Shown here: piece by piece, positions 1-64,000 of the stretch
Layout: each line of letters starts with the position of its first letter
How positions within the stretch are numbered: position 1 is the stretch's first letter
Position numbers and translations under genes: made by a program
Assembly: GCF_016433145.1 (NCBI RefSeq)
Contig: NC_058131.1
Location: forward strand, 602,456,185 to 602,520,184
Direction of reading: 5' to 3'
DNA: 64,000 bases
Source: Gracilinanus agilis
Lineage: Eukaryota
The notes under the pieces: generated by a model
The model's database searches: none
What the model saw: the letters and a program-made list of their open reading frames with translations, nothing else
Told to the model about the DNA's origin: nothing

Positions 1-74
1 CTTTCTTTCCCATTTTCTCACTTTCTCTTTCTCTCCATTTCTCTCTTTCTCTCTGTTTGTTTGTTTGTATCTTT

Positions 75-252
75 CCTATCTTTTGTCTTCTGATTGATAA
101 AAACTATGAGTTCCAAGGCAGAAGAGCTAGGCAATTGATGTTAAATGACTTGTTCAGGAACACACAGCTAGGAAGTGCCTTGATCCACATTTGAACCCAG
201 GACTTCCCATTTCTATGCCTGGCTTTCTATCCAGTGATCCACCTACCTGCCT
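75..252 (-). mobile_element. SINE2_MD-like CORE-SINE (degenerate)
   Basis: Antisense match to the opossum SINE core and tail (ttccaaggcagaagag...aatgacttgttcagg...tttgaacccagga). Confidence 0.8.
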
Positions 253-438
253 CTATGGTCTTTTTTCAAGGTGAGGTATACATGCAAAATTCAAGGGTCA
301 TGTTTCGGTGTGCTTTTACCAATGCTATTCCAGGAATTGCAGAATGATAGGATCCTCAAACTTGAAAAGGGTTGATAGCCAGTCAAGAATACTGATTCTT
401 AGACTATCCTAAGAGAAGCCAAAGGAAAAAAAAATATA

Positions 439-490
439 TATATATATACATACATATGTACCTATATATGTATGTATATATGTGTGTGTA
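439..490. repeat. (TA)n/(CA)n/(TG)n microsatellite
   Basis: Directly visible dinucleotide runs. Confidence 0.9.
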
Positions 491-3180
491 TTCAAGCATA
501 TATCTGGTACCAATACTTTTATTAAAATCATGTTTATCCCTTTAGAAAATTTGGAATATCACCAAAGAAATAACAATCATGAAATTTACTTATATTTTAT
601 GATGCTTTTTCCCCCTCCTCCATCTGTCAATGTCGCTGCTTGAGAACATTTCTAAAGAATGGAGCCATAGCAAGGGTGACTTAATAACTGGTTATCAACC
701 AGATCCCCTTATATTCCTCTTACCTAGAATCAGAACTGAAGTCTGAGGCTTGACTGAATTTCTAGGCAGGAGTTAGGTGGCTCCAGATGTCAGGGTTTTG
801 AGGTAGTACAGGCAGAAGATCACACATGAATCTGATATGAGAGAGCCAGTAGCAGAGGTTGTAGTTTCAGAGAGTAAAAAGAGAATGAGTCAGAACTAGG
901 ATGTGTAACAAAGAACCATAGAAGTTGAGTCCAAAATAGGGGATACAAAGTTAATTAACTTGAATCAGAAGAGCAGGATTCAGAATCTGGAGAACAGACC
1001 AGGTTCAGAACCATAAGATATAAGTGATAGCTAAATTTCGCTTCAAATGAAAACTCAAGCCATTGGTTTAAGAAGAGGTTAAGGTCAAAACAACAAATGA
1101 TCAAAATATGAACAAGGTGGTATTGAACCATCAGAGATGGTCCAATGTCTACTTCCTTTAAGGGGAGCACAGCTCATTGCCCAAGACTTTCTCAGTAGGG
1201 CTGTAATTTCATGTAAGGCACATATGAGACAAGACAGAAATTTGCATCTAGCCAAGATGAAACCTTAGAAATCAGGCATATCTTGACAGTCAGGCAAATG
1301 AGACCTAGATACTGAGCCAAACAATTTAAAGAAAGTCTTCTGGTTATATTGCTATGACACAGCAAATATTGTCTTATTCTTTAGTGTAATGGATAATTAA
1401 TATTACCCAAGGCCATGTTGGGTGGAGTCCAACTAATTTCATTGAGCCACATTTCAAGAGCTTGAAAGGTATGTTCATGTTATTTTCTTGATCCCCCAAA
1501 TTTTCCTTAGCGACTTTTTTGTTTTAGCACCCTCTAGATCTACTGGCACTGTCTATATAACCCTATAATACCCCCATTTGGGCTACTAAACTCTTCTCTT
1601 CATATTTAGGCAAGCCTTAGACTGGGATAAATCCAGGTTCTAGGTAAAGGGATAGAAGGAGCTCTAGATGAGTAGTTAACCAGTAAAACACCTTTGCTGT
1701 GTCTCCTACTATATTTTTGTATCCTTATTCTAGAAGAAGGAAAGTGATCTTTAGCACTGGGGTAGGACTTTGTGGCTTTCTAGTAAAAGAAGTGGGTTTG
1801 ATCATTTAAAAGGTTGGTAAGTTTTAAAGTCCAGTGTTTCTGTCTTTCCCAGACTGAGAGATCAAAATGACTGGCTTCAGACCTGGTTACCTTAAGAATG
1901 CAATCTGACTTCTAGAATTAAGGGGACAAAAGGTTTAATATAGTAAATAAACAAAGGAAGGGAATGGGAGGGAGGGCCAAGGAAATTCCCTAGCACTAAA
2001 AGCTCTAACACTCCTCCTAATCTATGAGATCCTCTAGGACCTGCCTTCTTTGTCTTGCTGTTATCTATCACTCTGAAGGAAAAAGCAACCAACTTCCTGC
2101 TTCAGTCTTCAAGTTCCCTCTTTATTCTGATCTCACATTCTTTTTGATCCCTCTTTTTGGCTTTCCTTCCATAATTAATTTTCTTTGCATCCTGTATCTT
2201 TTTTCAACTCACCTTCTTCTTTTCCTATTCTAATACTAGGTTTAGAATCCATGTCCTTCTCAGAGGCTCTATGACTTTCTACATACCCTCCTGAGTCTCT
2301 TCTCAAATGCCTATATGCCTAATATACCCACCAAACCTCATAGCTTTCCTTGCTTGAGTTCAATCTCTATTGCTGTTGTGACTACCATGGGACTAACTTC
2401 TTTTTAGTCATAATGTGATAGATTTAGAACTCGACAATGACCTTGGAAGCCATTGAGTTCATCCCCCTAATTTTACAGATGAGGAAATTGAATCATAGAG
2501 GGGTTACTGTTCATTTGCCAGGAGATAGCTAGGGCTATGAATTTCCATTGTGGGTAGGAGACAAAACAAATACATATCTCTGATACTATAATACTTCAGG
2601 TCATGTTATTATGATTCTTTTATTGTGTTTGTAGTTTTATTGGGTGTAGGATTTCCATATGGTATGTTGATCTGCTGGTTGTGATTTGATGGAAGCTATT
2701 CGGGTTGTAGTATCTGGTGGGCTTTCTACCCTTGCTATCAAATTCTGGACTCATATTTGTAGGTCCAGCTATTGTCCTCCCAGCCTCAAATCAGCCAGGG
2801 AATAATATCTAAAACCAATCTTAATAGGACAGTCTGTGAACTCTTTAGTCATAGGTACCACTGAAATGAAGATAAATCAGACAGAGTAGAACCACACTAA
2901 TATTGTCTCTTCATTTGTGAATCCCTATCATTTGGAAGAAATTGAAGTCCTCTCTTATAGATAACAATCTAACTCAGGTTTAGATACTTCCAAGATCCTT
3001 TTTATATTAGCATGCTAGTGAATTGGAGCTAAAGCAAATGATAATCTAAAGAGGTTGAGTTGTTTTCTCTAAAGCAGCTTACCTTGCCTTTATTAGTCTG
3101 TAAGTTGGCAGAAAATTCCCCTTGTTTTTGTCCTATGAACAAAACTTATGGTCTCCCTTCATTATCATAAAAAAAAGAAA

Positions 3181-3311
3181 ATCCGGCTTCAGACACTTCC
3201 CAGCTGTGTGACCCTGGGCAAGTCACTTGACCCCCATTGCCTACCCTTACCACTCTTCCACCTATAAGTCAATACACAGAAGTTAAGGGTTTAAAAAATT
3301 TAAAAAAAAAA
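3181..3311 (+). mobile_element. SINE1_Mdo, 5'-truncated, young
   Basis: cagacacttcccagctgtgtgaccctgggcaagtcacttgacccccattgcc...aatacacagaagttaagggtttaaaaa with an A-tail; same family as 28261-28445 and 37653-37832. Confidence 0.9.
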
Positions 3312-3349
3312 GAGCTTGTCACCCATCTATCCCATTTGTTAGTAGGCCA

Positions 3350-3594
3350 CAAAGGAATGACCTGACTAATGTTTAACAACTAAGTTTCTAGGGAAAAATA
3401 CATGCATGACAAATATTTGTTTAATCTGCATGATTGACAGGTTCTATATCACTTTCTTAAGACTAGATGATAAAAAATGATAGATCAAGTCCTGATTTGT
3501 AGTGTTTGCTAATTTCCGAGGTGTAAATACTCATACTGAATATTTAGCAGTTGGCTCCTAGGAGCCAGTTCAAGCTGGCTGTAACACACCCCTG
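3350..3594 (-). mobile_element. Non-autonomous hAT-Tip100 (Arthur1/MER69-like) element
   Basis: Ends in ...aacacacccctg; internal ttgtagtgtttgctaatttccgaggtgtaaatactc; reverse-complement similarity to 6558-6800. Confidence 0.6.
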
Positions 3595-4043
3595 TAAGGG
3601 CACAATTGAGATTCTATTAATTATTATATTAGTAACATATAAATACTGTTGCTGAGGAATTATGAAATTCTGATCAATGTATGGTAGTGCATTGAGTTAA
3701 ACTATATCTTCTAATTTAAGGAGGCAAATTCATCATATTTTTGGGAGTTGGTAGGGCAAGAGTCATCGCTAGAATGGTTTTGGAAGGATGTACATCATTT
3801 AAAAAGATGATAAAAGTGATGGTGAAATGAAAAAGGTCTACTTATGAGGAAATACAGGAAGCTGAGGGAGGACATATGGTGGGGAATATTTAGGTAAGGA
3901 TCAGTGGAAGGAAAAAAGAAGTCAATACTGTGGTAGGATTATGCTACAGGCCAGCAGGATCAATGTAGAAATTAGAAAAGCAGTTTGGAAAATGAATTTT
4001 GAAAGAATAGAAGAATAATATTCCAAATGTATTGTGAGTAGCA

Positions 4044-4288
4044 AGGCAACCAGGTGGCACATTGGATAGATTATCAGGCCTGGAGTCAAGAAGAACCAAG
4101 TTCAAATCCAGTCTCAGAAACTAATTAGCTGTGTGATCCCAGGCAGGACATTTAACCCCACACATCTCAGTTTCGTCATCTGTGAAAGAAATGGAGAAGG
4201 AAATGACAAATCACTCCCGTATCTTTGCCAAGAAAACCCTAAATGAGATCATAAAGAGTTGGTCATGACTGAAGTGACTGAACAACAA
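4044..4288 (+). mobile_element. Mar1 CORE-RTE SINE
   Basis: tRNA-like head, CORE, and RTE/BovB-type tail ggagaaggaaatgacaaatcactcccgtatctttgccaagaaaaccc...gactgaacaacaa. Confidence 0.88.
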
Positions 4289-4384
4289 TTCTGATAAGCA
4301 CAAAATATAGTGGAACTCTCACATCTCTAGTCTAGGACACTGAGCTTCTCTTAATTCAACCTAAGGCACTATTATTTATTTTTT

Positions 4385-5150
4385 TGGCTGCCATCTCACA
4401 CTACTGTCTTATAATGAACGGCCAGCACTAAGTCCTATATCTTTTCCAGATGAATTATTGCATAGCTATGTTTTCCTCATCTTATGCTCATGGTATTGGT
4501 TTTTTGAACCTAAACTCATTTAGCTTTACATGTTTCCTTATTAATTTTCATCAGATTAAATTCAGTCTGTAGTTTGAGCTCATCAGAATAATTTTTGGGG
4601 GGAGAGGGAAAGGGATCCTGAGATTGCATTCCAATGCTATTCTTCCACTTTTTGTCATATGTAAGCTAGATAAATACACCATCTATTACTTTATTCTCAT
4701 CATTGATGTAGTCATAAAGTCAACCACACATCCTGAGGGAAGTCTATTGAAGACCTCTTTCTAAGCTGTCATGAAATCATTAAGGACTACTCTCTATTTC
4801 CAGCCATTCAACCAATTCCAAATATCTAGCTATCTAGCCCACATCTCACTAATTTTTCCCTACAAGAATTCTATGTGAGATTCTATCAGATATAAAGTCC
4901 AAGTATAGTTACAATAGTCTGACATACCATTTAATAACTCTTTCAAAGAGTGAAGTTAGCATGACCTACACTTGATAAAACCATGTTAAACTCATTATTT
5001 TCCTTGCTTCTTTTTCTAGATGTTTACTAATAATGTACTTAATGTTATATTCTGGAATTTTTCCAAGGATCAAATTTAAGCCTATAGTTTCCAGGCTTCA
5101 TCATTCCACCCGATTTTTCTTTTAAAAATCAGGAGAACATATGTACTCTT
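4385..5150 (-). mobile_element. L3/CR1 LINE fragment (RT region)
   Basis: Antisense CR1 RT-type sequence, similar to the other L3 copies at 16280-17460, 28868-29600 and 44350-45960. Confidence 0.75.
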
Positions 5151-5184
5151 CTAATATTGTTTTCCTCTTAAATTCATGCTTCTT

Positions 5185-5500
5185 TATCTTTAAAAAGTTT
5201 TATTGATGATCTCTGTCTTTACATTACAGCCAAAAACCCCTGCACCCTGCCCCTAGATTCAATTCTTCTTGTGACAAAGAAAATTAATAAACCAAAAACA
5301 TTATACAAAAGCAATGTCTGGCAATATATTCTACTAAATGTATAGAATATAATATTTTACTATAATATTCTACCAAATTTAGTAGAATGTAAATTTGTCC
5401 TCTCCCTCTCTATCTTTATTTTTTCCACAGGATCTTAATTACTTTTCTTATTGCTCAGAGTTCAGCTTTTGGTCATTTTCTCTTTAATATTGCTGCAAGA
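5185..5500 (-). mobile_element. Old L1 3'-end fragment
   Basis: T-rich start (ttttattgatgatctctgtc) followed by sequence resembling a marsupial L1 3'UTR. Confidence 0.45.
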
Positions 5501-6269
5501 TATAGATTCACAACATATGGTGGGGGTAAAATGTGTAGAGAAAACATAGGACTTATTATTACTGATAAAAAAGTGATTGAAAGAAAATCAATAACTACTG
5601 ACTTATATGTGTACTTTCCCAGCTATATGAAATCTAATCTATAAGGCTCATCTAATCACAAGATGAAGACATCCTCAAGTGTATCAGTAGGGAACAGGCA
5701 AGCTTTTGCAAGCAATATTCTATAATTGGCCATATATCTATTTTCATGTAATTGACTGAAAGATGAGGAGAATGTAGACTCCCACTGTGTTTGTTATTTA
5801 TTGATTATGAAAAAAATTATTTTGTTTGGTGGAGCAGAATGGCTTTCTTTCAGCATGTTATTTCCCACTCATAAATCAAAATCATTCCTTATTCCTTAAA
5901 AGCTAGAAACACCAGAAACAACTTTGTCCAACAACCTGCTGATATCAAATATCATGTGAGGCATAAAACATGGAAATACATGTTTACTAAAGGTGTTGGG
6001 TGGATCTCTACGGCAAGCTTTTGGAAAGATACAGACAGAACTCATATCGGAGTTCCCAGGGATGTGAACATCAGAGGGAACATGAGAATTGAGATCACAG
6101 ACTCATTTGAGCTCACTTGTGCCAACCATTGTGTTAAGCACCGAGGATGAAATTCAGGAGTGAAACTACCCTAAAGAAGCCCATGTTCCAGTGTTCTGTT
6201 GCGGGAATACACCATGAACAAAATTAGAACGATGTATGTAAACCAATACAGGGTCACTTTAAGACAGAA

Positions 6270-7300
6270 ACAGTCTTAACAATGGGAAATCAGGAAAGTC
6301 AGCATATGGAAAAAGGCATCTGAGCTGTGCTTTGAAGGAAGCTAGGAATTCTATAATGCTCAGTTGAAGGGAGAACACATTCCAGGTCTGGGAGAGGCTC
6401 AAGCAAAGGTATGGGGATGGGAGATGACGACACAAGGAACAACTATCAGGACAGTTTGATCAGAATAGGTACCTATCATGGACCTATCCATCAACAAACT
6501 TTTTGTTTCAGGCATTTACTACATGCCAGATACTGTGCAAGGTGCTAGAGGTCTAAGCAGGGATGTGAACCAGCTTATGTTTCCAGAGAGCTGATTATTC
6601 ACTTTTCAGTGTGAGCTTTTACACTTCTGAAATCGGGAAGCAGGATAAATCAGGGCCCAATTTATTGTTTCATTGACTGTGTAAACTGAAGGGAATGATG
6701 GTTAAAATGTTAATAATGCAGATTAAATTTAAAAGTGTGTCTTGTGGTTTCTTTCTTTTTTGGAGAATTGACTGTTAAGCACCCTTGGCATACAGGTATT
6801 AATTGGAAATTCTCTCACACTTAAAGATCTTACATTGAAATGGAAGGAGGAGAAGTAATATGAAATAAGACTGGAAAGGTGGGAGCCAGAATAAGGAGGG
6901 TTTTAAATACCAGAATCATAATTTAAAAATTCTATCTTAGCGGTCCTTACAAACTATTAAAGATTTTTGAATGGCAAAGATGGAGGGGGTGACGTGGTCA
7001 TATCTATGTTTTAGAAATGTGAATTTGGCAGCTATAAGGGGGAGGCATTGAAGAGAGGAGTGACTGGAGGCAGGAAGGCCAATTAGGAGGCTGTTTCAAC
7101 AGCTCTGGGAGAGATAATGAGGGCTTGAAATATAGTTGAGGCTGTGTGAAAGGAGAAAGAGGAATCAATCAGAGAGATATTGTAAAGTTAGAATGGTCAA
7201 AGCTTGGCAACTGATTGGATGCAGGGGACCCTAGAAGCTAGTCATAAAGATTTTTCTTTTAATCCAGTGGGCAATGGGGAACCATTGAACATTAAATTGA
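6270..7300 (-). mobile_element. L2 LINE fragments, interrupted by a hAT element
   Basis: L2-type purine-rich motifs (ctgagctgtgctttgaaggaagctagg; actggaggcaggaaggccaattaggaggctgtt). Confidence 0.7.
6558..6800 (+). mobile_element. Non-autonomous hAT-Tip100 (Arthur1/MER69-like) element
   Basis: Starts cagggatgtg; contains aaatcagggcccaatttattgtttc...aaaatgttaataatgcagattaaatttaaaagtgtgtc; homologous to 3350-3594. Confidence 0.62.
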
Positions 7301-7888
7301 GTGTTAAGAATTGCCCTAATTTGTTACCTATGTTTTCTCTTGCAAGTTATAACTACTTACCAATTTTTGTCTATAAGCCTCAGGCTGCCTAATTCTTTGA
7401 CTGATCTCCATCCTAGCAGAATGAGCATCAGGATCTCCAGGCTAGGAGATGAATTAGCCCAAGAATCAAGGTCTCCTTAGACTTGGTGCTCCTTACTCAT
7501 TTTATCCTGACATGTTATATTTCTTTTTAAACTGACTTTTGCTGAGCCTTGACCTAAAGAGTAGGGCTAGGAAGCAGGTTGGATTTATGCCATGGGTGTG
7601 AGACACAGATAACAGTATGATCGTGGAGGCAAGGGATAGTCTAGGCCATAGCTGTTGGCAGCCCCCAGGCTATGAACATGGGGGATGGAGGCAGTGGTTA
7701 GAGCAGAGATGACAGATTAGCTCTTCAAAGACATCAGACTCAGGTTTTTTTTCCCTATCTGAATGTTAGCACTACAGACAACTCTGAGGGATGGTCACTG
7801 CTAAAATATAATTCTAGAATGAATGATCTTTGATCAGGAGGCAACTCTGGTCCACTAAGCTAGTTCTGTATCTCCTTGGTATGTTTAG

Positions 7889-7943
7889 GCAGAACTCATT
7901 CTACACCATCTGGCTCTTCATAGCTGGAGTCTCAAATGTTCAG
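7889..7943 (+). CDS. Candidate 55-nt exon (xQNSFYTIWLFIAGVSNVQ), unidentified gene
   Basis: Acceptor ...tatgtttag|G and donor CAG|gtattg; stays in frame with the next exon across a 93-nt intron. No homology recognised. Confidence 0.4.
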
Positions 7944-8036
7944 GTATTGCTGTCTGTGAATAGTAAAATTTCATCTGCATAGTCCATATTTATGTTTGTT
8001 CTAATCTGTTGTTTCCTGTTCTATCCCCTTGCTTAG

Positions 8037-8312
8037 GATCTTTCTGCTCTGATAGCTACCTTCACAAGCAACCTCTTACCAACCTCTAAGAAACACTCAG
8101 TTCATCCTTGCATGAGCCCTGCTACACCTATGGTCAGTGCATCAGTATCAGAACTACAAACTTCTGCTTGGGAAAAATGTAGCTTTCAATTTGTGGGGCA
8201 CTTGAAAGATATCTGGAGAGGGGAATTCAACAGCTTTGTCTCTTGGGTGTCATGCCCTAGCTTGACAGTCTTCCTAATCGTCACTTTAGTTTGTGATAAG
8301 TTGAGAAGCAAC
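8037..8312 (+). CDS. Candidate exon (DLSALIATFTSNLL...KLRSN), unidentified gene
   Basis: Branch point ttctaat (7999-8005), long polypyrimidine tract and TAG acceptor; open for 92 codons to AAC|gtgagt, with an alternative donor ATG|gtcagt after 8132. Confidence 0.4.
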
Positions 8313-8449
8313 GTGAGTTATTAGGTAGAATGCTGAACTTGAGGTTAGAGTTAGAATCTGGGTTTAAATTCCATTTTCAAGGACTCTGCCTTCTTAACTG
8401 AATGACTCTTCTCATAAGTCGCTGAAAATTTTGAAGCTGTTTCCTAAGA

Positions 8450-10070
8450 GCTCCATCTTTCCTCCTCATATTATATCACTCATTCATCTTCCCCCATTAT
8501 CTTCTCTTTAACTCCTGTCTTAGAAGAAAAGATGACCCTTCTTGTCACAGCAAATGCTTTTACATGTCTCCTGATCCAGTACTCTGTAATCTTCTATGGC
8601 AGTTTACTCTCATTATTTATTATAGTCACTTTCTCTGATCTTTTCTATATATGATTTCCTCCCCATTGACTACAGGCAAGCCCATGTTACTTCATCCTTA
8701 GAAAGCCTTCAAATGATCTGATCATCTTTGGGAGCTATCATTCTTTATCTTACCTCCTTTTCTCAGCTAAATTCCTTAAGAAAGTCTTTTTCATCAGATG
8801 CCTCCATTTCTTTTCCTCTTACTTTTCCTTCCTACTTACTTTCTAAACAATGGCTTCCAATCTCATTATTAAATTAAAATACCTCTCTCAAAAGTTGCCA
8901 GTGCTCTATTAACTGCCAAATCAAATGACCTTTTAAAAATATTTATCATCTTGACTTCTCTGTAGCCTTGGAAAACTGTTGATCATACTGTCTCCTTCTG
9001 GTCATTTTCTCATCTCTAGTTTATCATGACGTTTCTCTCTCTTACTAGTAAATAGAATTCTCTCTTACTTGCTCTTCTACTTGGTCTTCTGCTCTTTTCC
9101 TCTTTTATTGGGTGTTTATCCAGGTCAACATATGTATTGAAACTCTCAAACACTAATTTTCTAGTTGCTCAATTTATTCATTTCCCATAACCTATTCCTC
9201 CACTCCACTCCAGCCACACACAATGATGATCACACCCTTCATCTTAATATCATTCAAAATACACAGTCCCTATTCTCATGAACTCTGAAATTCCCTTATC
9301 TGTTCACAATCTATTGTCATTTCCTTTTCTCCTCTGCAATCCCAAACCTTGTTCTCTATTTTCACCATCATCTCCAATTCTTCAGCTTTCTAGTTCTTTC
9401 CTAGCCATCATCTCTGTACTGGTTACACTCTCCTTCCTTCCACATCTTGATCTTCTGGTGAATCTGTACAGCTTTATATCATCCTTTTCTCTTGAATATT
9501 TTACCTTCTAATCCTATTGTTGTTCTTGCACCTGCCTTTTCTTCTACCATCTGCTACCTTCATTCCCATCAGCATGTTGCTAAACAAAGGTAAGGAAAAT
9601 CATGAAACTATGTTGATCAGATTTCCTATAAATTTATGTTACATAAACTTAGCTGAACTCTCAGGGCAGCAAGACAACTCTTATATCTTCCTACTTAGCA
9701 CTCTATCCCATTTTACCATAGCAACTTATCTAGATCTTTTATTCTCCCTTCAACTCTCCCATATCTCTCCTTTCCCAATCCTCTCATGTGAAGGCCATTC
9801 ACTGAGAACTCCTTCTTCTCCCCAACTCATCCTACCTCCAAGGTATCTTCTGCTTTCTCAAGTGAAAAAAGCCCTTCTTTCCAAAGATACATGAACAAAT
9901 GATCCCATCTCAACTCTTCTTTAACAGGCGCACACTCCTCTATCGTTCTTATTCTTTAACTTATCCTCAATGCCTTTCATTCTACTGCCTACACACATGC
10001 CTGTGTCTTCCCTATTCTCAAAAATAGCTTCTCTTGATTTGTCCTTTTCTCTCTTTTGTGGTTCAGTATC
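8450..10070 (+). mobile_element. L2 LINE fragments (degenerate ORF2)
   Basis: Pyrimidine-rich L2 motifs (ccaaatcaaatgaccttt; ttgacttctctgtagcc...gatcatac). Explains ORFs 9278 and 9517. Confidence 0.75.
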
Positions 10071-10361
10071 TTCTTCTTATTGAACATCCCTGAAATGAAG
10101 GGCGTTTGGGCCATTAGGATATTTTCTTGGCATAACTAAGAGGCTTACCAGTTAGGGTGAGAGTACAAATGGAAAAAGTGGGAGATGGATGGAGCAAAAG
10201 CTGAGGTGAGAGCTGTACTATAAATAAGTGAGGAATCATTGGTAGATTCCATCATTCACTGAAATTAAAAAAGGCAGTTTATTAAATTAGACCATGCTAA
10301 CAAAGGACAAAAATACCTTCCCAAATAATGATTCATCTGTTTTCACAAGGCTTTCCCCCAG

Positions 10362-10445
10362 ATAACCCCCTCATTACACTGGTATTTGAGGGATGAAGAA
10401 GGAACAAGTTCTGAAAACTGTCAGGCTGCCAAGTTGAAGGACTGA
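10362..10445 (+). CDS. Weak candidate terminal exon (ITPSLHWYLRDEEGTSSENCQAAKLKD*)
   Basis: Acceptor ggctttcccccag|; the phase-0 frame is compatible with the 8037 exon. No homology recognised. Confidence 0.2.
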   Translation: MTPSLHWYLRDEEGTSSENCQAAKLKD

Positions 10446-11000
10446 TACCTGTTCCTGGCCTGAATGATAAAAATAACAAAACATTATTCCTCTCATGGGT
10501 TTAGAGTTATGGTGCTTTATGAGGGTCACTTCAGCCCTGAGAGAATCAGGCATAAACATACGAAAGGCATGGAATCCCCACAAGGATCATCAAGGGCATT
10601 TTCACCAGATCAGTTCTTTTGAGTGTTTCAGAATCTATTAAAACCACAAATACTCCCTGTAGTAGCTTTGAAGGAAAAACTCTTTTCCTTGGTACTATTG
10701 GTATTGCTCTTTTGGTATTGGGAGAAGAGCTTTGGCCTAAGAAATAGGGCATCTGTTCTTGGCCTTGCTCATTATCAACCACACAACCTTGGAAAAGTTG
10801 CATTACTGGAACCTCAATCTCTTCATATACAAAATTGGGATAGCAACAATAATTCTCACTTATGCATGCTTTAAGATTTTTTTCTTTTTTCTTAACCATC
10901 TTTTGAAGTAGGTAGTTGAGATATTATTAACTTTCATTTACAAATCAACCAACAATCAGTCAATCCATTCAGACATTTATTTATTAAGTTCCTACTAGAC

Positions 11001-11220
11001 TATCAGTTCTCAAAGTATGATTCAGGGTCCTTTGGGGCTCCCAAGATCCTTTCAGGGGGCCTGAAAAATCAAACAGTTTTCATAATACTAAGACACTTTA
11101 AATTTCTATGTGGTAAATATAGATGGACAGTAATCCATGTAAACAAAAGCTTTGAGGGATCCTCAATAATTTTTAAGAGTGTAAAGAGATCCTGAGTCCA
11201 AAATTTTCAGAACTACCCTG
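11001..11220 (+). mobile_element. Charlie-type hAT MITE, copy 1
   Basis: cagttctcaaagtatg...ttttcataatactaag...ttcagaactaccctg; degenerate TIRs; sits in an L2 3' tail. Confidence 0.7.
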
Positions 11221-11270
11221 TTGGATGATAGATATACAGAGATAGAAATTAAACAGTTGCTACAATCAAA

Positions 11271-11478
11271 GATTTTCTATAAGTGTGTTCCATGGGGGTC
11301 CCCAGAATCCTAATGGGAATTTCACAAGGTCAAAATCATTTTCATAATAATACTAATACACTTTTATTTCTAATATGGTAAATGTAGATAGATATGACAT
11401 AAGAGACAAAAGATTTGGGGAGGTCTTCAAAAATTTTTAAGAGCAATAAGGGATCCTGAGACCAAAGAGTTTGAGAAC
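11271..11478 (+). mobile_element. Charlie-type hAT MITE, copy 2
   Basis: Colinear with copy 1 (caaggtcaaaatcattttcataataatactaa...gatcctgagaccaaagagtttgagaacta). Confidence 0.7.
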
Positions 11479-11539
11479 TATTATGTTAGACAATAGGTGT
11501 ACAAAAACAAAAATGAAAACATCTTTGTTATCAAGGATC

Positions 11540-12450
11540 TTATAAGGGGAAATATAAAAGTAATAACTTTTTACAAAGTAAATAAGAGGTCATTTCACTG
11601 GGGAAGCTCTAGGTACTCAAGGGCATAAAAAAAGGCTTCAGATAGGAAATCATCTTTGAGCTAAGCTTTGAAGGAAGCTAAGAATTCTAAGAGATGGAGA
11701 TGAGGGGAGAGGGCGTTCATTTTGTATGAGGGAGACCACCCATGAAAGATGCAGAAATGAAAGATGTGTAATGTTATGAGTGAGAAACAGTAAGTTTGGC
11801 TGGACCATGGAGTGTGTAAGGTAGAGAAATATGTAACAAGACTGCAAAGGAAAGAGGGAGCAGTGGGGTGAAGGGCTTAAAATGACAAAAAGGAGAGTTG
11901 GTGTTTGATCTTATATATGGAATCTACAGGTCTAACAGGTTCTGGAACCACCAGAGTTTATGGAATAGGAAAGTGATAATAGATGTTAGACCAGTACTTG
12001 AGGAATAACATTAGCAGATGAATAGATGATATATTACAGAGTGGAGAAGCTTGAAACAAGAAAATCAATTAAGAGGACATTATAGGGGCAGTGACGTAGA
12101 ACAATGGATAGAACCCTAAGACTGGAGTCATGAGGACTTGGGTTCAAATGTGACCAGAGACACTTCCTAGCTATGTGATCCTGGAAAAGCCATTTAATAC
12201 TGATTACCTTGCCCTGACCATTCTTCCATCTTACAATTGATACTGAGATAGAATGTGAGGATAAAAAAAAGAGAGAATATTATACATAATACATTCTTAA
12301 GCATTTAGTGGCTACTCAAATAGAGAGAAGGGGGCAGATGCAAGAAATGTGGAAATTGACTCAACAAGACTTGTTGATTGATTGAATATGTGGAGAGTAA
12401 GAGGTAAGGATAACTACAAGATTGTAAACCTAAATGACTGGAAGTTAAGG
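11540..12450 (-). mobile_element. L2 fragment with a plus-strand SINE2-like insertion (~12085-12270)
   Basis: L2 antisense motifs flank ggggcagtgacgtagaacaatggatagaacc...cttccatcttacaattgatactgag. Confidence 0.7.
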
Positions 12451-12989
12451 ATTTCAGAAGGATACACTGATTCTCAATACCGTGTGGTTTTTCCCCCCCA
12501 CTGTACCCTGCAGCCTCTCAGTATCCTTCTAATCTCATGCAATTGCTATGACAATCTAATGAAATATTGGTGAATGCACAAAGAATAGACCCTGTGGAGA
12601 AGTCGGTGTTTGTTATTTTTTTATTTCCAAGTGTGTTTTTAAAAAGAAATTTAGTTTATCCTTGAATCATACCATCTGTTGTCTTCTGAACTAAATGACC
12701 ACTTTGAAATAGGAATAGAAGAAAAGGCAATATTAAACCTCTAGTGATAGTCAAGGGGGAGGCTCATCACAAAACACGGGGGCCATATGTTATTGTGCCT
12801 AGACCGTGCTGTCAGTAATGCTGACTTCAACTCCAGATTTGGTTAAGCAAAGGGGTTAAGCAAAACAACAACAATAACAGATAAAACATGATTGAAACTA
12901 AGCAGTATGATTCATTCAGCCAGTCAGTCAGCCAGTTAACATCAATTTACTTCTTTACAACTAGCACTTATTATGTTTACTATGAAGCC

Positions 12990-13245
12990 AAGATAGAATG
13001 CCAGATAGAATGTCAGGCCAGGAGTCAGAAAGACTCATCTTTCTGAGTTCAAATCTGGTCTCAGATATTTAATAGCTGTGTGACCCTGAGCAAGTAAATT
13101 TTACCCTGTTTGATTCAGTTTCCTCATCTTGAAAATGAGCTGGAGAAGGAAATGGCAAATCACTCTAGTATCTTTGCCAAGAAAACCCCAAATGGAGTCA
13201 CAAAGAGTCAAACATGACTGAAACAACTGAACAACAATGACAACA
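12990..13245 (+). mobile_element. Mar1 CORE-RTE SINE
   Basis: ccaggagtcagaagactcatc...ggagaaggaaatggcaaatcactctagtatctttgccaagaaaacccc...actgaacaacaa. Confidence 0.88.
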
Positions 13246-14099
13246 AAGCAGAGAAAATGTGAAGAGGCAAAGATCTAAGCCTGAGGTTTCTCAATGATTT
13301 CTTAGACAACCAGCATCAGAGTTGGAGGCCAAAGGGTTAATGTTCTATGGCTACTAAATGTATTCTAAAGGGTAAGAGTTCTATGGAATCTAAATTTAAA
13401 GTGTTACAGTAGTTATGCAGACAATAGCTCGAGGACTTCTACTGATTTGTACACTAAAGCAGTTCAGACATCTTTTTGGGGAGCCATATTGAGCCAGAGA
13501 ATTCCCTCTGATCTTAGACATCTCTGCAAGTTATCTTACAGTCAGCATCCTCTAGTCAAGCTCAGGCAACATGTTCCTGGATGTTCCATGGGTTCCATCC
13601 ATTCCATGGTGGAGAAGTCCAGAAGAGAAGTTTAGACTAGGGTTTGGATACTTGGCTCTTCTTACTGCTTCTGTCTCCTTCCCTAAAATTGTGTAGGAGT
13701 AGGAGTCTGTTAGGTGTCTAATTTCTATGCAGATTTCCTGAAGGTAATAGAATGGCATGGAAAAGGACAAATTCTGATTATCCCACAAGCCTCTAAGCAA
13801 ATGCTCAGATGTCCTCTGGAAAATAAGGGAGTTGTATGTCAGTCTTAGTCATGAAATATACCTTTGGCTTCCATAGAATTAAAGGATCTTAAGTCATTTG
13901 GTCCAACCCTATGCTTTGCCTCCATTTCCTGCAGGTATAAGACTAAACAATACAAAACAGACATTTTCAGCATCCTTGCTATTTTTCCTCAAGGAAACTA
14001 TTTGAATCTGAGAATCTCAAAGTCAGAAAGGACCATTGAAGTCATCTCTAGCAGTTAGCATAGTGCACATAAGTGTTTAATCCGTGCCTCAAGTCCCAC

Positions 14100-14680
14100 C
14101 ACACTCCACTCTATGCTCCTTATGTCTGCCAAAGCAGTTTTTTTTAAACGACAAGTTTTATTATGTCATTCCCCTCCTCTATAAACTCCACTGGTTCTCT
14201 ATTACCTCGAGGCTCAAAAATAAATTCCTGTGTCTGGCATAGAAAGTGCTTAAAAACTTGGTACTTTCATATCTTTCTGTTTTTTTTTTTAAATTTTAAC
14301 CACTATATGGTCTTCACATACTATAAGACCTGGCCATACTGTACTACTTGCTATTCCTCACTGGAAACATTCCATCTTTCATTTTAGTGCTTTTGCACTG
14401 GTTACTGCCAATACCTGGAATGTTCTTGTCCTACTTCTTAGTGTCTTTAAAAACTATACTTATGGGATCATTTCTTCAAGATGGCCTTTCTTGTCCTCCC
14501 ACTTCGTAGTGCCTTTTCCTCTAAGGCTTCTTTTTGCTCATTCGACAAGTATCTTGCATGTACTGATTTGTGTTCATATTGTCTTCTTCCATTAAAATGT
14601 AAGTACCTTGAGGACAAAACTATTTTTGCTTTTTATTCATATCTAAATAATGTCTAGCACTTATTAAACACGTGTTGATT
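14100..14680 (+). mobile_element. L2 3' end
   Basis: Typical L2 tail (aaaatgtaagtaccttgaggacaaaact...tctagcacttattaaacacgtgttgatt). Confidence 0.65.
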
Positions 14681-15229
14681 TATTAGTACAAGTGTACAAC
14701 TGAAAACTTCCTTTTCCTACTTGATTATGAAAAGCTTTTGAATTAATCATTATCTGTTAACATTCTAAACATGTTTAGTAAAGGACATTTTTGAGGGGGG
14801 ATGGTCTTCGACTTTATTACTCTAGAAAATTACCACATAATATCCTTAGCATTTAGTATAGTTAACTCCTGATCTTCCTTATTACTAAGGATTAGCGTCA
14901 TAAAGTAAATAGTGCACTAGATTGGGAGATAAGAACACTGTCTTTTTCTCTATAGCTTTATTACTTATTACCTCTGTGATATGGAATTATTTATTTTTTC
15001 TGGGTCTCACTGGCTTCATCTATAAAATGAGAAGTTTGCACCAGATATCTCTAAGATCCTTTCCAATTCTCAGTTCATGATTCTATGGCCCTAGACTTAA
15101 TGGAGGTTTGGCACTTACTAAAATCCAATTGGTTTTCTAGAATAAACATGAAAACAAAAGACCCAGGCCCATTTTTTAGGAACCAAATAAGCTCAGCAAA
15201 GAAAGACCCTACAGCTCTTCCCCTTACAG

Positions 15230-15550
15230 CATGGTTTTCACCCTGGAAGCTGTTAGTGAAGGAATCATCTTAATCCCTCAGATGCAAGTGCAGCCAAGGC
15301 CAGTGCTGACTTAGGCCCCTTGGAAGCTGCTGACTGTACCAGGCATGTAACCAATGGGAAAAGGTTCTTCCCAGACACAGAGTAGGCTAACCAGAGCCAG
15401 TTATAGACCGTCTTTGCACACTACACAATTCTCCCAGAAGCAGCTCTCTAGCACAGCACCATCTTAGCAAACTGATGGAATATGCACACGTGCCAGACTC
15501 CCATTACATAAGATTGTAAAGACTAAATAAAAGTTGTTATTCCACTTTTT
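15230..15550 (+). other. Candidate 3'-terminal exon (MVFTLEAVSEGIILIPQMQVQPRPVLT*, stop 15312-15314) with poly(A) signal
   Basis: Acceptor ctcttccccttacag|; AATAAA at 15526-15531 followed by GU/U-rich sequence. Could instead be an old LTR remnant. Confidence 0.28.
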
Positions 15551-15559
15551 TTGTTTTCT

Positions 15560-16280
15560 GTCATCTCATCTACTTTAAGCAATAGTTCTGGCTGCTTTGT
15601 GATCTTCCTTTTGCCTGTAACTTTGCTTAAAAAAACATTTCTATTATTAGCACTCATTGTTAGCATCAACTGAATTTATATTTTAGCATTCCTAACACGA
15701 GTCTTATGAGGCTTTGGGTCTCTTTTGTATTCATTCTCAATTATGTGCTCTTATAGCCTTGTTCTGCATATTTCTTTTAAAATTTGTTAGTGAATTCCTT
15801 GCTGATTGGTATTAGTCTCTTTGGACTGGGACCCCTTTTCTTCCCTGTTGTGATCATTCATATTTGTTTCATCAGAAATATGTTCTTAGGAGAATCCCAT
15901 CCTTCTTGGGCCAACCACCTTGTCCAATTTTTATCTTTCCTAACCTTTCTCTGAACTCTTTGAAATCCAGTTTTCTAAAATCAAAAGTGAGCAACAACTC
16001 CATTGTTCAATGTTTATTTTTTCCTATGCTTCTCATCATTTCTACCTTACATGACTGGCTCTTTCTTATTGGCCAGAACTGGACTAGTGTAATGTTGGCC
16101 CTGTTCACTTTCTCCACTTTTTGAAAGATTAAATTATTATTAAGGCAAAAAAAGTAATTCACTACCTGCTTTTTTGTTAAAGCAGAGGGTGAATCTATCA
16201 GATTTCTGTATAGTTGAAAACCCCCATTACTATTATCACATATGTCCATGCTATGTCTCTTTCCTTAAGCCCACTCTTTT
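15560..16280 (-). mobile_element. L3/CR1 ORF2 endonuclease-domain fragment
   Basis: Minus-strand translations VMGVFNY (GDFN motif) and FFCLNNNLIFQKVEKVNRANITL...VEMMRSIGKNKH resemble CR1 EN (FL..L.DNF..QKVEEPTRG...LG.SDH). Confidence 0.8.
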
Positions 16281-17095
16281 GAATGCCATATCACATTGTT
16301 GATTCCTTGTGAGTTGAGACCACTAAAATCCTCTAATTATTTTCATATTATTGTCTAGTTATGCCTCCCCCATCCTACATTCTTTTATTTTTGGACATTT
16401 TTTTTAATCCAAGTGTAGGACTTTATACTTATCCCTATTATGTATCATGTTATTAGATTTGGTTCAACATTCTAGCCTGTCAAGCTCTTTTTGGATCCTG
16501 AATTAACCATCCAATAAGTGATTTGTCTCTCTCAATACAAAATGCAAACCTGACAAGGATATTATTTATGCCTTTGACCAAGGCATTGTTAGAAATGTGA
16601 AACAGAAATCATATAAGGAAAAGTCCCCTAAAGCACCCAACTATTGCCCTCCCACTATACTGACATTGACCTACTTACAACCCTTTGAGTCCAGCAATTG
16701 AACAAGTCCTCAATGCAACTATGTTTTCCTAAGTATATATATATATATANNNNNNNNNNNNNNNNNNNNNNNNNNNNNNNNNNNNNNNNNNNNNNNNNNN
16801 NNNNNNNNNNNNNNNNNNNNNNNNNNNNNNNNNNNNNNNNNNNNNNNNNNNNNNNNNNNNNNNNNNNNNNNNNNNNNNNNNNNNNNNNNNNNNNNNNNNN
16901 NNNNNNNNNNNNNNNNNNNNNNNNNNNNNNNNNNNNNNNNNNNNNNNNNNNNNNNNNNNNNNNNNNNNNNNNNNNNNNNNNNNNNNNNNNNNNNNNNNNN
17001 NNNNNNNNNNNNNNNNNNNNNNNNNNNNNNNNNNNNNNNNNNNNNNNNNNNNNNNNNNNNNNNNNNNNNNNNNNNNNNNNNNNNNNNTGTTTTCC

Positions 17096-17155
<60 letters not shown>

Positions 17156-17460
17156 TACATATATATGTTAGATGTTACATCTAAGTATATATTTATGTGT
17201 AAATATACATACCTAACATATATTATTATTATTATGTAACCAATATGTCTTCATCTGGTCCATAAGGAAAACATGAGACTATCAAATGCTTTGCTGAAAT
17301 CTACTTATGGTCTATCAATGATATTTCTCTGATTAATGATTACAATTATTCTCTCAAAAATGATATACTGTTATCCTGGAATGACTTGTCCTTATATTAC
17401 TGCCCTTTCTAAAAACATACAAGTAATCTCTTTATAAATACATCTTAGAATGTTTCTATT
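16280..17460 (-). mobile_element. L3/CR1 RT-domain fragment, interrupted by (TA)n and a gap
   Basis: Antisense CR1 RT sequence (ccaagtgtaggactttatacttatccctatt...tagcctgtcaagctctttttggatcctg). Confidence 0.8.
16750..17087. other. Assembly gap flanked by a (TA)n microsatellite
   Basis: N run with TA repeats on both sides (16735-16749, ~17097-17170). Confidence 0.99.
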
Positions 17461-17899
17461 CCCACATATAGAATGATGAGACCTGAAGTTCTATGAGGGT
17501 CCAAAACAGAGGACTGGACCTCTTCAAACCTCCTTTTCCAGACAGTTACCTGGAAGGAGACACCTAGATTCTATCCTAGTTCTTATGGACAAGGTCAGCC
17601 TTCCACAGATGGATGGGGTAGTTTCCTTACAAGTTGTGTCATGACAGACAAGATTCTCTCCTTCAAAAATATTTCCATCTCAGCCTGTCACTGACTCCTT
17701 GAATGTAGCAGGCACTTAATAACTCATTAGTGAATGAATAAATGAATGCCTGGAATTCTAATATTAGAATCAACTGTATGTTTCCCTACAACCCTCTGGT
17801 ATGTAAAGTTCTTGGAGAGAGGGATGTGTTCATTTTCTCTTTGTAGTCACAAATACAAGGAAAACTGGAAATGCATAGTGCCTGGCACAAATTAAATGC

Positions 17900-19320
17900 T
17901 CATTGAACTGAGTCATAGAATAGAGATCTCATCCATCTCCTTCATTTCACAGATGAAGAAACTGAAGACTAGAGAACTAAAGTGACTTGTTCAGGCTTAG
18001 ATAAGCTCATAGGCTTAGATTTATAGCTGCCTTAGAGACAGCTACTTGATGCAGTTAGGGAGACGGACGTGGATTCAGAAAGATCTAAGTCTAAACCCAA
18101 CCTCAGACATGAACTGCGTGACCTTGGGTAAGCCATTAACCTTAAGGCACAATGTAAATGTTAGCTATTATTATCTATCCCTTTTGTTGTTTTTCAATCA
18201 TGTCCAACTCTTCATGGCTCTATTTGGGATTTTCTTGGCAAAGAGACTGGATGGTTTGTCATTTCCTTCTCCAGCTCATTTGGCAGATGAAGAACTGAAG
18301 CAGACAGGATTAAGAGACTTCCCCAAGGTAACAAAACTAGTAAGTGCATGAGGCCAGATTTTAACTCAGGTCTGTCCACTCTACCAATTAACTATGACCT
18401 TCATTATAAAGATGAGGAAACTGAGGCTCAAAAAGTTTAGATGAGTTCCTTAAGGACAATAGACAGTAATGACAGTATTGGAAGCAAAGCTCTGAGTCAT
18501 ATCTAGAATCTAGGACCTCTGCTCCTTAAGTCAATTCCTCTTTCTTCCAGAAATTTGTTCCTTTTAGCTCCTTTAAGATTTAGTTCTTGTTAAAGTACAA
18601 ATTCTCCTGAGATGAATAAGTAAGTTGGTAAGCCTTTGCCTGAATCAGTTTAGCAGCCCTTTCCCAATCTGACAGTGAGCTCAGAACAGTTTCCTATCAA
18701 ATGAGATACCTACTAGGTGAGTATGGACAGGGAATCTGGTAGAAAAGTAAGCTCAGAGTCAAGCTGCCAGGGACTAAAATAATGACTCTGAGGGGAGAAA
18801 GGTGAGTGGAATTTAAGTAGGGTTTTAAATCACAATTCACAATAATAAAACTCATATATTTATGATGCTTTTAGTTTCTGAAGCATCTTTCTCATAGCAG
18901 CTCTATGAGGTAGATAATCCAGACTTTTGTTGTTCAATTATTCCAACTCTTCATGACCCTGTGGGCCATATTGTCTGTGAAATTTTCTTTGTAAAATTAC
19001 TACAGTGGTTTGCCATCTCTTTCTCCAGTTCATTTTATAGATGAGAAGACTGAGGCAACAGGGCTAAGTGATTTGTTTAGCATCACACAGCTAGTAAATG
19101 TCCAAGGTCAGATTTGAACTCAGGTCTTCCTGACTCCAAGCTCAGCACTCTATCCATTGAGACATCTAGCTGCCTCAGTTTAATATTATTAGTATGCCTA
19201 TTTTCAGATAAGAAAACCAAGGCTTGGAAAAATGAAGTGATTTGCTTATGGCCACACAACTTGCTATTAGGAAAGTCAGGATCTGAACCCAGATCATCTG
19301 TTTCTAAGCCATGTCCTTTC
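17900..19320. mobile_element. Cluster of MIR/MIR3 fragments and two minus-strand Mar1 SINEs (~18170-18375, ~18925-19175)
   Basis: Repeated CORE motif (cagatgaagaaactga/gaggaaactgaggc) and RTE tails (ttcttggcaaagagactgg). Confidence 0.75.
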
Positions 19321-19394
19321 CAATATCCCTTTTAACCTCTCTTTAAAGTTAAGATTAAAAACTGATGAGCATAGAGGAGGGGCAAGACGAACAG

Positions 19395-19930
19395 AGTTGG
19401 TTTTTGTTTATTTTGTTAAAATAAGTGACATTGATGTCATTTCATCTTATATCACAGTTTGCAGATATGCCTCCCCTAGCCTATATTCTCATCTCTTACT
19501 GTTTTTTAGCTCTGCTTATAACAAAGAAAAAATAGTTAAACCATACCAACTCACACAGCAACTTTGTCTGAAAATCTGATGGTTTATTCCACCTTCTTCA
19601 CCTGTGCTAACCTACATCTGTACTGAAATTAGGTAGGTGTCTTTCATCTCTTCTCTGGGACCAAGATTGGTAACTATGAATTCTCAGAATTGTTTGTCTT
19701 TTCATATTTTTCTTTTTCCACCTTATTGTATTCATTTTCTGTATTGTCCTGATTCTCTTTACTTCAGCCTACATGGGTTCATACAAGTTTTCCCAGGATC
19801 CTCTGAAGCCCCAGATTTATTATTCCTTATGGCATTATAACATTCATGTACAACAGTTTGTATAGCCAGTCCCCTAGAAATGGGCACCTACTTTCCTGGA
19901 TTTCATTTCTTTGCAATAGCAAAAGAGACT
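19395..19930 (-). mobile_element. Old L1 3'-end fragment
   Basis: Antisense L1 3' region (ggttcatacaagttttcccagg...gccagtcccctagaaatgggcacc...ttctttgcaatagcaaaag). Confidence 0.65.
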
Positions 19931-20339
19931 CTTTTTCCTCCAAAAAAAGGGGGACCTTTTATTCCTCTATTTGACTTCTTTGATGTATATGCTTCAAAGT
20001 GGGACCAGAGCTCTACAGTAGTCTTATCAGTGGGTCAGTCTTCCCATAACCCCTCCAACACTGACCATTTCTGTGCTGTATTATCTGTACCAATTCCCTG
20101 GGTGTGCGCTATTCTTTTAACATGCAATTCTGGAATTTTTCTATTGCAGGTGATAGCTCACCATCCTTTTGGAAAGCTGTTTGTTCCTATCCTGGGTCAT
20201 ATGTCTCTTGGGGAGTATATATTTGTATCAATTCTCTATATAATTGGGATATCAGATTTATTTTCAGAAAATAAACAATTTTGCCAGGGACTACGTTGCC
20301 AGTACTAGAGAAATACAGAGGTGACTCAGAGACAAGCCC

Positions 20340-20600
20340 AGGCTTTGGCTTGTAAATCAGGATGCAGAAAAAAGCGTGCTAACATGGCCCAAGAAAATAA
20401 AATCCAGCCAATGAAACCTCTAAGGGAAACGCTGCGGCTAGTGGTTATGCATAGCTTTACTGCCACCTAGAGGTTTGAGTGGGTTTGTCACCTCTACTGT
20501 CCTGAAATTGAACATGAAATCAATTAGGTCCTAAGTGTGAATCCTCCCTACCAGGTGAGACCTCTCCTGTCATGTTCCTGACGCAATATGTCTTCTGTTT
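20340..20600 (+). promoter_or_regulatory. Promoter/enhancer-like segment
   Basis: Retained CpGs, CCAAT (20408-20412), CTCF-like motif, donor CAG|gtgaga after 20554, and TGACGCAAT (20579-20587). Motif evidence only. Confidence 0.35.
20458..20476 (-). promoter_or_regulatory. CTCF-like motif
   Basis: Minus strand AAACCTCTAGGTGGCAGTA fits the core CCNCNAGRKGGCRS. Confidence 0.55.
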
Positions 20601-20604
20601 TTTT

Positions 20605-20643
20605 GTTTGTTTGTTTGTTTGTTTATTTTGTGTGTGTGTGTGT

Positions 20644-20683
<40 letters not shown>
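20605..20683. repeat. (GTTT)n plus (TG)n microsatellite
   Basis: Directly visible. Confidence 0.95.
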
Positions 20684-20684
<1 letters not shown>

Positions 20685-21244
20685 CAAAACTGGGATGCTT
20701 TTCTATTAGGATCTGTGTCACAAAAAGGCTAGAATCAGGAAATGGGTCCAATCATGCCTCTGTTATCAGTTGTGTGACCATAGGCAAATTACTTAACATT
20801 TACCTCAGCCTCAGTTTCCTCATCTGTAAAATAGCATTTAAAATACTTATAGGACTAACATCACAAAGTTTTAGTGTTAGTAAGGTTGTTTTTATTTGAA
20901 TCCTTTTTAAATTGACCAGTTGGGCAGTACAACACAAACTGATTCTCTCTCTCCAGAAGGGAGAGAGATTTTTATGGCTCTTGAGAAGAAAGACAAGATA
21001 AAACATCATGTATGTAGGTTGCTTTGCTTACTTTAGAGTGCTTTGTAAGTGTAATTATTATTGGTGTTGTGAAGGGTTAAATTTTTGGGGTAGGAGTTTG
21101 AACAAAAGTCAGGAGAGCAAATTCGTGAGTACAAAATGTTTAGATTATTATTAGGAAAATATGGATAGGAAATATAAAGGAAGAAAGTGAGAGTAATCTT
21201 ATAATAGATTATAACTTCTCTTAATAGTGTTAAGTGTTTTTCAC

Positions 21245-21443
21245 TTAACACCGAGGTTTTCTTGGCAAAGACACTGGAGTGGTTTCCCATTTCTTTTTCC
21301 AGTTCATTTTAAAAATGAGGAAGGCACACAAACAGGGTTAAGACTTGCCCAGGGTCACACTGCTAGTAAGTGTCTGTGGCCAGATTTGAACTCAGGAAGA
21401 TGAGACTTCCAGGCTCCAGGTTCACTGTGCCACCTACCTGCCC
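21245..21443 (-). mobile_element. Mar1 CORE-RTE SINE
   Basis: ttcttggcaaagacactggagtgg...gatttgaactcaggaagatgag...ctgtgccacctacctgcc. Confidence 0.88.
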
Positions 21444-21632
21444 ATAATTATTGCAATATTGTTAACATAATATTGTGGTCTCGATAGAAGACAAGGTCAG
21501 GAGGTATGAATTATGGTCCCAGGTATACTAATAACTACTGTCTGGCCATGAGCAAATTACTTTATATCCCTGGGCTTTAGTTTTCTCATCTGTAAAATGG
21601 GTGCTCTGAAAAAAAAAAGATAGGTTAGACTT
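21383..21632 (+). repeat. Left arm of near-perfect inverted duplication
   Basis: Reverse complement of 23260-23520 except for 2 substitutions and the homopolymer length (A10 versus T22). Confidence 0.95.
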
Positions 21633-23259
21633 TATTTATCTAGAAGATTGAGTAGAACCACCTCTGAATCTTTTAAACTTATATTCCAAACCTTCCTGGA
21701 GAGTGGATCTAGCTTCAGTACTCCAGAGGCCAAAGCCTCCATAACTTTAAAAAAAAATTCCTCTAACTAAGATTTCTCTAAATCCCAATGTACTATTTAT
21801 CAAAAGAAAAATCCTTTTTTATCCTTTCAAATTCTTTGCTCTCAATGTCTGCCTTTTCCTCAGAGGTAGATAAGACAACAACAATGAAGGAACAATCCAA
21901 GGTGTAAAGATATGCAACATTTTGAGAATGGTCAACTTGAATTTTAATTCCAACTCTCCCCCTTAGTAGTTACGTGACCTTAGGTATGTTATATCATTTT
22001 TCTGGACTTTGATTTCCTCATTTAGAAAATGAGAAGTAGGAACTAGATAATCTCTAATGTTTCTTTCACTTTTATCCTTCTTTGGTTATTTGAAGGTCCT
22101 GAGAAATTCAGTCATTAAAATCATTTTACCTCCACAGATTACTCTCCAAGGAGCCTCTTCCAGGCTTTCATTCCCAACAGATACCTATTCCAGGAATATT
22201 CCCTGATGGATTTGCACTAAATAATCAGAACCCCTCAGAGTTACAAGGAACTTTAGTGGCATCAAATTCAAGCCAGAATCGATCTCTTTCTCACCTGTAA
22301 CTGGTCATCCAACCACTTTGGGGTAGAAAGGAAGTTTTTGTCTTTGTTTTTGTTTCACATCAAGCCCTCATCTTCCTATCTGCTTCTTTTTTATCCATTG
22401 CTACTAATTCATACCATTGTCATCAAGCCAAACAAGTCTAAACTCCTTTCCACATGACTATCTGCCAAATGCTCGAACATTTTTATCATGATCTCACCTC
22501 TCCCCAACCCAGAATCTTTTCCTCAAATTAAAAATCCTCAGTTACTATAATCCTTTAGTAATTATTCTTCGTAAGAGCAAATACTCAGTGATATAAACTT
22601 TGAGAAAATCTAAGCTCCCTAATAACAATTTGTAAAGGAAGCCAACAGGATATAATAGCTTTAAAGAGGAAGTATAGAATGATCTCTCCACAGGTGGCAT
22701 GGGCATGGTCCTTTCAGAAGACACTGATAAATTGTATTTCACAAATCCCTTTATGCCTTAAGCTTCAATGATTCAGCGACTTTAAGGGTGAAAAATTGGG
22801 CAAATTGTTGTTTTGAATCAATAGGTCAGATGTTGTCACTACATCTTTGACTAGACTAATATTGGAAGGCTGGCAAAAGGCTCAGATTAGGAAGGATAGT
22901 AAGGATTTTTCAAAGGTGGAATTATTATATTTAAACTATCACTTAAGAATATGAAGCATATGCACTAGCAAAAGACAAATTGTGTTTGGAAATTTATCCA
23001 TACATTTTTGTTCCCCTGATTTTCATGGAAATGTTTCATTGCTCTTCCCTGCTGTCTGAATTACATTTGTGTGGTAAGCAGAGCCTGACCTTTCAAATTT
23101 ATTTTTTGGCCTGCTGGGAATTTCTCCAGATTATTGGGAAACTAGTTGGGAGTGCTAAATTTTACATGAGATTATTTATGTCCACACAGATTCAAAGGAT
23201 AGGATTTAAAGCTAGAAGATCTTTAAAATACAGAGTTGGAGAAGATCTTAGAGACCATC

Positions 23260-23520
23260 AAGTCTAACCTATCTTTTTTTTTTTTTTTTTTTTTTAGAGC
23301 ACCCATTTTACAGATGAGAAAACTAAAGCCCAGGGATATAAAGTAATTTGCTCATGGCCAGACAGTAGTTATTAGTATACCTGGGACCATAATTCATACC
23401 TCCTGACCTTGTCTTCTATCGAGACCACAATATTATGTTAACAATATTGCAATAATTATGGGCAGGTAGGTGGCACAGTGAACCTGGAGCCTGGAAGACT
23501 CATCTTCCTGAGTTCAAATC
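23260..23520 (-). repeat. Right arm of near-perfect inverted duplication
   Basis: See 21383-21632; aligned base by base. Confidence 0.95.
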
Positions 23521-24985
23521 TTCAGTTTACAGTTCAGTTTACAGTTCCACTGACAGTGTATTAGTGTCCCCATTTTTCCACATCCCCTTCAACGTTTGTC
23601 ATTTTGGCCTTTTGTCTTTTTAGCCATTCCATTAGGAGGTGATATCTCAGGATTATTTTGACTTACATTTCTCTAGTGAATAATCATTTAGATAATTTTT
23701 TCATATAGTTTTGATTCCTTTTTCCCCCAATTTTCTGTTCATATCTTCTGACCATTTACCATTTGGAGAACATCTCATATTCTTATAAATTTGACAATAT
23801 TCCTTTGTTTATTTTAGGGCTGAAACCTCTATCTGAGAAACTGTCTATGAAATTTCTCCCCTCGATTTACTACTTTCATTCTAATCTTGGCTACATTAGT
23901 TTTATTTGTACAACTTCCCGTTTTAATTTAAGGTATTCAATTCTCAATTTGTATCTCATAACGCTTTCTATCTCTAGTTTTTTTTTATAAATTCTTTTCT
24001 TATCCATAAATCTGATAGATAATATGTTCCCTATTCTAATTTGCTTATGATAGCTCCCTTTATGTCCACGTCATATACATCCATTTTGATCTTATCTTGA
24101 TAAATGGCCTATATCTAGTTTCTGCCAGACTGCTTTCCAGCGTCCTCAACAATCTTTACCAAATAGTGAATTTTTACCCCAAAGCTTAGATTTTTATTTT
24201 AGTCAAAGGTCACTACATACTTTCACAATGATTTATTGTATGTCTGATCCATTCCACTGATCTACTTTTCCTTTTCTTAGTCAGTACCAGATAGTTTTGA
24301 TACCTGCTGTTTTATAATACGATCTTAAAATCTTAAAAAAAAAAAGCTTAAAATCTAGTGCTTCTACATCTTTTTCCTTTGCATTTTTTCATCAATTTCT
24401 TTTTAAAAACCCATTACCTTCTGTCTTAGAATCAATACTAAGTATTTGTTCCAAGGCAAAAGACCAGTAAGAGCAAGGCAATCATAGCTAAGTGACTTGT
24501 CCAAAGTCACATAGCTAAGAAGAGGCTGGATCTAAAATATGACCTACTATTTCTAGGCCAGGATTTCTATCCACTAAGCCCCTTTCATTAATTCCTTTGA
24601 AATTATTGACCTTTTGTTCTTCCAAATTAATTTTGTTATTTTTTCTAGTTCAATAAAATAATTTTTTCATAATTTAATGGAAGAATAACTAATAAAAATA
24701 TAAATTGCCTAGACTGATAGAGGAAAAATAGAATATCCAAATAAAACTATTTTAGAAAAAATAAATTGAACAGGCCATAAATGAACTTACCAAGAAAAAA
24801 GCATCAGAACTAGATGGATTTACTAGTGAATTATACCAAACATTTAAAGATCATCTAATTCCAATATTAAATGAATTATTTAGAACAATTGCTAAATAAG
24901 GAGTCTTGCCAAACTCCTATTATAACACAAATTTGGTGTTGATACTTAAACCAAGAAAAGCAGAAACAGAAAAAAACCTATATCA
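23521..24985 (-). mobile_element. L1 ORF2 fragment with an inverted segment (~24680-24985) and a SINE2-like insertion (~24402-24582)
   Basis: 23521-24680 is antisense late ORF2 (cagttccactgacagtgtattagtgtcccc); 24680-24985 is sense earlier ORF2 (ctagatggatttactagtgaattataccaaacatttaaaga). Confidence 0.8.
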
Positions 24986-25764
24986 TATTTACAAACTGTT
25001 TAGCATCACTAATGTTAAGTATAGATATTTTCTTTAAAAAAATTAGATTTTTGTTTATAACTTTTGTTTCCATATTTCCCTTTTCCTCTGTATTCCTCAT
25101 ATAGAGAACCATCCATATCTTATATGCAAAAAAGAAATGACATTTTCTTAATAAAAACTTTTACTTTATTTTAAGGCTTATTTCAGTGAGAAAAAGACTT
25201 ATTTTTAGAACATAGAGTACTCTTCACATAAAGGTTCTTTCAAATGATGGTCACTTGTTGAGGTCACAGAAAACATTCTTATACAGGTATTCATGAATCT
25301 AGATGCCCTCTGAGGTCCCCCATATTCTGTGATTCTTTCTATATTTCTATATTCTAATGAGAGGATTTGGATATGTGGCCAAAATCAACTCATTCTTCCT
25401 ATTTATTGACAGTTCAGCCTAACTGAAGACAGAGTACTTGGGAGGAAATAACTAGCTTTCTGAATATTTGAGAATTAGAAAGAACAACCCTTGCCTCAGA
25501 GAAATGATTTGAGAAAATATTTCCTGTTGCTAACTTTGCACAGATGAGGGATCCATGGTTATAGAATTTTTAGAGTTTTTTTTTTCAATGCATTCATAAA
25601 TTTTCCACCCCTCTCCCATTATCTTTTTCTTTAAAAAAAATTTTTGTTATATTGGATGGCTTACTGGCAGAGGAAAAAGGTAGAGATTCAGGGGAAAATT
25701 TAGGTGATATAATAACAAAAGATGCCAATAAAATTTTATTTTGAAAAGATAAGGATAGGCTTCT

Positions 25765-25978
25765 TGTTGTTCAGTCAATTCAATCATGTCAGACCCTATG
25801 AACCATACTGTCCATGGAGTTTTCTTGTCAAAGATTTCTTTTCCAGTGGAATAAAGCAAACAGAGACCAAGTGACTTGCCTAGGATCACACAACCAGTAA
25901 ATGTCTGAGACCAATTCAAAATCAGGTCTTCCTCTCTCAAGCCCCAACATTCTATCAACTGAACCATCTAACTGCCAC
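25765..25978 (-). mobile_element. Mar1 CORE-RTE SINE
   Basis: ttgttgttcagtc...ggagttttcttgtcaaagat...gtgacttgcctaggatcacac. Confidence 0.8.
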
Positions 25979-26209
25979 TTATAATAGTCTGGTAGGCTTC
26001 TATTAGTTTGGTCTTTTCTAAGAGATATTATTTTCCAAACCTTGAGTCATCCTGTGTGCCTTTCCAGTTCTAATATTAAAGTGAACTAGGTAATAGAATA
26101 TTAGATCTGAAGTCAGGAAGACGAGTTCAAATCCAGCCTAAGATTAAGATCTTTTATTATAAATTGAGATTATTGATACTAAGTATTGGTTCCAAGGCAG
26201 AAAAGCTTT

Positions 26210-27260
26210 AAGAGCCCTATGATATCTCCAAGATCAAATACAAAATCCTATTTGGCTCTGAAAGTCCTTCATATCATGGCCCCTTCCTACCTGAACAGTC
26301 TTCTTATAATTTACTCTCCTAAGTGTATTCTGTGATGAATTATAGTCCCAGTTATACTAATAACTACTATCTGGCTTCTTTTCCATTCTTAGAATAAGAC
26401 ATAGCATCTTCTGATTCCATACATTTCCCCTGGATGTCTCTCATACCTGAACTTTTCTCCCTCTTTATGTCTACCATCTGATTTCCCTGGTTTCTTTCAA
26501 ATACCAAGTAAAATCTCTCCTGGAGTGTATAAGTATGTAGGCAGGACTAGCACCTCTGATATGAGGGCTTGCCAAGCCCCTTTCAGAGGTGCTCTTCCAC
26601 CTTTGGTACCCAACTATCACCCAATTTACCTATGGCTCCAAGAAGCTAGCATGTACAGTTGCCACATCCTAGCAAAACTATCTGACAAATGGTCTAAACC
26701 AGATTGAGGGTAGGGGAATGTTTCCTCTAAACATGTTGAGACTTCATAATGGGTAGATGAGAATAATTGTTCCAATAGCCATGAAGGTGACTGAAGTGGA
26801 GAGCTAAGCCATCAAAGATGTCAAGGTCATCCACTACATCCTGGGCCATTTGCATTCTAACTTTTGCCTTACTTCTCAACTTTGATGACTCTGAAACAGA
26901 GAGTGAGGCCAATAACTTTGTTCAACTCTGCCTCACTTAAATCCAATTCACATGTAAGTTGAGATATCACCTTTTCATGCCATTGGCTCTCTTCATAAAC
27001 AAAGGACGAGCAATAAGATTCCTCTTAAGAAGTCTTTCCTGATGCCCTTCTCCAGTTTATTCTTTCTATATTTTGTTTGTATCTAGTTATTGCATGTTGT
27101 CTGCTCCATTCTGTGAGTTTCTAATGGATAGGACCATCATTGTTTTTCTTTATGTTCCCATTGTTTAGAACAGTGCCTGACACTATTATATATATACATA
27201 TATATATGTATATATATTACATGTTATATATAATATTATACTATACACTATTTTGGTTCA
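26210..27260 (+). mobile_element. L2 3' region with an MdoRep1-like insertion (~26745-27015)
   Basis: L2 tail motifs on both sides; the insert has ggtcatccactacatcctgggcc...ctctgcctcacttaaatccaattcac. A related minus-strand piece lies at ~41395-41520. Confidence 0.65.
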
Positions 27261-28260
27261 GTAAATGCTTGCTGAATTGATTTATTGACTCCTTTTTCTG
27301 CCTATAGAGTCCAAGCAAAAAAAAAATCTCAACATATTTCACATGACAGACAATTCTTAAGATATTTGAAACATTCATATTCACCTCAACGCTTCTCTTT
27401 TTTTTTTAATTAAACATCTTACACTTGATCTTTGCCAAAAAACTTTGACTTAGAGTTAGGTATGACAAGGGTTTCTGTCTTACATTTGATATTCTCTAGC
27501 TGTAGGACCATGGTTTAGTTTCTGAACTTCTTGTTGCCTCTCTTTTTTTCAATTGTTCTGTTTACTTCATTGGGTTGTTATGAAGGCCAAATGTACCAAT
27601 GCATATAAAATGCTTTACAAATTTTAAAGTATTATTTAAATGTCAGCCCCTCCTATATGGTATGGTTTCAAGATCTCTCACAACTGTTTGTCCTTCTCTG
27701 AACATGTTTCATCTTATCAATATCCTTTCTAAAATGTGGTACCCAGAACTGAATACAATACTGCAGGTATAACCTGACCACAGCAGGGCCAAGTTGAACT
27801 ACTTTTTCCTCATTTAAAACATCATACATCTATATTTGTGTCCTAAGATCTGTTATGTATAATATTGATCTTATTGACAATATTGATATTGATGGCCAGT
27901 CAATATTGATAGACTAACACTGTCAGGGGGCTCAAGTGGAAGGCAGTTGATAAACTAGCTGGGGCAGCTTAATCAAACAATATTTATTTATAATTAAGAG
28001 AAAGGACAGGGACAGGATAAAAGGTAAAAATAAAGTAGGATCTATTAAATCTAACACTAAGATTTCTAACTATATCCCCAAACCCCTCTGTCCTGCAAGG
28101 GACTGCTTCTTGTTAACCTGGGTGAGCCTACATTGATCTATTGTTACTATCTAAAGATTAAATCTATTTAACTAAAGCTATCCTAATAGATGATCTTAAA
28201 ACTATATAATTCTCCTTAAATTATCTTTAAAAATTTTCCAGCTGCCTTAAACTAATTGTC

Positions 28261-28445
28261 TTTTTTTTTTAACTCTTAACTTCTGTGTATTGGCTCCTAG
28301 GTGGAAGAGTGGTAAGGGTGGGCAATGGGGGTCAAGTGACTTGCCCAGGGTCACACAGCTGGGAAGTGTCTGAGGTCGGATTTGAAACCAGGACCTCCCG
28401 TCTCTAGGCCTGACTCTCAATCCACTGAGCTACCCAGCTGCCCCC
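28261..28445 (-). mobile_element. SINE1_Mdo, full length, young
   Basis: Complete element with a 15-bp TSD TAAACTAATTGTCTT (28248-28262 / 28446-28460). Confidence 0.95.
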
Positions 28446-28530
28446 TAAACTAATTGTCTTCTAATGACAGTTAGGATCAGTTTCCTCTCAGCAGGGCACC
28501 TGAAATTGACTCTGCTTTAGTGAGAGGAAA

Positions 28531-28549
28531 TAGCGCCCCCTCTGGCCGC
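28531..28549 (-). promoter_or_regulatory. CTCF-like motif inside the LTR
   Basis: Minus strand GCGGCCAGAGGGGGCGCTA; the 3' 11 nt match the consensus exactly, the 5' half is weaker. Confidence 0.4.
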
Positions 28550-29653
28550 TTTTCTCTCTCGCAGAAAAGCTGTCACTAACAAATTTTCAGATAAAAAGAT
28601 GTTTCTCAACTTCTCCAGAGTTGACTCTCATGAAAATCCTTCAAAGATTGATCAGAGCAAAATCTCTAGCCACCTGCTTCAAGCGAGTAAGCACCAGAGA
28701 GTGACCAGTACTCTATCTTTCCTATCATGCAATTCTCTTAAAGTGACCCACAGATAATTCTGCTCTTCCCTGCTTAAAGTAGCCAAAATAAAATTCAAAA
28801 CTCTTTCTCTAGACTAAACCCTTACTTCTAAATAAGTTAATTAGCTAATTAAATTCTTATCCTAACAGATCCCATTGGCTTTTTTTTTTTCAGGCTGCCA
28901 TGCCACCTTGTTGACTCATGTTGAGCTTGAAATCCACTAACACCCCAGGTGTCTTTTCCACTTGAATTATTATCTAGACATATCTCCCACACCCTGTATT
29001 TATATGGATGATTTAAAAAAATACATACACACAAGCACAGGATTTTATTTCTATCCTTATTAAGTTCTGTTTGTCAGATGTTGCACATTGTTCTAACTTG
29101 TCAAGGACATTTTAGATCCTAATTCTGCAATAGCCAAAATTAACTATTCCTTTTAGTTTGGTGTCATCAATACATTTGCTAAGTGTGTTATCTATGCTTC
29201 ACTTAGGTCAATGGTAACAGTGAAATGGGATCAAAGATAAATCCCTGGGGACCATTGAAGTAGAGACCTCCCTTTAAACTGTCATGTATTGCAGGCAGGT
29301 AGGAGGCTTAGTGGATTGAAAGCCAGGTTTAGGGAGGGAAGGACATAGATTCAAATCTGATTGTAAAAATTTTTAATCATCATATTTATTTATGACTATT
29401 CTTTGAATTCAGATATTTAATTGCTCCAGAATCTGCCTAGCATCCAGACCATCTCTCTCCATTTTGTTCAAAATGGTGTCATGAAAGATTTTGACAGATG
29501 CCTTGCTGAAGTCTAGGCATAGTACATCTAAGGCATTTTTTTGATCTATCAGTCTAATAACTTTATTTTTTTTTTAAAAGCAAGCTTAAACTAAAATGAC
29601 CTATTCAGATTTATAGAGTTTTGGGAACTGGAAAGGGTCTTAGAGGTCATCTA

Positions 29654-29775
29654 ATACAATATCACATTCTATAGATGAGAAAATTAAGATGCAGAAATAT
29701 GTTATGAAGAGTTTATACAATGTCACATTCTACAGATGAGAAAATTAAGATACAGAAATATGTTATGAAGATTTT
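29654..29775 (+). repeat. 2 x 61-bp tandem duplication within a MIR3 fragment
   Basis: atacaat(a/g)tcacattcta(t/c)agatgagaaaattaagat(g/a)cagaaatatgttatgaaga(g/t)ttt occurs twice, with 4 mismatches. Confidence 0.92.
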
Positions 29776-30184
29776 ACCTTTAGAAAATAATTGTTCTTTG
29801 AAAAGTTGCTTTTCAATTTTTTCAATTTTTGAAATTTAGAAGTGACATCAAGTAACTTAAATACTTTAAGTTTTCATTATAAAGAGGAAGAAATGTCAGG
29901 AGATGATAATCAGAGAGAGACTTGTAGGCACTCAGATAAACTATATTCTGATCAAAAGACAAATGACACAGAAACTGAGGTAGACAGAAAGTAGTGATAT
30001 AGAATCATTCACCACCTTTTCTTTTCTGAAATAGGATACAGATTCTAGAATAACAGTCCATCAAGAAAATATTAAGTCAGAAGACTTGAGTTCAGTCTTG
30101 GATTTGCTTGTTACAGCCTGGAAAATCTTAAGTAAGACAGAGATTTCTATGGTTAATTAATACTGGAAAACATGGTGAAGTTTC

Positions 30185-31580
30185 TATCAACTAATCAACA
30201 AGCACTTATCACTGGTCACTATGTTAGGTTCCAGGGATAGTAAGACAAAAATAGAGCATCCCCTTCTCTCAATGAATTTACATTCTGTGGGAGGAGATAA
30301 CATGTATGTATCTAAACATATACATAATAAATATAATTTTTTGAAAGAGAAGGTATTATATTGGGGAATCAGGAAAAGCTTCATGAGGAAAGAGAGGTTT
30401 GAGTTGTTTTTTGAAGGAAATAAGGAAATCTGAAGACTCAGGGTAAAGAGGGAATGCCTTCCTCTGGATTAGCTACCATAGTTAGAACAAAGTTAAGAGT
30501 AAGGAAAATGGAGCTCATTGTGTGAGGAATGGTAGTGCTAATGGATGATTAGACTAGACTATTCAAATAAAAGTGTATTTAGTAATATAGTTCATAGAAA
30601 TCTAGAGAGAGTAAAGGGAGAAATACTTTGTATTATATATTTTTATAGAAAGATAGGTCATTGTCAGATTTCTGCAGGTTTTAAGATTCAGAGGAAAAAT
30701 TTTATATTTTATTCTAAACATGATAAGAGTCCAATAAAAGTTTTGAATTGAGAAGGAAAAGATCCAATCTGTGTATTAGGAAAATTATTTTGATATTTGT
30801 GTGGAAGACAGGATGGGGCTAGGGAAGAGACAATAAGCAGGGAGACTAATTATCTATGTACATTTTGTATACTTCCCTAGTAAAAGACATGTTCCTTTAG
30901 GTTTGAGATTCTTTTGTTTTGTTTTATTTTTTGATTGTATCCTTAGGTTCTGAGTCAGTGGCTTACTCATAGTAGGTGTATAATAAATATTTGTGGAATA
31001 AATAAATAAGTGAAGGAAAGGTCCAAATGTGAGATAATGATTTATGATAGTGATCATATGAGTAGGGAGAGAGGATAAGACTCGATGACTTATTAGATTT
31101 AGGAGAAGAAGGTAGAAGAGTAAATTGAAGATGATTGTGAAGTTATAAGCCCTGATAACTAGGAGAATCTTGGTGCTCTTGCCATTAAAAAGAAAAGGGA
31201 TTTTAAAGAAGGAACAAATTTGGACATGTTTTATTTTAGAACTTGATGAAACAGATAGGGCAGGGGTCAACCTTTTTGGCCGTGAGAGCCATAAATGCCA
31301 CATTTTTTTAAAATGTAATTTCATGAGAGCCTTACAATGCTCACAGTGCTCGCTCCTGTAACAGCACCTGAAAAAAAATTGACTTTATGGCTCCTGCAGA
31401 AAGAGTCATATGTTGCCGTCCCCTGAGATAGGGGGAAATTCCCAGGATGCAGTGGTTGATGTGGGACTAGAATTCAGAAAAGGGAATAGGCCTGGATATA
31501 TAGATTTTGGAATCATTGGTAGAAAGATGCTAATTGTACCCAGGAGAGCTAAGAAGGCAGAGGGAAGGAAATATAGACTA
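30185..31580 (-). mobile_element. L2 fragments
   Basis: L2 3' tail (atcaacaagcacttatc...gttccagggatagtaagac) and purine-rich body. Explains ORFs 30187-31410. Confidence 0.7.
31261..31425 (+). mobile_element. hAT-Charlie MITE (OposCharlie-type), 165 bp
   Basis: TIRs caggggtc(ggc)aac / gttgccgtcccctg; perfect 8-bp TSD AGATAGGG (31253-31260 / 31426-31433). Confidence 0.92.
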
Positions 31581-32984
31581 CACTTGTTAAAACCACTTAT
31601 CTAAAAGTGTTTATAGCCATTTTCTTTGTTTTTGGTTTTTTTTTTTCTGAAAAAATAATAAAAAAAAAACAAAAACTTTCTAATACTAATGCAAAGGCTG
31701 GTTCGTTTTTTCTTACCCAGCAAGCCAAGCCCTAATGACTTCACTAAACAGAATTGTATTAAAAAATACACCTTCATATGCAAAGAGCCTGCTTTCTGAT
31801 GGTCCAGGGACTTCAGGGGGTGTGACAGTGTTGGTGGATTAAAACAAATGGATACAGTCAGCAGCGTTTCAATCATGTATCCCAAAGACTGTTCTGGAAT
31901 CCTTGGGATGGCTTTATTTTTTATAACCTTTTCTTAAGATTACATACAAGTTTCATTCTCCCCATACATCTTTTCTTAGAGATAATGGATTAAGTCATAC
32001 ATGAACTTCTACTGAATTACAAAATCATCTGATTGGCATTTCTTAATTATTCTATTTTCTTTGATTATACAAAGGATGCAAAAGCTTGGCAAGAATTATT
32101 CATCATGGAATAGCTGGGCTGGAAATTACCATTCCCACCCATCTGTGGGGCACAGGGCATGCATTTCTGCTAAGAAGAATGGTCCATTACATTTTGACCA
32201 ATCAAGTTAGGCATGATTATTCTCTACTCTATTCAGATGTATAATTAATTAGTTATGATTCATTATGCTAGTTGATTATACAATTACATTATAAATCAGA
32301 ATTCAAAAGATATAATAATCCCAATCCGGTCCAAATATTGTTTCAATAGTAGCCTTTCATTTTTCAATATTTTTCAAAGGTGAGTTTGTTCTGTTCCTTG
32401 AATTCTGGGGTTTAACGAGAACAGTCCAGAGATAACGCTCTAATTTTTCATCCCTTGTCCTCCCTTCTTTTTGTGTTAGCATTCCACATGAAGGATCAGG
32501 GAAACTTAAGGGTAATCTTCCAAGTTTCTGTGTATGGGAATTGAAAATTCTAAAGTGCAATTTTTCTGGGGTTTTAAAATCTTTAATGTTATCTCACGAA
32601 TTGCTGGTTTGTTGTGGAGAGACTTTTAGGGGAATTTCTGTATTAATACATGTAAAGGTGGGAATTTCCTAGGAGTCTGTAGGGGGTCTGTAAAAGCTCT
32701 AGTAACAGGCTTTACTATTCTTCTGTATTTCCCTGGGGATGAATAGAGATATTGATCACGATAATTCCAATAAGGACTCCAATAAGGAGTCATGTGGCGG
32801 GATCTTGAGTGGGGGTAACCATCCTCCCTAGAATCCTCTCTGCAGTTCTAGGATCCCATCTGAGACCTTGTCATTCAGAATGGGGTTTGATGGTCCTCGG
32901 CATTCAAAGTATTGCTACAACTTGAGCAAATAAGTTCAGAAAAAGCTAGACAAATGCTATATAAGTTGGATTACTATATAAGAC

Positions 32985-33420
32985 AGTCTTGAAAGCCACC
33001 CTTGCTTAGGAAGAGAGGTGGCTCAGCAAAGGAGTCCAAGAGCTCTGAGGAAGCACTAGACAGGTAGGAGAGGAATCAGGATAGCAATGTCACAGAAACC
33101 AAAGGAGGAGAGAATATCCAGGAGAAGGCGGTGGTCAGAAGCATCAAATGCAGCACAGTGGTCACAGAGGATAAGGACTGAGAAAATGTCATTGGTTTTT
33201 AGCTTTAAGAGACCATTGCTAGATAAACTTGGGGAAGAGTATATTCAGTTGCATGTTTGGGTCAGAAACCAGATCACAAGAGATTGCGTGGGAGGGGAGG
33301 AGCACAAATGGTAAGCATTGACTACATAGATTGTCTGCCCTTCTGATTGAAGCGAGTGCTCAAACACTAGGAAGTGGTTATTATGACAGAAAGGCATTTC
33401 TATGAATTCATGATAAACAA
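32985..33420 (-). mobile_element. L2 fragment
   Basis: gtcacagaaaccaaaggaggagagaatatccaggagaagg...agcatcaaatgcagcacag...aggataaggactgagaaa. Confidence 0.8.
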
Positions 33421-33699
33421 CAAGATAGAAGTTAACCACAGGTATAAATACGTAGGAGGAGAAAAAATAAGACCCTATTGGACCTTTTCAACAATAAAGT
33501 CATAGTTTCCCTAACTAAATAAGACCTGACTAAACTTACTAGTATCTGGGGGAGTATATTAATAATATTAATTAAAAACAATGACAACATTAGGGTGCTT
33601 TATTTATAAACCTGTCAGATATGTAATATATTTCATAATAATAATAATTTTATAATCAGTCAGTGAACTAGCATTTATCAAAGACCCACTCTATACCAG

Positions 33700-33985
33700 G
33701 TGGGCAGCTTAGTGGCACAGTGGATAGAGTGCCAAAATTGGAGTCAGGAAGACTCTTGTTCCTTAATCCAAAAATGGCCTCAGACAATTATTAGTTGTAT
33801 GATCCTGGGCAAGTCATTTAACCTCTGTTTTCTTCAGTTTTCTCATCTGTAAAATAAGGATAATAATAGCACCTTCTTCCCAGGGTATTTATGAGGATCA
33901 AATGGGATAATAATGATAAAGCGCTTAGTACAATGTCTGCTATATACTAAGTACTATATAAATGTTATTTATTTATTATTATGTA
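33700..33985 (+). mobile_element. MIR
   Basis: tRNA head, CORE (cagttttctcatctgtaaaat) and MIR tail (gtactatataaatgttatttattt). Confidence 0.8.
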
Positions 33986-34454
33986 CAAGACACTATGATA
34001 GGTACTAAAAATAGAAAGACAATAATGAAACAGTCTGCATATACTTTCCAGAAACTTACATTTGATCACAGAGAACTGAAGTGGCCCTAAGATATATTAT
34101 GATTTCTTAGATGTTATATAGTAAATCAGTGGCAGAGATGGGATTGATTAGAGTCCTAACTCCCTGCCCAACCCATTTCTGATTGTACCACATAGTTTGA
34201 AGACAGAGAAGAGAAAAGATTGGAAAAGACAAAAGAATAAACAGATAGAAAGCCAGAGACATACGATAGAAACTGGGACTATAGTATTCTTCTCCTAAGG
34301 AAAAAGAAATCTCCAAGTCTGAAATTTGTGATGACTTAAATGGGAAAAAGGGATAAACAGCTAGATATATTAACTCTTTAGAAATCAGGACATAATCTCT
34401 ATAGCAATTAGAGATGTTGTCCTTTGGATAGAGCAAAAGTAGGAAACTGTTATC

Positions 34455-34695
34455 GTTAAATTGTTTTTCAGTAATGTCTGATTCTTTGTGACTCCATTTG
34501 AAGATTTCCTGGCAAAGATACTGAAGTGGTTATCCATTTCCTTCTCCAGCTCATTTTATAGATATGGAGAATGACACAGCCAAGGTTGAGTGACTTGCCC
34601 AGGGTCATACAGCTAAGTGTCTAAGACCAGATTTGAACTCAGAAAGATGATTCTAGGACTGGTGCTCTAAACATTGTTTGACCTTGCTGCCCCAG
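34455..34695 (-). mobile_element. Mar1 CORE-RTE SINE
   Basis: ttcctggcaaagatactgaagtgg...gtgacttgcccagggtcatacagc. Confidence 0.85.
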
Positions 34696-34769
34696 GCAAC
34701 TGTTAGCTATTTTAATAAGAGCCCCTTGAAGATGTATCTTCAAGTGATTTCTTTAAAACTTAGTAGTAT

Positions 34770-36415
34770 TCCAGAAAGAGAATCTGCTGATAGAACTTAG
34801 TGTCACTTTAAAGTCAATGCTAATGATATTTGGAAGATCTTGATAAACAGGAAAGGTGTACCACAGGAGTGGAAAAGGGCAAATGTCCAGAATTTCAGAA
34901 AAAAGGGAGAAAACAGAATCTCCAAATAAAAGCCCATGAATTTGATTTTGATTTCTAGGGAACTTCTAAAGTGTGTTGTGCAAAACATGGTTAGTCATAG
35001 TCAGTCAATACCTAGAAATGGAAGCAAAGAGCAATTATGACTTCATAAGGAAACAACCATACCAGAATAACATTATTTCATTTTATGACATGTTCATTGA
35101 ACTGGTAGGCCAGTGGGATGCTGTAGATGTATTTTTTTTAGATGTTAACAAAGCATTTGACATGGTCTTTCATGGTATCTTGGAAAAATATGGAGAATTG
35201 TGGGGCATCTGACAGTACAATTAGATGGATTCAGAATGGGTTGAACAATTGGCTCCAAAGAGTCATTATTAATAGTTTGATGCCAACTTGGAAAGAGGTC
35301 TTTAGTGGAGTGCCCAAATATAGCTATTTTGGCCTCATGTTATTTAGCGTTTTTATAAATAATTTTCCTAAAGGCAAAGATGGCATCTCTATCAAGTTTG
35401 TTGATTATATAATCCTGGCAGGGAAAGTATCCAAAAGAGGATCCAAGACAAGACAGATAGGATCCAAGAAAATAATAACATTGGGAGGTCAGGAGAGAAG
35501 CTAATAAGATGAAAGTATATAGTAAATACACATAAAGACTTAAACCTGGGTTCAGAAAAAAGAAAACCTTGACAGCATGAAATGGGTAAGGCATGGGTAG
35601 CCAACAATTCAGTAGGAAAAAGAGCTGGAGGAATTTTTTAGTCTACTGCAAGATCGAGATAGGCTATATTGCTTCCAGGAATCAGGAGGTGATCATTCTG
35701 ATATTAGAAATATTGTGTTGATTTCCATGTACCACAAATACATTATATTGACAAGGTGAATATTGTTGAGAGAAGGATCACCTGGATGATGACAAGACTG
35801 GATTTCATGCCATATATGAATTGGCTGAAAGAAATGGCAATGTTTCCCTAGACTAGAGAAGAGAAGAATCAAGGGGAACATGATAGCTGTTATGAAGTGT
35901 TAAAAGGACTTTTGTCTGGGAGAGGGGCCAGGCTTGTTCTGTTTGACTTCAGAAGGAAGAACTACCAATGGGAGCAGTAAGTAGGAGTTGCGAAGAGAAA
36001 GAAAATAACTTTTCTAAAACCAAGCACTACTCAAAAGCAGACTGGTTCATCTAAGGCAAGTGTTGGCAATGTATGGCTCTCAAGCCATATCTGGCTCTTT
36101 TGAGGGCCAGATATGGCTCTTTCTGCAGGAGCCATAAAGTCTAAATTTTTTAGGCGCTATTATAGGAGCGGGCACTGTGAGCACTGTACGGCTCTCACAA
36201 AATTACATTTTTAAAAATGTGGTGTTTATGGCTCTCACGGCCAAAAAGGTTGCCGACCCCTGGTCTAAGGAGATAGTGGGTTACTCCTCTTTGGATATTT
36301 TCAAGCTAAAACAGAATGAACACTTACCAAGTTTGTGATAGAAGGGATTTTTTTCAGGTATGATTGACCCAGATATCTTCTGAGGTCCCTTCCAACTCTA
36401 AAATTCTGTGACAGA
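34770..36415 (+). mobile_element. L3/CR1 LINE, RT domain to 3' end (decayed ORF2)
   Basis: ORF track peptides DAVDVFFLDVNKAFDMVFHGIL and IRWIQNGLNNWLQRVIIN...WKEVFSGVP...MLFSVFINN...KFVD are CR1 RT motifs broken by frameshifts; ends in an L3/MIR3-type tail. Confidence 0.92.
36057..36262 (-). mobile_element. hAT-Charlie MITE (OposCharlie-type), 206 bp, nested in L3
   Basis: TIRs caagtgttggcaat / gttgccgacccctg; 8-bp TSD ATCTAAGG / GTCTAAGG; homologous to 31261-31425. Confidence 0.92.
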
Positions 36416-36520
36416 AATAGTTATTTGTCTCTGCATAGAAAGAGGTATGCCCAAGAGAAAGGAATGGACTTTTAAAGACTCTTCATACAATAGATTATTT
36501 AATTTATTATCAATTAAAAG

Positions 36521-37246
36521 TGTTATGTTCACATCCTGGGAAATGATGGATGCCACATTGAATGACAGGGGAGGCAGTGGAAGGCATAGAATGTTCCCAG
36601 ATGCTGTGAGCCAGGGGCAAGTGTCAGTTGGGCTGGCAGTATAAGTTCCCCTGACAGCCATTTGAAGGGGTCTTTGGTCTTTTGGTCTTTGGGCTCTGGG
36701 TGGTGAAGGGAGGCTGAGAGGTCTATGAAGAAGAGGGTAGGAAGAATCTGAATAGTTCCTGAAGACTGTGAGAGCTAGTGCATCACCAAGCACTGATAGT
36801 GAAAAGCTGAGAGAATAACATCACCAACACAGCTGCATCAACAGCAGTCCAATTCTCTGGCTTGGCTGTGGCCAGGCTGGGCCAGAAGGGTAGTGGAGAA
36901 AAAAGCTCCAGCTTCCACTAGATCAATAGTCTCCAGTCCTGATTGTCAACTAGTTATAGATATTAAATCGACAGGGTCTCCAATTCCCATTCCTTATCCT
37001 GTTTATCCTTTCTTGATTATAGATTATAGATAAAGAGAGTTTAACAAGTACCTTCCCGAGTGGTCTTTCTATCACAACCCTTGGGAAGGGAGTCAACGCA
37101 ATCAGATACCAAACGTGATCCAAAGCAAATCAAAAACCCTATAATAATTTATCCAGCCTCAGGTTGGACCTGAAAGGGTTACTCATCCACCTAACCTTTG
37201 GGGGTCTTCCCTGGGCAACTGTTAGAGAAAAGGGGAAATTATAACA
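36521..37246 (+). mobile_element. Probable ERV solo LTR
   Basis: TGTTAT...ATAACA inverted termini and LTR-like composition. No matching TSD found, so the ends are uncertain. Confidence 0.5.
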
Positions 37247-37652
37247 ACCATCAATCGGGATTGGTGTTCTTCCATCATCTGCAACTAGGGAGAATACATA
37301 GATACATTCACATCACTGTATACCTCTATTTCCCTAGGCCCTTTTTGTTTATGACAAAAGACCATGTGTCCCTAAAGTTTTTTCTCTGCAGTATTCAAAT
37401 TTTTCTTATTCATTTATTTTAATTATAAAATCAAAGGGGGGTCAATAAATTAACATTAAAATTAATTCTAAGATGAAAGTTAGAGAGTTATTGTAAGATC
37501 AATGGAAATAGAGTTACAGCTAGAAGGGTTCTTAGAGGCCAATCTGGTCAAACTTCCTCATTTTACTGATAAGGAAACTGAGGTCTCAAGAATCAGAGGT
37601 CTTACTATATTTATATTATAGAAATAACTCACTTTTATATATTATTTTTACA

Positions 37653-37832
37653 TTTTTAAACCCTTAACTTCTGTGTCTTGGCTCCTAGGTGAAAGAGTGG
37701 TAAGGGTGGGCAATGGGGGTCAAGTGACTTGCCCAGGGTCACACAGCTGGGAAGTGTCTGAGGTCAGATTTGAACCTAGGACCTCCTGTCTCTAGGCTTG
37801 GCTCTCAATCCACTGAGCTACCCAGCAGCCCC
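37653..37832 (-). mobile_element. SINE1_Mdo, full length
   Basis: Highly similar to 28261-28445. Confidence 0.93.
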
Positions 37833-37957
37833 TATATAGTGTCTTAATGTCATATTATTACTAATAATAGTAATCTTACCTGGAATTATTTAGTGCTTTA
37901 GAGTTTGTAAAGTAATTTTTTTTACTTTATATACATTATTCATTTCTACCCATGAGG

Positions 37958-38710
37958 GAGATAACTAGGTGGTACAGTGGATAGAGCACTGGACCTGGAG
38001 TAAGAAAGATCTGAGTTCAAATATGGCTTCATATTCTTATTAGCTATATGACCCTGGTCAAGTCACTTAACCTTCTTTGTCTCAGTTCCTTATTTATAAA
38101 ATGTACTAAAGAAGGAAATGGCAAACCCCTTCAGTATCTTTTCCAAGAAAACTACAAATAGGGTCATGATGAAGAGTAAGACATGACTGAAATGACTAAA
38201 CAACAACAACCCAGTGGATACAATGCTGAACCTGCAGCCAAGAAGATCTGAGATCAAACCTAGCCTCAGACACTTGCTAGCTGTATGACCTTGGACATGT
38301 CACTTGATATGTCTGCTTCAGTTTCATATTGCACCTATCTCTAAGGGTTGTTGTCAGGATCAAATGAGATACTATATGTAAAGCACTTAGCACATTGTTT
38401 GGCACCTGGTAGGCACTTAATATTTAAAGCATTATATAAGTGCTAGCTATTATTATTATTCTCATTTTACAGATGAGGAAATTAAGTCAAAGAGATGGGG
38501 AGTGACTTCACCAGGGTCATTCAGCTAATATCCAAGGTATGATCTGCACCTTCTTGACTACAAGTCCAGCATCCTATTTACTAGGCAAAACATTGCGAGG
38601 TAAGTAGTAAAAACCATTATTATAACTATTTTGCTGATGAGAAAACCGAAGCAATAGAAGGAACTTGCCCACAGTTATTCAATCTACCAGTAAGTATCAG
38701 AGCTAGAACA
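37958..38710. mobile_element. Mar1 (+, ~37958-38210) followed by MIR fragments
   Basis: RTE tail (gaaggaaatggcaaacccc...gactaaacaacaacaac) followed by CORE motifs in both orientations. Confidence 0.8.
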
Positions 38711-39160
38711 GGACTAGGTGGAAATATTCAATATGCCCAGTTCCTCCCCAGGACCACAGAAGCATCAGACTACCTGATTCTGATATAATTCTAGAAACTT
38801 GGTGTGTATTAGTATGTGGATGCTCTTAAAGCAACAAGGAGAGACAGTTCATAATTTCAGGAAGATAAAAGTGTCAACAGTTTTTTTGGCAATGACCAGG
38901 GAATGTTGGGACATTTAACTCTCTGTGAAACTCAGAAACCTTCAGGGCACCATGACTGACATAAAACTCAAAGAGTTGTTTTCTCAATGCAAGAAACAAA
39001 AAGGAAGAGATTTTTTTTATTGTCCGAAGTCCTGCCCCCAGCCAGGGTAATATTAGTGCCCACCGAGACCGCGTGGAGGTCTTCTTAGCTACTGGTTCAG
39101 AGTCTCTTGGGGTAGCCCTGTGAGAGGGGAATTTTCTACCCCTTAGAATGTATGCTTCTT

Positions 39161-39519
39161 TTTTTTTTTAATTGAAATATTTTATTTTTTTAGAAACATT
39201 TTCCATGGTTACATGATTCTTGTTTTTACTTTCTCCTTCAGCCCCCGTCACCCCCCCCCATATCCAAAGCACATTTCCAATGGTTTTAACATGTGTGATC
39301 AGTCAAGACTTATTTACATATTATCGATAGTTGCATTGGTGTGGTCATTTAGGGTCTACATCCCCAACCATGTCCGCATCAACCCATGTGTTCAAGCAGT
39401 TGTTTTTCTTCTGTTTCCACTCCTATAGTTCTTCCTCTGAATGTGGGTAGCATCTTCTCCATAAATCCCTCAGAATTGTCCTGGGTCATTGCTTTGCTGC
39501 CAGTACAGAAGTTCATTAC
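39161..39519 (-). mobile_element. 5'-truncated L1 insertion (3' end only), young
   Basis: Poly-T start, L1 3'UTR, and a perfect 16-bp TSD AGAATGTATGCTTCTT (39145-39160 / 39520-39535); inserted into an L2 tail. Confidence 0.92.
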
Positions 39520-40116
39520 AGAATGTATGCTTCTTGCAGGCAAGGACTGTTTCATTTCTTTTATTTGTATCTCCAGGACCTAGAAAAGTGACTGGTATAT
39601 AGTTGGTGCTATTGTTCAGGCATTCAGTCATGTCCACTTCTGTGTGATCCATCGATTTTATCCATGGTTTTTCCTGGCAAAGATACTGGAGTACTTTGCC
39701 ATTCCCTTCTCTGGTACCTATTTTATACATTTGGACCTGAGGCAATTAGGGATTAAGTGACTTGTTCAGGATTTGAACTCAGATCTTCCTCCTGGGGACC
39801 AGTTGCACCACCTAGCTACCTAATTAGAAGACAGCACAATGATAACGCTCATTGACTGATTTTTCTTTGCTCTTCATGAAGGAGCCCACTTAGGCAGCAA
39901 TTCAGGAAACTCCTGAGGTTCTTGGGAGCTCGTTCTAAACCTCTAGTCAGAGGCTTTTTCCTTGCCTAGCCCGATGGCTGGGTGATCATGGCCAGTCCCT
40001 CCTTGGATTCTCAATGCCTTTTCAAACTGCTCTCTGAGAGTCTTTGGCAAAGGAGATAACAAAGATGCAGGTGGCAAGCCCCTCCAGGAACCTCGAGGTG
40101 AAGGTTGTTCTGCTTC

Positions 40117-40135
40117 TCAGCACGAGAGGGCGCTG
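40117..40135 (+). promoter_or_regulatory. CTCF-like motif
   Basis: TCAGCACGAGAGGGCGCTG within a locally CpG-retaining segment. Confidence 0.5.
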
Positions 40136-41050
40136 TCCCGTAGTACAGAGCCCAGCCTTCTCGGAGATTGGACAACAAAGTAGCAGCTGGGGAAAGGGAT
40201 GCTTTCTGGATACTTGAAAAGGCAAACTGTGAAACCTGTGCCTGAAGTTGATGGAGATGCTCTCAGAGCAAGAGGCATCTGCACCAGAAAACTTTGTTGT
40301 TAATCAGAAGTTTAGAGCCTCTTTGATCACTTTCACGGGAATATTTTGGGGACTGTTAATTACCTTAGCTATTTGGGGATCCTTGCAGTCAGTCAGAAAC
40401 ACCTACCTCAAAGGCTCCGAGCTTATTGTAAGTTTGGCAGCAGCCAGCAGCTTCCACTGGAGCAGATCTTAGGCACTGCAGCTGAGGCAATTTGTCCTAT
40501 TATTTTTAGGATAATAGAATGTGTGAGGTGGAGAAGACTTTGAAAGTCATTTAGTTCAGCCTACTCGTTTGACAAATGAGGAAACTGAGGCTCTAGGTGT
40601 TAAAGACACTTGGTCCAGGTCACAAAACAGGGATGTGGCAGGACTGGGACTCAGCCCGAGACTCAAATCCAGGTCTCCTAACTCCTAGTTCAATTTAGGT
40701 CCGGGAAACCTTGTCCAATCATCCAACAACCCTGAGTATTGCCTCCTTCCTCAAACTGCTTCGTATTCATGCATCTGTGTATCTTATAATTGTCTCCCAC
40801 TCAGTGGAATTTAAACTCCTTGAGGGAAGGGACTGTTTTTGATTTTATTCTGATTGTGTAACTTTTGTGGGTGATTAATACATTTTGTCAAATTGAGAAT
40901 GGAAGTAAAAGTGGTCAGACCTATACTTTAGGAAGATGACTTTGGCAGCTGAGTAGAGGATGGATTAGAGATGGGAGACACTTGAGCAGAGAAAACAGCC
41001 ACCAGGTTATTGCAGTAGTAAAGTATGAGATGATGATATTTGTCCTTTTA

Positions 41051-41385
41051 TTTGAAAACCCTTACCTTCCATCTTAGAATCAATATTGTATATTGGTTCC
41101 AAGGTAAAGGAGTCAAGATGACAGATTAGGGGCAGCCACACAGCTAAACTCTCCCAACATTCTCCTCTCAGCAACTTATTTTTTTTTAAATAAAAACCCT
41201 TATCTTCTGTGTTGAGTCCATACTGTGTTTTGGTTCCAAGGCAGAAAACTGGTAAGGGCTATGCAATGAGGGGCTGTGACTTGCCAGGGGTCACACAGCA
41301 AGGAAGTATCTGAGATCAGATTTAAGCCAAAGATTTCCCATTTCCAGTCTTGCTTCTCAAGTCATGGAGCCACCTAACTGCCTCT
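41051..41385 (-). mobile_element. SINE2-like tail fragment, short L1 5'-end-like piece, and SINE2-like copy
   Basis: aaaacccttaccttccatcttagaatcaat occurs twice; the intervening gagtcaagatgacag...aactctccc resembles an L1 5' end. Confidence 0.65.
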
Positions 41386-42092
41386 CATCCTTTGTTTTCA
41401 GGGAGAACCAGTAATATCATGGAGTGTGTGTGAATTAAATGGAAGTGAGGCAGAGTTTCACACAATTATCTCACCTGACTCTCTTCCAGTCATTGAAGTC
41501 CAGTGTCATGAACAGAATCACATAAAACAGTATTTAGTAACAACTCATACCTATGTTATAAATTATTGGCAATCTGATATTTAAACATCACCATAATATA
41601 AAGCAATTTGTAGGACTTCCAATTAGGTATTTTGCATTTCATCTTTTTTCTTCACAGATAAAAGAATTTTAGGTACATGTTTTCTGGTCAAAACAGTCAG
41701 GAATGGACCAATCTTCTTGTTTATATTGGCCATCTCCAAGAGCATCAGGGTAGCAACTTTATTCCCTATTCCAAGGACCTAAGACCTTCTCACCAGTCTC
41801 CAGTTTTTAAGGCCATCTCTGAATCTGGACATGTTCATCAAAGGACAAATACTCATTCAGCTGAAATCAGGAAAGAACTAAACAAAATGGTAGAAAAGTC
41901 AGTGGCCAAAGACCTAACTGAGTTGCATTGTGCTAACTGCCACACTAGTTTGGTTACCATGGTGTTGTGTTATAAAGGCCCATTCTGCCTCCGTTCTTTG
42001 CTGGAGAGTGTTGGAGTTACACAACACCATCTGGGATGTCAGTCTTTAACTGACATCCCACCCCCACACTCCTATCAAACAGGGGAGGAAAA

Positions 42093-42255
42093 GGGCAGCT
42101 GGGCTTCTCAGTGGGGAGGACCTGGGTTCAAATATGGTCTTAGACACTTGCTCTAGTTACTTAACCCCAACATTTCAGCCCTTACTGCTCTTCTGCCTTA
42201 GAACTGATACTTGCAGCAACTCCAAGATGGAAGGTAAGGTTTAAAAAAAAAGAAA
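42093..42255 (+). mobile_element. SINE2_MD-like
   Basis: gggcagctgggcttctcagtgg...cttctgccttagaac...ggaaggtaaggtttaaaaaaa. Confidence 0.85.
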
Positions 42256-43147
42256 AGAAGATGTGGAAGAAGACCATAGGCCTACTCAAAGTTGTCCATA
42301 TAATACTGAAACATCAAGACCTTTCAGCGTCAGGTCATTGCATAACCAATAGCAGTCCCTAAAGCCCCTACATGATTAGTTGGGGCCAGAAAGGGTGTAC
42401 ATGGTGGGCTTGTCCATATTAAATCAATAAAGGACTTTCCCCCTCACTTTATACCTTGTAAAATCTCTATAGATTCCTTCAGAACTGATGGCTTAGGTCA
42501 AGTGCCATCTCCTATATGAAGCCTAATTTGAGTCATCTTTACCACCTCTTAATATTTTTTTGGTTTTAATTTTTTTTTCATTCATGTGGTTTTAGAGTCT
42601 CCTTCCTGCTACCCTCTATTCCAGCATTTAAATGAATGTAAATACTTTGAGAGAGGGACATATTGTTTTCTTCTTTGTATCTGCAGCACCTCCTACAGTG
42701 CCTGGCACATAGTAGGCATTTAAAAAGTGCTTGTTGAATGACAGATTGGTTACATCCTTTGTCATGCAATAAATCTTTTTAAAAATACACACAAACTTCT
42801 CAAGTACATTCTAATTTGGTTAGGTTGTAAAAATCTTAAAAGTGCCCTTGGTGAGCTGAACAGAACTTCATTAAGTATATTGACCTTCATACTGTGAAGA
42901 TACCGTGGACTGTATCACATTTTCAACACCTCTGTTCTGTACGTCCATGTATCCTGCTATGTATTTTTAGGTCTGGCAGGAGTTTCATTTTGCATGACTA
43001 TATTTCACCTTCACAGTGCATAATACAATCTTGTGGATTCAATTCAGGAGGGAAATAGACTCTCACAAGCCTGAAAAAAAAACAAAAGCCTATTTTTAAA
43101 AGATCTCTTGCCCTTTTGTAAAATGTGTTTATAAAGTAGCATGGTAT

Positions 43148-43215
43148 TCTCTCTCTCTCCCTCTCTCCTCTCTCCTCTCTCCTCTCTCCTCTCTCCTCTC
43201 TCCTCTCTCCTCCCC
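43148..43215. repeat. (CTCTC)n polypyrimidine microsatellite at a SINE tail
   Basis: Directly visible; followed by a minus-strand SINE2-like copy that runs into the gap. Confidence 0.92.
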
Positions 43216-43300
43216 CTATATTCCATCTTAGAATCAATACTGTGTATTGGTTCCAAGACAGAAGAGCAGTGAGGGCTAGGCAATGGGGCTTAAGTGACTT

Positions 43301-43747
43301 NNNNNNNNNNNNNNNNNNNNNNNNNNNNNNNNNNNNNNNNNNNNNNNNNNNNNNNNNNNNNNNNNNNNNNNNNNNNNNNNNNNNNNNNNNNNNNNNNNNN
43401 NNNNNNNNNNNNNNNNNNNNNNNNNNNNNNNNNNNNNNNNNNNNNNNNNNNNNNNNNNNNNNNNNNNNNNNNNNNNNNNNNNNNNNNNNNNNNNNNNNNN
43501 NNNNNNNNNNNNNNNNNNNNNNNNNNNNNNNNNNNNNNNNNNNNNNNNNNNNNNNNNNNNNNNNNNNNNNNNNNNNNNNNNNNNNNNNNNNNNNNNNNNN
43601 NNNNNNNNNNNNNNNNNNNNNNNNNNNNNNNNNNNNNNNNNNNNNNNNNNNNNNNNNNNNNNNNNNNNNNNNNNNNNNNNNNNNNNNNNNNNNNNNNNNN
43701 NNNNNNNNNNNNNNNNNNNNNNNNNNNNNNNNNNNNNNNNNNNNNNN
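43301..43747. other. Assembly gap
   Basis: N run; followed by a CT/CCT-rich tract (43748-43803). Confidence 0.99.
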
Positions 43748-44044
43748 CTTCTCCCTTCTCCTCTCTTCCTCCTCCTCCTCTTCTTCACCCATTCCTCCCT
43801 CCCCAACTATGAAACCATTGTGTAGTCTCACCAACCTTTAAGTCATATCATGGATCCAAGAAAGGGCAGAGTTGGAAATGATAAACTCATGACCAGAAAG
43901 GTTAGAGACAAAATTCAAACTCTGTGTGAATACTAACTTGATTTTCTTGTAAAAGAATGGAAAAACATCTGATTCAGGTAAAAGAAAACAAAGCAAAATA
44001 TTCAGATAACTATTTACACAAACTATTTCTCTCAATTGTGTAGA

Positions 44045-44296
44045 CATTTTCAGATGTTTTTCAGACATGTTCAATTTTTATGACGCCATTTGGGTTTTTC
44101 TTGGCAAAGATATTGAAATGGTTTGCTGTTTCCTTTTCTAGTTCATTCATTTCACTCATAAGGAAACTGAGGCAATCAGGATAAAGTGATTTGTCCAGGG
44201 TTAAACAATTAGTTAGTGCCAGAATTAAACTCAGCAAGATGAGTCTTCCTTACTCCAGGTCCAGTGCTCTATCCATTGTGCAACCAAGCTGCCCTA
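44045..44296 (-). mobile_element. Mar1 CORE-RTE SINE
   Basis: ttttcttggcaaagatattgaaatgg...gaaactgaggcaatcagg...ccagtgctctatcca. Confidence 0.8.
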
Positions 44297-44349
44297 ACTC
44301 TATGTAGACATAGACTTCATTAATTCAAGCCTTGTAATTCATAGACTAC

Positions 44350-45960
44350 TAGATTGTGAAAGCTTGAAAGGACCTCAAAGGAAGTCCAGTTTTAGCTCCT
44401 TCTAAAGGAAAAAATCTCTTGTATAGCATCGCAGCCAGTGATCATACAACCTCTGTTTGAAGATGTTCAGGGATAGGAAATTGCCCTGTGGGTCATTTCA
44501 TTTCACTTTTGGAGATCCCTAATTGCTAGGATGTTTTTATATGGTACAGCAATTTCTTTCCCTATAACTTCTATCTTTATCCCTATTTCAATTCAATAAA
44601 CATTTTTTGCTTTTTGAGTATCTACTGTGGACAGGCCAATGTGCTAGTCACTGGACAATAACAAACAAAAACACAATATTTGATGCTTTCAAGAAACTCT
44701 TAAGCTATCTGGTTCATATTCTGCTCACTGTGACCTAGCAAAAAAATAAAAGTAAAAAAAAAATAAAAACAGCCAGATTGCTTTTCCATTTGGCATTATT
44801 TTAAATAATTGAGCACAGCTTTCAAAAACCTATAAATCTTTTCATGGGACAAATCCCCTGTTTTCTAAAAATTTCTCATGTTTCTGAGCCAATATCATTG
44901 TTCTGAGTTGTTTCAGCATTGGTTATCTTGTGGATTGATGCACTGTAGTTTATTGTCTTTACCAAAATGTGGTTGGTATCCAAAATAATCCTAAAGAAGT
45001 CATCTTACCATAGAAGAGCATACATATTTTGAGAAGTTCTCTGATGCTTTCTTCTGATAATGCTATTTGAGATCAAATATACCTTTTTGAATGCCATGTT
45101 AAATCATTGACTTCTAATGAGTTTCTTCTTAGTGGAAAAAAAAAAGGCCAAGACTTTGTCATATTATGTGGGATGTTCAGCAACCAAGATTTGTTAATTG
45201 GTGATACCTTTCCCATCTTGCACTTGTACAGTTAATATTTTGAACCTGAATATAAACATTACTTTGATCTCTATTAAATTTCACTTCTTTTGATTTTAAA
45301 TCCTGATTATGCATGTATTAGCTATTCCTTCTAGCTCCTTTCATCTGCAAATTTCATAAGCATGTAAAAAAAAGGTTAAGTTCAATAAAACCAGGACAAC
45401 ATGTCTAGGTAAAACACCAAAGACTTCTTGATATTGACATGGAGCCTTCCACATCTATTTGTCTTTTTCATAAGTCTGACATATGAAACATTGTCAAAAA
45501 CATTGCTTAAAACTAGTTTTACTATGTCATCAATATGTCCTTGTATTAGTCTAATAACTCTGTTTAAAAACATAGCTTGTGAGTTTAGTTTGGTATAATT
45601 AGTAGAGTTTAGTTTGTATAATCTGACTGTGAATTTTTTTGGCTTTTAGTAACCATGGCTTCCCTTTCTAAATATTTTTTTAAACTCTTACTTTCTGTCT
45701 TAGTAACAACTCTAAGATAGAAGGGTAAGGGCTAGGTAAATTAGTTATGTGACTTGTCCAGGGTAGGAAGTCCAGCTAGGAAGTATTTGAGTTGGTGCTT
45801 TATCTACTGAGCTACCTTAACTATCCCTCTAAATGTTTAAAAACCATCCCTTTTATGATAATACATTCTAGACTATTTCCAAGAAGTAAAAGTCAAACTC
45901 CCTGAACTATTGCTTCAAATTTTACCTTCTTTCTCTTTTTGAAAATTGGAACATTTTCCC
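44350..45960 (-). mobile_element. L3/CR1 fragment with L2-tail and SINE insertions
   Basis: Antisense L3 3' end and RT; ORF 45382(-) DDIVKLVLSNVFDNVSY corresponds to the CR1 motif DI.YLDFSKAFD.V.H. Confidence 0.78.
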
Positions 45961-47487
45961 ATTTCCAGTCTTAAAATATGTCCTTCTCTCCAATTTCTCA
46001 AAAATCATTGCAGCTGCTAGATTCTCTTAGTTTTGTCCTTATTCTTACTTTTCACAGGGCCCATGAGGAGCATTTTGAAATATTAGAGCTTCTTTCTTTC
46101 CCTCCTTTTTAGGCATTCAGTGGTTGGTCTTTATATGTGAATTCTTTGAAGTGGGATCTGTCATGTATTGTTACAATAGAAGACAATTCATGAATGTGTT
46201 CATTATAGGATTTCACTTCTTTTTTCTTTTTTGATCTTTCTTTCCTCTTCTTTCTTCCACTGGGCTCAACTTTGGAAGTTGAAACTGGTAAAATTAGGCA
46301 TTTGGGAGCTTTTGCATATCTCTACCTTTAAAAAGCAGAAGCCTGTATTTGTAGGAAGTCAAAGGTAGTCAGAGTGAGAATAGAAAATGCTTAGTGAGAG
46401 GGTGAAAAAATGTTGGTAGAACAGTAAGGTGTTGCAGGTAGGAAAGAAAATAAGTTGGTGAAGACATCATTACCCTATTATGAAGCAAATGAGGCATCAT
46501 TACTTGACTCTGAATCAAATTTAATCATCTCCGTTTTCATATTCATGGAAAATAGAATTTAAAAGACTATCCATTTCTATTGAGCAAAACACGTGGCACC
46601 AGGATAGATCTGGTTTCAGTTCTAGTCAGAGTATGTCCTAGCTACATATGGTTATATTGTCAAGGCTTTTACTATCTCAGAACCTCACATTCCTAATCTA
46701 TGGAATGTGAAAAATTCTATTTGTATTATCTACATCATCTGATTTTTGTGAGGGAAAATAATGTATAAACCTTAAGGTACTATACAAATGTTAGCTATTA
46801 TTATCAGGGGTATGGACCAGTGAGTTCTCCTCATTGGAGGCAATTCAAACAGTCTGGATGACAAGGCCATCTGGAGGAACTTTGCATTCATTGATCTCTA
46901 TAAATAGTTATAGGAGTACATAAAATATATCTGGAGAACACTGCTGTTTCTCCTTTTGTTCATCCAGTGTTCCTGGATGACTGGCCAATTCTATCTGGCA
47001 ATCAGCATTTGAGTTTTGATTGGTTGTCCTATCAAAGGGCTGGCCAACATTGATGCCAATTGATAGCTCAGCCAACCAATGTAGAATGTTCTCTTTTCTC
47101 ATCTATGTCTTTTTTTTTCTGACTTCTATCAACACTCAGTTGAACTGTAGCTCCTACAGGAAGCTTTTCTCAGATTTCACAGGTGCTAGAGCCTTCCACT
47201 CTAAGGTTATCTTCCATCCATTCTGCATCTTTCAGCTATGGGCATATTTCTATAAATATGATCTTCCCAACTAGAATGTAACCTCCTTAAGGGAAGTGCC
47301 TGGTTTTTGCCTTTCTTTGTATTCCCAGCACTTGACAGAGGGGCTGGCACATAGTTAAGCCCTTCATAAATGTTTATTGTTTGACTGATTGATGTGGAAG
47401 TGGTAGAGTGAGGATGCTGTGTAGGACCTCCTCTGTCCTTGCCCTCTTCCCATTCAAAGAAAGAAGAAGGTTGTAGACTGTAACCTG

Positions 47488-47764
47488 TGTAATTAGAAAT
47501 TTTGAACCCTTGGACTTCATTTCCATAACCCTTTTCCCTTTTTCACATAGTGTTCTTATGTATTATACATAAAAGATTTTTGTAACTCTGTCTTTTGAAT
47601 TCTTCTTTCCACGCTCTCCTCCTGGTTCTCTTCCCACTTTTGGCAGTCCTGGCAACTCTCTCTTTGCTAATGCTATTATTTCCTTTTTCTTCAAGTTATT
47701 AATTAATAAATTCTTATAAGAATATAATACTTGAAGTATTTGGATATTAATTTTTAATCTTACA
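47488..47764 (+). mobile_element. Short ERV solo LTR (277 bp)
   Basis: TGTAA...TTACA termini; flanks AACCTG / AACCTA; internal AATAAA near 47704. Confidence 0.7.
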
Positions 47765-47994
47765 AACCTAAAGATAAAGTATATCAGCTGATGTTCCTTA
47801 AATGCTAGAATAAAAATGGACATGATTCTACTCTTAAATTATGATTTCATGAGTACTTTTCTGCCTTCTAAATAACTAATGAGAGGGAGGAACTTTTACC
47901 TGGGTCCCAGTGGTAGCTTACCTAATAGGATCACATCAATCTGTAACATCCTTTTAAAATGTGTGCACACTTGTGATTCTGTGTGTGTATATAT

Positions 47995-48644
47995 TGTGGG
48001 AAAGTAAAGTTGAATTAGGATATTTTTGTGAGATAATTTTCTCTTTAGTCGCCCCCAAAAAGCATCTGATTCTAAGCTACAAACAATTTCTACCCCAGGC
48101 TATGAAACTGGTTGGGTGCTCCCCTTTCATTGAGATCTTGTTTGAGGATAACAGTATTTAGAGCAGGACTGAGCCTCCACTTTACCCACTTGAGAGATTA
48201 GGTAATGAAGTCAGCCAACTCTAGCCACCATGTGCTGTGGCAACAACGTTGACCCAAATGCATGGTGGGGAAGAAGGGACTTCTTGATGTCCTGAAGATT
48301 CACCTCTTTCTGTGATAAAGTAATGAGGGAGGAAGTAACAAAGTCTTTAAGCCTACCTCCTCCATAGCTATTTACTGATCAGAAACCTCTTGAGAAGTCC
48401 ATGGGAGAGGATCAATGATGACATCACAAGGGGTATCTATTGGCCTTGTGAGGAAGTCTTGCTCTCTTGCCTTGCTCTCTTGCCAAGCTGTTCTTGGGCC
48501 CATTTTTTTTTTTTTGCACCATTCTCTTTCCCTCCGTGGTGTCTCTTCGGATTATGGAAGCTATTTCAGATTTTATTGAATGGCAGAATAATAAATGAAC
48601 TTAAATTTAATATCTACCACTTCTTCAGAATTTCAATCATCACA
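47995..48644 (+). mobile_element. ERV solo LTR (650 bp)
   Basis: TGTG...CACA termini; flanks ATATAT / ATATAT (low complexity); AATAAA about 50 nt before the end. Confidence 0.65.
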
Positions 48645-48895
48645 ATATATACATACATTCACACACACACATATACACATACACATATGTATCTCAACAG
48701 TGCTAATAATGTCTGCTCTAACAAATTCATAAATCTTTTGAAAAATTGAACTAATGAACATATGTTTTGAAACAACTAACATTTCAAGGTACAGGATGTA
48801 AAACAACTTTGAAAAAAACCTATATATGTCTGATATATGTATATGTGTATGTTTATATGCAAATAAACAAACAAATAAATAAATAAATGTATGTA
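48645..48895. repeat. (CA/TA)n, (TA/TG)n and (AAAT)n microsatellites
   Basis: Directly visible. Confidence 0.85.
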
Positions 48896-49879
48896 CTGTT
48901 GACACTCACAGGGTTAAACATCCTTATTAGAACTGATGGTCTTCAGTTAGAGATAAAAAATACTCATCCTTTGTTGACCAACCCAAAGATAAGGCCAACT
49001 GAGCTGAGCTGGCCTGCTCCTTAGGAAGCAGCCCCACAGACCCAACCCTGGGACTGAATTTAAAGCGTTAGATTCAGACCTGGAATGGACCCTAGAGATT
49101 TCAAAACCTTTCCAATTTTATGGGTCATGCTGAAATTCGCAATCTAATGGCGAATTCAAGAATTCAAGAATTCAAGGTCCACCAGGATGAGGAGCACCAT
49201 GATGAGGCACCAGAGAAGGAGGTCAGTAGAGATTTAATTCTATTTTGACCTCCTGGGTTGGTGACCCGTCAGACTATTTGCTAGTAAAGCTAGCTTCAAA
49301 TTATCTGGAACAATCACTTGCAAATGGAGGATTTGTTCCAGGAGCTTTTGTTAACTTTAGGAATGATGTTGACATTGCTCAAAACTACTCAGCTAAATCA
49401 TTATCTGAAAAAACAGTCTCTGGTGGTTCCTTTCTCTTCCCTATGGTTCGCTTGACTGTCTCATACATAAAAGGAGGGATTCAAATGAGGTGGTCAGCAG
49501 CCATGCAACTTTTCAGGTATCTGTTGGCTTCCTGAGGCTTCAATTATTTTTTCCTTAAAGTTGATTTTGATTTTGTGGCTCTTGACTTTCTCTCCCAAAA
49601 CATAGTTAGGCAGTTTAGATACTCAGAGCAAGGTTATTTATGTCCTTAGGGTTTTAGGATTAATCCTTAAGTACTAAATATATTTTATCTAATGCTCATG
49701 AGCCATTATTTGGAGCCTTTTCTCCAATATCATTTGATCAGATACCTTCTCCTTAATACAGGTTACTGATCCCTCTTCAATATTAATTATTTAATCAAAA
49801 TCAATGAGTTTTTACAAAGGAATTTTCAGACAATAGGTTGTTGTCCAATAGGAGAAGTTCATGGCATAACTTAACCATT

Positions 49880-51640
49880 TCCTTAAGAAGAAATCTCAAT
49901 CAACAAGCATTTACTGAGTACTCTGCTCCATCCTCCATTCAGCCACTAATGTAATTTCCTAAAGCACGGTCCAATTGTGTCATCTCCCTATTCAATAAAC
50001 ACTAGTGGCTCTTTATCACTTCCAGAATCAAATACAAAATGATTTGTCATTCAAAGTTCTTCATAACCTAGCCTCTCTAGTCTTTCTCTCTAGTCCAGAC
50101 CTTTCTGATCTTTGTACATCTTACTTTTTGTTATGGACTCTCTGATCCAATTATACTGGCCTCCTGGCTGTTTTCACAAATAAGATGCTCCATCTCTAGG
50201 CTTCAAACATTTTCTCCACCTGCTCTCAATGACGGGAATGTTCTAACTACTGACCTTAATGGCTTCCTTTAAGTCACAACTGAAATTCCATCTTTTACAA
50301 AAAGCCTTCCCCAGACCCTCTTAATTCCAGTGCCTTTCTTCTCTGTTAATTATCTCCTAGTTATCTTATATATAGCATATTTGATTATATTTGTTTGCAT
50401 GTTGTCTCCTCCACTACTTTGAAAGCTCCCTGAGGAGCAGGGAATGTTCTTTCTTTCTTTCTATATCTGCAGTGTTTATAAGGTACAACTTCTAATAGTA
50501 GGTACTTAACAAATATTTATTGATTGGTTAATTACTATGTGTCAGGAACTACGCTAGATGCTGGGGGTATAAATTAAAAATGAAATCATTCTTACCATTT
50601 ACAGAGCTTGCATTTTATCAGAGGAGCTGACATGTTCATAAATCTGCTTTATATGTACAAAATAAACACAAAATTAATAGAGGGGAGCAGGGAGGAGAAG
50701 GTCACTTATTGTTGGGATTTGGTGGCATCAGAAAAAGATTTCATGTAGAAAGCAGTACTTTATTTATTTATTTATTTATTATTATTTTTTTTAATCCTTA
50801 CCTTCCATCTTGGAATAAATACTGTGTATTGGTTCCAAGGCAGAAGAGTGGTAAGGGCTAGGTAATGGGGATTAAGTGACTTGCCCAGGGTCACACAGCT
50901 AGGAAGTGTCTGAGTCCAGATTTGAACCCAGGACCTCCTGTCTCTGGGCCTGTCTTTCAATCTACTGAGCTACCTCACTGCCCCTGAAAGTAGTACGTTA
51001 GCAAAGTTTTGGAGGAGACATGAGGAACAGTCAGTGCAAAGTTGCTGATATGAGAGAAAGTGTGTCTTGGGTAAGAAACAACAGAAAGACAAGTTTGGGT
51101 TTGGCTAGACCACATAGTGCAGAAATAGAGAATGTATTTGTATATATTTGTTTGCATGCTGTCTCTTCCACTAGTTTGAAAGCTCCCTGAGGAGCAGGGA
51201 ATCTTCTTTCCCTCTTTCTGCATCTGTAGTGTTTATAAGGTACAATTAAGATTAGAAAGGTAGGTGGTAGGCAGGTTGTAATATTCATTAGCAGTCAAAT
51301 AGAGGAGTTTGTATTTGATCCAAAAGGTAAGAGTTAACCGTGGGAATTTTAAGGTTAGGAGTGATATGGTCAGAACTGTACTCTAGGAAAATTACTTTGG
51401 CAGCTCTGCGGAGGATGGACTGGAGAGGAGAGGGACTGGAAGCATGGAGACCAAGGAAGAAGTAATTGCTAAAGGGGGGGAAGGAGAGGGAAAGGGAACA
51501 AGGATTTATGAAATGCCTTCCTTGTGTAAGGAACTATGCTTAAGCCCTTTATAAATATTAACTCATTGATCAATAGACCAGCTGAGAAGTGATGAGGGTT
51601 AGATCTAGGGTAGCTGGGATGTGAATAGAGAACAGCAGAT
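49880..51640. mobile_element. L2 fragments (sense 3' end to ~50530, antisense thereafter)
   Basis: L2 tails in both orientations; purine-rich antisense body. Confidence 0.75.
50761..50984 (-). mobile_element. SINE2_MD-like, full length with (TTTA)n tail
   Basis: Complete element; degenerate TSD GAAAGCAGTACT / GAAAGTAGTACG. Confidence 0.92.
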
Positions 51641-51994
51641 GGGTAAGAGATAGGTTATCTATGTAAAAATGTCAACATATTCCTGTAGAGACCTTTGTCC
51701 AGTGGAATGTTTTTGCTTTTTTATGACTCAGTCTCACCAATACTTGAATTGGTGCTTCTGTGTCATTTGCCTTTCATAAAAGGTTTTTACTTCATAAATA
51801 TTTTACAAGAAGGCAATTTGATTGCAAAGGTCTTAAGGTGGAACCAGAGCTTATGCAGGAAAATGATAATAATGATAATCTTACACAATATTATAGAATT
51901 TTAAGGCTTATGAAATACCTTGTTCATATGATTCCATTTTATGACAGATAATGAGAGTATTATCATTCCCATTTAACATATGAGGAAACTGAGG

Positions 51995-52195
51995 TAGATA
52001 GGTAGTTCAGTGAAGAGAGAGCCAGGCCTGAAGACAGAACAACCTGGGTTCAAATTTGGCCTTGGATACTTCCTAGTTGCATGACCCTGGGCAAGTCACT
52101 TGTTCCCAATTGCTTAACCCTTATTGATCTTCTGCCTTGGAGCCAATACTTAATATTGATTCTAAGACAGAAGGTAAGGGGTTAAAAAAAAGATA
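51995..52195 (+). mobile_element. SINE2_MD-like nested in MIR
   Basis: The MIR CORE gaggaaactgagg is interrupted by a SINE ending taagacagaaggtaaggggttaaaaaaa. Confidence 0.82.
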
Positions 52196-52761
52196 AGGAA
52201 GGCTAATGAATTGACTTGGGTCACAGATAGTAACTATAAGAGTTGGGACATGAAACCAGATCTCAACTCATTCAAAATCTAGTAGTTGACTAGAAAGGAG
52301 AACAGGCACACAAAAGAAATCCAAAGTTTTACCATTGTAATAAAGATAAATGTAGAGTTGTGGTTTATTCTGAGAGATACTGAGGGGATTCTGAAAACAC
52401 TCAACTTCTAAAATACTCAGCCATTTTGCTTCTGTGCATTTAGGTATTTCAAGAAGGAAGCTCACTGAACTCGGTGCCTCTCATCAATGCAAAGTCAATA
52501 CACATCACAGGAAAACCATATTAAAGGAGAAACAGAGGAAGCCATTATTATACTGCCATTGTACAATGCCAAACCAGGACAAAGAAACGAATGATGACAG
52601 CTGAGCTGGGATTAACTTTATTTTCCTGTTTTACACCTGGGGTCAGTTCATTCCATACAAATCTGGAATATATTTATTACCTTTAATAAAAGGAAAGAAT
52701 TTCAGAAGCATCCTTTGACTAAGGCATTCTGGGAATAGTTTGCTTTTCTCCCCTGAGTCAG

Positions 52762-52956
52762 CTGGATGAGCTCTGGGCACTGAACTGTGTGCAGATGCTA
52801 ATGGACATGAGGAGCCTGGGGCAAGTTGCAGATGAAGAGTTGCCAAATGAAACACTGGGCTTTTCAACTGCAAACATTCCTGAGCTTGTTAAACTGGGTG
52901 AAAAGAGCCCAACCAGATGGGAGACAGAGGAGAAAACAGATGACCACTGCATCTAA
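52762..52956 (+). CDS. Candidate terminal coding exon (LDELWALNCVQMLMDMRSLGQVADEELPNETLG...TDDHCI*), unidentified
   Basis: Polypyrimidine tract plus CAG acceptor (alternative AG at 52757); 64 open codons with protein-like composition; no recognised repeat. No homolog recognised. Confidence 0.33.
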   Translation: MDELWALNCVQMLMDMRSLGQVADEELPNETLGFSTANIPELVKLGEKSPTRWETEEKTDDHCI

Positions 52957-53922
52957 ACAGACCCAGACCATATTGAGAAATCAGGCTCTGAAAAGGTACT
53001 TTTATTTCTGAGTATTTTATCTTCCTTCATGTTCAGATTTAATATCTGCAGAATAGCTATTATTTTCCAGTCACCAGGCATTTACTGAAGACTTCTTTGT
53101 GCTTAGCAATATGCTAGGCATGGTGGGTTACAAATAGAGTATATTATTCAAGCACCGACCACAAGGGGTTTATGATCTAGATGGGGAGACACAACCTCTG
53201 TAAATGAATGATTAGTGAAAAAGGCAGCAGCAGAATACAACTTCCTTGAGAGTAAAATGAAGGAACCAGACTAAATGACCTCTAAAGTCCCTTCCAGCTC
53301 TAAATCTCTGGGCCTATAAAGCAGAAGGCAGCATGAGATAGTGGAAAGACCTCTGGATTTAGAGCCAAAAAGTTGATTTTTGAATCTTAGTTGTGCTACT
53401 TATTGCCTCTAAGGTCTTAACTAGGCCATTGATCCTCTCCAGGGCCCATCTGAAAAGTGATAGGGTTATTATTGATAGATCCTTCGAGTTCTTTGACCTG
53501 TGTCTTGAACCTCTACCTAACAAAGCACTTTATAATATGGCATAGCCATTTAGAAAGGATCTGTGAACAAAAAGGTGCTAATTTTGAGCATACAGACAAT
53601 AAATATAAAGGAATTAGAGGCAAGAAAGAGTCACATTCACTGATATTGTTGGGTAGGATGTTGGACTTAAGGTGGACCTTAAAGGGTAGATGAAATATGA
53701 ATGGGTGGGGATGGAGTCTTTAGGTACTTCAGAATGTCTCACATTAACTTGAGAAAGTATTTCAATAAGGAAAATATAGTTAAGAATGATTTCACAGGTG
53801 GTGACTCAAAACATGGAGACCTGATGTGATGCTCATGCCCCTGCAATGTGGAATAGCAAAACTGGTATGTTTTCCTTTTTTTTTAAATTGTCTTTGTTGT
53901 GTTTATTACTTGATGGTATTTT

Positions 53923-54057
53923 NNNNNNNNNNNNNNNNNNNNNNNNNNNNNNNNNNNNNNNNNNNNNNNNNNNNNNNNNNNNNNNNNNNNNNNNNNNNNN
54001 NNNNNNNNNNNNNNNNNNNNNNNNNNNNNNNNNNNNNNNNNNNNNNNNNNNNNNNNN
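53923..54057. other. Assembly gap
   Basis: N run. Confidence 0.99.
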
Positions 54058-55477
54058 AGTCTAAGTTTCCTAACACTCAAGTTTGCTCTTGGTCCACTGG
54101 AACAAAATGAAATCTTGAGAACAAATCTACAAAACGAGACATCCAAACTAGATGGTTTCTAAGGTCCCTTCCAGCTCTGACATTCTATGATTCTATAATT
54201 AATATAGTCAGAGAGACATGAAACACAATTTATTCCCATCTCCCTGTGCAAATGAACCTGAATGTGACAAGCTAGGTTTGATTTCATAAAAACTAACATT
54301 CATTTTTTCCTCTTGAGCAATTTTACCCCTGTGAAATTCAGGCAAAGGATAAACATGTTTACACATGATTCATTTCCACGTAAATCATCAAAATGTGAGA
54401 ACTACTGCTGAGGAAGGTACTTTTTTTTTTCTTCTGTTGTGTAAGCTGAGCTTCTGAGAAACAGGAAGTCAAAGAATTCTAAAGTGTCCAGTTTCAGGTA
54501 AGCAGGGTACAATTCCCTATTGTATTCCCTATCTCAAATTTTTAGGCAGGATCAAGAAAACTGTCCTTGAAAGTGAATTAATTAAGTAGTACTTCAAAGA
54601 CTATCTCCCCATAATGCTTAAAAGTGATCATTAAAAATTGCAGTTCTCAATGAATGTTTTACCTTAACACTAAGCAACTGCATCTTTGGTGATAGGCTGA
54701 TAAAAGCCCAGAATGAATGGTCAAGTGAGTTTTTCACTTTCTGTATAATACAGCAAGATCACTTTTGGGTTGAGTAATATTGTAATTTCATATTTAGTGG
54801 GAATAATATTAAATTTTCCATTGATTTTATGATGGTATTTTCTATTTCGTTGACTATTTCCCTGACCCTACCCACTCCCTTGGAATAGGAACTAATGAGC
54901 TGAGGAATATTTGATAACTTAGGTTTCTCTCTGCTAGAGGTAACACATTTCCTACTACTATGTCCCTTCTCTATGACTTGTAGTACTGTGTTGTATGATT
55001 CCGTGGATATAACTTTTAATAGACATATTACATGATCTGAGAGGGAGCTCAGTGTAGTGGAGAGAATGCTGGAATTAGTCATAAAGACCTAGGATCAAAT
55101 ACTACTTTGGACTCATGCTAGCTGTGATCATGGACTCTTCTTAATGTGCCTCCCAACTTTCCAAAGCTATAAATTATAGAAGAATGCTTCATTTGTATGA
55201 GTGGAAGTGGTTTTAAGCAGAAACTTGCCTACGCTGGCACCATCATAGTTCTAGCCTCTCCCTGCACACACTGCCCCCCTTCCTAATAAAAACTATGTAC
55301 TCATGTTTATGTAGCATCTTATTTAAACTGTTCATCTGTAAAGCTGTTAAAACTTTTAATGTGGGAGCTGGGGTGCTGGGTAGGAAATGATGGCAGTCAT
55401 GGAGCCTATTGCTCAAATGCATGATTTTTGATTTATACAGAGAGTTAGAAAAGACCTCAGAGATTATCTAGAAGTTT

Positions 55478-55635
55478 ATGGATACTTAACCTATTTTTGT
55501 GTCATGGCCACCTTTGGTATCTTGTGATGCCTGTGGATTCCTTTTCAGAATCCTGTTTTTTTAATGCATGAAATAAAATATATAGGATTATAAAAGAAAA
55601 GAACAACATTGAAACATAGTTATCAACTATTTTGC
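55478..55635 (+). mobile_element. Charlie-type hAT MITE fragment
   Basis: cttaacctatttttgtgtcatgg...aatgcatgaaataaaatatatagg...gaaacatagttatc; same family as 59165-59380 and 63374-63604. Confidence 0.7.
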
Positions 55636-55889
55636 AGATAAGGAAACTTAGATCAAAAAGACTGACTTACACAAGATCACATAGCTATTTCTAGTGTAGT
55701 CTAGATTTGAACTTGGCTCTCTTGATTGCGCTTCCCACAATAGACCACACCAAAAGAATTAATCCTTAGAATGCTAAAGGAAAAACAAATATCTATTTTT
55801 GTAATAACTTTCAGGTTTTCATTCTGAATTTCATTTATTCATTAATTCTAAATTAATTTCTAATTCTTAAACAGCTCTCTGTCTTTATA

Positions 55890-56061
55890 NNNNNNNNNNN
55901 NNNNNNNNNNNNNNNNNNNNNNNNNNNNNNNNNNNNNNNNNNNNNNNNNNNNNNNNNNNNNNNNNNNNNNNNNNNNNNNNNNNNNNNNNNNNNNNNNNNN
56001 NNNNNNNNNNNNNNNNNNNNNNNNNNNNNNNNNNNNNNNNNNNNNNNNNNNNNNNNNNNNN
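55890..56061. other. Assembly gap
   Basis: N run. Confidence 0.99.
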
Positions 56062-58739
56062 CTATCCATGCATATGTGTGTATATTTTTTCTCTCAGTAT
56101 TTCATATATATGATTTTATGGGTGTGGGGAACTCTCTGGTGTAGGAATTCTCTCCCTTTAATAATGATCTGTAACTAATCTATGATTCGTAATCTTAGAG
56201 AGTTGTTTGGGGCCCCTGAGCTAAGTGATCTGCTCATGGTCATATAACTAGCCTGTATCAGAGGCAGAATTTGAACTCAAGTCTTCTTGAAGTTCAGCCC
56301 TTTATTCACTATGTATGCTAAGCTCTTTTTCTGTAAAAATTTTATGTTCTAACATACACCTTAGTGACTCTCTGCATATTCATGCTAATATTTATTTAAT
56401 TCCATGGAATTAGAGTTGCTGTCTACTACGAATCATTTAAGCATTTATAATGTTTCAGAGATTAGAAATACTATTTCTGATTGAGGAGAATAGACTTGGT
56501 TTCCTCCTTTTACAAATGAGGAAACTGAGGTTTAGACGGTAAAATGACTTATCCTTAATCATGAGGCTCATTAGTGATAGAGAAAGAACAATAATTTAGA
56601 ATGTATCATTTACCACATGAAGGGCAGTGGAACATCGACCTTTGGCCAAAAATATATCATCTCAATTAATTCAGTGCTTCCTTGTATGATGGAAGGTGGA
56701 ATAATTAGTAAATTCCTCAAGATACTTCATTTGGTAAGTTTGTGAAATTTGGGCTTTTTCAGATCCTGGTGCCAAAAGAACATCAGAGCTCAGAGATTTT
56801 GCCTTGGATTGCCTTTTTTGAGTCATTAATCCCTCTTGGGATTAATTAACCCCGCATTGGCATGGTAACGCCAATGACCCCTTCTAATAATGTTTTAAAA
56901 TGTATGCACTTAGTTACATAGGATTTCAAAGGAATCTAATTATAGTGAAATTTGGTTTTCAAAATATACTTAAAGTTCACAGACTTCAGATTAAAAATCG
57001 TGCCTTAGACAATCATCAGCTTTTTTATTTCAGTACTGGCTATATTGCCACGGCTCTGGGAGGGAACTGTCCAAGCAAACTAGACATCAATGAATGGCTC
57101 CTTGGCTTCACTAGGGTCTTACCAAGAAGACATAGAAACATAGAATTCAGAGCCTGATGGGACCTCAGAGATCATCCTCTCCTAACTACCTCCAGTAAAA
57201 CGTAAACTCCCCAAGGGCAGATATTTTATTTTTATCTTTGAATCCTGTGCCTTGCTCATGAAAGGCACTTAATTTACTGTGGGAACATATATAGACCATA
57301 TAGAACAGAATATTTCTAGCAACAGAGAGTTGCTTAGAAATTGAAAATGAATTTGGAACCTGAAAGCTTGAAGATTGTCACAAAATATGGATATGCTTAA
57401 TAAGTGTTTAGTGAATTCATTTGAATTAAGTCTGATTGCCTAAATTTAATTTCACAGGTGAGAGAAATATACTTGACTTTGGCTTTCAAAGAAACAAACC
57501 CTAAAGACCATTTTTTATTACTATTGAACAATTGTAAAGGATTGAACTAGGCAAGAGTTAAAGTGGCATGATACATTAGCTGATCATGTATTTAACATTA
57601 ATCCCCAGAGCCCAAACTCCACCCCTGGACTAATCATATTAAGATATGACCCCAAATTTAACATATCCATTCAGAGGCAGGTTTTTCTAGCAGACAGGCC
57701 CTTGCCTGAAGCAAGAAATTCTCTAGGGCCAATCCTGATCATTCAAAGGAGGAGACTGGAAGTTGGATAATTTATGAATGGTCTGTGGCTGTAAGAAATA
57801 GACCAGAGTATTGGAAAGGGAAACTGGGCGTGTTCACTGCCCAAGACATTCCGGTAGGAGACTTTTCAGATGGGCAAAGAGCACTTTTTTTTAAAATGGA
57901 AAAGAACTTAAAATTCTTTCATAGATCTCAAATCCTGTGTGAACGTGGCTAGGTTTCTGCAGAAACTAGTCAACTGGAACATGTAACCGTATGATGCATC
58001 CATCATCTTTAGAAGATTCCTTCTCTTCAAAAGGTGGGAAACTCATCTTAGATGGTAGCCAGATAAAAGAGAAAATGGGCATTGCAGGTTTTCAGAAGTG
58101 GGAAGTGGGAGGAAGTTGTCAGGGGAGGGGTGGCATAAGGGTGGAATGTTGGTTTAAAATGTCAATTTTCACTCTCTCTCTCTCCCCAAGGTTCATCCAA
58201 CAAAACTTCTCTAGCCAGTCACATCCCCTTATCACTTTTCCAGCCCAGCTTTGTAATGTTAATTGTTGGACGGAGAACTGATAAGGGTAGGTGATTGACA
58301 TTCACAACCTTGAGGAATCTCAGCCTTACCTCTGCTTCTTGGGTGACAGGGCCTGCAATCAATGGGTATCTCTATACCTCATCAGCAAGCACAAAATGTA
58401 AATTGTTGGAACACATACAGACTCATGTGCTCCTGCATAAATGGACCATCTGTCCTTAGGGACACCTCTCTTAATTTTATTTGGGAAGGTCTGAAGGGAC
58501 TGCTGCACAATGTAGTTCTATTATCTTTCCTGATGATATTACCTGCTCTCAGGGAGAGCTTCTGAACCTTAGTCACAACTCATGCCTAGAAGAGTGGGAA
58601 AACTAGACTGGTTTCAGGGCTTCTGAATTTCATGTGCTTTTGCTTCGTAGAAGACAACTTACAAAGTAGCAATAGTTGCATTGATTTGAGGACAATTTAG
58701 ACAAAAAGTTTAAATGTAATAAAAAAGTTATTTTTCTTT

Positions 58740-59160
58740 CTTTTTTAAAATATTTTCTCTCAATTACATGTCAAAATAGTTTTAAACTTTATTTTTATTT
58801 TTTTAAAAACCCTTACTTGCTCTCTTAGAATCTATTCTGTATATTAATTCCAAAGCATTAGAGCAGGAAGGGATAGGCAATGGGAATTAAGTGACTTGGC
58901 CAGGGTCACAGCTAAGAAGTATCGGGCCAGATTTGAACCCAAGGATTCCTGTCTCCAGACTTGGCTCTCAATCCACTGCGCTTGGCTTTCAATCCACGCA
59001 GCCACTTAGCTGTCCCCAGAACAACTTTTAAACTTCATTAAAAAAAAAAAATTTGAACCCTATCCTCCCCTTCTTTCTCTTCCTTCATCTCCTCCTCCTC
59101 CAAGATGGTAAGCAATCTGATAGAGATTTCACATGTGCAATAATGTAAAATATTAGAAAA
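58740..59160 (-). mobile_element. L1 3'-end fragment with a SINE2-like insertion (~58790-59017)
   Basis: ttttctctcaattacatgtcaaaa... resumes after the SINE; the SINE has a small internal duplication of ttggct(c/t)tcaatccac. Confidence 0.7.
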
Positions 59161-59164
59161 AAAA

Positions 59165-59380
59165 TTATTTCTCTATTGTCAGTATGTCTTATGGGTCCAT
59201 GAATGTGCTTAAATTTTTTTTCAAACAGTAGTTCTATATAATTGGTTTCTTGTGTAATATGATGTATTTGATTTACACATTTAAAAACCATTTTTTTTTT
59301 TGTGAGAAAGGGTACTTAGGCTTCACCAAACTACCAAAGAAGTCCATGGCATACACACAAGAAAAAGTTAAAAACCCCTG
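59165..59380 (-). mobile_element. Charlie-type hAT MITE
   Basis: Ends aagttaaaaacccctg; ggcttcaccaaactaccaaagaagtccatggc. Confidence 0.72.
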
Positions 59381-59919
59381 TAACGAATAGTTTTATCTTT
59401 CAGAATTGAGAAATGGTTTGAAATATGTGGGTGTAAAATTTGTAATTGAACAGAATGAAAATTATGGGTTCTCTACAGCATAGGAGAGGTGATTTATCTT
59501 CATTTGCCAAGAGTTTAAGCTATTCATTAGAATTTTTGATATCTAATGATTTTTCAGAGTGAGTAACCATAATGGGTACATCTATATACCTAAATGTTCA
59601 TGTGAATGTTTCATGTCTCTGGGATTTCATCAGTGAGGCTACTCTCTCTATTAAGGCAGAGGGAAACTTCTCCATGCTTTAGTAGCCATTTTTTTGAAGC
59701 TCCTGGGATTAGACAGTTTCATCACTTGATGGCCAAGGCTCATAAACTTTTCTAGACTTAGGCAGGTTCTTTGATGATGGACACACAGTCCATTGCCAGG
59801 GCCTTGCTTTTCCAGTGAGGTGCAATCAGTCAGAAATCACATTCACATGGCATAAGCTTTGAGACTACAGGTTCCCTTCCAAGCTTTGATGAAACTTCAG
59901 AATAGATTAATAGAGGATT

Positions 59920-60365
59920 TGCCATTTGGTCATTTTTCAGACATGTCAGACTCTTCTTGATCCAGTTTGGGGTTTTCCAGGTAGAGATACTAGAGTTGGG
60001 GGCGGGGGTGGGAAGCTAGGTAATTCAGCTGGATTGAAAAACAGACCTGGAGGCAGGAGGTCCTGGGTTCAAATCTGCTCTTAGATACTTCCTAGCTATG
60101 GGATCCTAGGTAAATCACTTAATCCCCATTGCCTCTTACCATTCTTCTGCCTTAGAACCAATACACAATATGGATTCTAAGATGGAAAATAAGGGCTCTT
60201 AGTAATTTGCCATTTCCTTCTCTAGCTCATTTTATAGATGAGGAAACTGAGGCAAACAGGGTCAAATAACTTGCCCAGGTTCACACAGCTAGTAAGAGAC
60301 TGAGGCTAGATTTGAACTCAGGAAGATGACTCCAAACTGGACACTCTATCAACCTTGCTACATAA
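59920..60365 (-). mobile_element. Mar1 SINE split by a plus-strand SINE2-like copy (~60010-60200)
   Basis: The RTE tail gtagagatactagagt resumes as ttgccatttccttctc after the insert. Confidence 0.82.
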
Positions 60366-60934
60366 CTGGAGAATAGACATTGATGTAAATATATAAATAT
60401 GTGTGCTTGCATTTTAACTTTAAGTATTGCATAAAAAATATATGAAAGCAACTTAGAGAGAGTAGGGGTTAATGCATCTCACAATAGAGAGATCGAACTG
60501 ACTGAATTTCCTTCTAGTGGGGAAATTCCCTCTTATTTTTGCAGATCAGCAATTAGCAAAAATGTTCTACTACTTACAGCCTTAAAGAGTAGCCTGGGTC
60601 ACTGAGAAGTTAATTGCCTTGCCCACAGTTCTATGGTCACTCTGTGTTAGAAATAGAACTGGAATCCAGGGCTTCCTTTGGCCATTTTGGCATGTTGCTT
60701 TTCAGAATTGATTCTATCAGCTTAAAATGATTTTGTTCTTTCAATACTAATGTGATTTAAAAATTAACATTAAGAGAAATAAAAACACCTGGCATTCATA
60801 CCTGTCTTTTTTATATGCACAGCTTGAAAGTTTGTAAAGGGCTTTGAATATATTACTCATTGGTGCTCCAGGACATCTACAGGGAAGGACTGTGTGGTGT
60901 ATTGGTTAGAGAACCAGTTGTCAGTTGTTGTTAA

Positions 60935-62730
60935 TGGTTTTTCTAAACCCCTTTTACGGTCTTCTCAGCAAAGATTTTGGAGTGGTTTACCACTTCCTTC
61001 TCTAGCTTATTTTCCAGATGAGTAACCAGAGGCAAGCAGGATTAAGTGACTTGACCAGGGTTACATAGCTAGTAAGTTTCTAAGGCTGGATTTGAATTCA
61101 CACAAATGAGTCTTTCTGACTCCAGTCCTGCTCTCTATCCACTGTGCCACCTACCTGCCTATTGAGAGGCACCCTAAGTTCAGACCCTGCCTCTGACTTT
61201 TTATTAGTCAAGTGACCCTGGACAAATCCCTCAGGGCTCTCTAAGACTGAGTTGAACAACAGTTGTTCATTGGGAAAAGGCATTTCTTCATCCCACAGAG
61301 CAGCGAAAACTCAAATTCTGAGCAATCTCTTCACCAATGAAAACAATCACAAAACATCCCACAACTCTGTGAAATAGCTACTGGTGACTGTAGTAACAAA
61401 TATTGCTTTAGAGAGAAAATAGGCTTGGAAGAAGTCATAGGGCTGGTAAGAATAGTAGCTAACATTTATGCAGTGCTTGCTATGAGCTGGGCACTGTAGT
61501 AAGTATTTTACAATTATTATCTCATTTGGTCCCCTCATTATTGTGGGAGAAAGGTGCTGTTATTTTCACCTTCCTTTAACAAACAAAGAAACTGAGGCAG
61601 AGAGGGGTTACAGAAATCACCCAATTATGTAACATAGCCAGTAAATGTCTGAGATTGGATTTGAACTCAGCTTTGTCCTGTCTCCAGGATAAACTCTAGC
61701 CGCTATACCTTTTCCATGGCCCAAGTTTCAGAGCTAGGATTGCCTCAGGTCTTTCCAACCCAAACCAAGTGGTCTTTCCACTGTTCCATATTTTACACAC
61801 TCAGAGAAATAATAATGAAGTCCATGGCTAGCTGCCAGCTAACAAAGAGCAAAAAATTAAAGTCAAAGGTCCCACTCTTCCATTCAGCACTAAAGTTATT
61901 TGACTAGCTGTGTATCTTGGGGAAGTGACATAGCCTCTCTCAGCCTTAATTTCCTTATTTGCAAAAATGGAGATTTGGACTAGATTATTTCTTTTTTAAA
62001 TTTTTATTTCTCAAAACTATTACCTCTATTTTAAAATTGATAATGAGTATCAGTTCCAAGGCAGAAGGGCAGTAAGGGCTAGGAAATTGGGCTTTAATGA
62101 CTTAGCTGAGGGTCACACAGCTATGAAGTGTCTGTGGCCAAATTTGAAGCCAGGATCTCTAGACTTGTCTCTCTATCCAGTAAGTCACAAAACTGCTGCT
62201 CCTAGATTATTTCTAATACCTAGTAAAACACTATAATCATAACTTCCTACAAGAGAATTAGAATGTTTCTCTGCTTTGCTTTTAAGCTTTTAAAGGTCTT
62301 TTCAGCTCTGATTCTAGGAACATCAAAACTTTAAATCTGAAGCTGTTAAAAACAAACTGGATTAAACTAGAAAATATTAATAGCCACTAATTACCCAGAG
62401 ATGAAATCTGCACAAATTGCCAATAAAGTCTTTTTCCACAGAAACCAGTCAGTTGTAGTAGCCCCTTGTGGTAGGAGAACCTAGGTGGTGCAGTGGAGAA
62501 AGCTGAGTCTGGAAATCATATAAATCTGAGTTCAAATTAAGACTCAGACACTTACTGGCTGTATGACCCTGGGGGAGTCACCTCTCTCAGTTACTCCTAT
62601 AAAATGAGGATCTTTATAGCACCTACCTCCCAACTGTTGTTGGGAAGATCAAATGAGATAAGAATAGTAAAGTGCTTAGCATAATGCCTGGCATGTAGTA
62701 AGTGCCAAATAAATGCTAATTATTATTCTT
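60935..62730. mobile_element. SINE cluster: Mar1 (-, ~60935-61160), other CORE-SINEs, MIR (-), SINE2-like (-, ~61995-62200), MIR (+, ~62480-62730)
   Basis: Repeated tRNA heads, CORE motifs and family-specific tails. Confidence 0.75.
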
Positions 62731-63373
62731 GGTCCTTTAGTATCTATCTTTTGTAGTGTTAAAATTCTCTGGAGACTGTATATTTATTTATAATTATTTA
62801 TTAGAGAGGGAGGAACACATTGCTACTCATTTTCCTTTGTTGGGTAGACCTATAAGCAAAGACAAAGAAGAGAATATTAATTGGGAGCTTCCTACCCTCT
62901 CTTTATTTCTCCTTTACATGACTGTTTAGGCACTGTTGTTACAGCTATGATTGAACCATGTAAAAAAACCATTATTTTTTCCTCCATTGGTCAGAATGTG
63001 TCATCTTTCACTCTCTTGGGGGGCAAATTGTCAGAGGGTCTATTGCATTTGGATTTAGACCTTTGTAGACTAATGTGTGAAAGGGTATCTGAGCTTAAAA
63101 GCAGAGCCCAGAAATATTCTAGTTCTTCATAGGAAATTATAATCATAATGCTTTGCTAGATTTTAACATTCCCAGTTGGATTTGTGTTTGCTTGGAGCTT
63201 TCCAATCATTTCTGTGAATTATACCAGTGTAGTTGTGTGAAGAGAATGGAATACAAATAAATGGCTTTTTTCTTTTTTATTAAAAAATTATGAGCCCTGG
63301 TCCTAGACCAAACAGGGAAGTAATGAAATCCAATCCTACTTATGTCTCCTCTTTGTTAAGAGGTCTCCCATTG

Positions 63374-63604
63374 CAAGGGTCCTTCACCTTTTGTGTGCTA
63401 AGGTCCCTTGGACATTCCAATGAAGCCTATTGTTGATCTATAGAAATTATTTATCAACTATAGACCCCAGTCTGAAGTCCATAGACTCCTTCTTACAAGA
63501 ATGTTTTTAATGCATAAAAAATACATAAGACTGCAAAAGAAACTAATCATATTGAAATACAGTTATTAAAATATTTCAAAACTATATACCAGGTTAAGAA
63601 CCCT
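63374..63604 (+). mobile_element. Charlie-type hAT MITE
   Basis: caagggtccttcacctttt...ccaggttaagaacccta termini; same body as 55478-55635. Confidence 0.72.
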
Positions 63605-64000
63605 AATCTTTCTGCCTTACAGACTTCCTGTCTTTTTTTAGGTCCCTGGTCCCTGTTACTACTCTTCACTGGTTTTCTTGAGGACTCCCCAGCCTTGTAC
63701 CTATAACATATTTCTGGTCCTTTCTCTGAATTCTCTCTAATCCTCCCAACAATTTACTTGCCCCGAATGCCATTCCATCAAGGCAAGTGTTTAATGATGG
63801 TATTTTAAAAAACGGCAGCCAATCAGTCAGTAAACATCTTGAGGTCATCACCCAGTGTCCTGGGCATTTTTCCTGGCACAGGTCCCCAGGTAATGCTGCT
63901 TTCAAATAGTGAACTCAAATGGGTTGTCATTAGGGAAGTAGAAGGCCCTGGGAAAGGGATATAGAAGCAATGATAATATTCAGGGTTTAGGTCTAGTGGG

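What the first reader, a model, noticed from the sequence alone, without database searches (positions are those of the whole stretch)
21383..23520. Recent 1.6-kb inversion flanked by a ~99% identical 250-bp inverted duplication
Seen: 21383-21632 is the reverse complement of 23260-23520, with 2 substitutions and A10 versus T22. The unit is a patchwork of old Mar1 head, unique spacer and old MIR, so it is not two copies of one TE. The Mar1 continues only outside the left arm. The MIR3 continues only inside the right arm. Inference: the ancestral order was A-X-B and is now A-X-inverted B-inverted X, as expected from a staggered-break or template-switch inversion. The arm contains overlapping palindromes (caatattgttaacataatattg). 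If transcribed, the arms could form ~250 bp of dsRNA, an ADAR substrate or circularisation element. A local misassembly is the main alternative.
Basis: partly seen in the sequence, partly recalled or inferred. Interest (0 to 1): 0.7.

Follow-up and report, generated by a model that had tools for sequence, protein, structure and literature searches.

The report
Young inverted duplication flanking flipped spacer
A 250-base stretch of old, dead repeat DNA in this marsupial genome has recently been copied backwards 1.6 kb away, with the DNA in between apparently flipped; it is an ordinary scar of DNA-break repair with no sign of function, and no sequencing reads could be laid to confirm the assembled order.

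Summary
21382-21632 is the reverse complement of 23260-23521, with 2 substitutions and A10 versus T22. It is the only self-match of 95% or more in the 64 kb. The unit is not a transposon. It joins the head of one SINE to the first two-thirds of a second, MIR-type SINE. The first SINE continues only outside the left arm, as at least 8 other copies show. The second continues only inside the right arm, as 3 other copies show. Each arm therefore keeps exactly one ancestral flank.

As assembled, this is a 1.9-kb inversion with one breakpoint duplicated, the known staggered-break or two-template-switch pattern. An exact 12-nt tandem duplication lies on the right outer junction.

Three limits apply:
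- Flipping the spacer gives the same four junctions. Reads shorter than the arms cannot fix its orientation, and the flipped form is a plain inverted templated insertion.
- The second breakpoint could not be verified. The L1 remnant cut at 23522 has no confirmed continuation at 21633.

I found no RNA evidence and no function. This is a new member of a known kind, of low interest.

The parts
21255..21381 (-). This is ancestral flank A.
   Evidence: other copies align without a break across 21381/21382, e.g. 21255-21445 vs 60958-61162, 21255-21420 vs 13187-13018, 21258-21403 vs 34505-34650.
21382..21632 (.). Left arm X (251 nt): SINE head (about 21382-21445), a short linker, then the 5' two-thirds of a MIR-type SINE in sense orientation (at least 21506-21632), with A10 at 21609-21618.
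   Evidence: arm pair. (SINE head; 21506-21546 vs 26335-26375 at 93%; 21539-21598 vs 20771-20832).
21633..23259 (.). Spacer of 1,627 nt between the arms, inverted relative to the inferred ancestral order as assembled. Its left end is a novel junction with X.
   Evidence: 21633-21760 shows no similarity to MIR tails beyond shuffled controls; no Rfam family; no protein-level match.
21926..22080 (.). Another old SINE copy inside the spacer.
   Evidence: nhmmer hits to 60191-60332, 13043-13175, 14988-15070 and others.
23205..23259 (-). 3' tail of the MIR-type SINE, continuous with the right arm. This is the ancestral X-B junction, now inverted.
   Evidence: three other copies (15024-15070, 40525-40570, 54144-54191) align across the arm's inner edge.
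23260..23521 (.). Right arm, the inverted copy of X (262 nt), with T22 at 23274-23295.
   Evidence: five alignments of other SINE copies to this arm all stop at 23520/23521.
23521..23547 (+). Exact 12-nt tandem duplication (2.2 copies of TTCAGTTTACAG) starting on the last base of the right arm. Likely a repair footprint at the novel junction X'|C.
   Evidence: TRF: period 12, 100% matches, score 54.
23522..24330 (-). Flank C: a decayed L1 ORF2 remnant in antisense orientation, cut on its 3' side exactly at the arm end. The identification is weak.
   Evidence: 23704-23808 (minus strand) vs human LINE-1 ORF2p residues 1056-1084, E = 0.22. AT skew -0.24 to -0.30. The rest was recognised by reading only.

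Best explanation
This is a real, evolutionarily young scar of double-strand-break or replication repair in repeat-filled, apparently non-coding DNA of a marsupial. The ancestral order was A-X-B-C, where X joins the head of one SINE to the first two-thirds of a MIR-type SINE. The present order is A-X-inv(B)-inv(X)-C: a segment of about 1.9 kb was inverted and the 251-nt X at one breakpoint was kept in both places. The simplest route has a staggered pair of nicks about 250 nt apart at the X breakpoint and an essentially blunt break at B|C. Fill-in and non-homologous end joining then follow. An equivalent route is two template switches during replication. The exact 12-nt tandem duplication at X'|C would be an end-joining footprint. 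Shown: the repeat, its patchwork make-up, one ancestral flank per arm, and the junction duplication. Inferred: the mechanism, the ancestral B|C adjacency, the age and the absence of function. The age is roughly 1-2 million years from 2 differences in about 250 nt at an assumed neutral rate of 2-3e-9 per site per year. The Poisson range is about 0.2-7 million years, and the estimate is void if the arms have undergone gene conversion.
For: Arms 99.2% identical, and the only self-match of 95% or more in 64 kb. At least 8 other SINE copies align across 21381/82, while all alignments to the right arm stop at 23520/21. Three other MIR-type copies align across the right arm's inner edge. The left arm's inner flank has no MIR-tail similarity above shuffles. 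So neither arm is a simple pasted copy as assembled. An exact 12-nt x 2.2 tandem repeat lies on the outer junction. There are no N runs in or beside the structure. In Ranz et al. 2007 (PMC1885836), 17 of 29 Drosophila inversions carry inverted breakpoint duplications of median 321 bp, and 12 carry the duplication at only one breakpoint. This case has the same geometry and size.
Against: The second breakpoint is unverified: the L1 remnant cut at 23522 should continue in sense orientation from 21633, but PDB, Pfam, composition and within-window comparisons gave nothing. The spacer orientation is the only feature that separates this from an inverted templated insertion. It cannot be fixed by reads shorter than the arms. 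Earlier unchecked notes call this a short-read assembly.
Confidence: 0.55

Rival explanations
1. Inverted, locally templated insertion, with no primary inversion. A break between B and C was patched with a backwards copy of X taken from 1.6 kb upstream, giving A-X-B-inv(X)-C. The spacer then appears flipped for one of two reasons: the assembler could not orient it between 250-nt inverted repeats, or recombination between the arms flipped it in the animal.
For: Flipping the spacer leaves all four double-stranded junctions unchanged; this follows from the geometry. In the flipped form the left copy has both ancestral flanks and the right copy two novel ones, the classic templated-insertion picture. 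The 12-nt tandem duplication at the junction and the homopolymer growth from 10 to 22 in the right copy fit error-prone copying. Earlier unchecked notes on this genome list many inverted local templated insertions of 100-370 nt at distances of 1-2 kb, e.g. s1-153848, and call it a short-read assembly.
Against: The assembled sequence shows the other orientation, and read pairs with inserts longer than the arms would normally fix it. This route needs two steps, or an assembly error, where the inversion model needs one.
Confidence: 0.3
2. Assembly artefact: the genome has one copy of X, and the second arm and its junctions were created by chimeric reads or a mis-join.
For: No independent reads could be laid. 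Only one public run holds the stretch, and it may be the source sample.
Against: The structure lies in uninterrupted sequence far from any N run. The arms differ at 2 sites and by 12 nt of homopolymer, unlike a collapsed or re-used read. Two novel junctions must each have been supported by reads for a contig to pass through them. Nothing else in the window shows near-identical duplication.
Confidence: 0.1
3. A mobile element with 250-nt terminal inverted repeats, or a selected hairpin that yields dsRNA, an ADAR substrate or a circular-RNA driver.
For: There are long, near-perfect inverted arms. If transcribed they would pair.
Against: The arms run on into older SINEs on one side each, so they are not element termini. 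There is no target-site duplication: the flanks at 21372-81 and 23522-31 differ. There are no other copies in the window. There is no Rfam match in the spacer and no RNA run on record.
Confidence: 0.03

Closest known systems
Inversions with inverted breakpoint duplications: the staggered-break model (Ranz et al. 2007, PLoS Biol, PMC1885836)
   Same: Ancestrally single-copy, non-transposon sequence from one breakpoint is present at both ends of the inverted segment in inverted orientation. The duplicate size (251 nt) is close to their median of 321 bp. Only one breakpoint is duplicated, as in 12 of their inversions.
   Different: Here the inverted segment is only about 1.9 kb rather than a chromosomal inversion. 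The host is a marsupial, not Drosophila. The arms are 99% identical, against a mean of about 88% there. The ancestral state was inferred from split SINEs rather than from an outgroup genome.
Locally templated (inverted) insertions made by error-prone break repair or template switching (polymerase-theta end joining, MMBIR/FoSTeS). The mechanism names are from general knowledge. Similar cases in this genome are noted as s1-153848 and others.
   Same: A copy of 250-260 nt of nearby DNA (1.6 kb away) lies in inverted orientation. There is a small exact tandem duplication at a junction and homopolymer slippage in one copy.
   Different: As assembled, the donor copy does not keep both ancestral flanks. 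This would hold only if the spacer were flipped.
Inversions mediated by pre-existing inverted repeats through non-allelic homologous recombination (e.g. Aguado et al. 2014, PMC3961182)
   Same: Inverted repeats flank an invertible segment. Once formed, these arms could support repeated flipping.
   Different: Here the repeat is a product of the event, not two older copies of a repeat. Each arm carries one ancestral flank. The arms are short (about 250 nt).

Membership tests
Staggered-break / two-switch inversion with breakpoint duplication | Inverted copies of the same sequence flank the inverted segment | tested here: met
   21382-21632 vs 23260-23521, 99.2% identical.
Staggered-break / two-switch inversion with breakpoint duplication | The duplicated sequence is ancestrally single-copy local DNA, and each copy keeps exactly one ancestral flank | tested here: met
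   (the SINE is continuous only across 21381/82). (the MIR-type SINE is continuous only across 23259/60).
Staggered-break / two-switch inversion with breakpoint duplication | The two sequences now at the novel junctions (rc of 21633 onward, and 23522 onward) were adjacent before the event | tested here: inconclusive
   The L1 remnant is cut at 23522 (weak). Its continuation at 21633 onward was not detected.
Staggered-break / two-switch inversion with breakpoint duplication | An outgroup or other individuals show a single copy of X and the opposite orientation | not testable with these tools
Inverted locally templated insertion | The donor copy keeps both ancestral flanks and the inserted copy has two novel junctions | tested here: not met
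   Not met as assembled. It would be met if the spacer were flipped, which short reads cannot exclude.
Inverted locally templated insertion | Repair footprints at the junctions (microhomology, filler, small templated duplications) | tested here: inconclusive
   There is an exact 12-nt tandem duplication at 23521-23547. No templated source was found for 21633-21700.
DNA transposon / MITE with terminal inverted repeats | Target-site duplication, arms that are the element's own termini, and other copies | tested here: not met
   There is no direct repeat at the flanks. The arms run on into older SINEs. No other copy is in the window.
Assembly artefact | Independent reads fail to support the two novel junctions or the second copy | not testable with these tools
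One search found one holder run only.

The most novel reading that the evidence does not exclude
The 250-nt arms make the 1.6-kb spacer a naturally invertible (flip-flop) segment that is polymorphic in the population. Alternatively, if the locus lies in an intron, the arms form a long dsRNA stem that is edited or drives back-splicing.
Probability: 0.05. Interest if true: 0.45.

Novelty: new member of a known kind. Interest (0 to 1): 0.2.

Why it matters
If the assembled order is right, this is a clean, young mammalian example of a small inversion created together with its own flanking inverted repeat. Old SINE fragments serve as built-in markers of the ancestral order. Such cases help show that inverted repeats at inversion ends can be products rather than causes of the rearrangement. 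They also add to a set of similar young repair scars noted in this genome. It has no evident bearing on any gene or function. It also illustrates a caveat: between inverted repeats longer than the reads, an inversion with breakpoint duplication and an inverted templated insertion give the same junctions.

Tried and rejected
**Reads.**
- The look-up of sequencing runs found one holder (X1, 0.68 of the sampled words) and two non-holders.
- The Rfam, TRF, PDB and Pfam calls used stretches beside them.
- Closed-machine scripts did touch them: one local self-comparison of the whole window and a base-composition count.

**L1 continuity across the inferred B|C junction.**
- Stop-free pieces of 21624-21963 (plus strand) gave no LINE-1 match in the PDB or in Pfam.
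- On the flank, only 23704-23808 (minus strand) touched ORF2p, at E = 0.22. The other pieces did not.
- nhmmer of the reconstructed junction against the rest of the window found only SINE hits.
- A pairwise alignment with a possible L1 remnant at 19700-20420 was not above shuffles and did not cross the junction.
- Base composition was ambiguous.
- By eye, the region read like consecutive L1 ORF2 parts separated by about 40-50 extra bases. That rests on memory of L1 and is not evidence.

**Other attempts.**
- A search for a template for 21633-21700 within 18-28 kb found only 9-11-mers.
- I did not run the large protein searches. The pieces are too decayed to reach significance, and the answer would not settle real versus artefact.
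- A transposon with terminal inverted repeats and a functional RNA were both rejected.

Full report
**Observation**

The inverted repeat is real.
- The repeat finder reports arms 21382-21618 and 23285-23521 at 99% complementarity, plus a second block across the homopolymer.
- A MAFFT alignment of the left arm with the reverse complement of the right arm gives the limits: left 21382-21632 (251 nt) and right 23260-23521 (262 nt).
- The differences are A/T at 21403, G/A at 21608, and A10 (21609-18) versus T22 (23274-95).
- A mismatch at 21633/23259 is followed by two matching bases, after which similarity ends.
- A self-comparison of the whole window shows this is the only pair at 95% or more. 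The next best are SINE copies at 90-94%.
- The four N runs of the window lie at 16750-17087, 43301-43747, 53923-54057 and 55890-56061, far from the structure.

**What the arms are made of**

A sensitive blastn of 21100-23900 against the window shows that the outer 40-65 nt of each arm are the head of a SINE with many copies in the window.
- For the left arm, these copies align without interruption across the arm's outer edge into 21255-21381. Examples are 21255-21445 vs 60958-61162 and 21255-21420 vs 13187-13018.
- For the right arm, the five alignments all stop at 23520/23521.

The inner part of the arm is the sense strand of a MIR-type SINE.
- 21539-21598 matches another core at 20771-20832, and 21506-21546 matches 26335-26375 at 93%.
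- The tail of this SINE continues from the right arm into the spacer at 23205-23259. Three other copies (15024-15070, 40525-40570, 54144-54191) align across the arm's inner edge.
- The left arm's inner flank, 21633-21760, shows no similarity to four MIR tails beyond shuffled controls: 48 to 250 of 300 shuffles reach the observed score.

Each arm therefore keeps exactly one ancestral flank. The arms are not the ends of a mobile element, and as assembled neither is a simple pasted copy.

**Junctions**

Tandem Repeats Finder finds an exact 12-nt unit, TTCAGTTTACAG, in 2.2 copies at 23521-23547. It starts on the last base of the right arm. The surrounding DNA is very decayed, so exact identity of the two units suggests a young duplication. 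Small duplications of this kind are usual end-joining footprints; that is general knowledge and an inference here.

No template for the first 70 nt of the spacer was found nearby. There is no target-site duplication.

**Second breakpoint**

The right flank, 23522 to about 24330, reads as a decayed L1 ORF2 in antisense orientation.
- Tool support is weak. One 35-aa piece aligns to human ORF2p residues 1056-1084 at E = 0.22.
- The stretch is strongly T-rich, with AT skew of -0.24 to -0.30.
- Counting codons from that match puts the cut at about residue 1150, so the L1 lacks its 3' end. L1 insertions are not normally truncated there, which suggests a later break.

The inversion model predicts that the missing part runs in sense orientation from 21633. 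I could not confirm this.
- There were no PDB or Pfam matches for the pieces.
- No other L1 copy in the window spans the site.
- Composition is ambiguous.

My by-eye impression of L1-like codons there rests on memory and is not counted. The former adjacency of B and C remains untested.

**Reads**

After that I kept those places, and their twin at about 23295-23337, out of every search tool and worked beside them. Closed-machine scripts did touch them: one local self-comparison of the whole window and a base-composition count.

**Explanation**

The assembled order A-X-inv(B)-inv(X)-C is the pattern described by Ranz et al. 2007. They found 17 of 29 Drosophila inversions with inverted duplications of non-repetitive breakpoint sequence, a median size of 321 bp, and 12 with the duplication at only one breakpoint. 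They explained this by staggered breaks, fill-in and end joining (PMC1885836). Two template switches during replication would give the same product.

Two differences in about 250 nt imply an age of the order of 1-2 million years at an assumed 2-3e-9 per site per year. The range is wide, and the estimate fails if the arms were homogenised by gene conversion.

**The main caveat**

Reversing the spacer between the arms leaves all four double-stranded junctions unchanged.
- In the reversed form the left copy has both ancestral flanks and the right copy has two novel junctions. That is a plain inverted templated insertion of X, 1.6 kb downstream.
- Only molecules that span a whole arm can tell the two forms apart.
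- Earlier notes of this scan, which are unchecked, say that the genome is a mouse-opossum short-read assembly. They also list many inverted local templated insertions of similar size and distance, e.g. s1-153848.
- This raises the weight of that rival. Recombination between the arms in the animal could also interconvert the two forms.

**Function**

None is indicated.
- Rfam finds nothing credible in the spacer.
- No RNA run is on record.
- The short palindromes at 21454-21475 are trivial.

The dsRNA, ADAR and circularisation idea is a generic property of any transcribed inverted repeat and has no support here.

**Verdict**

I estimate:
- about 0.85 that this is a real young repair scar;
- about 0.55 that it is an inversion with breakpoint duplication as assembled;
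- about 0.3 that it is an inverted templated insertion with a flipped spacer;
- about 0.1 that it is an artefact.

It is a new member of a known kind, of low interest.

Noticed in passing
window:20596-20691: A compound microsatellite, (TGTT)n followed by a long (TG)n run, lies about 700 nt left of the structure, next to another MIR-type core at 20771-20832.
   Followed up: no
window:24700-24990: On the plus strand, the stretch reads like the N-terminal part of an L1 ORF2 in sense orientation, opposite to the antisense L1 remnant at 23522-24330. The right flank would then be a patchwork of at least two L1 fragments. This is by reading only.
   Followed up: no
window:35142-35504: A 120-aa open frame shows reverse-transcriptase-like motifs of a non-L1 LINE. 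This is by reading only and was not tested.
   Followed up: no
window:17096-17161: A self-complementary (TA/TATG-type) simple repeat directly abuts the N run 16750-17087. The gap therefore sits in a microsatellite.
   Followed up: no
window:28265-28444, 37653-37832 and 3179-3309: Three SINE copies are 91-94% identical to each other. They are the youngest repeats in the window after the arm pair, and give a yardstick for how much younger the arms (99%) are.
   Followed up: partly
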